Positions 1-64,000 of a stretch of DNA of 64,000 bases are shown in pieces. Below the pieces are notes generated by a model. The model was given only the letters and a program-made list of their open reading frames with translations. It had not been told where the DNA came from and did no database searches. The position numbers were made by a program, and so were the translations under genes. Source of the DNA: Geosiphon pyriformis uo1 (taxonomy: Eukaryota; Fungi; Glomeromycota); contig JAAOMT010000384.1 of the NCBI GenBank assembly GCA_016748015.1, forward strand, positions 62,001 through 126,000, read 5' to 3'. Positions within the stretch are counted from its first letter, which is position 1. Each line of letters begins with the position of its first letter.

Positions 1-3000
1 AAAATATTATATCAAATAAGTTTTTAAAATATTTAATTCTCTTATTAAAAATTTATTAACAAATTTATTTACATATTTAGCTTTTTATTTAGAAAATTAA
101 CCAAATTAAAGTTTTTTATAAAATAATAAGTATTATTAAAAATTACTTAAATAATTTTTTATTTTAACTTATTTAATATTTAATTTTTTATTAAAAATAC
201 ATTATTTTTTTATTTAATAGTAATTACAAAAATTAGATTTAAATAAACTTAACTTTATCTTATAAATATTTAAAGTTATCTAATTATTTAATTTAATAAT
301 TATTATATTAAAAACTAAAATATATTTTATTATTAAAACAATAACTTATAACTTAATTAAAATTAATAATATTAAATCATAAATATTTATTTTAATATTC
401 AAGTCCAAATTCAAAAAATATGTAAATATCTTATTAATAATATTTAAAAAGTCTAAATTCTTAATAAAGTTATTTATATTAATAAATATTTTATTTAAAA
501 AAACATTTTTTAATCTTTTCTAAATTATATCAAAGTAGCTTAAAATAATATAAACACATTTTTATTAATAAAACTACTTATTTTAATAAAATTTATTATA
601 ATATTAAATTATAAAAAATTGGTGCTTTCAGTACTTAAGTTTTTAGAATCCAAAAAATTGCCATTTTTTGATTTACATATTAGAGATATTAAGAGTTTCA
701 ATTTAAAAAAATTTTTTGTACTAGATGTTGAGTTTTCTGCTGTGTTTGACAAGACTTCTGAAGTTAAATTGCTGTTTATTAAAAAAATTTTCTATTGTAT
801 CAATGGTTTTGGGAGAGCATCAACTTTTTTAAAATTTCTTGGCATTGTTAGATCTTTTTTTATCTTTAAATTAAGCCTAAGCAAGGCAAAAAAATGGCTG
901 TCAGTAAAAAAATCATGGTTAATGTTGATATTAGAAAAGCAAATAGCCATATGAATCAGGAAATTATTGGTAAAAAAATTCTGGTTAATTTTTTCAAATT
1001 GGCTATAGAATCAGTTTTTTAAATTTAGTAAAATAGTTTTTATTAAAATACAGCTAATTGATCTTTGGTAAAAAGTCTTAGTTAAGTTTAATTCTTTTGA
1101 AGTTGCTGATTTGGTTGTATCTAAGTGGTTGATTTTCATAAAAAAAAATTTTGTGCATGTAATATTGGCTGTTAATGATAAACAATTATAAGTGTCTAAA
1201 GATTTTTATCAGACTTTGTTGTATATTTTGTTTGTTAGTACTATCACTCATAATCTTACTGGTCTATTGGAATCATATGGTAAAAAAATCTGCTTTATTG
1301 GCCATAATCTGAGTTCATATATGCATGATAGATGTGTTGTAATTTGTTTTGCTAATAAGACTTTCAAATTAGCTGTCATTAACTTGACTTTAGTTTTCAA
1401 AAGTGTGAATTTGTATTGAGTTGGTTTTTTTTTGGCTTGTTGTGCTTAGTGCAAACAATTTGGTCATATTTTTAATGTGTGTTTGATGAGCAGAAAGTTT
1501 GGTGGTTATAGTAAATAGGTGGTCAATTTTCAGGATCAAATTTAGTTGGTGTTATTATATAAAAAAAAACAGAGACTAATTGCTTGTCCAGTTTCTTTTG
1601 GTGGTAAAACTTGAATGCAGATTGTTAATAACTTTACTTCTTGTGTGGTGCCTTTGGTTTTTTCTATTTTCAAATGCTAAAGCTTTTCTGCTGGTTTACT
1701 TGAATATAAGTAATAGGTTTGCTATTTTTGAACACAGTCTTGTTAACCTTATAGAGCAAATAAACAAGCTGTCTAAAAAGTTGGATGTATTTGAGCCAAC
1801 AGTTTCTCAGCCTAACTCTAAATGTTAACTATTGGTGATTTTTTCATTACACAATCAAAAAATCAATACAGTAATAAGTAAGAGTTTGAGTGTTGTTACT
1901 AGTAGTGAGACTGTGATAAAAGTGGTAAGTTTTAATTCTTTAATTGTTTTAAAATTGGAAGAGACTTTAAGCAATTTGTTGAACATAGTTATGAGTTTGT
2001 TGGTCAGAGTAGACAATACTGATTTGAGTTCTGGTGCCCATTTTTCTTAATGACCAATTTTATTTAGAAAGTAGCTACATGTAATGTTAGAAATATAAAC
2101 AACTCTGCCAAACAAGCCAATATTGTTCATTGGTACAAAGACATAAACAATTTAATTTCTATTATAATTAAAACAAAGTTAAAAGAGAAGATTTGTTCAT
2201 AAATCATAAACAAGTTTGATGATGTATAAGTATTCACTTCTGGTTTGGAATCTAGTCATTTGGGTTTTGGTGTTGTGGTCATTATGAATATTAGCTTAGC
2301 AAAACATATATGCAAGATTTCAAAAGTTACTAATAAGCTTTTGTTTATTAAGCTGTTTTTAAAGAATAAATTATCTGTTTTAATTCTGGAGCTGTATGCT
2401 AATACAACACTGGCTGTGCATTTATTTCAGATTGATAAAGTTAATTCTCTAATTGTAAAGATTGTAAATAAGTCTTTTTTTGTTATTTTGGGTGGTAATT
2501 TTAATAAAAATGGCTTTTGTAGGTATGTTAGTTTTAAGAAGTGCCTTAGCTTGGAATTGGTTAATTCATTGGTCAGAAGTTCAGCTGCAGAAACATTGAT
2601 TTGAAAAAATTCTAAAAGTGTTATGAAAACAATTGACTATGTGTTTGTTTCTTTGAACTTAATTAATAGAGTAATAGATTGTAATATTGTAAATGTTAAA
2701 GATTATTTTAATACTGATTATCAAGCCATTTCTATTTTTGTGGATTTGGGTGGCTTGTTAAATGTGCAGCTAAATCTTCTGTATAAACAAGTAAATAAAA
2801 ATTGTTGAAAGTTTGACATTAAAGATGCTAATAAGGCAAAATAGAATGAGTTCAAAGATACTATAATGGTTAATATGGTGTTATTATTTGATGAGTTTGT
2901 TACATTTAAGAAATTTTCAGATCTGAATATAATATAAAATTAACAAGACAGTGTGTCTTTCAACCAATAAAATTTTTAAGAAAAGATGGTTTAAAAACTT

Positions 3001-6000
3001 TGATGATGTTTTTACAAAAAATTTTTCCAGATTTCATAAGTTAAAAATTTTGGTTTTGAAAATTGTAAAGTTCTTATGTGTGGGTTCTGATAACAAGTTC
3101 ACTTTTTTGATGAATCATTGGATGTCTTTGAACAATAATAAAACTTTGATTATTTAGGTTCTATTAAAATTGGGTGTTAATTTTGATTATGTAAGATCTG
3201 CTCTTTATAGTATAAGAAAATTATACTGTATCTGCAAACTTGCTAAGTTTTTAAGACCCAAAAAAGTTAATATTAAATTTGTTATCAACAAAAAAATAGA
3301 GAGCTTTGCTGTTAATAAGGGCCATACAATCAAAAGTGTATTAAAATGTCTTTTTTATAAAGTAGTGTTGAATTATTTGGTTGCTGATAGTGTTTTGATT
3401 TTAGATCTTGTCGAAATTAAATCTAAAGTTGATGATATTATGAAGAGTTGAACAAAGAAAAAAGAGATGTTAAATAATATTCCCAACCTGTGGCATCATT
3501 AATATCTGCTTTTGGTTCATGTTAATAATGTTGTATTCTTTAATATTATAAATATTATCAGTTATGATTACTTAGTACATGTAATTAAAGACTTATCTAA
3601 TAAGAAAGCTGCTGATTTGTTTGGTATTATGAATAAACTATGGAAACATTGTGATAATTTGATATTCAATATGCTTTTAAACATTTTGAATCTTTGTTTA
3701 GTACATGAATCTATGCCTCAATCTTAAAAAAAAGTCTGGATTTTAATAATTCTTAAGCCATATAAATAAGAGAGTGTTTTAATTAATACTAGACCAATTA
3801 CATTGATTAAAACTGCTCAAAAGATTCTTTTTAAGTTGTTTTCTGATAAAATTTCTTTGGCCTGTAGTAAATTTAATGTTCTTCATGATGACAATTTTTT
3901 TGTATTAAAAGATACTACCACCTAGTTTCCTATTTTTGTTATTGGTTCAGAAATTGAAGATGTTTTGGAAAAAGGCTATAAGCTTTGATTAGTTTTACAA
4001 AATATGTAGAAGACTTATAACTCTGTAAATTGGCATTATTTGAGAAATAGTTTGGTCAGAATTAAAATGTGCAAGTGGTTTATTCAATTTTTTGGGAGAA
4101 TTCATGATAATAAAATCAATCAAGTTATAATTGATTATAATTTGACAAATAGATACTGTATATATAATAGTCTGGACTAAAATGAGGTTTTTTTTTTCTG
4201 CTCTGAAAGATTTTTTATAATCCTTTTTTATGTAAAGTTAAATGGCAAAAAAGTGTGTATGGCTACTGTATTAATACCAAATTTGTTATTAAAACTGGCA
4301 GACTAAAAAGTCAGAATGAGCTGACTTTATTTTTAGCAGTTGGCACTTTTGTTAATGATATAATTTAAGTTGAAAGTAGTCAGACAGCCATTCAATACAT
4401 TTTAAACATTGCAAGTAGTTTTTTTAAAATCAATGACATTTCAATTATTAATAATAAGACAATAGTTATTCTTATTAACTAGAAAGTTAAAGATGCTTTA
4501 TTATTAATTAGTGAGTTGCCAATTTCTCTTGCATGAAAAGAGAAGTTTTATTAGTATTTGGGTATTTTTTTGTCTTTTGAAAGTTTATTCAAACCTAATC
4601 TAATAAAGGCTTATGTAGATATTAAGTTCTTTTCTAATATGGTTCTGAAAAAGACTATTTTGAATAAACAATTTTTTATTTGGTCTTGGTAGTATTGCAC
4701 CCTATTGTTGGTTACAGAATCTAATTTAGTTTTGTCTTTAAGAGTGTATGTATCAAATAGAATACACTAATCAGAAAAAATTTGAGAATAAAAGCTAGCT
4801 TGTCTAAAGACTTTTCTAATAAGGCTTTTTATTATCTATTTTTGTACAGTTTGAAATCATTTAAACAGTTGTAGGAAAATAAGTTAGCTTCAGTATTGTG
4901 TTTTTTGAATGCTTATGGAATTCTTGGTTATTTATTCAACCATAAGTTTCTAAACTTACAAGTTTCAAGTTGGTCTTTTGTTTATCTTTTACAAGCTCTT
5001 ATAAGATTAAAAATCAGTCTAGTCAACAACTTTTTGACTGTTGTAATAAAATTTTTTTTGAAATATAATATGGCTCTTAACAACAATTTCTCTTCTGCAT
5101 TTTGGTTTTCAGGTGGTACTCCAATGTTTTCTGTTTTGAAAGATTCAGTATTCTATAATGTTTTTAGGTTACTTAAAAGGTTTAGTATTGCTTTTGTTAA
5201 ACAATTGTATAATAAAAAAAGCTTAGTTTTCAATTGGAAAAGATTTTATTATTAGAAGAGACTCAATCTCAAGAGTTCTGTTCTTAAGTGGTTCAAATTG
5301 ACATGCAAGTATTTGGTTTGCTTTTCTTATGATCCTGTTATTTAGTCTTTCTATAATAAATTCTTGTCTTTAAGTGTTTTTGGTTTTGGTGGTTTTTTAT
5401 CAGTGCAGCAATATTTTTTTAATGCCAATTTAGATGTTATTAATATTTACATGAATAGTTCTCTGAAAAACTTGAATATATATAAGATAAGATATAGTGT
5501 AACTGTATTTTTTGTTGACTTGAATTTGAATATTAGTGTTAAAATTATTGGTTTGGTTTCCTCAATATTAGCTGAATTACAGACTATTGTCTTCATTTTG
5601 AAGTGTGTTTTAGTTAGTAGTCATATTGTGATGCATTTGGACAGTCAAGCCACTTTGGATACATATATTACTGAATTGAAGTTGGCTTTGTCAAATTTCT
5701 GTAATTATTGTTGAATAAAAAGATGTAATATTGTAAACTTTATTAGAAACAGAAGAATTAGTATATTTTGGTCTAAGATTAAAGACTATTCAGATGTTCT
5801 GAGAAATAAGCAAGCCAATAAGTTGGCCAACTCAATTTTGTATTCAAATTTGGTATTTTCTGTTCTTGTTAAAGAAAAATTTATTAAGGCTAGTAAGATA
5901 GTAATGTTTAATAATGTTTGTTATTTTACTTATGGTGTTTTTAGGACTGTTTATTGGACTTGCTGAGAAGTTGGGCCTAGATTTAATATTATTAGTGTTA

Positions 6001-6859
6001 ATATAATTAAAAATATGAATTGAGATCAGATTTCATTGGTTTGGCATTCTGACTTACATATGGTAGCTGGTTTTATTAGTAAACTCATGGCTGACTTGTG
6101 TTTATATTTTATAAAGGCTTTGCATTATTATTTGCCTGTTGCTATCAAAAAATGATTATATAACAAAATATATCTTAATGTGTTGTGTTTTTATTACAGA
6201 AAGATAAAACTTCCTGATTATTCATTTACATATGTAATGGACTCTGCTACTTATGTGAACTTGATTAATTCTTGCTTAGCTTGATGGACTTCTTTGTCAG
6301 ACTTGGGTCTATTCTTATCTTGGATTATATAAATGCTTTCTACATGTGCTTCTAACTTTAAGATGTACACAATCTTGTGTAAAAGTTTTATTTTTAAGGA
6401 TTGGTATTTGGAGACTTTGTCAATATTCAAATGTGCTAAAGTTAGACAAAATAGTTGTTGATCTGATAAGGAGTTTGGAAATTGCTTATTAGACAGAGAT
6501 ATAATTGGTGAGAGTTAAGTTTAAAACAATTTTAGAGAAAAAAAGTTTGATTGTTTGTGATAATTCAGTGCTTTCCACTACTTATGGATTTTCATTTTTG
6601 TTTTCTGATGGTGTTATTAAGTTACTTGGTATTATGGAAGCACATGATGTCAGTTTTGGTTTTTACAAGCCTTGCAGTTTTTCTAGTATTAATAGCTTTG
6701 TGTCTGTTATGATAGATCCATAGTATTGCTCTGACTAGTTTGAATGGCTGGTCACATGTAAAAAGTGCATGATTTGCGCCTAGTTTAGATCACTTAGTTT
6801 GATGTATTGTACTAAGTGGCATTTGGGCCTCACTCGTAAAACGTTAAAAAAAAAAAAAA
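1..6859 (+). mobile_element. Degenerate full-length non-LTR retrotransposon (LINE; ORF1 plus APE-RT-RNase H ORF2, poly-A tail). 5' end uncertain.
   Basis: Read through stops: CCHC knuckle CA*CKQFGHIFNVC (~1440-1482); ORF2 start MTNFI*KVATCNVRNIN (APE N-terminus, 2050); RT motifs NTRPITLIKTAQKIL (~3785) and LQNM*KTYNSV (~3995); RNase H remnants IYMNSSLK, SSILAELQ, HLDSQA, KIKDYS...NKQANKLA (5440-5830); A14 tail at 6846-6859. Positions 1-600 are extremely AT-rich, probably the decayed ORF1 5' part. Confidence 0.9.
2050..6723 (+). pseudogene. LINE ORF2 pseudogene (APE endonuclease, reverse transcriptase, RNase H)
   Basis: Domain motifs occur in the expected order but are interrupted by many premature stops and some frameshifts. 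Confidence 0.88.
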
Positions 6860-7460
6860 GTTTAATTTAAGAAAACAAAGTTAAAAAAATCAATAAAAAA
6901 ATCATAAAAGTAAACATAATTTGGAGATAGTTTTTTATAATATATGTTTGAATATTTGTTTGGATAAGATAATTTCTTATTTATCCTATTTAATAAGTTT
7001 ATTAAAAATATAAAATAATAATAATAATATTTATTTATTTATTTTATTTTAGATTTTATGCATATTCAAAATTTGATTAATGAAGAATTTTAAATATTTA
7101 TTTTGTTGAATACATGTTCTAATTATTGTTTTTCGCGATTAATCTAAGTATTTAACAACTTTAAATGTTATAAATTTCAATTTAATAATCAAATCACATA
7201 TACTTATTTAAACAACTAATTTTTTGCAACCTTGGCGTCTTAAGTAATGAATGTCAATTGTTTGTGGAAAACCTCATTGCCCTCCTTATTACAAGAGCTT
7301 GTAATCATTCCATTCTGGTCAAGATCTCTATATAAATCCAGGAATTCAGGTTTTTTAGAAAAATCGACAAGAGTGCATCATATTTCGAACAAAAATATTA
7401 CCATTGAGTAAAATAAATTGATTATTTGGCATTAAATTTGAAATGGAGAATCTATAAGAT

Positions 7461-8783
7461 CTATATGCCATTAAATTTATTTTCAAACTCCTGGACGTTG
7501 ATATCTGAATTCTTTGCAAAATCATTTGGGGCGGACGAAATTAGGTTAACTTCTTTTGAATCAAGATTTGAACCACCTTTGTTTATGATTTCTACATAAT
7601 TAGAGGGAAAAACTCCCTGCTCCCCACTTCTCATCCGGCCACGCCACCAAAGAGAAGGTTGCCCCCATGAATCAGTCTTGCTTAAAATAGCGATAATATC
7701 ACCACGTTGGAAGCTCAATTCAACGGGGAACTCGCTAGTAAAATCATATAAAGCACGACAGAACTCAAGATTTTGAGGTGATACAGAAACTGGACTTTGT
7801 AAAGAGAGTTCACCGTTGTTTTCCGGTGGAAATTTATCATGAGTTCGTTGTGCTTCTCGACGTCGGGATAAAACTTGAATAAGTTTGTGCGTGAGAAATG
7901 GAACACCAAACACTGCGAGTATAAAAAACAGCAATGGCCGACGGGATTTTCGGCCATTTTCTTGAAAATGCTCAAAATTAATAGGTGTCAATTCATTGGG
8001 ATTAGCGGGAGGCGTTGTCCCCATGATTTTGTAAAAAATCTTACGAATCCATCGAACAACAGCAAATACACTCAATATTTGACCAAGATAATTTCGTAAA
8101 TTGCCGAATTGTTCGACGACTCCGACCATTGCCATAAATGATGAATGGGTAGCAAAGAAAGTTGATTCTAACATTGAAGCAAATCCACCAAAAGCATTCA
8201 CAACCGATTCAATCATATGGAATCCAGCAGATGTGCTAGCTTCCATTCGTTGAGTAAGTGAGATATCATCAGGGACTCCGGGTCCGGGAGCTCCAGGAGC
8301 TCCGTAAGTGTTGCCACCAAATCTACTATATGGAGAGGCACCATAGGATCCGTATGAGTTATATGAGCTATAGTTATTATAGCGATTGTATGGTGAATAT
8401 CCTGAAGAATATGATCCATATCGGTAAGGACTGTAGCCACTACCGTATGAATTGTAAGAATTAACCCCACCATATGAACTCATTCCAGTATACGGAGAAT
8501 GCCCATAAGAATTGTAACCTTATTGCATATATTAATTTATTTAGATGGTGTTCTTATATAAAGAGATAAATTTAAATAAAGAAATTCAGAGAGAACTAAA
8601 TTCAAACTCACTTCGGTTAACGTTAGGGTGACTCGATGTGGTGGTTGTGGGCCTTGCAGGAATTGCAGGGGGGGTTGCACCCTGCGTTAATCCCATCGTG
8701 TTCGATCGTGGCAGTGAGGCCTGTTGGGTGTTGAGACTGGCGGCACCTTTCGTCTTTTCCCAAGGTTTTGGTGGAGAAGGCAT
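7461..8783 (-). CDS. PEX13: Peroxin 13 (peroxisomal docking protein with SH3 domain); exons 8783-8612 and 8518-7461
   Basis: N-terminal MPSPPKPWE, YG-rich region, Peroxin-13_N segment ESVVNAFGGFASMLESTFFATHSSFMAMVGV, C-terminal SH3 (ALYDF...WWRG...GVFPSNYV). GT-AG intron 8611-8519 joins the exons in frame. Confidence 0.95.
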
Positions 8784-9111
8784 GCGTGAATTTCAAGTAA
8801 AGAAAGGGCAAAAAAGTTGAATAATTAAGTCCATTAAAGGAAAATAATTGAAACTTTAGCCATCTCTAAGAATCTAATGAAGGGAACCAGTTAAACTAGT
8901 TTTATTGGCGGCCTAACTTTATGGGACTAGCTATTGAGCCTGAATCTTTAATTGGCCGACGCGTAGATAAAAGATAATGATATTGTGGAACTTCACTTGA
9001 CTCATATATTAGATCGGAACTCGTGTAATGACAAATTCATATTACTTTTCTTTATAACGTAGAGTGTGAAAGATTGAAATTTGACTTCGTGTATGATTGT
9101 AAAGAACAAGA
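8784..9111. promoter_or_regulatory. Probable bidirectional promoter region for PEX13 and ARP1
   Basis: 328 bp separates the divergent ATGs; no specific element identified. Confidence 0.5.
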
Positions 9112-9867
9112 ATGGAGTATGAAGATGTTTTGACAAATCAACCAGTCGTTATCGACAATGTAAGTGAAAATATACATTTATAAAGCCTTCATTCGCAATC
9201 TTAACTGCTTCCTGGTTTTTCTTTCAGGGTTCTGGAGTCATCAAAGCCGGGTTTGCAGGGGACGATCTTCCAAAGTGTTTTTTCCCATCATAGTAAGTTA
9301 ATTTAATGTAAACTTTCAAAACTTTAAGGTGTCCTTAAATTAATGTTCTTTTTAATAGTGTTGGAAGACCTAAGCACGTTCGCATAATGGCGGGTGCTGT
9401 TGAGGGTGACGTTTTCATTGGACATAAGGCCCAAGAATTGCGTGGTCTTCTTAAAATCAAGTATCCAGTAGAACATGGTGTTGTGTCTGATTGGGATGAC
9501 ATGGAGCGTATCTGGAAATACATATACGAAGAAGAATTGAAGACCGCATCAGAAGAGGTATCTCTAATCCTCCCATTTACTTTTGGATCAAGAATTATGT
9601 TCTCCGGAAAATTTTAACATTTTGTGAGGTTTCAATCGACCCATAAATTGCGCAATAGCAGGAGCATTCCCAAATACAATTTAATAAAAATCTCACCTTC
9701 CTCTTTTAGCATCCAGTACTTTTGACTGAGGCTCCCATCAACCCAAGAGGAAATCGAGAACAAGCGGCTCAAATATTTTTTGAAACGTTCAATGTTCCGG
9801 CATTATTCACATCAATTCAGGCGGTTTTAAGTCTGTGAGTATTTCAAAAATTAATTAATTGGTTTCT

Positions 9868-9900
<33 letters not shown>

Positions 9901-10920
9901 AATAATAATAATACTACTGTAAATCACAGTTACTCCTCGGGTCGAACTACTGGGATTGTACTTGATTCTGGTGATGGTGTTACTCACGCAGTGCCTGTCT
10001 ATGAAGGATTTGCACTCCCTCATGCTATCAGACGAGTTGACATTGCTGGGCGGTATGTACATAAAACTCTTTCTAGAATTGACAGCTGAGATTAAATTTC
10101 TTCGATAAATTTACAGAGATGTGACAGAACATTTGCAGTTGCTCCTTCGAAAAGCTGGTTATCATTTCCACACAACAGCAGAAAAAGAAGTAGTGCGTAT
10201 GATAAAAGAAAAAACCTGTTACGTCGCGTCAAATCCTGCAAAAGAAGAAAAAGACAATGCTGGTAAAGTAGATGACTTCCCCCTACCTGATGGGAATGTT
10301 ATTAAAGTATGCGCAAGATGAATCAAATTCGTTGTTATCAATTCTCATAAATACTTAAAACCCCGATTTAATCGCTGTATTGCATTTAAGTTGGGGACTG
10401 AAAGATTCAGAGCACCAGAAATTTTATTCAATCCTGAATTGATTGGGCTAGAATATGCTGGGGTTCATCAAGTCGTTGTGGATTCGATTAATAGAGCCGA
10501 TTTAGATTTACGGAAGTCTCTATTTGCCAACGTGGTACTTTCTGGAGGCACTACACTTTGCAAAGGTAACATAATTTGATATTTAAGAGTTTATTTAGAC
10601 AAAAAATTAATTCAATATTATTTAGATTTCGGTACTAGATTATTGGGCGAAGTACGGAAGCTAGCCGTTAAGGATATAAAAATCAAAATTTATGCTCCAC
10701 CAGAAAGGAAGTACAGTACATGGATCGGAGGGTCTATATTAGCAGCGTTAAGTACCTTCAAAAAAGTACGTCAAACTATACATTTTATATTCTCATTAAT
10801 TTATGTGCAATTTTTATTCAAGATATTTACAAATACTATTTTCTATCATTAATTAAGATGTGGGTATCGGCCGAAGAATATCAAGAGGATCCTGATATCA
10901 TTCATAAAAAAAGTTTTTAA
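9112..10920 (+). CDS. ARP1: Actin-related protein 1 (centractin, dynactin subunit), multi-exon
   Basis: [16 protein letters not shown]|[55 protein letters not shown]|[20 protein letters not shown]; these features fit centractin rather than conventional actin. Confidence 0.93.
9868..9914 (+). repeat. Compound (AAC)n(AAT)n microsatellite in an ARP1 intron
   Basis: Directly visible trinucleotide run ending ~15 nt upstream of the acceptor at ~9929. Confidence 0.95.
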
Positions 10921-11685
10921 ATGCAAATTTGCTTAAATGCCAAATTTGATTATCCTTTTGGGTTTTACAACTCTTACTACAAAAAATTGATGTTTCCGGG
11001 CTTAATCGCTTTTAGTTTGCGAATTATGGGCTACTATTTAATTTGGTTTTGCTTTGTTCTTTCTGTTTTTATACCTTAGTTCTTGTATACCTAGCTTTAC
11101 ATTATTTTTAAATTTTAATTTCGAGATTAACAATGAGGCAGCACGATGTGCACGCTCTTACCATTTATTCCAAATTGAAAATTGTGTACAAAGTCACCTA
11201 TAAATAAACCATTGAGAATCTCAATAAATTATTGTGAAATAATTTTTTGAAAAAATATCAGACGATAAAAATAAGCATTATTCATGTCATTGCTATAAGA
11301 ATCCATTTTTCTCTAAATTAATAATTTATTAGGACATAAGTATAAATGTTGACAAAAACTGGGCGGGCATCTCAGTTTCATTACCGATTAATTGTTATCG
11401 ATAAGAAAACTTGAGCCATCCCAATTCCGATAACAAAAGCAGAACTCTTGATTATTACATATTAATTGAAGAGTGTCGCACCCACGTTGAGATCGATTTT
11501 ATTTCATCAAAGCTAATTATGCACACTCTAATTCCTTCGTCAGCTTGATTAAAACCTTTATTTATTGAAATTTGATTTTTATGCACATCATCCTTTCAAC
11601 CAAAGTTGTAGCTGTAGCACACGTCAGAGCTTTTAGAAATATACAACCTATGAAATTGACTTCGACCTCGAAAGTGAGTTAATGA

Positions 11686-13308
11686 TCAATCACTGTCACT
11701 TGTTGTATCACATTCGGTTTCACTTTCACTTGAAGTAGGGTTTTCTACTGAGGATCCAATTCCACTTAAAATTTTATTTTCATCAGTGGTTTCGGGCTGA
11801 GACTCATTTTCAATTGTAAATTCACTATCACTGTTGTATCTAATTTCATCTTCACTTGTGAATTCATTTTCGCGGGTAGAATCGTTTTCATTTCCACTTA
11901 TGCGTTCAGTGTCACTTACGATTTCATTGTCACTTGCATGCTGATTGCTACCCTCAATTTGAGGTTTGATTTGATTGTGCTCTCTTTTATTGATGATTTG
12001 AAAATCATTTGTGCTCAAGCTAGCTTTTTTAATGTTGGGAATTTTGGATTCGGTTTTTTTTTCTGCATGAACCTCTCGTTGGTCTATCTCAATATCACGA
12101 TCCAATGGCATCTGCTGGTAAACAAAAATTGTGGGAAATTCGATGATGGTTTTCTCTCTTAAGGAGTTGGAAAATGTGGAATTGGGGTTGAGAATGTAAT
12201 ATTTCGGATTGTTTGCCTATATAATAAAGGAATTGACGTCAAGGAAATTATTGTGACGAATTCGCTTTGAAGAAAATCTATAAGTAAATAAAAACTTGCT
12301 GGCTGTTTTTCTTTCTTCATTAAAAATATGTAATCCTCGAATGGAATAGCTTGAAGGCACCTTTTTTCGGTAATAGGTAGGAAAGTGAGTAAATCTTTTA
12401 AACCTTCTGCAAGCGTTTTGGTTTCTTTGCATCTAATTTCAATGTGATCAAAAAGATTAATGAGTTTATAATCCTAAAAATATCGAGAAGAATATCAAAA
12501 GGCTGAATACTTGTTTAAGAAGATTTTGCTGCTGAGCTCCGAGAAAATCCATTCGATTTGCCATGAAATCAAACCATCCTTACTGTAATTAAAAAATTTA
12601 CGGATTTACTATAAGTTATGAGAATTTGAAAGGTAGGATGATATTGAATAGCCTTACGATTTAAAGCTTGTTCGATTTAACAGCTTCCTCTTCATTCCAT
12701 ATGGCATTGAAATTAAATGAATGCCTCTGTTTCGTGCTTGTCTGGAAATTTGTTCCGAAAAAAACTGCCTTTTTGTTGTACTAGGGGTTAGCTGCTGCCT
12801 TATCGTGCGATTGTTAACATCAGCTACCCGAGCTAAACTTTCAAGATAGGTATAATCTGAGAAGAAGCCATAATGATTTAATATAAATTGAAATCGAATA
12901 ACAGCGAAAAAAAGATTCAATGATCAAACATAGTCAGAACTCACCCAACATCATTTCTTGATACCCGTATTGCTCACGAGAAATATAATGTGCTTTAGAT
13001 CGCATTCCATTACAATTCGCAGTCTTTTTATGCTGCTGGCAACAAGCAAGAGAGCAAGTCCGAAACCTGCACCGTGGGCATTTATATTTGGCGGTAACAT
13101 GACAGAGCTGACAGTTGGAGGAGCTTAAAGGTGGTGACCTTGCACGTTTTCTTTTTGTTGCGCGCTTAGTCGCTGCTGCTGGAGAATCTATTTTGCTATT
13201 TGATTGTTCTCTTTTAGTTTCTAAGCTGGATAAAGGTTCCTGAACCACAGAATCTGCCTCAACTTTACATTTCCCGAGAATAAAACCAAGAGGATCAAGA
13301 GACGACAT
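11686..13308 (-). CDS. BCD1: Box C/D snoRNA protein 1 (BCD1/ZNHIT6-like, zf-HIT), multi-exon
   Basis: zf-HIT CQLC...KYKCPRCRFRTCSLACCQQHK...CNG, followed by DYTYLE, RGIHLISMPYGMKR, ISWQIEWIF and an acidic tail. First ATG at 13308. Confidence 0.85.
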
Positions 13309-13596
13309 GGACCCGGAAGAAACCAAAAACGGGAGGGGCTAGAGTAAATTATTTGTTCAATCTGCTCAGTAAAAAGTTGCCTATCTGGTTTATATTATGA
13401 CACGATGTGACTAACCACTGGGAAATAATAGCAATTTTGTAATTCTTACTAATTATATTAAGAATTCAAGTTTTTTGTGTTTTAAAAAGTAAGCATATAT
13501 AAATTGAAAATAATATTTACAAAAAATAATATTTTATAAATTTTCCAAATAAATTAATCAGCCAGAATTTATTGCTTTCAAATGCACCTTGAAATT

Positions 13597-14878
13597 TTAT
13601 GAAGTGATAAAAACTTCTATTTTTGGTATTATAGGTGCTTCATGTTTAGATGGTATTTCTTCCCAATCTAGGCTCCATTCAGTTGGCATGATACCACCAA
13701 TGGGTCCTAAAACATGTACTGCCAATTCGTGAGCACAACATAATCGATCTGACCATTTGACGTTCGAGTTTAATGCTGTTTTTCCAAGATGTCCACCATA
13801 AGGATCCCAGCTTTCCCAATCTTCAAAACATCGTTTCAGTTTTTCGGGCCATCGATGACAAATTCGTTCTTGAATTCGTACCAATCGTTCGATTAATTTC
13901 ACAAGAAGAAAATGTGCCGTTGACTCATTACTCGTGTAATCAATATCTTCAAGATCCCGAAGTAAATCGGCAATCTCATAGCGTGGTTGCCACGCGTCTT
14001 TTGCTTCAATTGGAGGTGGACCTTGATCCCATCGGATTTTAGCTAGGTGTTGTAGTGGTGGGATAATATTTTGTGGGTCGTAGATAATTCGACCAAATGC
14101 ATAACATCTTAGAATTATTCCTGTTGTGTCATTCTTTATGTTGTGACAAATGTGTGATGGAGGATGAATGAAAATTTCAACCTATGCGAAAATTCCAGAA
14201 ATTGTTAATATTAATATCCTTAAGAATCTCATACAAATATTTATAATCACCTCTAATCCATCAATTACAATATTTCTCCGACATGTTCGCGGCGATTTAA
14301 TAAGAACATCAACATCCATATCGCTATTAGGAAAAAAATTAATCATGATTGCTGAAATTTTCGCGTCAGATTCTGTCATACGCGACGCGTCAAAGATTCT
14401 CCCTCAAAAATTATATCTACTCTAAATGACAATCATTTACCTAATAACTGATAAGGTGCTAAATTTAATAAAATAATCACCTATGTGGACCAGCATTTCC
14501 ATAAATTCTCGAGCCGTATGCGAACAAACCCAACAAATCATCACCAAACTCTTGTGTCAGTTTGACCAATAATTTGGCATAGATAGCGTCATTTGATTTT
14601 GAAACAACCGTCTTCTTCATACTGCTAGGTTTTTTCCAAAAATATGAAAGCCTAGTGACTATGTCTACCGCTATTCCTATTGAGGAAGCTCCGGTAAAGG
14701 CACTTGATTGTTTTGATTTTGGACCTTTTGCTTCGGACAACGTTGTTGCTGATGTTGTCGATGAGTTCGTCCCTGGGTGTGTCGGCGGTAAGTTGAAAAA
14801 ACGCATGAACGGTACAGCTGGGTAGTTTTTTGAGGTATTCTTCGGGTTCTTGAAACGGCTACCAAATATCGTATACAT
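13597..14878 (-). CDS. Pol-beta superfamily nucleotidyltransferase of bacterial (MNT/KNTase-like) type; exons 14878-14481, 14323-14251, 14181-13597 (351 aa)
   Basis: Splicing two GT-AG introns gives one open frame: LFAYGSRIYGNAGPHSDMDVDVLIK...IDGLEVEIFIHPP (hGS, DxD and a third acidic residue), then GRIIYDP, QGPPP, RYEIADLLRDLED and HVLGPIGG helical C-terminal domain. Confidence 0.85.
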
Positions 14879-15409
14879 AAATATTTAACTAAATGAATTC
14901 GTTGAATCTTTTAGAATAATTGTTTTTAACTGTAATCCAAAAGACTGGCTTGAGAACCTTTACTTAAATGTATGAATTTATATCTACAATTTGAAAAGTT
15001 TTAAGTGAAAAGATTCATAAATTTAGATATAGAAAAAGTGTGGGAAATGGAGGTGAACGTAAGAGAAATAAGAAAGAGACGAGAATGAAAAATGAGAATG
15101 AGAATGAATGCTACAAAATTTCAAAAAATATTGATCTGGGAAAGAAATTTGTCAGCCTAGAATTGGTGACTGGGCAGATGATGATAGAATGAGGCAAGAT
15201 AAATATTAGCTTTGTGAGTGGGAGATTTTATCAAATAAATGTGGAAAAATTTATTTGTATTAATATCATCGAAATTTAAACTTGACTTGAATATTAGAAT
15301 ATCTGGATTTTAAATTGGAGAAATGGCGAATAATCCCATTTTCATTTATTATATGGTTGGCAGACTTCTATAATTTTTGTTGATATAAGTTCTAATTGAT
15401 TTTTGTAGT

Positions 15410-21238
<5,829 letters not shown>

Positions 21239-22140
21239 TTGAGGCGGTGGTAAATAATTTCTCGAGTTTAGAGTAAATAAACTTTTTAAACTGCTGTTTA
21301 GGAAATCCTCGATTTTTGATCTAGATCTATCGTATGACCCTAAAAATTTTCCGAGGTTTTTTTAATTTGTAATTTTACATAAACCAAATGAATTTGTATA
21401 TATATAGAATCAAACTATAAATAAAATTAATATTATCAAATTTGTAAAAAACCCTAAATACAAAAATATTGATTGTAAATTTTCTTTAATACTTTTAAAT
21501 AAAAAATCTTTAGAATTGATAATAGTAACAACATGATGATGTTTATTTACATATATATATTTTATTATATTGAAATACATAGATAACATAATATAAGCTT
21601 TCTAACTGATTTTATTCTTTATCAAATGATTTATATATTTTTATTTCAAATCCTTTACGATTGTCTTAATGAGAAATCGATTAATTTTAAATAAGGTTGA
21701 ATCTTTTATAAAAATATTTCTAAAAAGGTTATATACATGTACTCAAGTTTGAAATGTAAATTCTCTTCGACCTTAAATGATATTAGTGATGATCACTTTT
21801 GTAATTTACAATCCCATTGCTTGTCAAATTTGGCAATTCAATTTGTAATTATGCATCTGTGAAACTTACAACTTGTCCAACAGGTTAAATGGCATCACAA
21901 ATTTTCCATTGAATTATCACATCCCTAATAAAACGTCATTTTCCCTTCGAATCGAAATTCTATCTTTAGCAAAATTATTTCCGACTTTTGTTTCAGGAGC
22001 TGAATATTGATCATGACACCTGGCACAGTACTAATTTAAATTCTCTTTCTTGGCAATTATGAAATGCTCATTTTAGTCCTACCAGAATAAAATGATATAT
22101 GAATAACAAATAAATGGTTATGGTGACGATGTTGATGTTT

Positions 22141-22280
<140 letters not shown>

Positions 22281-22983
22281 TAATTAGTATAACCGAACAA
22301 ATCAAAAATTTTAGTTTTGAGCAACGTTATGAAAATTAATGTGAACAATGGAAACGATGTCTTTTACCGGACAAACGAGGAAATTTCTAACTGTTGAGAA
22401 ATTTCCGTATCTTGATCATTGAAAAAATAATTTTCATCAACCTATCAATGATGAAAAATGACCGTTGAAAATATCTGATGAACATAATTAGAAACAGCGA
22501 TTCAAAAAATCGACTTCCCCTTCCTGAACATTTTGATAAATTATATAATTTAAATAATTTATTATAAAATAATTATATTATTTCTGTTTAATGAATCACA
22601 TGTCATCTCTGATTGTAGTAGGCCAGACTGTAATAAATACAAATAGTTTATAATAGGCTTCTATTACATACGATTTTCGTGTTCTAGTCCCTCGATAAAT
22701 ATTGTCCCAATGTGGCTTATTTTGGCGGCTCATCACTCTTTATCCCTTCTTTTCGCAATATCTTTCACTGTTCTAAATATCTTCGCCCTAACTGTTCTCA
22801 AATAATTTTTTGCTCTCCGTACCTTTTTCTCACATATCGACCTTCCTTTCTTTCTCATTGATCTATCTTTTCTTAAAAAACTTCAACCTCCAATTACTGA
22901 TAACTGCTAAATCTCCCTTCAACTTATTAATATCGATTATTTCTTCAAGACATCCTACATCTGTCTTCACTTACCTGTCACCA

Positions 22984-25558
22984 ATGGCCGATAGTTTGCC
23001 TGTTATACCAGGCGTCTTGATGCCTGAAGAACGTGCAAGGGCTTTAAGAAAGCAAATAAGAGATCTCGTGGGATGTTCCGGGTAGGCTATGCAAACAAAA
23101 ATATTTTTTACGATTCGACGTGATTCGACAATGTTTCTTTCTGTCTTGACAAGGATTTAGTACTTTATTTGGGATGTCGCTATCCCACTTTTCGAAGAAA
23201 TTCTTTGTTTAACAAACTTTTATTTCTCAATACTTTGTTTCCCGCACCTTACATTTCCTTTTTAAAAAAATCAATTTATTGCTTTGGTTTGCTTTACTCA
23301 AAAGATTCGAGTATGCCTGACAAAAAATAAATTATTAACAAATTTTTCCTTTATCCTTAAACGATATCTATTCCATTGAATTTATTGTATCGCAGCTTCC
23401 CTGGTAACTTGACTGCTAGGATTTCTTTTGTCGGCGCATTTTACCCCAAAAATGATTAATATAATTAATTGTTATTTTGACTTTTAAAGGGGCTCAACCG
23501 ATAAGTTTCCTTAAACAGCATTTGAAAGAGCTGGAACTCGAAAAGTAAATGAATTTCCTGAAATTTTCCCCCTTGATTAATTATATCAATAAATCGAACC
23601 AGATTATTGAAATGTCCGTACCCATATCCAAACCCAATTCAAAAAGTTACTTTGTGTGTGAAAAATCGGACGGTGTTAGAGTTTTGGTGTACCTGACCCT
23701 GAACGATGAAAAAAATCAAGAAGTCTTCTTGGTTGGTATTCTCTATTTTTCACCAGTTCTTATTTGAAAATTTCCCGTTATCGTGAAAGAATTCCACTTA
23801 ACACTTGGTGGATAGATGGATCGTAAAAATCAATTCCACCAAGTACAAGGCTTTCAATTCCCTAATTACGAAGTTCCGAATCAATTCCTTGACAAAACTA
23901 TCTTCGATGGAGAACTTATCTTTGATATGGAAGAGAACGGATCGGTAAATATAGTCCACTTTTCATACATATCTTTCTCACTTTTTATTACGTTTACTGA
24001 ATTACTAAAACATTTGATCTCGTATCCCATTTAAACTTAGAAAACTTTAAAACTTCTCGCATTTGACCTGCTATCAATATCTGGGAAGAATCTTACCGAA
24101 CGACCTTTAACCAGTCGTCTAGGGGTAAATTATTCCACTAAATTCTCTCTCACTTTTGTTGTTGATTCAATCAACTAGACTCCATTATTAATGAATCTCT
24201 TCCCTCTATGCATAGTACCTACGTGAACATATAATGAAACCCCATAAGAAACTGCTCCACAATAATAAGATGCCTGTCCGATCGCAACCTTTCGTGTAAG
24301 TCAAAATTTTGGCCCTTTTTATCACAACAAAAGTAACATTCAATTTAAATATATGATAAAATTATACCATATATAGCATTGAGGTGAAACAAATGGAGTT
24401 ATCATATGGGCTCGAAAAAGTTTTTCAGGAAGTCATCCCGAGCTTAAAACATCAAAGCGATGGACTCATATTTACATCAGCCGTTGCTCCTTATAAGACT
24501 GGAACTTGCGATAAAATGTAGGAAACATCTTAATCACAAATTATACAGTTTAATTGAAAATATTACGAGTCAGAATTCACGAATGTTCCTTGGTCATTTT
24601 CTTAGGCTAAAATGGAAACCAGCGCACGAAAATTCGGTTGACTTCAAATTGCGCGTCGTTTCGGCAGGATCGAGTAAGCCAAGTTTTCAACTTCACCAGT
24701 GGGTAAAGCGCGATGATCATGAATACTTTGGTGAAATGGGAGTAACAGACAAAGAATGGTCACAGTGAGTAAATCTAACTCATTTAAACAAATATTTTTC
24801 ATACAGACTTCTGGAAGGTTATTAAAAGTCTATTTAATTAAATAGGTTTGTTCAAAACAAGGTACCGTTAGACGGGCGGATAGTGGAAGTGGTATATGAT
24901 CCAACTCGTGGTGTCACCTCACCATGGAAGTTTATGAGATTCCGGGAGGACAAGTTTCAAGGGAATCACGCCACGACCGTCGCAAAAATTATACGAAGCA
25001 TAAACGATGGGGTAACTAAAGAAGAGGTTTGTTTTCTATTTTTATTCAATCCTAAAAATTTCCTTTGTTAATTTAATTAACTCGTACATATACTTATTTA
25101 TCTAGTTACTCGATCACTCCTCAATAGTTCGTGCTGCATGGAAACTGAGGGAGACCCTGAAAGATCAAGATGCTCGTGAAAAGCAACAAACACAAAAGCG
25201 ACATGAACAGCGTAGTCGTCAAGAAGAGAAAGAGGAGGAATTCCGGCCTCGTAAAACACCAAAATCCCAGCAAGTGGCTACCCCCGCTCTCGGCATTCAA
25301 GTTAAATCTCAAGGGCGTCGAGAGCCATACAAACCAAAGGTCACATCGGTACAAGTCCCCATAACAACAACACAACGGAGGGTTTCGAGACCAATAGAGA
25401 AGCCAGAGCTAATAGTGGCTCGTCCTTTGGGTCCAAATGACCAGTCGAAGCTCGAGCTTCCCCCCTTGCGACCCCAGAAGCAACAGCAACCATCTCCACC
25501 GCATTCGGATGGCTCGAAGCCACCCTCACCAAAAAAAGCAAGTCCCCCAGCTCAATAA
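22984..25558 (+). CDS. CEG1: mRNA capping enzyme, guanylyltransferase subunit; multi-exon, including an 8-nt microexon
   Basis: FPGAQPISF, motif I YFVCEKSDGVR (KxDG), FDGEL, AFDLL, SDGLIFT, LKWKPAHENSVDF, WKFMRFREDK..GNH; Pro/Lys/Arg-rich C-terminal tail. Confidence 0.92.
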
Positions 25559-26472
25559 TACAGTCATTCCGGGCTGGCAAGGGTTTAGCTGTTAGGTAGT
25601 CATTAGATGCTGCCTATGATAATTTAGGTTTGATAAAAAGTACGTTCATTTCGGCTTTGCCCGAAATTGGCATTTAAATAAATATCATCGCAACAATAAT
25701 TGGTTTTTGGTATAGTATTTATAATAATTGATTTTTGTACAGTTTTCACGAAATGTAGGATCGCTGGTAATAAATATGAAAAAATTCTCTGATGGTTCTT
25801 GTGTTTTTCCATCAATTGCATTATGATAAACATTAATAAAAGGACCTTCATTATCTCAAGTCTGAGTAACATAACTACATAAGAAGCTCCAATGCCAAAC
25901 TTTGAGCCACATCAAAAATTCTCAGGAACGGAAAGAATCGGGAAAGATTATTAAATAATCCCAGTTGGTGATTGAATCTAAAAGAAGTAATTGACTTTCA
26001 TGACTTTCAGCGAGAATTTAAAGTTCACGAAGACATTTTGGAGAACATATCGCTGTTCAATTTTTATTTCTCTATTATAGCCTAGTAACTTCATTGTGAT
26101 ATGAAAGGATGTATGGTCCAAAATAAGTAGAAAGTTTTGGAAGCCCCTAGTAATGTTACAACTTCTCAAAAATTGAAGATCTATTAGGCTTCTTGATGAA
26201 CTTGTATTTTTAAGGATTTAATGCGTAAAAGAAAAGTTTAATTGTCAAAGAATTTTATGGGTTGACATCTGAGCACTATGATCAAAGAGATTTGGGAACA
26301 TCTCATAATTTGAGCTTTTGCAAATCCATTGTCTCCGACTCGCAGGCTATCGAAATCCTGTCGAATGTCACACGCATACGGATACTAGAGCCTGAAAATT
26401 CAAAATTGCGAAACGTTTCACACTTTGAATCTTAAACATTTCCTTCTTTAATCTTGTATTAAATACCTGAAA

Positions 26473-28211
26473 ATGTTCTCGCGACTTCTCAAAAGTATGT
26501 TGGCCTTCGATGCCTTCCCAAAAGTTGATGCGGGCTATCAACGTCGTAGTACGCACGGGGGGCTAGTTACTACTCTAGTTTCGATATTTTTATGGCTGCT
26601 AATATCTAGCGAGTTTCGTGACTATCTACGCGTGTCCCAAGCATACGAGTTTCTTGTAGACCAAAATATTAATCATGGACTACAGATAAATGTCGATGTA
26701 ACGGTGAATACGCCTTGTTTAGGTGGGTAAGGGGAGCGAGTGCACTGATTGCTGATCTTGTAAGGTCCCAAACTATTTCGAAGTATGTTTTGCATATTAC
26801 CTTGGGTTAACTTCGTTTTGACCTCCCTCTGAAAAAGTCTTAACGGTTGATCTTTTGGACATAGCGGGAGAACGGGTACATGTTGCTAGTGAATTAGAAC
26901 TTGTTCCGGTAACTGAGTTTTTGTCAAATGAAAAAATTCTGCCTTCTTTAAAGATTTAGTTCAACTTTTTAACATTTGAAAATTTCTTTACAGGCAAAAT
27001 TCGAAGTTCGAACGGCACATCGTGTAGGGTAAATTTCCAGATAATATATAAATTGGAATCAACCCTATTTTAACGATTTGTCATTTCCATTGTCTAGAGA
27101 AATGGTAGATGGGCCGTTAGATGTTCATCAGATGGTAAAAGACGCTGCGTGGAAGCAAAATGGTTTATTTCCGGATGAGGCTGTTCACGGTTGTTTGCAC
27201 TCATTAATTATTGAACAGATATTAAAAGTCTCAAAAGAAACCAATATTATTACTAATACCGAAACTTTTACTTTATAGAAAACGAATTATCAGCCTGTAG
27301 AATATTTGGGACATTTGAAGTTAATAAAGTGACGGGCAATCTTCACATTACCGCTGTTGGCCATGGTTATGGTTTTGGCTTTATTCACATTGATCATGAA
27401 GGTTTCTAAAAAGATACATTCTGAACCATTAAAATATATGCGATTTTACTCTTAAAAGAAATATTGAAATATTAATACTGATTTTTAAAATTAGTAATGA
27501 ACTTTACTCATCGAATTGATGAATTTTCATTTGGAACACATTATCCACGTCTCGTGAATCCCCTCGATAATAGTGTTGAAATTTCTCATATGCGTAAGTT
27601 GACAAATTTTTAAGCCAATATTTCTTGGGTAATTCTTATATATTATTTTATACAGACTCCGAAATGTTTTCTTATTACATGTCAGTGGTAAGTAAAGTTT
27701 CCTTTTGAATTGTCTAATTAACAGGATAATATCTTGGTTGATATTCTAAATATTATCGTCAGGTTCCCACAACATATATCGACAATAATGGTCGTGTACT
27801 TCTTACAAATCAATATTCCGTCACTGATTATTCTCGTGAAATTAAAACTGATATAGGACAAACCGGAATTCCAGGTATTTGCTGATGAAAGTTTTATTTA
27901 TGCTGGAAGATAATTAATCATTAGATCTAAAATCCTTCAATTCAAAAAAAAAAGGAATATTCTTCAAATATGAAATCGAACCAATATCGGTTCGTATAAC
28001 TGAGACTAGACCAAGTTTTGAGAAATTTCTGGTAAGATTGTGTGGAATTGTAGGTGGTATTTGGGTAACAGCGGGATTTTTGTTCCGAATAGGAGATAGT
28101 ATTTGGACAATTTTGAAAGGAGGAAATCACCATGGGATAATTTTAGGGCCTCACGGTGTACAGACTGGTTATTATTCGGAAACTTCATATGAAAAACCGA
28201 ATTCGGACTGA
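26473..28211 (+). CDS. ERV41: ER-Golgi intermediate compartment protein, Erv41/ERGIC2-like, multi-exon
   Basis: FDAFPKV...STHGG, INVDVTVNTPC, CRIFGTFEVNKVTGNLHITAVGHGY, NFTHRIDEFSFG, NPLD, PGIFFKYEIEPISV, FLVRLCGIVGG. The choice of Erv41 over Erv46 rests on motif recall. Confidence 0.85.
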
Positions 28212-28417
28212 AGATAACAGGAAATTCGTTAAGACAATGCTTGCCAAATAAAATCTAACTATTACAGGCATTAATCATTTTCGTACCTAAACAAATTGGT
28301 ATCTTGAGTTAATGCTGCAAAATATTCACTTACTTGTTACCTTGGAATACTCTTTGTCTCAGGTTTTAATTGCTAATGTATATTTTCTTACATGTAACGG
28401 AGAGATAATATTCCAAT

Positions 28418-28882
28418 TTATTTGACAGACGTCTTTAGCTGCAAGCCATGGAGTTTTTTGATATCCTCTTTCAACAATTCGTTAACAAGACGATGTTGCT
28501 GCACAGTTGGTAAACCTTCAAATGCTTCTGAAGCAATTACCACTGCGTACATGTCCCCACAACCACCTAATATATACATTTTACTTAAGTTGACCATGTT
28601 TTTTATTAAGACATAATCATTTATTGAACGCTGTAAATATTCCTATTTACCCGAAATATCTTGTACCTTCAACTTTGAAGGTCGGAACTTTTGTGCTAAT
28701 TTTTCGTACAAGTATTTCTCTCCTTTGGTTAATACTGACAATTCTGAAGTATCATTCTGTGTTGGCAGAGTTTTAGAGAAGAGACGTTGGAATGTGGGAG
28801 GATTCACAGGAATTCTTATATACTTTGATGTATTTAAAGCTATGTAAGGTGCTAAATGATTTTTAGGAAGGTTGAAGCGCAT
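28418..28882 (-). CDS. BOL3: BolA-like protein 3 (mitochondrial Fe-S maturation), two exons
   Basis: VQDISG|GCGDMYAVVIASEAFEGLPTVQQHRLVNELLKEDIKKLHGLQLKT; basic N-terminal presequence-like region. Confidence 0.88.
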
Positions 28883-29213
28883 TTTGGAAACACCAGAGTT
28901 AAAGATAAAAATATAGGAAAAAAATTCTCAATATCGAAAAGAACGCGTCGATCAGAAAGAAGTTGAATCTTTCGGAATATGGGCCGGCCCGAAAAAAGAT
29001 TATATTCATTGTTTCGACAAATAATGATAAGAACGCGGGGAAGGTTGTTAACCTTTTCAAGTGTTTTGACTTAAAACTATACTGGGAAATCTTTCACAGT
29101 AGAATTCGTAAAATACAACAGTGGCTATTGATCTTTGAAACGAGTTAAAGACTGTCATTTGGTAGATGCCGATTTCAAAAGCTCTTCTGTTTGTCATACC
29201 TTGAATAAAAACC
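28883..29213. promoter_or_regulatory. Probable bidirectional promoter region for BOL3 and CWH43
   Basis: 331 bp separates the divergent ATGs; contains ACGCGT and GGGCCGGCCC. Confidence 0.45.
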
Positions 29214-32200
29214 ATGCCAGCCACCAAAGCCGACTCTTCGTTGGCTGGAAGTGTAGTCACTCAAGTAGTATACATATTCGCTTTAAAATATTTTGGTTTC
29301 TTTCCCTAGCTCCTTTATTTATACTGGGGCGTTTTATGGATTCTAAAAGGTCAACGCCAAATGGATATCTTATATCCACACATTTTTTGGATATGGTGAA
29401 TAATCTCTAATCAGCACAATTATAATTCTTTTATCAATAAATAATCTTACTCAATTTATTTTTCAATCAAATAGTCGCGTTTTTTTCCGCCTTAAGCGTA
29501 TCCTGTTGGACTAATTACTATCAAATTGTAAAGAATCAATATTGGGGTTATCCCGAGGTAATAATGGGCTTTTTCTAAGTTCGAAAAATGCCTTACTGAA
29601 TTTCATGAATCAAATTCCTTTTTCTACATAGGAATGGTTTCCAAGTGTAAGTGCTAGCACCGGTGACTGGTATCCTGCTCGGTCGATATTTCAAATTTTT
29701 ATCGCTATTTCATCTGGTAATTCAAGTAGTATATTAAGATTTCTGACTTTTCCCACTATATTAAAAACATCAAACAAACTTCTATTGCAACAGGGCCTCG
29801 CTTCGCTTTGATATTCTTGTTTTATATCATATCAAACAAACCGGATCATTTATATCCCAAAATTCATGCCTTTGTTGGAATTGCACGAGCAATAACTTGC
29901 GGTGGTTGGACATATATTACCTCTTCCGAGGATCATAATATCCATGACATATCTATGATATCGTACATTGTATTGACATTACCATGGATGCTAGGCTCTT
30001 TAGCTATTGCGCCTGATAATCCACGAGCCCAGATGTACCGGAAACGTTTGATAATGTTATTTTTCGGGACGCTAGCGCCAATGATTTATTTTTTTATTAG
30101 GCACAAAGTATATGCCATTCCTGGTGGTAAGCATCTCAACATTTTTTGAGTCGATTTTTTATTTTAAAATCTCTTAAATGACTTGAAATTTTTAGCGTAT
30201 ACGATTTACGCGTTTTTTGAGTGGACCTTGATCATATATGATATCGGATTCGATGCTGTTAGTTTATATGATTTCAGTTCTTATGAAATACGTGTTGTTG
30301 ATCTAACTGTTCAGCCTGGGTATGAGTACAAACGACTGGTCTAATTTTATATTGTACTTATAGTCATTATCTAGGTTTTTTTCTTCTGTACCTTGTAAGA
30401 TTTAAAAATCAAATTATATAAATATTAACAGAAATGTAATATACTTTTGCCTATCATAGTCTCTACAATGGCATTCCTGATGGTGGTTCGGTTGCCCGAA
30501 AGGCAAAGTAAGTAGGCTGAATTTAAAGGATAGATCCCAAATATTTTATAGCATGTTTTTGTTTGGTCTAAAACACTGTTGCTTGATATAGTTTTGACGT
30601 TTGGCTCCTACCCTTCTTTAGAAACTCACCCAGAAATATCGAGAATTCTATAAACTTTGGTTTTTGGAGTACTGTAGTGACATTCATTGCTGATACATAT
30701 CTTGGTAAGTTCTAACCTGCATAACTAAAATAATCGATTTTTTATGATTTCATCTCATTTAACCTATTTTTAACTATCTTTCAACATTGACAGCATTTAT
30801 CTACTGGTCAATATTAACGTCGCTAGCTGTAACAATCTGGTATTTTCCATTATGGCATATGGGAATTTCAGGATACGAAGCAGCCTTGTTAGTTAGTGTA
30901 TCCCCAGTATTCCTTGGAATACCAGTCTTCCGCAACTCTGTAGCTTCGTATCGATGGATATTTCAATTAGCTACGTTGGTTGGAGTTGCTGCATATTTAT
31001 TTGAAAACACTGTGACTCGTTTATTTTGGGTGTCTACGGGAGTTGCAATCGCAAATTTAACTTGCATCTCAACTTGGATTGAAAATCATAAGAACACCGC
31101 CAGATTAGAGCATGATGCGTTTGTTTGGACTTTGGGATTGATCATGAGTAATGTAGTCAAGATGGCTTGGTGGACTAATAATCCTATCTGGCCGATTATG
31201 CACAAAGAGAATGGTGGCTGGAATTTCATAGGGCTCTCTTTGGGCATTTTCGCTTCTTTGGTGTCTACATATTTGGGGAGAAAAAAGACCCAATTCCAGT
31301 ATACTAAAAATAAAGAAAAACCACAAAAACTCAAGTTCTGGCTGTATTCTGCTCTTGGTTTTGGTGCCCTGTTATTTGCTTTACACTCCTTACTTACGGA
31401 TACTTCCACAATTATGCGTTGGGTATATAACGGTTATCCAAACACAGGTCCACAGCCAATACCCTGGGGAGTGGCGACTATTGTCGCAATGTCTCTTGGT
31501 CTAGTTCTTTCAACCAATCGTAAAATTGTCACTAGTGTACCATGGTACGTGATTGGATGTGTTTCTTGTGCTTGTATGTACAATTATTCGGGATGGAACG
31601 GATACTATGGTGGTCTTATACTCGCCGTTTACCTGGTGTCGCTTGTGCCCACTTTTATTCGTTCCATAACTCAACATCCGCCAGGCAGAACACTTTTCAC
31701 GGCGATGATGACTTACAACATACTCTGTTTGGCACATGTTTGGGTCGTCGCTTACGCATTTGTACCTGCAGGCATTTATATGCGGGAACATACTGATTAT
31801 GTTTTGTTCGCCGTAATGTCCCTCATTGGGGCAGGAATCTATGGAGCTTCTGATCCTGAAGTTTCTTTCAAACATGCACAAATAAATACGATACGCTCTG
31901 TACGATCCTTGACAAAAATTGTATTGGCTGCCTTAATTGTTATCTCGTTTTTTATAATATTCTGCCGGCTCCCATCCAATTTACCAAAGCCTTACCATCC
32001 AGAGCAAAAACTTTTGACTGGTGGGATATGGACAATACATTTTGGTCTAGACAATGATATGTGGGCAAGTGAATATCGCTTGCGAGACGTGATTAAGGAA
32101 TTGGAGCTTGATGTTATTGGTAACCAAATATGATTAGATAATTGATGAAGTCTTTGAGAATTTATATTGACCTCATTTTTCTTAATAGGTCTTTTAGAAT

Positions 32201-32892
32201 CGGACCTTGGCCGTATTATAATGGGTAATCGTGATTTAACCCAATTTCTTGGTGAAGATCTTAATATGTATACAGACTATGGACCTGGTCCATCGAAGCA
32301 TACTTGGGGCTGTAGCTTATTATCCAAATTCCCCATACTAAATTCGACTCATTATCTACTGCCGTCACCCGTCGGCGAGCTAGCATGTGCTATTCATGCC
32401 ACATTAGATGTTTATGGTCAACCTGTGGACGTGATCGTAAGTCATAATGGACAAGAGGAGGATCCAGAAGATCGTCGACTGCAAACAACTGAATTGGCAC
32501 GAATAACGCGAGAAAGTAAGAATCCTTTCGTGTTCTTGGGCTATGTTGTTACTAAGCCCTTAAATGGAAATTATTATATTCTGACCTCGGATGGTAACAT
32601 GAACGACATTGATCCTTCGGACGATGATCGTTGGTGCGAGTATATCACATACCGTGGGCTCAAAAGAACCGGCTATGCACGTGTAAGTCATGGAGGTATT
32701 ACCGATACCGAAATACAAGTGGGTAAGTTTCAGGTATTAGACAAGTATGATCCGCAGACTTGGCAAGCGAGTTATCGGCGTGTAGAAGAGCACGAAGTTG
32801 ATGAAGGGTTAAGATTCCCTCAACAATTCAGAGGTGACGGTGTTCGTCGGCATCATTATCATGTTTTTGATGAGCCACGTTATTTTGATTAA
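29214..32892 (+). CDS. CWH43: Cwh43/PGAP2-interacting protein (Frag1-like N-terminus, multi-TM region, EEP C-terminal domain; GPI lipid remodelling)
   Basis: Spliced [17 protein letters not shown]|[11 protein letters not shown]...WGYPE|[80 protein letters not shown]. Confidence 0.92.
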
Positions 32893-33129
32893 GCAGTAAT
32901 TTCGTAGAATAATAGATCCAGAAACAATTATACATGTTATAAAATTCGTTTCAAAATATTTAGTTTTAGATTTAGATTTTTGATTTAACTAAGGCCATAA
33001 TCAGATATTTGAAAATAATTTCTAAATTCAAATAGCCGTTCATCTTATATTGGATTAAATATATTGAATATTGAAAATGTTTTGTATTCTTTAAAATCAT
33101 TATTGCATAACTTTTTGTGATTCAAAGGT

Positions 33130-33650
33130 TAAGAAAAAGGAAGCAAATAGTTTACATATATTTATAAAAACTCATATGTCCATAAAAGAAAAAAAACAAT
33201 CATCATTTCTTATAATGTAATTTTCAATAGTAAAAACAGCTAAACAAAATGTTTTAAAGACATTTCTTCTAAATAATACAAATTTAAAACAATCTTTAAT
33301 TGTTTTAAAAACATCTTTCTTTTTAATTGAAAGCTTGTTTTCGGTTAAAATTTCATTTAAACAACACATTAAAAACAATTCTAATATTGTTATTAAAAGT
33401 TTTAAAGTTTTTAATAACAAACCAGTATTATCAATAATATTTGTAAATATTGTAATTGTAAAAATAGCCAAAATAATTGTAGTTGTAGTTTAAACAAGTT
33501 AAACTCTTTTACAAAAAAAATTTTATGTTTATAAAACAAATTTATTTGTGTTGTCATTAATTTTAAACAAAGTATAATCCAACTATTACTTAAGAATATA
33601 CAATAAAAAATCACTTATAAAAGACATAATTTATATATTTGTTATATGTA
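33130..33650 (+). mobile_element. Highly decayed fragment related to the ORF1 element at 34019
   Basis: 33340-33430 aligns by eye with 34218-34320 (...gttaaaatt...cacatt...aaagtttttaataacaaaccagt); extremely AT-rich. Confidence 0.5.
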
Positions 33651-33949
33651 ACCAGTTATTCAAACCAGTTAAAACTAAAAATCACAAAAAAACAAAAATA
33701 AAATCAAATAAATAAGTATTATATATATTTATTAAAGCTAAAAAACTAATTATATTAAATATTATTAATTAAATTTTGTTTTTTATAAACAATTCTGAAT
33801 TTAAAATTGGTCATGCTTATTTTTTTTTAAAATTATTAATTAAATTTTAAACAAAAGCAATAATATTAAAAATTTTAAAAAAATTTAAAACTTTTTATAT
33901 TAATTCTTAAAATCTAATTTCTTGATAAAAGCTATATATATAATATTTT

Positions 33950-35478
33950 TTTTAATTAAAAGTAAATATTACAATAATAAAAAACCAAAAAACTTTTTGT
34001 TTTTTTAATTTTATAATCATGACTAAAGCAAAAAGTAAAAAAGCTGTATCTATTATTTTTTCTATATTAATTAATAAGATTTTAACACGAAAGGATTTCT
34101 TTATTATTGAAACAGCTAAATATAATATTTTGGCTATATTTTCCTTAATTATTGATAATAATAGGCTGTTTTTGGTAGCCACTAAAGCATTTTTTTCATC
34201 TTTTAACTGGTAAAAAACCAGTTAAAATTCTCTTAAAGAGACACATTTGGATTAGTTTTAGTGTTGCCTTCACTTTTTCTAAGAGTCCAAAAGTTTTTAA
34301 TAACAAACCAGTTAACAAACTGGTTTTTTCTATTATAGTTTCTATATTTGGTGCTACTAGCATCACTTCTTCAAATAAAATAGTTAAAAAAACCAAAAAT
34401 TCAAAAAAGTAGGGCAATTGCTTATTTCTGCTATTATTACATTAAACTCTTTTGTAATTCCTAATAAAATTTTAAGTAAGATTTTCACTGTATTATTTAG
34501 TATATTGTTTAAAATAAGCCAAGATCAACCACTGGCTGTGTTGTTAGATGTGGTGTTTTTTGGCAAATTTTTGCCAATTTTAGATGTAAAACAACACTTT
34601 TCTGTTGAATTATCTGTTCTTAAAAACTGGGCTAATCAAATAAAAACTAAATCATTTTCTCTAGTTTCTGGTACTACTATTGATAGTATTTGGAAAACTA
34701 TTACTAATTGTCAAAAGTTTGCTAAGTAAATGGCCTCTATTCTGGTGTCTGGTGCTATTTTAAGATCAAATTAGCTTATATTAAGACTGTTTTTCAGTCT
34801 ATATATGGTTTTTTGGATGTAAAGTCAGTATTAAAAGACAATATAAAGCTTTTTTGTATAGAATTTGCTTTTTAAGTGTCTTTGGAAACTGTATTTTTGG
34901 TTGAATTTACAAGCTCTGTTTATTTAGCCACTCTCAAAATTGCCAAGTCTTTAGTAGTTTCTGAATTTAGTTCCTTTTCTGCTGTTGTTATGCTGTATAA
35001 TATGTCTTTGAGTGTGTCTGCTGCTAATATTAAGACAGCTTTTGGTGTGTTTAGTGATATTGTTTGTGTTGTGCTAAAGCCTGCTAGTATTTGGCAATAT
35101 GTGGTTGTTTATTTTAAAAAGTTGGATTCTGTTGTATCTATTTTAAATTATTGATTAGTTTTGGTGAACAAAAATAGTGTTAGGATTCTTTCCTTAGTAA
35201 ATCAAAATGAGACTATTCTGTTTTACAATAGTTTTAAGGCCAAGTTGGTCAATTTTTCTTTTGGTTGTATTGTCTTTGAAATTAGTAATATGATTTTTCA
35301 GGTTGGTAGTCATACATGTTTTATCCCCCATTTTTCTAATTCTGGTCAATGTTCTCAGTTTGTTCTGGTTACTTTTGGTTCTTAGATTGATTTGAATGCT
35401 GCAGTTTTTAAGACTAGTATGCTGAAAAAGTGCTATATCTGGTAAAAAACTTCTAGTTGTTGACATTGTTTTAAGTGT
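33950..35478 (+). mobile_element. ORF1-only LINE derivative, 5' part (interrupted by Gypsy A)
   Basis: Decayed ORF from 34019 (MTKAKSKK...) with RRM-like segments like those of LINE ORF1, ending HCFKC at the insertion site. 5' boundary approximate. Confidence 0.75.
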
Positions 35479-36312
35479 TATTATAGGTAATTATTTGGGA
35501 TCTCGAATCAAATAACAAACTCATAACTTGGTGCTCAATAACTAAATTATCTTGGTAATATCTGAAGGTTTTAGTTATTTGAAAGTTTTGGTTGAGTTTT
35601 TTATATAATGAACAGAGATTTAATAGAGTACAAGTCTTTTATGATAAGTTTCCCAATTTTTTTCTTCAGCTTAGTGGCCAGTTTATTCTGACAGTTATGC
35701 CTTTTTGGTAAATTATTCAATTCTTACTCTGTATTTTTTTATTTGGGTTTTTTATCAGGCTATCCATAACATTGATAATTTAATGCTTAATCTTTAATCA
35801 ATTAGTCAACAAAAATAAAACAATAAAAGAAAGACAAGAAAATATAATAGAAAATAAAGAAATAAGCCAAGGCAATGAATATTAGTATTTCATCAATAGC
35901 TGTAATCAAGAGCTATTGTTCTAGCATGATTAAGTATGAGCAATTATCAATATGAAATGTTGATAGTGAAGAGTAAATTAAGATAACAAATAATTATTTA
36001 TTAATATTTGTGAATTAAAAGATTGCTTAAATAAAATCTAAACTGAGAGGTTTGTTTTTTCTGCTTTTAATATTACTGCTATATATACATATTTGAGATT
36101 TCTTAATTCTTTTATTCTTCCTGCCAGAAATCCTGAAATTCTTGGAATTCTGCAATTTCTCAAGAAGAATCTTGGAATTCTGGAATCCTGCAATTTCTCA
36201 TATAAAAATTTTGTAATTCCTTTGAGAAGAATTCTGGAATTCCATATTTTACTATGTCTACTTCTAATTGGCTAATATATACTACTATGATTTCTATCTT
36301 CTATGAGTAATA
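35479..36312 (-). repeat. 3' LTR of Gypsy A
   Basis: Aligns end to end with 44470-45301; termini TATTA...TAATA are consistent with mutated TGTTA...TAACA. Confidence 0.92.
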
Positions 36313-39300
36313 TTATTCCCTTTTTTTAATATTAAGCTCTATTAAAATTCCTGAACTCTTCTAATTTTTTTTCTTTAATTATTTCTTGAATTTTTTTTTC
36401 AAAAATCACTTGTGTTATTTTGGTTTGTAATTTTTCAAATTGAGCATTGGTCATTTTATCTATTTGATTAGTAATAACTATGTTCATTATTGTATTGAGT
36501 AGTATTTCTGATTGGTTTTGAAATCCAGCATATAATCAATAGATGGCTCTTGCTTGTGTTGTTAGATTGTTTTTTCCCACAAATTGCTTAAGTTGATGTA
36601 GTATTGTTGTGTCAAATAATTATTTTGTTTTATTTGTATATAAGTTCTGAATATTCAAATATTGTTCCAAGTGAAAATAAAAAAAGTTTCTTGGAAATTG
36701 TTGTATCTATCAGTTCCATGTTTCTATCATCAATTTTTAATATGATATATCTTCTGTTTGTATTTTTATTGCCACTTTTACTTTTGTTATTATTTTGTCA
36801 ATGGTGTTTTCTGGTTTTCTCTGTTTCTCATGTTGAGGTCTCTTCTTTGTATTTTTATATCAAATAGTTTGTTGGTTAATAGTAATTTCCATATTTTGTT
36901 GTTGAATCAGTTGAAAAAGTTATTGTGCCAATGTGTGTATATTGTTAGTAATTTCTATTTTTCTAGTATTTTTTGTCGTGTATATCATGTCTTTATATAC
37001 TTTTTTGGTTGTTCAATTTGACATGTTTGGTTCAATAATTATGATTGGTTCCAGATTTCATGGAAGCTCATCTGGTTGAACTAGTATTTGTTGTACTCTT
37101 AGTTGTGGAATATTATTGGTGGATAATAATATTATATGGTGATATAGATTCAGTCAATCACTATGTGCTGCTTTGGCTAAGATTTTGTTGTTTTATCTTA
37201 ATTTATAAGCTCTATTTCCAAGAATTTCTTCTATGTAAAATGATCTGTCCCATTTGGGGTCAAATTTTCTACTTTATTGTTTTTCTACTTTGATATAATA
37301 TAAAAGTACTTTGTCTCCAATTCTGAATTCAACTGGTTTATCTGATAGTTGGTTATCATGTCTTTCTTTTTGTTTTTTTTGTAACTTTTGAATATTCTCA
37401 GCTGCTTTTTGCTGTTTGTTTTCTAGTGTTTCTATTAAGTCATATGTTCTTCTCAACAATGTTTTTTGGAAATTGTCTTTTGTTATTGGTTCAGTTGGAT
37501 ACATATTGACTTTTATCTTAACTGGTAAGATTACTGTTCTACTGTATACTAATTCAAATGGTGTTGTTTGTGTAGTGTCTTACTTCATTGTTCAATAAGC
37601 AAATAATATTAATGACATAAACAAATCTCATTTGTCTTGATTTTTTTGACTGATTTTGGCAATTGCTTCACACATTGTTCTATTGAATCTTTTGACTAAG
37701 CCATTGGTTTATAGATAATATGGTAATAATAATGGTCTTTTTATTTTAAATCTTTGACTTAATTCTGCCAATGTTCTATTTACAAAGTAAGTTCTTTGGT
37801 TGGATAGTAATTTCTTTAGGCATTCATGTTAACAAATCAAATCTTGATGAATGAATTTGGCAATGAATTTTGCATCTGCTTTTTGAATGACTTTTGCTTC
37901 TGGCCACTTAGTAAGATAGTCCATGACTATTGCAATATATTTGTTTCCTTTGCTGGTTATTGTTAATGGTCTGACTAAGTCAATTCCAATATAATTGAAT
38001 GGTTGTTCTACTTTGATTGGTCTTAATGGCTCATTGGGTTTTGTTCCTTCTTTTCTCTAACAAGCATAACAATTTTGAACATATTAGATGATGTTTGAAT
38101 ATATAGATGGCCAATAGTATCTTTTTTTGGTTCTTTCTATGGTTGCTTCTTTATGGAAATATCCTGCTGTTGAATCTGAATGCATATTGAATAGTATTGT
38201 TTCTTTTTTTGGTTCCATGATTACTCTAAATAGTTGGTCTGGATCCTTTTTATTTTTCCATTATAAGATATTTGGTAAGTGATAAAATATTTGGATTGTT
38301 GTTTTATGTTGTTTCATTTCTTTGGAGATAATTTTTCTTTGAACTGCTGGGTATTAATATAATGTTAGAGTTGTTGATATTTTTGTATATTCATCTTTTG
38401 TTATATTTTTGGATTGGAATGTTAGATTTGTTTTATTCGTGACAAACTGTCAACATTTCTGTTTTCTTTTCTCTTTTTGTAATGTATTGTATAATTAAAT
38501 GGTAAAAGTTTTATTTTCTATCTAGGATAACAATTGTTTTCAAATTTTTGTTTCTGAATTGAAATCAATTCTTTATGATCAGTGTATATGTCAAATTTCT
38601 GGCTTAAGTATTCTTTTCATTTCATAACTGCCTAATAGATTGCTAAGTGTTTTAGTGCTAAAGTTACATAGTTTTTTTCAACTGAACTTAAGCTGCAACT
38701 AGCATATGTTACTGGATGTTCTCTTCTATTTGGTTTTTTTTAAGATAGTATAGCTCTTAATGTTTGATCTGACACATCAATTGTGATTATGAATGGCTTG
38801 CTATGATCTGAATAGATCAGTACTAAAGCTTGAATAAGTTTTCTTCTTAATGTATTAAAGGCTTCTTGCTGTTTTTCCATCCATTCATATTTGGTGTTCT
38901 TTGCTTAGAGCTGGTGTAATGGCTGAGCTAGTTTAGAAAAATCTTTGATAAAGTAACAGTAGTAATCTGCAAATCCTAAGAATGCTTATAGTTTGGTCAA
39001 GTTGGTGGGTATTGAATAGTTTTTAACTATCTTAATTTTGTTTGAATTTGTTTTGATTCCGTTTTTACTTACAATATGTTCTAAGAATTTTAATTCCATT
39101 TTTTCAAAGAAGCATTTAGTGGTATTTAACTTTAATTCTGTTCTTCTTAGTCTTTCAAATACTTGTTGAAAATGGTATAAATAATCATTAAATGTCTTGG
39201 AAAACACATTGGTGTTATTTAAGTAAACAACTACTAATTTTCACAATAATTCAGTATAGACAATTTTTATAAGCCATTGGAATATAGCTGGTGCATTTAT

Positions 39301-42300
39301 TAAGCCAAAAGACATAACTTCAAATTTGAAATTTTTTTCTTGAGTTGTAAAAGCCATTTTCTTCTTATCTTCTGGTTTCATGGCTACTTGCCAGTAACCA
39401 CTGTTTAAGTCTAAAGTTAAGAACCATTTTTTTCCTCCAAAAGCATTGAAAAGTTCTTGGATCTTTAAAATTAAATAGCTATCTCTTTTTGTTACTCCAT
39501 TAAGTTTTTGGTAATTTACACAAAAGTAGATTTTTCTATTCTTTTTATGAACTAATACTATTGACAATGACAATAAACTCATTAATGATTGAATTAACCC
39601 ATTGTTTAACATCTGATTGATTTCTTGTCAAATGATTTTATGGCTTACTAGTAGTACTTGGTATGCTCTTTGTTTAATTGGCATTGCATTTTCAGTCTTA
39701 ATTTGATGTTGAATTATGTTAGTTCTGCCAAATTTGTTTTCACTAACAAAAATATCAGTAAAGTTGTAAAGTAGCATTTTGAGTTGTATTTGTTACAGTG
39801 GATCCAAGTTTCTTAAATTCATTTGTTCTAATTGTTTTGGTTGGAGCAAATAACATTTTCTTTGTTTATATATTGTTTATGATGTAATGTTTACATATCT
39901 ACACAGTTGTGGAAAATCTGAAATGGTGTTTGGTGGTTGTTTTTCCACTTCAATGCTTAAATATCTGATAGTGGTTCTTTTTGGTATCTCAATAACATCT
40001 TCTGTTGTATTGTAAATGGAAATTTTGACATGTTTAGAGCTTTTGGCTGGTATGTAAAGATTGATAAGTTCAATTGTTTCTGATTCACAAATTGTAGTTT
40101 TCACTTCAAAAATTTGAGCTTGGTCTTTTATTTTCCTTTTTATGGCTAATATGTACTGGTTAGAGATAATTTCTCTTTTGTCAACAATTTTTTCCTCTGT
40201 CATATTAATTGGTATGTCTATTCTATTCATAGATTTAAATCCATTAATCTCTCTAGTGGTAATTTTTAATTCTTCTCTGTTTCTTATTAATACTAATTGA
40301 GCTATTTTAACCAGAGGCAGGAATATTGCCTGTGCTATTTTTTTATTAGGCTCTATAGTATAGATCTTTTCCAAGTCATTTTGTAGCATTGCAATAATAT
40401 TTTCTACATATTCTGTGTTAATTATTCTTTCTCTAATGTTAATTCCCTTTTTTGCTAAACTATTCTTGGATGCTAATTGAACTATTGTTGTTGCTGGGAT
40501 TTTCAGTATTACTTTAAAATTAATACAAATGCATGAATATGGTTTTAATTTTATGGCTTCTTTTTCCAGATATCTTAGATCAAATTCTGCATTAATATTA
40601 TGCATACATTTGGACATAATATCTTCATTGCTATTACTAAACTATTTAAGTTCTTGTTTTTTAAAGAAATTAAGAAGCACAATATATTGTTTTGGGTTTA
40701 AATTGGAGTCTGAATTATTGTTATTTTCATTGCCATTTTAAATGGAACTGGAACTATTATTTTCATCATTATTGTTGTTGATGATAGGTTGTAGATGAAG
40801 TCACACTTATTACAATATTAAAAGTCATATAGAATCAAACAGTGGTCACATAATCAAGTATTTAGCTGCTCTAAACATTGTTCTTGCTCTTCTTTAATGG
40901 ATGCTAATTCTTGGTAGTGTTTGTGAAATTGTTTTGGGTCCATAAAATCTAGAACAATATCTGAATTTGGGTCCCAATCAAGTTCTATGAGTTTTGGTAA
41001 GTTGTTTTTAATCACTTTTATTTCTTTTGGTAATGCTCCTTCAATTTTGGCAAGTGCTATACACCATATTTTGTTGTTATTATGTAAACACCCATCCAAA
41101 TGTCTTACTGCTCTTCTCCATGCTGCTTCTATTAATGTTTTTTTTCTTATTCAGTCACTTATTAGGATCATGTATTGGCACAATTTGTCATATATTCTTT
41201 TTCACTCTGGAATTTTATTCTATATTTCTTCATCTAATAAAGTTTTTCCACATGTAAGGCATGATTCATTATCCCATTTTCCTTGTTGTTTAGATCATTC
41301 AAAATGCTCTAGGACACATAATTGGCAATAAAATTTTGTTGCTGTTGGATATTCTTTATTATCATCACAGCATGCATTCATTGATGACAATTTCTTGTCA
41401 CAATCAATGCATACCAGTTTCAGTTAGTGATAGTTAGACAGTTGTGGTAAGATATAGCTGTATAGAGTATAAGTTGTAGTGTTTGTTGGTACTGGCTCTT
41501 TTTTTTTCTCTTTTCCTTTCTTTTTTTCAGTTTCCTCTCACTTCCAAATTAGTGTCAGCTTATTTTGATTGTTGTTAGTTCACAATATTTAGTCATTATT
41601 CTAGGTAAGTTTTTTTTTTCACTTTTTCTTTTCTTTATTATTCTATAAGAGTATGAGCAGTAATTTGTTGTGTTTGTTATCAGTCCACAAGACTTGGTAG
41701 ACTTTCCAGATAGGTTTTTCCTTTTTTTCTTTGAGCTTGATTAGTGTTGCTAGAGTGTGAATGGTCTTGAAATGACCACATGTGGCTGGTACATATGTGT
41801 GTTGTCTGTTCTAACTAAGTTGGAGCTTTTGTGTAATCCAATCAAGCACTGCATTGGTTTTGGACAATTAGTTATTTCCAACTAGTACTTGATATTGGGT
41901 TGCTTCTATTACCAAGACTTTGATAGGAGCTATAATACCATTAACTTCAAAAAAAAAGTTGTTGATTTTGCCAATAGAAGTTTTGGTTGCTTTATTAGCT
42001 ATAATAATTCTGGCATTGGCAGCATAATCAACTTGGTGACCTAATTGGTCCATAAGTTGTCATGTAATAATACTGCCTACTGATTTGCTATCAAAGATCA
42101 GTTTGATGAACTGACTATCAACTTTGGCATCAGTGTACATTGCAGTAATAGATTTTGCATCAAGAGTGGCTTCACTAAAAAGAGGTGGTTTTGCTGGTTC
42201 TTTTATTTCAAAAAAAAAAATTGCTGATAATAATTTATTGTTGGTAACAGTTGCTAGTGAGATGTTACTAGTAAGTGGTATTTGGTTAGTTTTCTGATTG

Positions 42301-44469
42301 TTAGTTTGAGTATTCTCTAAGGTCACAAAGAGGCTTAAATAGTTCTGTAAATTTGGGTTTTGGGCATATCCAGTTCCCGAATTCCACTGGCATAGTTCTG
42401 ATTATAGAATTAATAAACTGAAGATTGGTTAATAGATTACCATTGTTGATCTTCAATTTTGCTAAATAGTTCTTGGCCTTTGATTTTTAGTGGGTACTGT
42501 CATTTGTGGTGGTGTTTGGATTTGCTGAGGTTAATAAATTATTTGTGGCTGTGGTTAATAAACAACTGATACTAGAGTTTAATAAATAGGTAATTAATAA
42601 ATTGGCTGTTGCATTATTGATAAGTAATTTGGTTAATATGATTCTAGATTTGGTTGATATTCAGAATTTGAAACTGGCAATTGGGGTTTTGATATTGATT
42701 TCCTAATCATTGATCATTTAAGCAGTTACAATAATTGATTTGTAAATGGCTTTGTTTACCATAATAGTAGCAACTATGCATTTTAGCTCACTATTGCTAA
42801 TTGGTAGATAATGATAGATGTGATTAATTTTGGGAACAATTTGAGTTTTCCTGATTATTGCATCATTGTAATGGTTAATAAATGACTTAATTGTTAGCTA
42901 AGTATCTCTCTAATTTTTGATTAATGGATTCCATTAATTGTTTCAGTTTTAAATCCAAGTCAGATGATCCATTCATTACTAAATTGATGGCTTGAGCATG
43001 GTTGGCTTTTAATTCAGCTAATTCTAAATTTCTGACATAGTTAATGGTATTTTAAAAAGTAATTGGGCATAGTAGGCATATGTATTATAGTAGGCTGCTG
43101 TACAACCCATGAATAAACTGATTCAAAATCTGAAGTACTATAAAGTATTTTGCATTGATGATCTGAATTTGATGCAAATTTTGGTAGAAGCATCCCAAGT
43201 AAGTTGTGACTGCTTTAGTGTCTCCTTGCTTAATAGTAGTAAAATTAGTTGTTAAGTAATTAATACTTTTATAATTGCTGAAATATTGCAGAAACACAAC
43301 TTTAAATGCATTGAAATCTTGGAGTTTGTTTACAAAATCTTGGTACCAAAAATTGGTGGTGTCTTACAGAAAGTATAAAATGGCTTATATTGCTCTAATG
43401 TCATTCCAGTTGTTGGTGGTTATTGCTTTGACTACATCATTGAGCCAAACTTGAGCATTATTTTCTTTGCTGGTGAATTTTTCTAGCTTGGTGATTGGAA
43501 CATAGGCCATTGGTATGATTAATGGTTGTTGGAGTGGCTGTTGAAATGATTATTGAAGTGGTTGTTACTAAGGTTGTGGCAGTGGTGTGGCAATTGGTGA
43601 TGAATTGATCACAATTCTTGAAGATAAGTTTTGATGATTAATAATGTCAGGGTTCAAATTATTCTGGTTTTGTGGAGTTAAAACACTTGGGTTTTGGAGT
43701 GCTGGGTTTTCTGAGATCAGGTTTTTTGTATTAATTTCCTGATTGCTATTCTCTTTCTCAGAGTCAGTTAATTCCCAAGAACTGGTGGCTCTGAAATTTG
43801 GTGATAATAGTGGTAATTAAATTTCTAATGACATTGGAAATTGTGATTTAAATCCCTCAAAATAATTACTGTACATTCTTAGTAACTCTGCTTTCTTTTG
43901 TTTACTTTGGAACAGAATTCTGTTTAATAGTGTTGTTGCACTTGCTGTAGACAGATCTATTATATTAATAGTGCTTCCAGATGTGTGGTGATATAATGGA
44001 TTAGCAAGTAAATCAAATCTTTGTTTTTTTCAAGTGGATAGTTGAATTTGCTTTGGGGTTTCTGCTGGTGTTTGTAATCTTTCTTTTCTTTTGTTAGCAA
44101 AAGTGATAAGAAATCTTTGCTTGGTGTATTTTTTAATTTCTCTGCTTATTTCTGTGATTAGAGATGTAATAAATAGTTTTGTAGAAGGGTAGTGCTTTGG
44201 AGTAGTTTACTAAAGAAATTATTAAAAATGAATTTTAAATCTCTTTGACCTCCCAAGTAGTATGCAATTTTTTTATTGACATAATAATTGAAAGCTGATT
44301 TTGTTGGCCAATTACTATTTGTTAATTTGAAATGAGTGTAATAATGTTGAAATAAGAATTTTGCAAATCCCAAGTGGTTTGTCTCTGTTTTTTCAGATTC
44401 TGCCATTGTTCACATAATTGCTGTTAATACTGGTTTTCTGTTAGATTAAACTTCACAGGGAGCACCAAA

Positions 44470-45301
44470 TATTACAAGTAATTATTTAGGGTTTCGAATC
44501 AAATAACAAATCCATAACTTGGTGTTCAATAACTAAATTATCTTAGTAATATCTGAAAATTTTGGGTTATCTGAAAGTTTTGGTTATCTGAAGATTTTGG
44601 TTAAATCTTTTGTATAATGAACAGAGATTTAATAGAATGCAAGTCTTTTGTAATAAGTTTCCCAATTTTTTTCTTCAGCTTGATGACCAGTTTATTCTGA
44701 TAGTTATATCCTTCTAATAAGCTATCTAATTCTTATTCTGTACCCTTTTATTCAGGTTTTTTACCAGGCTATCTGTAATGTTGATAACTTAGTGCTTAAT
44801 CCTTAATCAATTAGTCAACAAAAATAAAACAATAAAAAAAAGACAAAAAAATATGATAGAAAATAAAAAAATAAGCCAAGGCAAATGAATGTTAGTATCC
44901 TGTCAATAGCCATGATCAAAAGCTATTGTTCTAATATGATTAAGTATAAACAGCTATCAACATAAAGTATTAATAGTGGAGAATAAATTAAGATAGCAAA
45001 TAATTATTTATTGATATTTGTGAATTAGAAGGTTGCTTAAATAAAATCTAAACTAAGAGATTTGTCTTTTTTGCTTTTAATGCTACTGCTATATATTCAT
45101 ATTTGAAATTTTTCAATTTTTCTATTCTTCCTGCCAAGAATCCTGGAATTCCTGGAATCTTGCAATTCCTTGTATAAAAATCTTGTAATTCCTAAAATTC
45201 TGTAATTTCTCTAAGAAAAATTCTGGAATTCTATATTTTACTATGTTTACTTCTGATTGGCTAATATATATTACTATGATTCTTATCTTCTATGAGTAAT
45301 A
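44470..45301 (-). repeat. 5' LTR of Gypsy A
   Basis: Partner of 35479-36312, with the PBS immediately adjacent. Confidence 0.92.
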
Positions 45302-46102
45302 GTATTAAGAGTTGAACCATCTGGCTGTAGACTGTAAAGTTTTTTTATCTTTTCCTTCCAAGTTTTTTAAAGTTTTTAAACTGTATTTTGTGAGTTCTGT
45401 GTTATATGCAAAGGCTACTGCTTTTCTAGATTCTTTTAGGTTTTCTTTTTTGGTGGCTTTTGCTTCTTTTTTTTCTGTGATTGTTGGCAATCTTTTGGTG
45501 TCTTCTCATTTAGTTTCTTTGGAATTCAATCTGGCAAAATTGTCAACTTTGGTTGAGTCAATTGTTAAGTTTGTAAGTGGTTTAGTTACTGTGTTTAAAC
45601 AACTTATTAAGGATAATCTTACCTCTAATAATATTCTTAGTCTCAAAGTTAATAAGCTTATGGTTTATCTGGGTTTTTTTGGCAAGATTGTTAGTAAGTT
45701 AAAAAGAAAGATGGTTTTTTTAAAAAAAGAGTGCTGTATAAATGATATTGATATGTTAAGTAATTCAAAGCATTTATCTGGTATAAATGATGATGTGTTT
45801 TCTAACTTGATGTTTCTTTGGGTACATAAGTCTGTTAATATTAAAACTGATTTTTTAAAGACAGCCAAATAGCTAATTGAACTAGTTTCTTGTAGTATTA
45901 CTTTATTTGATGTTATTTAAAAAATGTCATCTTTGGATAAGTTTTTTTCTGTTATATTAATATAGTATAGTCTAAACTGGCTTAAGTAGCTGGTTATATA
46001 TAGAAAACATATAAATTACATTTAGTCTTGAAACACTTAGTTTGTTCCTAATTTTTAAATAATAGTTGGATCTTATTTGTTAAATTTTAATAAAAAAAAA
46101 AA
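45302..46102 (+). mobile_element. ORF1-only LINE derivative, 3' part with LINE-like tail and poly-A
   Basis: Resumes *ELNHLAVDC (completing the CCHC knuckle), coiled-coil-like C-terminus, stop ~45964, then a ~130-nt tail homologous to 6721-6859 and an A-run at 46092-46102. Confidence 0.78.
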
Positions 46103-46199
46103 CTCCCCAATTCATAATAGTATTATAAGTTAAAAATAGTTAAAATTTCTTTTTTTTTACATCTTAAATTCACAAAAAAAGTACATTTATTGAAAAGAA

Positions 46200-48339
46200 G
46201 TTTTAATTATTTAGTATAATAAATTCAAATTGTTTCTGCTTAATTATAAAACCACTGTTGGCCCTAATATTGCTGTTATGAAAAAGTTTGTTAAAAATTC
46301 TAGCTTCAGTGCTAATGTTAAACTTACTATGTTTAGAAAAAAAAGAAGAGATGGTGTTTTGTAAGATAATATTAGCAACAAAAAAGTGTTTGCCAAAGAA
46401 TTAAGTAGTTGCTCTTGAAGTTTGAAAACTAATAACTTTACTAAATCTAATAGTGTTAACATAAATACAGAGTGTTTGGTTGAAGAAACCAGTATTGACT
46501 ATAATAAGAGTAATATTTTTGCTGAAGTAGATTTTAACCAAACACCAAAAAATTTGCAGATAAAAACTAAGAAAGCTTTGAGTAAACCATTAAAGAAAAT
46601 CAATTTCTTTAATAATAATAATAATAATATTCTTTTAGATGCTCCTTTGGTGCTCTCTCCCTCTCAAGAATCTGGTTAATGTTTCTGTCAAAAAGTTTTT
46701 TGCTTTAGATATTGGATTAGATAGAGTTGCTAAAAAAACATCTTAGAGAAAATATGTAATAATTAGAAAACTGTTTTCAGAAATCAATGGTTTTGGAAGA
46801 GTGTTAATCCTCTTAAAATTTGCTAAAATCATTTATGCTTTTTTTATGTCTAAATTGAATTTAGCACAGGCTACAAAAAAAGCAAAAACTACAAATGTTT
46901 TAGTAAACACTAATCTCAAGAAATTTATTAAGTATTTAAATTGGACTGTGGTAGTTAAGAAAATTCTAATTGGAATATTAACTAAGACTGTGTGTACTAT
47001 ATTATCTGAGTTTGAAATAATTAGGTTGATTAAAATATAATTGATGAAAATATAGCAAAAGACTATAGTAAAGTTTGAGCAAATAGAACATATTAATTTG
47101 GTTACAATGAAATAGTCTATTTTGATTAGAAAAAATGCTGTACATGTGATAAAAACTGATAAAAACAAAGATTTATGGAATGCAAAAAACTATAATAATG
47201 CACTGTTCTATATATTGCTAATAAGAACAAATGCTCATGATATCTGGAATTTTATTAGTTTAATTAATAAGAAAACATGTATTATTAATCAATATCCAGT
47301 TATATGCATCTGATCCAAATATGCTGTTGTTTGCTTTAATTCTGCTGAATCACTTGATGTTATCATAAAAACCATACCAGTACTAAGAAGCACTAATCTG
47401 TGCTGGTCTTGTCTAAATTCTGCTAAGTGTACAAAGTATAGGAATATGAATTATATATTATTAAGCTGTTCTGTAGGTAAGAATTTTTTCTTTGGTAATT
47501 CACTTCACAAAATATTGTCAAACACAGATAAAAGCAGATTGATAATCATCTATGCCAAATGTTTGGCTCTTATTGCTTATTTGGTTGTTTTTAATGTCTT
47601 TTAAGTAAAAATTGTTAGTAAATCTTTTTTTTCTCTTTTTGTGCATAATAATTTGTTAAATTCTGGCTTCTTTTCAGAGATGAAATCTATTCTATTAGTG
47701 TCTAAAGAAATGAATAATAGGTTTATTACTCTTGAACACAGTTACCAGCCTTATAGAGCAGATTAGTAAGTTGGCTAAAAAGTTAAATGCACTTGAGCCA
47801 ATAATTTTTTAGCTTAACTCTAAATATTAACTATTAGTAATCTCTTTATTATAGAATCAAGAAATAGATATAGTGATAAGTGAGGATTTAAGGGTGGTCA
47901 CTAGTAGTAGAACTGTTGCAAAAGCAGTGGTTTTTGATCTAATGGTTGTTTCAAAACTGAAAAAAAACATAAACAATTTGTTAGTCATGATTATAGACTT
48001 GACAGCCAAAGTAAACAATATTGGTTTAGGTTTTAATACTTGTTTTTCTTAATAACTGATCTTATTTAGAAGGTAGCTATGTGCAATATTAGAAATATAA
48101 ACAATTTTGTTAAGCAAGTAGATATTATTTATTGACACAAAGATATAAACAATTTGATTTTAATTGTTATTGAAACAAAATTGAAAAGGAGAATCTGTTC
48201 ATAGATTGTTGATAAATTTGATGATGTTTATGTGTTTATTTCTGGTCTGAACTCTAGTTACTTGGGTTTTGGTGTTGTGATTGTTATAAATGTTACTCTA
48301 ACAAAGCATATGTAAAAAGTTTTTGAGATAACTGGCCGA
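46200..48339 (+). mobile_element. Second LINE copy, 5' part (ORF1 plus start of APE), interrupted by Gypsy B
   Basis: Collinear with ~400-2335 (KFFALDI, INGFG; ORF2 start TDLI*KVAMCNIRNIN at ~48050). 5' boundary approximate. Confidence 0.85.
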
Positions 48340-49013
48340 TATTACGGGATGGTTTTCTTGTTATATTTAATTGCTGATATCCCGCTTTAATTGCAATCAG
48401 TCTTTCGTGAGTTCCTCAATTCTATTTGTGTGATAATGTCACTGTTACACTGAAGGCTTTCTTTTTACTGTTGTGATGTAAGTTATTCTTTAATTCTTGA
48501 TTGTTGTGTATGTTTATGTACTCCTTCTCAAAGGCTGAACTGAAATCTATCCACTGTCTGGGGTCTTCTCTGAGGCTATCCTTGCAATTGCCTGATGTGT
48601 TTCTCTAATCTAGAAACACAGAATGTTAATGGTCTTTAGTGCTTTTCTAATTCTCACAATAAAGCTTTTATCAATTAGTAACAACATGAATAATCTTGAT
48701 CAAGGATTATTCTTCCAAGAGATTCAGTTGATGAATGATAGTTTTATTCAATAAATAATACAAGTAAGTTTCTTAATACTTTGGGTTGTGATAGTTCCGT
48801 TTTAAATATTCTTTTTCATTTCTTTTTGATTTTTAAAGGTTTCTTGGGATATTTAATTTGAAAGTNNNNNNNNNNNNNNNNNNNNTTTCTAAGATTATTA
48901 CTGTGCTATATTATGATTGAATAGTTTGTATTATTTTTATGATTCTTTTTGCTAAATTCTTAAACCGTAACATTATCCCCTCCTTTCAAGATTGAGCTCC
49001 ATCGAAATCGAAG

Positions 49014-49581
49014 TTAATTTCTTCATTAAATTCTAAGTTACTATAGTGGTTCAATACTGTGTTATTAATTTGTTGTTGTAATTCTTGAAATTGCGAGTTG
49101 GTAAGTCAACTAGAGTGTTTGACAAAACAACTATCCAACTATTAGAACCTTTCATTGGAAAAACCAACACTACATTCCATTCAAAAACAGTTTACAGAAT
49201 TTTCAAAGCATTTGAAAACTGTCACAAATTATTGTTGGACCCAACCATGAACATAATAACAACCAACAGTATTGGACGAGTCTTTTGAGTATAATGTTTG
49301 TATGTTCAAGTGCTTTCCTAGTTGATAATAACAGTAATTAATTGGGAATTTCGTTTTCAAGTTGCTAAATGTGTCTGGTGTTAATTCACTTATTTCTATT
49401 TCTTCCATTATTAATGTATTGCCCAATGCTATCTCTAATTTTTCAATAACTTTGCTAATAAATTTGGTGTTATATTTGGCAATATTATATGGTTCGAAAT
49501 TATGTTCTTTTCTTGTTTTTGGATTTTCTATTGTTCTTTTGATGTATGTTATTTTGGAGCTATTAACTGTGATTTCTAGAT
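49014..49581 (-). pseudogene. Accessory ORF between integrase and PPT of Gypsy B (5' end in an N gap)
   Basis: About 115 open codons, then a continuation interrupted by five stops that can each be reverted by one transition. No pol motif recognised. Confidence 0.55.
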
Positions 49582-51867
49582 CGGATTTTAATTGTTGTAA
49601 GNNNNNNNNNNNNNNNNNNNNNNNNNNNNNNNNNNNNNNNNNNNNNNNNNNNNNNNNNNNNNNNNNNNNNNNNNNNNNNNNNNNNNNNNNNNNNNNNNNN
49701 NNNNNNNNNNNNNNNNNNNNNNNNNNNNNNNNNNNTTTTCTTCCATAAACTAGTTCGAACGGTGTGAATTGTGTAGTATCTTGTTTTACTGTTCTATATG
49801 CTAGTAGTAATGCTGGTATGAACAAATTCCATTCTTTTTCATGTTTGTTACTAATTTTCGCCAGTGATTCGCATAATGTGCGATTAAATCTTTCAACTAA
49901 TCCATTTGTTTGAGGGTGGTATGGTGATGACAGTGGTCGCTTGATTCCAAATTTTTGGCTAAGTTCTTTTAAGGTGCTGTTTACGAAGTGTGTGCCTTGA
50001 TCTGATAGCAATTCTTGTGGACATCCATGTCGGCAAATTAAGTCTTCATGTACAAATTGAGCTATAGAAATAGCATCAGCTGTTTTAATAGCTCTAGCTT
50101 CTGGCCATTTGGTGAGATAGTCCATGGCTACTGCAATATAACGGTTGTTTCTTGTTGTTATTGGTAAGGGTCCAACTAAATCAATTCCGATTCTGTCAAA
50201 TGGCTGTCCAACTTTTATTGGTCTTAATAATTCCGTTGTTTTTGCTCCTCCTCTTCGTTAGCATGGGTCACAATTTCTTATGTATTGGATTATGTCTGAG
50301 CTCATTTTTGGCCAATAGTAANNNNNNNNNNNNNNNNNNNNTTCTTAATATTTTATCATCTAGTCTTAGCTTGTATGCTCCATTTCCAAGTATTTCGTGA
50401 ATATAAAATGGTCCATCCCACTTGTGATCAAATTTTCTACTCCACTGTTTTTCCATTTTTGTACGATGCAACAATACTTTATCTCCAATTTTGTAGCTAA
50501 TTATATTATCTGGTAACTGGTTATCATGTCTCATTTTTTGTTGTTCTTGTGATTGTTCAATATTTTGTGCTGCTTTTCTTCTTTTGTTTTCTAAAGTTCC
50601 TATTAATTCGTATGTTCTTCTAAGTAGTGTTTCCTGGAATGTTGCTTCCGTGATAGTGTCACTCGGATAAGTTGGAATAGTAAGTTCAACGGGTAATNNN
50701 NNNNNNNNNNNNNNNNNATTATTGGTGATTCAATGAGCTTTTGTCTAAGGTACTCAAAAGCTTTTTGTTGTGCTTCAGTCCATTCAAACTTCACATTTTT
50801 AGATAGTAGGTAATTAAGGGGTTTGGCGATGTTTGAAAAGTTTTCTACAAAGCAGTGGTAGTAAGATACGAGTTCTAAAAAGCTTCTAACTTCTGAGACG
50901 TTTCGAGGTACTGGAAAATTTTTCACTTTGTCTATTTTTGATGGATCTGGTTTTATTCCATCTTTTCCAACTACGTGTCCTAAAAATGCTAGCTCATTTT
51001 TCCCAAAGAAACATTTTTCTAGATTTAGTTTAAGTCCAGCGTGTCTCAATCTCTCAAAAACTTGTTGTAAATGTTGGAGATGATCTGTGAATTTTGACGA
51101 GAAAACATTTGTATCATCCAAGTAGACAACAACGGATTGCCACAGGATTCTGGAGTAAATTACGTCNNNNNNNNNNNNNNNNNNNNCCATGGGCTCATTG
51201 ATGGTTGTATTATTCCTTTTTCCAACATGCTTTGGACTTCTTCTCTGATAAAATTATGCTCCATTGGTGGGACACAGTAAGCGCGTTGTTTTTCAGGTCT
51301 GGCGTCTCCAGTGGGGATTTGGTGTTGAACCAAGTTGGTTCTTCCAAATTCGCCATTTCTTGAAAATATATTAGAGTATTTTAAAATTAATGCTTTTAAT
51401 TGTCGCTGTTGGTTGGGATCCATTGTTCCAATGTTTAATTTGGCCAATTTTTCTGGTGTAAATTGATAGCATTCTACTGGTTGTTGCCAATTTATTGAAG
51501 TGAGTTCACAGTAGAGGGCGATTTCTGGGAAATTTAGAATTTTTTGTGGTGTTGACGCGTTTTCTAGCTCCGTTCCGAGGTATCCAATGATGGTATCTTC
51601 CGGAATGTAGACGGGTTCTTTTGTAGTGTTTGCGATAGGAATTTTTATCTATTGAGCTTTATCAGCTGGAATAAAAAGGTTAGTAAGTCCTATGAGAAAC
51701 TGTTGGCAAGTTTCTGGGTAGGGCTCAAATATTAGGTCTTTTTCTTTAATTGTCCTTTTTATTCTTATTTCTGATTTTCCATATGGTAGGAGCGTGATGG
51801 ACCACTCATTTTTAATTACTTCGCCTTTTTCCCCTATTGTTTCAGCGAAATTTGCTTCAATTTCTTT

Positions 51868-52270
51868 TCCTGTCGATCCGAAACCAAAAGTTCCTCTTGT
51901 TGTTTGTGACAATTTCTCACAATTTTCCACTGACATGAATTTCCCAATTTTTACCAATGGTAGGAAAATTGCTTGTGCAATCTTTTCCTTAGATTCAATG
52001 GTATAAGGCTTTTCTGAATTGTTCTGTAGCAAAACCATCAAATTTCCAGTGTATTCGGAGTCAATTACTCCTCCTTGAACGCTTATTCCTTTTTTTGCGA
52101 GGCTTGATCGCGACGCCATTTGAACCATTATTTCTGGTGGAATTTCAACTGCTATTTTTAGGTCGATTTTGGTGATGCTCCTAGGTGGTAATGTTGTGGA
52201 TTGGTCTTCCAGATAACGTAGATCAAATCCAGCATCGGTTGGATGGGCTCTTTTGGGTATTATTCCTAAG
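51868..52270 (-). CDS. dUTPase domain within Gypsy B pol
   Basis: All five trimeric dUTPase motifs are recognisable: DAGFDL, ASRSSLA, GGVIDSEYTG, KIAQAI, RGTFGFGSTG. Confidence 0.92.
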
Positions 52271-55200
52271 TGCCCATTGTCGAAGTATCGGATGTCGGTC
52301 ACCTGTTCTAGGTCGGTATAGGCTACAAATTTTTCTGACTCGGGACTGTCAGGTAAGTCTTGTTGATTTATTGATTGATTTTGAGACTGCTGATTCTCAA
52401 TTTCCATTTTTCTTTCTAAGTCCCTTTCGTCTTGACACTCTTCACAGCACTGACTTTGGCATGGGATGAGACAGTTTTCGCAGAGGTAAGTGTTGATTTG
52501 GGCGAGGTATTGTTCTTGCTNNNNNNNNNNNNNNNNNNNNATTTTTCTAGATTTAGTTTAAGTCCAGCGTGTCTCAATCTCTCAAAAACTTGTTGTAAAT
52601 GTTGGAGATGATCTGTGAATTTTGACGAGAAAACATTTGTATCATCCAAGTAGACAACAACGGATTGCCACAGGATTCTGGAGTAAATTACGTCCATTAG
52701 TCTTTGGAATGTCGCGGGAGTGTTTGTTAATCCAAATGGCATTACATTGAACTCATAATTGCCATTTTGTGTTGTGAATGCTGTTTTATGCCTGTCCTTT
52801 GGGTCCATTTCCACTTGCCAGTACCTACTGGTCAAGTCCAGTGTAGAAAACCATTTTGCTCCTCCAAAAACATTGAAGATTTCGTCAATTAACGGTATTG
52901 GGTATGAGTCTTTGGTTGTTTTGCTGTTTAGTTTGCGATAGTCAACACAAAATCTAATTTTTCCGTTCTTTTTCCTTACTAAAACAACTCGTGAGGACCA
53001 TGGGCTCATTGATGGTTGTATTATTCCTTTTTCCAACATGCTTTGGACTTCTTCTCTGATAAAATTATGCTCCATTGGTGGGACACAGTAAGCGCGTTGT
53101 TTTTCAGGTCTGGCGTCTCCAGTGGGGATTTGGTGTTGAACCAAGTTGGTTCTTCCAAATTCGCCATTTCTTGAAAATATATTAGAGTATTTTAAAATTA
53201 ATGCTTTTAATTGTCGCTGTTGGTCGGGATCCATTGTTCCAATGTTTAATTTGGCCAATTCTTCTGGCGTAAATTGATAGCATTCTACCGGTTGTTGCCA
53301 ATTTATTGAAGTGAGTTCACAGTAGAGGGCGATTTCTGGGAAATTTAGAATTTTTTGTGGTGTTGACGCGTTTTCTAGCTCTGTTCCGAGGTATCCAATG
53401 ATGGTATCTTCCGGAANNNNNNNNNNNNNNNNNNNNCTCTTCACAGCACTGACTTTGGCATGGGATGAGACAGTTTTCGCAGAGGTAAGTGTTGATTTGG
53501 GCGAGGTATTGTTCTTGCTCTTGTTGAATGGGGCATAGTTGTTGGTAGTAGTCCTGGAATTCGTCCACTGGGTCGAACATGTTGTAGCTGGTGACTTCGT
53601 CGGCTACTTCGGCTGACTCTTTCCAACGTCATATTTCTTCGGCGGTTCCTCCTCTTACTTTGGCTTGTGTGGTGTTGTACAACTCGTCCTCGTCGTGTGG
53701 GTAGTGCTGTAGTCTTTTTAACGCTCTGTTGAACGCTGCTTCGAATGGCATTCCTCCTCTTATCCAGTCACAGATGAGGATCATGTATTGGCAAGTTGTG
53801 TCACATGTTCCTCCTCTGCCTGGTAAGTTGTTCCAGTCACACCCTCTTGGTAATGGTTCTCCACAAGTGAGGCACGGTTCCTCGTCCCATTTTCCATGTC
53901 TTTCTGGGTAACCGTATTTTTCTTTGTTACAACGGTTACAATAGTAGTGGGTGGGGTTTCTTGGGTCTTCGTCTGGTGCGCTGCATGCAGTCATAGACGA
54001 GAGTTTCTTCTTGCAAACCGAGCATTCTAGCTTTGGTCTGCATCGCTGGTGGTTTCTTTGTGAACTTACCTGGTTCCATTCGGATCTTTCTTTGCTGGTC
54101 CACGTTGGTACGGCTGGTAGTCCTGTTCTTTAGTCATCAGCCCAAGAGAGCTAATAGGTTTCGATGGCTGGTAGTGCTGGATTTTCCTCAAATTCGAAGG
54201 TAGGTCTTTGGTTGGCGCTGGGTTTTTGGAAGTGGCCACAGGTGGCTGGAATTTTGGCCTGGTGGCCATTATAATTGATCAGAAGCTCTTGGGTGGTCCA
54301 GTCTAGGGTGGCGTTGGCTTTTGTTAGCCAGTCATTCCCTACTAATGCTTGATATTGTGTAGCGTCCATTACTAATACTTTTGTAGGTATTACTATGCCA
54401 TTAATTTCGAAAGGGAATGAGTCGATTTCGCCATAAGGCAGCTTTGTACTTCCATCGGCTGTTATGATTTGGGACGTCGCGGCACGATCAACTTTGAAAC
54501 CCAGTTGGTTTACTAGTTGAAGCGTTATGATGCTTCCAGCGGATCCACTGTCTAAGATAAGTTTGATTGGGGTATTGTTTACAGTGGCTTCCGTATACAT
54601 AGCAGTAATTGGGCGTTTTTCGTCCAATGCTGCTCCACTGAACATAGCCTCGTTTTCCTCTAATTCAAAAGGAAAAATAGCTGCAAGGCTGCTATCTTCG
54701 GTGGTAACTGCTGGTGGTATTGTCTGGCTCAATTTGGAGAAATTCTTGGTTCTGTTTATGTTTCTACCGTCATTGTTTCCGATGATCAGGTTTTCCGGTA
54801 TATTAAGGTAAGTTTGTTGATAATTTTGGTAGTTTGGATTGGTTTGCTGATNNNNNNNNNNNNNNNNNNNNTTTACTAGTTGAAGCGTTATGATGCTTCC
54901 AGCGGATCCACTGTCTAAGATAAGTTTGATTGGGGTATTGTTTACAGTGGCTTCCGTATACATAGCAGTAATTGGGCGTTTTTCGTCCAATGCTGCTCCA
55001 CTGAACATAGCCTCGTTTTCCTCTAATTCAAAAGGAAAAATAGCTGCAAGGCTGCTATCTTCGGTGGTAACTGCTGGTGGTATTGTCTGGCTCAATTTGG
55101 AGGAATTCTTGGTTCTGTTTATGTTTCTACCGTCATTGTTTCCGATGATCAGGTTTTCCGGTATATTAAGGTAAGTTTGTTGATAATTTTGGTAGTTTGG

Positions 55201-57787
55201 ATTGGTTTGCTGATTGGTTCCGGCGCGGTTTGGATTCCTCTGGACCAACGTGTTCTGGTTCTACATGGGCTGATTTCGGGCCTCAGGACGCCAATTCGGG
55301 TTGGCTATCATGGGCTGTTGCTGGTAAGCTCCTTGATTTTGATACGTGGTGGGATATTGGTGTGGTATTGGCGTGTACTGGTTTCTGGGCATTTGGGGTG
55401 GCGCGTAGTAATTATTTTCGCGTGCTTCCTGCATCATTCGCATTCGACATTGACTAATCAAATGTCCTATGCATTTGCAAAAATGGCAGGTGCGTGTTTC
55501 TGTTCTGAATTCCTGGCATGACGGGCGATTATTTCGACTGTCGCTGACTTCCTGGCTGCGTCTTTGGGGTGGTTGGTATGTATTTTTTCTCGGATCCGGG
55601 ATGAGGTAACTTTCTATTTTCTTAGAGAGTTCCTCCCCTAATCGCATTACTCTTTTCTCTAATGTTTCTGTCTTATTTTCCTCCATTACCATGTTAACCA
55701 TTTGACTATGGTTAGCTTCTTTCTCAGCCGATTCAAGAGCTCTGGCGAGCGTAACGGCTTCTGGTAAGGAATTAGGGTGGGCAGGGCATACTCTTCCTAA
55801 AATGCTGCTTTTTAATCCTCTAATAAACTGATTTAAAACCTGAGGATCAGTGTAGTATCCTTGTTCAATCGCTTCAATCTGATGGCGAATTTGATTGAAT
55901 CGAGCAAGGTATTGGGTGACAGTTTCACCGGTATTTTGCTTGATAGTATTGAATTCGTTCTGTAGTTGGATTACAGCATTTGGGTCGCTAAAATACTTCA
56001 GGAGTGCATTTTTAAATTCGGCGAAACTCGTGGGTTTTGTTTCCAGGCTTTGATACCACGAGTCGGCTGTGCCTTTCAGGAAGAAAGGTAATGTTTGAAT
56101 TGCTCTTTGGTCGTTCCAGTTATTTGCCTGGATAGCTTTTTGTGCTTCTTTGAGCCATGTGTACACGTCCATTTCTTCTTCCTCTCCTGAGAAATCTGTT
56201 AGTCTTGTAATGTATGGTGTGGTCATTTCGTTGCCATTTTCTGCTGGTGGGTTTATTGGTCTAAGAGGAGGTGGGATGATATTTCCTTGAGTGTTCCTAA
56301 AGGTGGCTTCCCTTATATCCGGTTCTTCCTCTTGATCACGAGTTTCTTGGTTTCTGGACTGGCTGCTTGTTCCAGTGACTGGTCTTGTGATTGTTTTTTC
56401 GCTGGTCTCTTTTTCGGATTCTGATTCAGACTCCTCTTCACGGTTTTCAAACCCCGTTCTAAATTTTGGCTGAAAAAGAGGGTTTTNNNNNNNNNNNNNN
56501 NNNNNNTTCCCTAGTGTTTCCTGTGGATATTGGAAAATTTTCGTTGGCGTATTGCTCAATTTCTCGATGGATTTTGACAATAGTTGCGGCTATTACTGCT
56601 ACTTCTTTTGTAGTGTATTGTGATAATTCTCTATACAATCCAAGTTTTGCATCGTGTGGTTCTTCTTCCTTTCCTATATGATAATTTATTCTGGCGTTGA
56701 TATAATAAGTGAGGGCAGATTCTGCTGGACAACACCCTTCTGGTAATCCAAGATCACTTTGATTTTGTGTGTAAATAGCACGGCAGAATTCAAGAACAGT
56801 AAGATTAGGGGTTTTTGTCACCACTTTTGTTTTTTCCTTTTTAGCAATAAATTATTGCTAATTATTATTTCCTTTTTGATTTTCTTTCCTCGTAGGGTTC
56901 ACTAAATGTTACAGGATGGTTTTCTTGTTATATTTAATTGCTGATATCCTGCTTTAATTGCAATCAGTCTTTCGTGAGTTCCTCAATTCTATTTGTGTGA
57001 TAATGTTACTGTTACACTGAAGGCTTTCTTTTTACTGTTGCGATGTAAGTTATTCTTTAATTCTTGATTGTTGTGTGTGTTTATGTACTCCTTNNNNNNN
57101 NNNNNNNNNNNNNCATAAGCGATTACACGTTCTCTTCCATTATCATCTTTTTGTGACAGAATGGCTCCAAGTCCAGTTCCAGAGGCATCTGTGGCCAAAA
57201 TGAATTTCTTGTTGAAATTTGGATAGATTATTATTGGTGATTCAATGAGCTTTTGTCTAAGGTACTCAAAAGCTTTTTGTTGTGCTTCAGTCCATTCAAA
57301 CTTCACATTTTTAGATAGTAGGTAATTAAGGGGTTTGGCGATGTTTGAAAAGTTTTCTACAAAGCAGTGGTAGTAAGATACGAGTTCTAAAAAGCTTCTA
57401 ACTTCTGAGACGTTTCGAGGTACTGGAAAATTTTTCACTTTGTCTATTTTTGATGGATCTGGTTTTATTCCATCTTTTCCAANNNNNNNNNNNNNNNNNN
57501 NNATTTTTATTACTTGATTGATTCTTTCCCAATATTAAAACTACTGTATATATACATGTTTGTAGTTCTACGAGAAAATACTTTCTTTTTGATATTTCAA
57601 CCTGGTGCTTGCTGCTATCACCAGTTGGTGTTGGCTGCTATTGTGAACTGGTGCTTGCCACTATCACGAGATGGTGTTTGCTACTATGTTAATCATTATC
57701 TTTCTAAGATTATTACTGTGCTATATTATGATTGAATAGTTTGTATTATTTTTATGATTCTTTTTGCTAAATTCTTAAACCGTAACA

Positions 57788-58959
57788 CCAACTTTTGTCT
57801 GTCAAGTTGCTTTTTAAAAATAAGATTTCTGTTTTGATTTGGGACTATATACTTAGTATATATTAAACATTGCCAGTAAATTTTTTTTAATCTATAATAT
57901 TTTGATTAACAATAACAAAACAGTGGTTATTTTTATTAATAAAAAGATTAAGGATGCTTCTTTAAAAATTAGCAAATTGCCTATTATAATTGCCAAAAAT
58001 AGTGTGCTATACAGATATTTGGGAATTTTTTTGTTTACTAATAGAATGTCTAGTTTCAGTTTGATCAAAACTTGATTTGACATTAGGTTTTTTTCTAATA
58101 TGGTATTAAGAAAGACTATCTTAGATAAGCAGTTTTTGTATTTGGTTTTGGTGGTTTTGCAATCTATTGTCAACTATTATTCACAGTTTAGTTTTATTTT
58201 TTTGGTGGTATGTTATTAATAGAATGTTTTAATCAGAAAGAGTTTTAAGCTAAAAACTGAACTGTTCCAAGATTTTTTAAGTGAGGCATTATATTATTCT
58301 TTTTTGTATAGTTTAAAAACATTTGAACAAATACAGGCAAAAAGAAAGATTGCTTCTGTTGTGGTTTTTGCAAATGTTTCTGGAATTCTTAGTCAGTTTT
58401 TTAAGCACAGATTTTTGGATCTACAGATTTTAGGTTGAACCTCTTTGAATTTCTTGCAGCATTCTGTAAGATTGTATATTAATTTTTTTAACAATTTTTT
58501 GGCTGGTGTGGTCTATATTTTTATAAACAATGGTTTTTTTTTGGCAAATAATTTACCTTGTGCATTTTGCAGTCTTAACAAATTTCTTATATTAAATGTC
58601 TTGAAGGTTTTATTGTATTATAAAAAAGTTGGTTTTTTGAAAAAATTTGGTGTGGTCTTTTGTAACAGATTTTTGGATAAAAGAAGTAAAATTATGAATT
58701 AGAAAACATTTTATTATTAAAAAAAATTGGATTTTAGAGAACTACTACTTTCTTAGTTTGTTTTAGTATCTAAATTTTTGTATAATAATAAGCTTATATT
58801 AGTCTTTTCTAGCTTAAGCTTTACTTCAGAAACCAGTAGTATTTTGTTGTTAAATCAGTTTTCAGCTTTAAAGAGTTATTTTCTTGAAGTCTGGTCAAAT
58901 AAGTTTAATGTTTATATAGATAGATTTTTGAAAGAGCTGGGTTTTTTTGTGGTGGCTAG
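57788..58959 (+). mobile_element. Second LINE copy, middle part (APE remnant fused by internal deletion to the post-RT region and RNase H start)
   Basis: Resumes LLSVKLLFKNK in register with 48339; at ~57855 it jumps to sequence homologous to ~4390 onward; ends VYIDRFLKELG (RNase H first motif) at Gypsy C. Confidence 0.83.
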
Positions 58960-59835
58960 TGTTACAGTTTAAAAATTTAGCAAAAAAATCATAAAAATAA
59001 TATAAACTATTCAATCATATTATAGTGCAGTAATAATCTTAGAAAGATAATGATTAAAATAGTAGCAAAACACCATTTCGCAATAGTGGCAAGCACCAGT
59101 TCACAATAGCAGCCAACACCAACTGGTGATAGCAGCAAACACCAGATTGAAATATCAAAAAAAAAGTATTACAATGTGTTTTCTTGTAAAACTACAAACA
59201 TGTATATATACAGTAGCTTTAATATTGAGAAAAGTCAATCAAGTAATAAAAATCATAACTTATTAAGCAATAGATCCAATTTATCCAACAAACTTCACTT
59301 TAAATTATACCTTTAAATTAAAATATTCCAAGAAACTTTTAAATCAAAAAGAAATAAAAAAATATATTTAAAACTGAATTATCACAACCCCAAAGTAGTA
59401 AGAAACTCACTTGTGTTAATTATTGAATGAAACTATCATTCATCAGTTGAATTCCTTGGAAGAATAATCCCTAATCAAAATTATTTATGTTGTTACTAAT
59501 TGATAAAAGCTTTATTGTAAAAATTAGGAAAAGTGCTAAAGGCCATTAACATTTCGTGTTTTTAGATTAGAAAAACACATCAGGCAATTGCAAAGATAGC
59601 CTTAGAGAAGACCCCAAACAGTGGGTAAATTTCAGTTCAGTCTCTGAGAAGGAGTACATAAACACACACAACAATCAGGAATTGAGAAATAACTTACATT
59701 GTAACATTAAAGAGAAAGTCTTCAGTATAACAGTGACATTATTACACAAATAGAATTGAGGAACTCACGAGAAACTAATTGCAATTAAAATAAGATATCA
59801 GCAATTAAATATACCAAGAAAACCATCCCGTAACA
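58960..59835 (+). repeat. 5' LTR of Gypsy C (876 bp; only gap-free copy of the B/C LTR here)
   Basis: TG...CA termini; reverse complement matches 48340-48972 and 56907-57787. Confidence 0.92.
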
Positions 59836-62800
59836 TTTGGTGAACCCTATGAAAAAAAAAATCAAAAAAAAATAATAATTAGCAATAATTCATTGCTAAA
59901 AAAAAAGAGACAAAAGTGGTGACAAAAACCCCTAACCTTACTGTTCTTGAATTCTGCCATGCTATTTATACATAAAATCAATGTGATCTTGGATTACCAG
60001 AAGAGTGTTGTCTAGCAGAATCTGCCCTCACTTATTATATCAATGTCAGAATAAATTATCATATAGGAAAGGAAGAAGAACCACATGATGCAAAACTTAG
60101 ATTGTATAGAGAATTATCACAATACACTACAAAAAAAGTAGTAGTAATAGCCACAACTATTGTCAAAATCCATTGAAAAATTAAGCAATATGTCAACAAA
60201 AATTTTTCAATATCCACAGAAAACACTAAGGAATGCACCAACAAAACCAAAGAAAATTTAAAAACTAATTAGGAAAGTAACTAGCAAAAACTAAGAACAT
60301 CTATTCAAACACCAAAGAAAATTGTCACTCAATTAATAAAAAAACAACATATTTATTTACCAGAAAATAAATCATACCATTTTTCACCAGAAAATAAGAT
60401 ACAAATTCCATTAGGAGCTGCATCATCATCAACATTAACTCCACAAATGCCAAGAACTCCTAGTTATACTGATAAAATTAAACAATGTAACTAGGGAGAC
60501 ATACCAATTATAGAAGGATATTCATCACTATTCCAAAACCCTCTTTTTCAGCCAAAATTCGGAATGGAGTTTGAAAACCATAAAGAGGAGTCTAAATCAG
60601 AATCCAAAAAAGAGACCAGCAAAAAAACAATCACAAGACTGATTACTGGAACAAGCAGCCAATCCAGAAACCAAGAAACTTATAATTAAGAGAAAGAACC
60701 AGATATAAGGGAAGCCACATTTAAGAATGCTCAAGGAAATATCATCCCACCTCCTCTTAGACCAATAAGCCCACCAGCAGAAAACAATGACGAAATGGTC
60801 ACATCATACATCACAAGACTAACAGATTTCTCAGGAAAGGAAGAAAAAACAGATGTACACACGTGGCTCAGAGAAGTGTAAAAAGCCATCCAAACAAATA
60901 ACTGGAATGACCAAAAAGCAATTCAAACATTACCTTTTTTCCTGAAAGGCACAGCTGACTTGTGGTATCAAAGTTTGGAAACAAAACCCACAAGCTTTGC
61001 TGAATTTAAAAATGCACTCCTGAAGTATTTTAGTGACCCAAATATCATAATCCAACTACAAAATGAATTCAATACTATTAAGCAAAGTACTGGTAAAACT
61101 GTTACCCAATACCTTGTTTAATTCAATCGAATTCACCATCAGATTGAAGTGATTGAACAAGAATACTACACTGATCTTCAGGTTTTAAATCAGTTTATTG
61201 GAGGATTAAAAAGCAGCATTTTAGAAAGAATATGCTCTGCCTATCCTAATTCCTTATCAGAAGCCATTACACTTACCAGAGCTCTTGAATCAGCTGAGAA
61301 AGAAGCTAACCATAGTCAAATGATTAACATGATAATGAAGGAAAATAAAACAAAAACATTAGAGAAAAGAGTAATACAATTAGGAGAGGAACTCTCTAAG
61401 AAAATAGAAAGTTACCTTATCCTGGATTCAAGAAGAAATACATACCAACCACTCCAAAAACACAGCTAGGAAGTTAGTGACAGTTGAAATAATCACTCAT
61501 TACACTAGAAATTCAGAACAGAAACATGTGTCTGCCATTTTTGCAAATGTGTAGGACATTTGATTAGTCAATGTCAAATGCAAATGATGCAGGAAGCATG
61601 CAAAATAATTATTACATGTCACTCCAAATGTTTAGAAACCAGTATATGCCAATACTATGCCAATATCTCACCATATATCAAAATCAAAAAACTTACCAGC
61701 AACAGTTCATGATAGCCAACCTGAATTGGTGTTCCAAGCCCTGAAATCAGCCCATGTAGAACCAGAACGTGTTGGTCTAGAGGAATCCAAACTGTGCCAG
61801 AACCAGTCAGCAAACCAATCTAAACTACCAAAATTATCAACAAACTTATCTTAATATACCAGAAAATCTGATTATCAGAAACAATGATAGTAAAAACATC
61901 AACAGAACCAAATATTTCTTCAACAAATTGAGCCAAACAATACCACCAGCAGTTGCCACTGAAGATAGCAGTCTCACAGCTATTTTTCCTTTTGAATTAG
62001 AGGAAAACAAGGCTATGTTCAATAGAGCAGCATTGGACGAAAAACGTCCAATTACTGTTATGTATATAGAAGCCACTATAAACAATACTCCAATCAAACT
62101 TATCTTAGATAGTGGATCTGCTGGAAGCATCATAATGCTTCAACTAGTAAACCAACTGGGTTTCAAAGTTGATCATGCTGTGATGTCTTAAATCATAACA
62201 GCTGATAGAAGTACAAAGCTGCCTTATGGCAAAATCGACTCATTCCCTTTCGAAATTAATGGCATAGTAATACCTACAAAAGTATTAGTAATGGACACTA
62301 CACAATATCAAATATTAGTAAAGAATAACTGGCTAACAAAAGCCAATGTCATCTTAGACTGGACTACTCAAGAGCTTCTGATTAATTATAATGGCCACCA
62401 GGCCAGAATTCCAGCCACCTGTGGCCACTTCCAAAAACCCAGTACTAACCAAAGACTTACCTTCAAATTTGAGAAAAATTCAGCACTACCAGCCATTGAA
62501 ACTTATCAGCTCTTTTGGGCTGATGACCAAAGAACAGAACTACCAGCTGTACCAATGTAGACCAGTGAAAAAAGATCCGAATGAAACCAGATAAGTCCAC
62601 AAAGAAACCACCAGCAATGCAAACCAAAGCTAGAATGCTTGGTTTGTAAGAAGAAACTCTTGTCTATGACTGTATACAGTGCACCAGACAAAGACTCAAG
62701 AAACTCCACCCATTACTATTGTAACCATTGTAACAAAAAAAAATATGGTTACCCAAAAAAACATGGAAAATGGGACAAAGAACTGTGCCTTACTTGTGGA

Positions 62801-64000
62801 GAACTGTTACTAAGAGGGTGCAACTAGAACGACATACCAGGCAGAGGAGGAACATATGATGCAACTTGCCAATACACGATCCTTATTTGTAACTGAGTAA
62901 AAGAAGGAATGCCGTTCAAAGCAGCATTTAACAGAGTGTTAAAAAGACTATAGTACTATCTACATGATGAGGACAAGTTGTACAACACCACATAGGCCAA
63001 AGTAAGAGGAGGAACTGCCGAAGAAATACGATGTTGGAAAGAGTCAGCCAAAGTAGTTGACAAAGTCGCCAACTACAACATATTTGACCCAGTAGATGAA
63101 TTCCAGGACTACTACCAACAACTATGCCCCACTTGACAAAAACAAAAACAATACTTTGCCCAAATCAACACTTATCTCTGTAAAAACTGTCTTATTTCAT
63201 GCCAAAATCAGTGTTGTGAAGAGTGTTAAGACAAAAGAAACTTAGAAAGAAAAATGGAAATTGAGAATCAGCAGTCTCAAAATCAATCAATAAATTAACA
63301 AGACTCATCTGATAGTCCTAAGTCAGAAAAATTTGTAGCCTATACTGACCTAGAACAGGTGATTAACATCCAATACTTTGACAATAGGCACTTAGGAATA
63401 ATATTTAAAAGAGCTCATCTAACTGATACTGAATTCGATCTACATTATCCAGAAAAAAAATCCACAACATTACCACCCAGGAGCATCACCAAAATCGACC
63501 TGAAAATAGTGGTTGAAATTCCACCAGGAATAATGATTCAAATAGCATCACGATCAAGTCTTGCGAAAAAAGAAATAAGCATTTAAGAAGGAGTAATTAA
63601 CTCTGAATACACTGGAAATTTAATGGTTTTGCTACAAAACAATTCAGAAAAGTCTTATACCATTGAATCTAAAGAAAAAATTGCATAAGCAATTTTCCTA
63701 CTATTGGTAAAAATTGGGAAATTCGTGCCAGTAGAAAATCGTGAGGAATTGTTACAAACAACAAGAAAAACTTTTGGTTTCAGATCAATAGAAAAAAAAA
63801 TTGAAGTGAATTTCACTGAAACAATAAAGGAAAAAGGCAAAGTAATTAAAACTGAGCAGTCTATTATGCTTCTACCATATGAAAAATCAGAAATAAGAAT
63901 AAAAAGAATAATTAAAGAAAAAAACCTAATATTTGAGCCTTATCCAGAAACTTGCCAACAGTTTTTCATAGGACTTATTAACCTTTTTATTCCAGCTGAT
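58960..64000 (+). mobile_element. Ty3/Gypsy LTR retrotransposon C (same family as B, more mutated; runs off the window)
   Basis: 5' LTR TGTTAC...GTAACA at 58960-59835; PBS TGGTGAACCCTATG at 59838; gag, PR LDSGS (~62105), Cys-rich domain and dUTPase remnant (63390-63790), all collinear with the reverse complement of B. Confidence 0.93.

Follow-up and report, generated by a model that had tools for sequence, protein, structure and literature searches.

The gene described here lies on the minus strand of a 64,000-nucleotide stretch of Geosiphon pyriformis DNA (the window). It consists of three exons that are joined via two GT-AG introns into a product of 351 amino acids, and it is single-copy in the Geosiphon genome. 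Neighbouring genes in the window were identified by open reading frames and Pfam. A zf-HIT gene (12934-13326) and TBCD domains (16738-20988) flank the locus, which confirms the housekeeping neighbourhood proposed in the initial annotation, and the eukaryotic neighbours in the contig also include Pex13. The features of the gene are as follows.

Exon 1, 14481..14878, minus strand: codons 1-132 and two bases of codon 133, ending ...GGT CCA CAT AG
Within exon 1, 14878-14603, minus strand: fungus-specific N-terminal extension, about residues 1-92
Within exon 1, minus strand: first helix and strand of the nucleotidyltransferase (NTase) domain, including G122-S123 (14515-14510)
Intron 1, 14324..14480, minus strand: 157 nt, GT...AG (gtgatt...aatag), phase 2, within the codon for Ser133
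Exon 2, 14251..14323, minus strand: 73 nt, residues 133-157
Within exon 2, minus strand: metal-binding D134-x-D136 (14322-14314) and a conserved basic RRN strand
Intron 2, 14182..14250, minus strand: 69 nt, GT...AG (gtgatt...catag), phase 0, between E157 and V158
Exon 3, 13597..14181, minus strand: residues 158-351 and the stop codon
Within exon 3, minus strand: third carboxylate E159 in VEIF (14178-14176) and the remainder of the NTase domain
Within exon 3, minus strand: C-terminal helical (KNTase_C/HEPN-like) domain with R224, D229, D233, D236, K271 and K273
Within exon 3, minus strand: fungus-specific tail, ending IIPKIEVFITS

The product is deposited in GenBank as a Geosiphon pyriformis "hypothetical protein" of 351 amino acids (KAG9297369.1, P0085), and full-length analyses were run on this deposited protein. 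The translations of exon 1 and exon 3 are 100% identical to its residues 1-132 and 158-351, respectively, and exon 2 is contained in it; the public annotation therefore represents an identical splice model. The spliced frame with introns at 14480-14324 and 14250-14182, first read from the DNA letters alone, is thus exact. The coordinates also confirm that intron 1 splits the catalytic signature, separating the GS motif (G122 S123) from D134-x-D136, and that VEIF supplies the third acidic residue. The description of the gene as hidden does not stand, as GenBank already carries an annotation of it and an earlier list of bacterial horizontal gene transfers (HGT; PMC5982333) very probably includes the Rhizophagus orthologue. 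Exon 2 opens with the C that completes Ser133, followed by DMDVDVLIKSPRTCRRNIVIDGLE. Read-through of intron 1 meets an immediate in-frame stop (AGG TGA), and that of intron 2 an in-frame TAG at the end of the intron. The one plausible further GT...AG intron, 79 nt long, hidden in exon 1 and removing a Geosiphon-specific insertion, was considered by eye and rejected, as splicing it out would put the following codons out of frame and run into a stop.

The window protein possesses the signature of a Pol-beta NTase, namely G122-S123, D134-x-D136 and E159. Across 26 sequences S70, D81 and D83 (P0006 numbering) do not vary, 96% have an acidic residue at position E106, and conservation extends to further charged residues beside the catalytic ones. 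Exon-by-exon family searches gave no match in Pfam and one chance-level match in NCBIfam, because the NTase domain is split across the three exons. With the full-length proteins, Pfam Polbeta and NTP_transf_2 were placed on the correct region at sub-threshold scores (19.9 bits for the window protein and 26.4 bits for the Gigaspora orthologue, against a gathering cut-off of 26.9). The structural and dimer models are those of the Gigaspora orthologue, which shares about 68% identity with the window protein and whose AlphaFold model has a mean pLDDT of 87. The best Foldseek matches of this model are ANT(4')-Ia (E 1.4e-9, TM 0.53-0.66). In the VIA comparison of the same model, KNTase gave Z 15.8 with 231 residues aligned at an rmsd of 3.8 (252-253-residue chain), followed by LinB (13.7), ANT(4')-IIb (13.3), ANT(6) (11.8) and HalB (11.2). 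The family profile found HalB and KNTase among PDB sequences at about E 2-3e-7, and the nearest Atlas clusters carry NTP_transf_2, alone or with KNTase_C or Ant-IIb_sub-bd.

The two-domain, full-length fold of ANT(4')-I/KNTase is thus found in the Gigaspora model, and membership of ANT(4')-I by sequence is not: the score on NF033061 is 11.6 bits, where 350 would be needed, and PF07827 (KNTase_C) gives no match at E<=1. None of the curated ANT models comes near its cut-off (11-19 bits where 193-595 are required), and sequence identity to solved ANTs is 10-14%. Eukaryotic NTases match no better, with a partial match to MTPAP-like_central at E 0.14-0.19 and matches to Gld-2 and Tailor at E 0.6-1.4; no PAP, TUTase, CCA-adding enzyme or Pol X occurs in the top 50 structural matches. 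The assignment made in the initial annotation, to a bacterial-type Pol-beta NTase rather than to any of these four classes, therefore holds, with KNTase/ANT(4')-Ia as the nearest fold. The pI of the catalytic core (5.1-6.3) is not specific enough to speak for a cationic substrate.

KNTase is an obligate homodimer whose active site is shared between subunits, and it carries out Mg-NTP-dependent O-nucleotidylylation of aminoglycosides. A symmetric homodimer is likewise predicted for the fungal protein, in which conserved residues of the C-terminal domain would reach the partner subunit. The prediction has an ipSAE of 0.78, against 0.01 for the best control, with at least 78% of contacts agreeing between runs and a pLDDT of at least 86; the mark set for a dimer is attained by 21 of the 30 solved same-chain pairs but by no single chain out of 23. 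D180 and K220 meet across the predicted interface. The dimer prediction may draw on the solved ANT/KNTase dimers known to the predictor. The N-terminal extension of the fungal proteins is 44-97 residues long, basic and Ser/Thr-rich, and contains a conserved motif; its first 32 or so residues are conserved in all Glomeromycotina orthologues. No other copy that could mark a donor gene for this extension was found in the Geosiphon genome. The C-terminal tail is short and conserved.

In the proposed mechanism, the carboxylate triad would bind Mg2+ and NTP, and an NMP, probably AMP, would be moved to a hydroxyl of a small molecule at the dimer interface, with the outcome that a bacterial or plant metabolite may be inactivated or tagged. 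Small-molecule O-nucleotidylylation is proposed only tentatively as the substrate class, at somewhat short of an even chance. HalB, which produces an oligonucleotide signal, scores like KNTase in the profile search. Similarity of fold leaves the choice of acceptor undecided.

The same gene, of the same origin, might instead act in protein nucleotidylylation (AMPylation), as MntA does on HepT toxins, or in the manner of GlnE and DrrA. This is considered unlikely. MNT antitoxins, GlnE and DrrA are encountered among the structural matches at Z 7-10, and the NTase core has weak matches to NCBIfam MntA and, in PADLOC 2023, to PDC-S09 only; the MNT matches, however, span just this core of about 100 residues, whereas every match over the full length (231 residues, Z 13-16) is to an ANT or Lnu enzyme acting on small molecules. 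The C-terminal domain is similar to HEPN-like bundles (Z 9-10.5), and the conserved, disordered N-terminal motif of the fungal proteins could serve docking. Around the bacterial homologues in Ktedonobacter, a Chloroflexia MAG and metagenome contigs the neighbours are unrelated housekeeping genes, with no HEPN or other conserved partner gene and no conserved operon, and genomic context therefore gives no clue to function.

Slightly less probable again is a template-independent polymerase or signal synthase, encoded by the same gene with the same history, that would make HalB-like oligonucleotides or tail RNA. HalB shares the order of NTase and helical domain (Z 11.2) and tops both the family-profile search of PDB (E 1.9e-7) and the single-sequence search, but its superposition (TM 0.3-0.43, rmsd 6.5-7) falls well behind that of KNTase (TM 0.53-0.66, rmsd 3.8). 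The placement of the Rhizophagus gene among RNA-processing proteins by Li et al. 2018 (PMC5982333) is in line with such an activity, against which stand the lack of a HalA-like effector or conserved neighbour and of any RNA-binding or PAP-associated domain.

Relatives of the protein are distributed unevenly. An exhaustive HMMER search of 1.84 billion representatives gave 63 matches at E<=1e-3, three of which are Glomeromycotina clusters, the others being proteins of about 240 amino acids with bacterial-type composition. The named eukaryotic relatives all belong to Glomeromycotina, where they span 10 genera; among them are Geosiphon, Rhizophagus (3 species), Glomus, Funneliformis (2), Gigaspora, Racocetra (2), Entrophospora and Paraglomus (2). 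All non-fungal relatives are prokaryotic, about 240 amino acids long, and include one archaeal member. Named bacterial members are found in Ktedonobacter racemifer, K. robiniae and two Chloroflexia MAGs; the best bacterial match of Li et al., WP_007910780.1, presumably also falls in the K. racemifer accession block. Matches at E<=1e-20 occur in 12 of 401 sampled Chloroflexota genomes, a count that under-samples the bacterial range, as the scan was limited to two peptide patterns from a 7-sequence alignment. The Geosiphon protein is collinear with bacterial proteins over 232-251 residues at 42-46% identity (E 1e-65 to 1e-73), which places the collinearity of the joined product far beyond chance.

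In phylogenetic analysis, with an unrooted tree, all fungal sequences group in a single clade (100/100) that lies within a 96/84 set shared with Chloroflexota sequences. Branching within the fungal clade broadly follows the orders, while its sister group has support of 83/23 in one tree and is a polytomy in the second. The patchy eukaryotic range, the nesting in bacterial diversity in this unrooted tree, and the integration into the host (introns, flanking genes and ameliorated composition) agree in pointing to HGT, and the bacterial-to-fungal transfer suggested initially is backed by both distribution and phylogeny. Orthologues spread across fungi or other eukaryotes, which would have spoken for vertical descent, were not found; vertical inheritance is seen within Glomeromycotina only. 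The view of the gene as a feature of Geosiphon alone has to be widened, as it is subphylum-wide and the transfer is ancient. A Chloroflexota-like soil bacterium is the most likely donor, an attribution resting on five taxonomically placed members, because most bacterial relatives are metagenome proteins. The initial annotation had also connected the gene with the bacterial endosymbionts of this lineage. The named bacterial relatives are free-living Chloroflexota, which leaves that connection without support; Nostoc, Mollicutes-related endobacteria and Glomeribacter have no members among the named relatives.

A history with no bacterium-to-fungus transfer, in which an ancient eukaryotic gene was lost outside Glomeromycotina or fungi passed the gene to bacteria, is very improbable. 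An unrooted tree and a long stem branch leading to the fungi (0.79-1.0 changes per site) would be compatible with such a history; against it, no eukaryotic homologue beyond Glomeromycotina was found in the 1.84 billion representatives or in an index of 5.8 billion proteins, and the family is far more diverse in prokaryotes, the archaeal member included, than in fungi. The fungal sequences moreover make up a single compact clade within a subset of bacterial sequences that has support, and introns and terminal extensions are present in the fungal copies alone.

The introns carry information on the age of this transfer. Intron 1 has the same position and phase (AG|GT) in Rhizophagus, Gigaspora, Entrophospora, Paraglomus and a contig from a Geosiphon relative (L029), and intron 2 is likewise shared in position and phase with Rhizophagus, Gigaspora, Paraglomus and the same contig. 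Spliced forms of orthologues are represented by two sequences. A Paraglomus-like contig (L028, JGI sample 3300004803) is intronless, lacking intron 2 as well, and holds a complete Paraglomus-type ORF with UTRs, and a protein from an Anthurium transcriptome (P0082) is of Rhizophagus type and spliced. We infer that both introns are spliced in Geosiphon, because the orthologues are spliced and the exons fit in frame. The one listed RNA run under the same species label has zero coverage of the stretch, which is no evidence of silence. In exon 3, pN is 0.13-0.23 and pS 0.58-0.79, giving a dN/dS of about 0.08-0.21. Introns shared across the subphylum and a dN/dS of about 0.1-0.2 together argue for one old transfer followed by purifying selection. 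Synteny is uninformative, as the neighbours of the Rhizophagus, Gigaspora, Paraglomus and Entrophospora orthologues within 8 kb share nothing with the Geosiphon locus.

The composition of the locus is that of its host. The exons have a GC content of 0.39-0.42 and a GC3 of 0.24-0.40, similar to neighbouring genes, and the introns a GC content of 0.23-0.31. That the stretch is a bacterial contaminant of the assembly or a decaying pseudogene can be practically dismissed: nothing favours it besides the protein's affinity to bacterial ones and the gap in RNA data for Geosiphon, and it is opposed by two spliceosomal introns at positions common to the whole subphylum, by a place inside a contig among Pex13, zf-HIT and TBCD genes with host-like GC and GC3, and by an intact frame, the low dN/dS and orthologues with spliced transcripts. 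The initial rejection of contamination is upheld by the introns, eukaryotic flanks and composition.

One member of the fungal clade has very probably been reported before. Li et al. 2018 placed the R. irregularis 'nucleotidyltransferase' ESA03915.1 among bacterial HGTs (PMC5982333), and this entry in all likelihood corresponds to the Rhizophagus orthologue recovered here (P0004, UniRef U9T6Y1, 'Nucleotidyltransferase'), which is without a Pfam domain at threshold, in agreement with their table (PMC5982333). The values 7.95 and 0.66 (rank) beside the Rhizophagus entry in the supplement (PMC5982333) are read here as its expression level and percentile. The transfer to Rhizophagus was called "recent" on the basis of BLAST distribution, with no tree, structure or intron analysis (PMC5982333), whereas the present analysis finds a gene that is old and pan-Glomeromycotinan. 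The subphylum-wide range thus corrects the earlier idea of a recent, Rhizophagus-specific transfer.

The explanation that accounts best for these observations is a functional, single-copy nuclear gene in Geosiphon that goes back to a single ancient transfer, in which the common ancestor of Glomeromycotina received a stand-alone bacterial gene. On this explanation the gene, once integrated, gained two spliceosomal introns, the N-terminal extension and the C-terminal tail and took on the base composition of its host, and purifying selection has kept it in all orders of arbuscular mycorrhizal fungi that were sampled. We hold gene identity, fold class and transfer history with high confidence; the whole explanation, with the catalytic mechanism as its conditional part, is considered likely. 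Arbuscular mycorrhizal fungi are obligate soil and root symbionts living amid antibiotic-producing bacteria, and the gene is presumably useful to such an organism. An unlikely, more specific possibility is that an antibiotic-type NTase with a targeting extension added in the eukaryote inactivates aminoglycoside- or lincosamide-like ribosome poisons from soil bacteria, and so shields the bacterial-type mitochondrial ribosomes of the fungus or its endobacteria. If true, the ANT/Lnu resistance class would gain its first conserved eukaryotic member, fixed before the mycorrhizal radiation. We know of few bacterial genes that are common to every arbuscular mycorrhizal lineage and have been under strong constraint since before its diversification. 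The locus also provides a dated case of intron and terminal-extension gain after transfer from a bacterium to a fungus. The finding is solid but incremental, and the ANT(4')/Lnu-like fold class makes function directly testable with standard acceptor panels.

Known systems of similar fold compare with the protein as follows. MNT antitoxins (type VII MntA/HepT) are minimal NTases of about 100-140 amino acids encoded beside a HEPN toxin gene; the fungal protein possesses a fused C-terminal helical domain, and its score on NCBIfam MntA is 13-19 bits, where the cut-off is 60. HalB of the Hailong system (PDB 9DBH) is an NTase paired with a HalA effector gene and makes oligodeoxyadenylate. It has the same succession of NTase and helical domains and is the best PDB profile match, but it superposes much more poorly and acts with HalA, whereas no conserved partner gene occurs here. 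LinB/Lnu(B) (PDB 3JYY) and ANT(4')-IIb (PDB 4EBJ), both stand-alone genes, are alike in fold and size, with 214-225 aligned residues, but no family membership was found at the sequence level. ANT(4')-Ia/KNTase (PDB 1KNY, 6UN8, 6NMK) has the same N-terminal Pol-beta NTase and C-terminal helical bundle in about 250 residues. Its GS, DxD/E and third-carboxylate strands align, and the exon 2 stretch aligns to the KNTase SDID; it differs in being without the N-terminal extension and C-terminal tail of the fungal copies. To our knowledge the family that unites Chloroflexota and fungal proteins is covered by no curated full-length model, and none of its members has been characterised. Krac_7754 from Ktedonobacter racemifer (EFH86455.1 / WP_169460928.1) and the Chloroflexota hypothetical proteins are true homologues over the full bacterial length; they have GC-rich coding sequences with neither introns nor N- or C-terminal extensions, and they keep the residues that are conserved in the fungal proteins.

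The nucleotidyltransferase gene was inspected on the minus strand between 13300 and 15200. The splice model of three exons and two GT-AG introns proposed in the initial annotation is confirmed, and the GS, DxD and VE motifs are found at the places named there:

14878-14481, minus strand: exon 1, with the ATG at 14878 and the 3' end ...GGT CCA CAT AG
14515-14510, minus strand: motif residues G122-S123
14480-14324, minus strand: intron 1, which starts gtgatt and finishes aatag
14323-14251, minus strand: exon 2, whose first base, C, completes Ser133 and which codes for DMDVDVLIKSPRTCRRNIVIDGLE
14322-14314, minus strand: motif residues D134-x-D136
14250-14182, minus strand: intron 2, which starts gtgatt and finishes catag
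14181-13597, minus strand: exon 3, coding for VEIFIHPP...IEVFITS and the stop codon
14178-14176, minus strand: motif residue E159

The three exons form one coding frame only when spliced, because both introns bring in-frame stops: unspliced intron 1 gives an immediate AGG TGA stop, and unspliced intron 2 an in-frame TAG at its end. The gene had been described as hidden, which is not so, since GenBank already annotates it as KAG9297369.1 ("hypothetical protein G9A89_009453 [Geosiphon pyriformis]", 351 aa), found via cluster look-ups. This protein is 100% identical to the translations of exons 1 and 3 and also contains exon 2, and the deposited model equals the proposed one. Exons were searched one by one, and full-length analyses were based on KAG9297369.1.

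The gene is single-copy in the Geosiphon pyriformis genome (128.3 Mb, 792 contigs) and lies on the same strand as three eukaryotic neighbours:

7461-8483, minus strand: Pex13 (peroxin-13; Peroxin-13_N and SH3)
12934-13326, minus strand: zf-HIT protein gene
16738-20988, minus strand: tubulin cofactor D (TBCD), several exons

Its exons (GC 0.39-0.42, GC3 0.24-0.40) are in line with these neighbours, and its introns are richer in AT (GC 0.23-0.31). Neighbouring genes and host-like GC and GC3 identify it as a resident fungal gene rather than contamination, as had been argued.

Exon-by-exon searches gave no match in Pfam and one, at chance level, in NCBIfam. An exhaustive HMMER search of exon 3 against 1.84 billion representatives returned only 63 proteins at E ≤ 1e-3, three of them fungal clusters and the others of bacterial-type composition, either about 240-255 aa long or fragmentary. 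One bacterial homologue (P0011, L030:8001-9245, JGI 3300027902, 414 aa) has a tandemly duplicated C-terminal helical domain and was matched over two stretches in this search. The named eukaryotic members belong to Glomeromycotina only: Rhizophagus irregularis, R. clarus, R. diaphanus, Glomus cerebriforme, Funneliformis geosporum, F. caledonium, Gigaspora rosea, Racocetra persica, R. fulgida, Entrophospora, Paraglomus occultum and P. brasilianum. An entry labelled "Anthurium amnicola" (UniRef A0A1D1YIX4, P0082) is of Rhizophagus type and falls in the cluster of at least 90% identity of the R. irregularis orthologue; judged by its sequence, it is a mycorrhizal-fungus transcript labelled as plant, and presumably stems from the transcriptome of mycorrhizal roots. 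On the bacterial side, the members with names are Ktedonobacter racemifer (Krac_7754), K. robiniae and two Chloroflexia MAGs. Among 401 sampled Chloroflexota genomes, 12 match at E ≤ 1e-20, and close matches are limited to 2. The Geosiphon protein shares 42-46% identity with the nearest bacterial proteins across 232-251 residues, and the entire bacterial protein length is covered by homology with the fungal proteins. A distant nanohaloarchaeal copy is also among the relatives (L012:6001-6642, Candidatus Nanohaloarchaea MAG; 22% identity, one in-frame TAG within the match).

In the main phylogenetic tree (64 rows, LG+C20+F+G4, unrooted), the eight fungal sequences form a single clade (support 100/100) inside a starred 25-row set (96/84) with Ktedonobacter, Chloroflexia MAGs and soil metagenome proteins. 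A focused tree of 37 rows, with the closest metagenome proteins added, agrees, and there the fungal clade arises from a polytomy that does not single out an exact sister group. Within the clade Geosiphon, Paraglomus, Entrophospora, Gigasporaceae and Glomeraceae split roughly by order. As the trees are unrooted, the direction from bacteria to fungi is drawn from two facts: the family is far more diverse among prokaryotes, and other eukaryotes lack the gene. The proposed bacterial transfer is supported, while the suggested link to endosymbionts is not: on these sequences the donor affinity is with Chloroflexota. The transfer is old and subphylum-wide in Glomeromycotina.

The R. irregularis entry ESA03915.1 is very probably an orthologue of this gene, because of its name, its missing domain call and the accession of its best match, WP_007910780.1, which we take to lie in the K. 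racemifer block. It was reported as a "nucleotidyltransferase" without conserved domain and with WP_007910780.1 as best match, in a gene set with bacterial but without fungal homologues, and was defined as having been transferred recently, into R. irregularis or species close to it (Li et al. 2018, PMC5982333). Our literature search found no paper on the structure, Glomeromycotina-wide spread or function of the gene.

Geosiphon, Rhizophagus, Gigaspora, Entrophospora and Paraglomus share intron 1 in position and phase (between AG and GT). Intron 2 follows IDGLE in each of them except the Entrophospora model, which appears, from its sequence, to use a wrong donor. In that model (Entrophospora sp. 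SA101 P0005, L006:8271-8572 and 9152-9299) an earlier GT donor leaves out the conserved IDGLEV, and an extra C-terminal exon past IIPKLE is doubtful. Both introns also lie at the Geosiphon positions in a 1,031-nt genomic contig from an unsampled Geosiphon relative (L029, Logan ERR4245141), whose exon 3 is 83% identical in amino acids. In the Gigaspora rosea orthologue (L004:8001-9521), residues 56 and 208 are each followed by a further intron. The Racocetra fulgida model, at 462 aa, appears to be fused to another sequence, and in P. brasilianum P0008 (L005:8497-8685) residues 112-145 are garbled relative to P. occultum (P0086) and the spliced L028, probably through a mis-set intron 2 acceptor or an assembly frameshift.

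In exon 3, the only exon compared, non-synonymous differences are 0.13-0.23 per site and synonymous ones 0.58-0.79, near saturation, with dN/dS of about 0.08-0.21 where computable. All fungal proteins carry an N-terminal extension of 44-97 residues, basic, Ser/Thr-rich and predicted to be disordered, which opens with a conserved M-S/Y-P/T-I-F-G...K-Y...M-R-F motif and may, speculatively, be a targeting or docking signal; they also gain a conserved tail, I-I-P-K-I-E-V-F-I-S/T. The extension is longest in Geosiphon, with no second copy found in that genome. It includes an insertion of about 45 residues (14603-14770, minus strand; ...SAFTGASSIGIAVDIVTRLSYFWKKPSSMKK...) missing from all other orthologues, and no in-frame intron was found that would remove it.

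A putative spliced transcript of Paraglomus type, L028 (JGI sample 3300004803, 1,356 nt), holds an uninterrupted 303-codon ORF between a 99-nt leader and a 3' UTR some 345 nt long; the ORF runs across both intron junctions, where the Paraglomus genome has gaps of 163 nt and 189 nt. The protein from the Anthurium transcriptome is likewise a spliced sequence, the second such example. The values 7.95 and rank 0.66 beside the Rhizophagus entry in a published supplement (Li et al. 2018, PMC5982333) are read as expression level and percentile.

In full-length orthologues, Pfam Polbeta and NTP_transf_2 match the N-terminal domain slightly below threshold and the C-terminal half has no Pfam match; NCBIfam ANT models give scores of 11-19 bits, below their cut-offs of 193-595. 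The catalytic triad is intact, the fold is of ANT(4')/Lnu type, and the gene has been under long-term constraint in fungi. Conserved charge beyond the triad includes K/R of the RRN strand, D of YDP, R224, D229, D233 and D236 in the RY..AD.LRD..D helix, and K271 and K273 in K.KR (Geosiphon numbering). A homodimer is predicted with ipSAE 0.78 (best control 0.01), at least 78% of contacts common to runs and pLDDT of at least 86, a pass that may reflect solved dimers of this kind known to the predictor; 21 of 30 solved same-chain pairs pass the same mark, but 0 of 23 single chains do. In this prediction D180 and K220 (numbering of protein P0006) come together across the interface, and the conserved EW..WE tail contacts the partner's NTase domain.

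No conserved partner gene was found beside the bacterial homologues, which stand alone. Tentatively, the enzyme would carry out Mg-NTP-dependent NMP transfer onto a hydroxyl group of a small molecule that sits in the dimer interface, by which a metabolite or antibiotic would be modified or inactivated. Protein AMPylation is an unlikely activity, and oligonucleotide synthesis or tailing slightly less likely still.

The bacterial type claimed for the protein is borne out by structure prediction. For the Gigaspora orthologue, an AlphaFold model based on 26 aligned sequences reaches a mean pLDDT of 87, with core blocks mostly >93. Foldseek against PDB ranks ANT(4')-Ia (KNTase) first (E 1.4e-9, TM 0.53-0.66), followed by an Exiguobacterium NTase-like protein, ANT(4')-IIb, HalB, LinB, AAD(9), ANT(6) and AadA. 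Atlas neighbours are prokaryotic NTP_transf_2 clusters, part of them with KNTase_C or Ant-IIb_sub-bd, and the family profile against PDB sequences retrieves HalB (1.9e-7) and KNTase (3.4e-7). The product is an ANT(4')/Lnu-like nucleotidyltransferase gained by horizontal transfer. With VIA-align, KNTase again leads (Z 15.8, 231 residues aligned, rmsd 3.8), ahead of LinB (Z 13.7), ANT(4')-IIb (Z 13.3), ANT(6)-Ib (Z 11.8) and HalB (Z 11.2), whereas the match of MNT antitoxins is limited to the NTase core and that of HEPN-like bundles to the C-domain. The GS, DxD and VE strands of the family profile align with those of KNTase, and the KNTase arrangement agrees with the predicted homodimer, though that pass may draw on solved ANT dimers.
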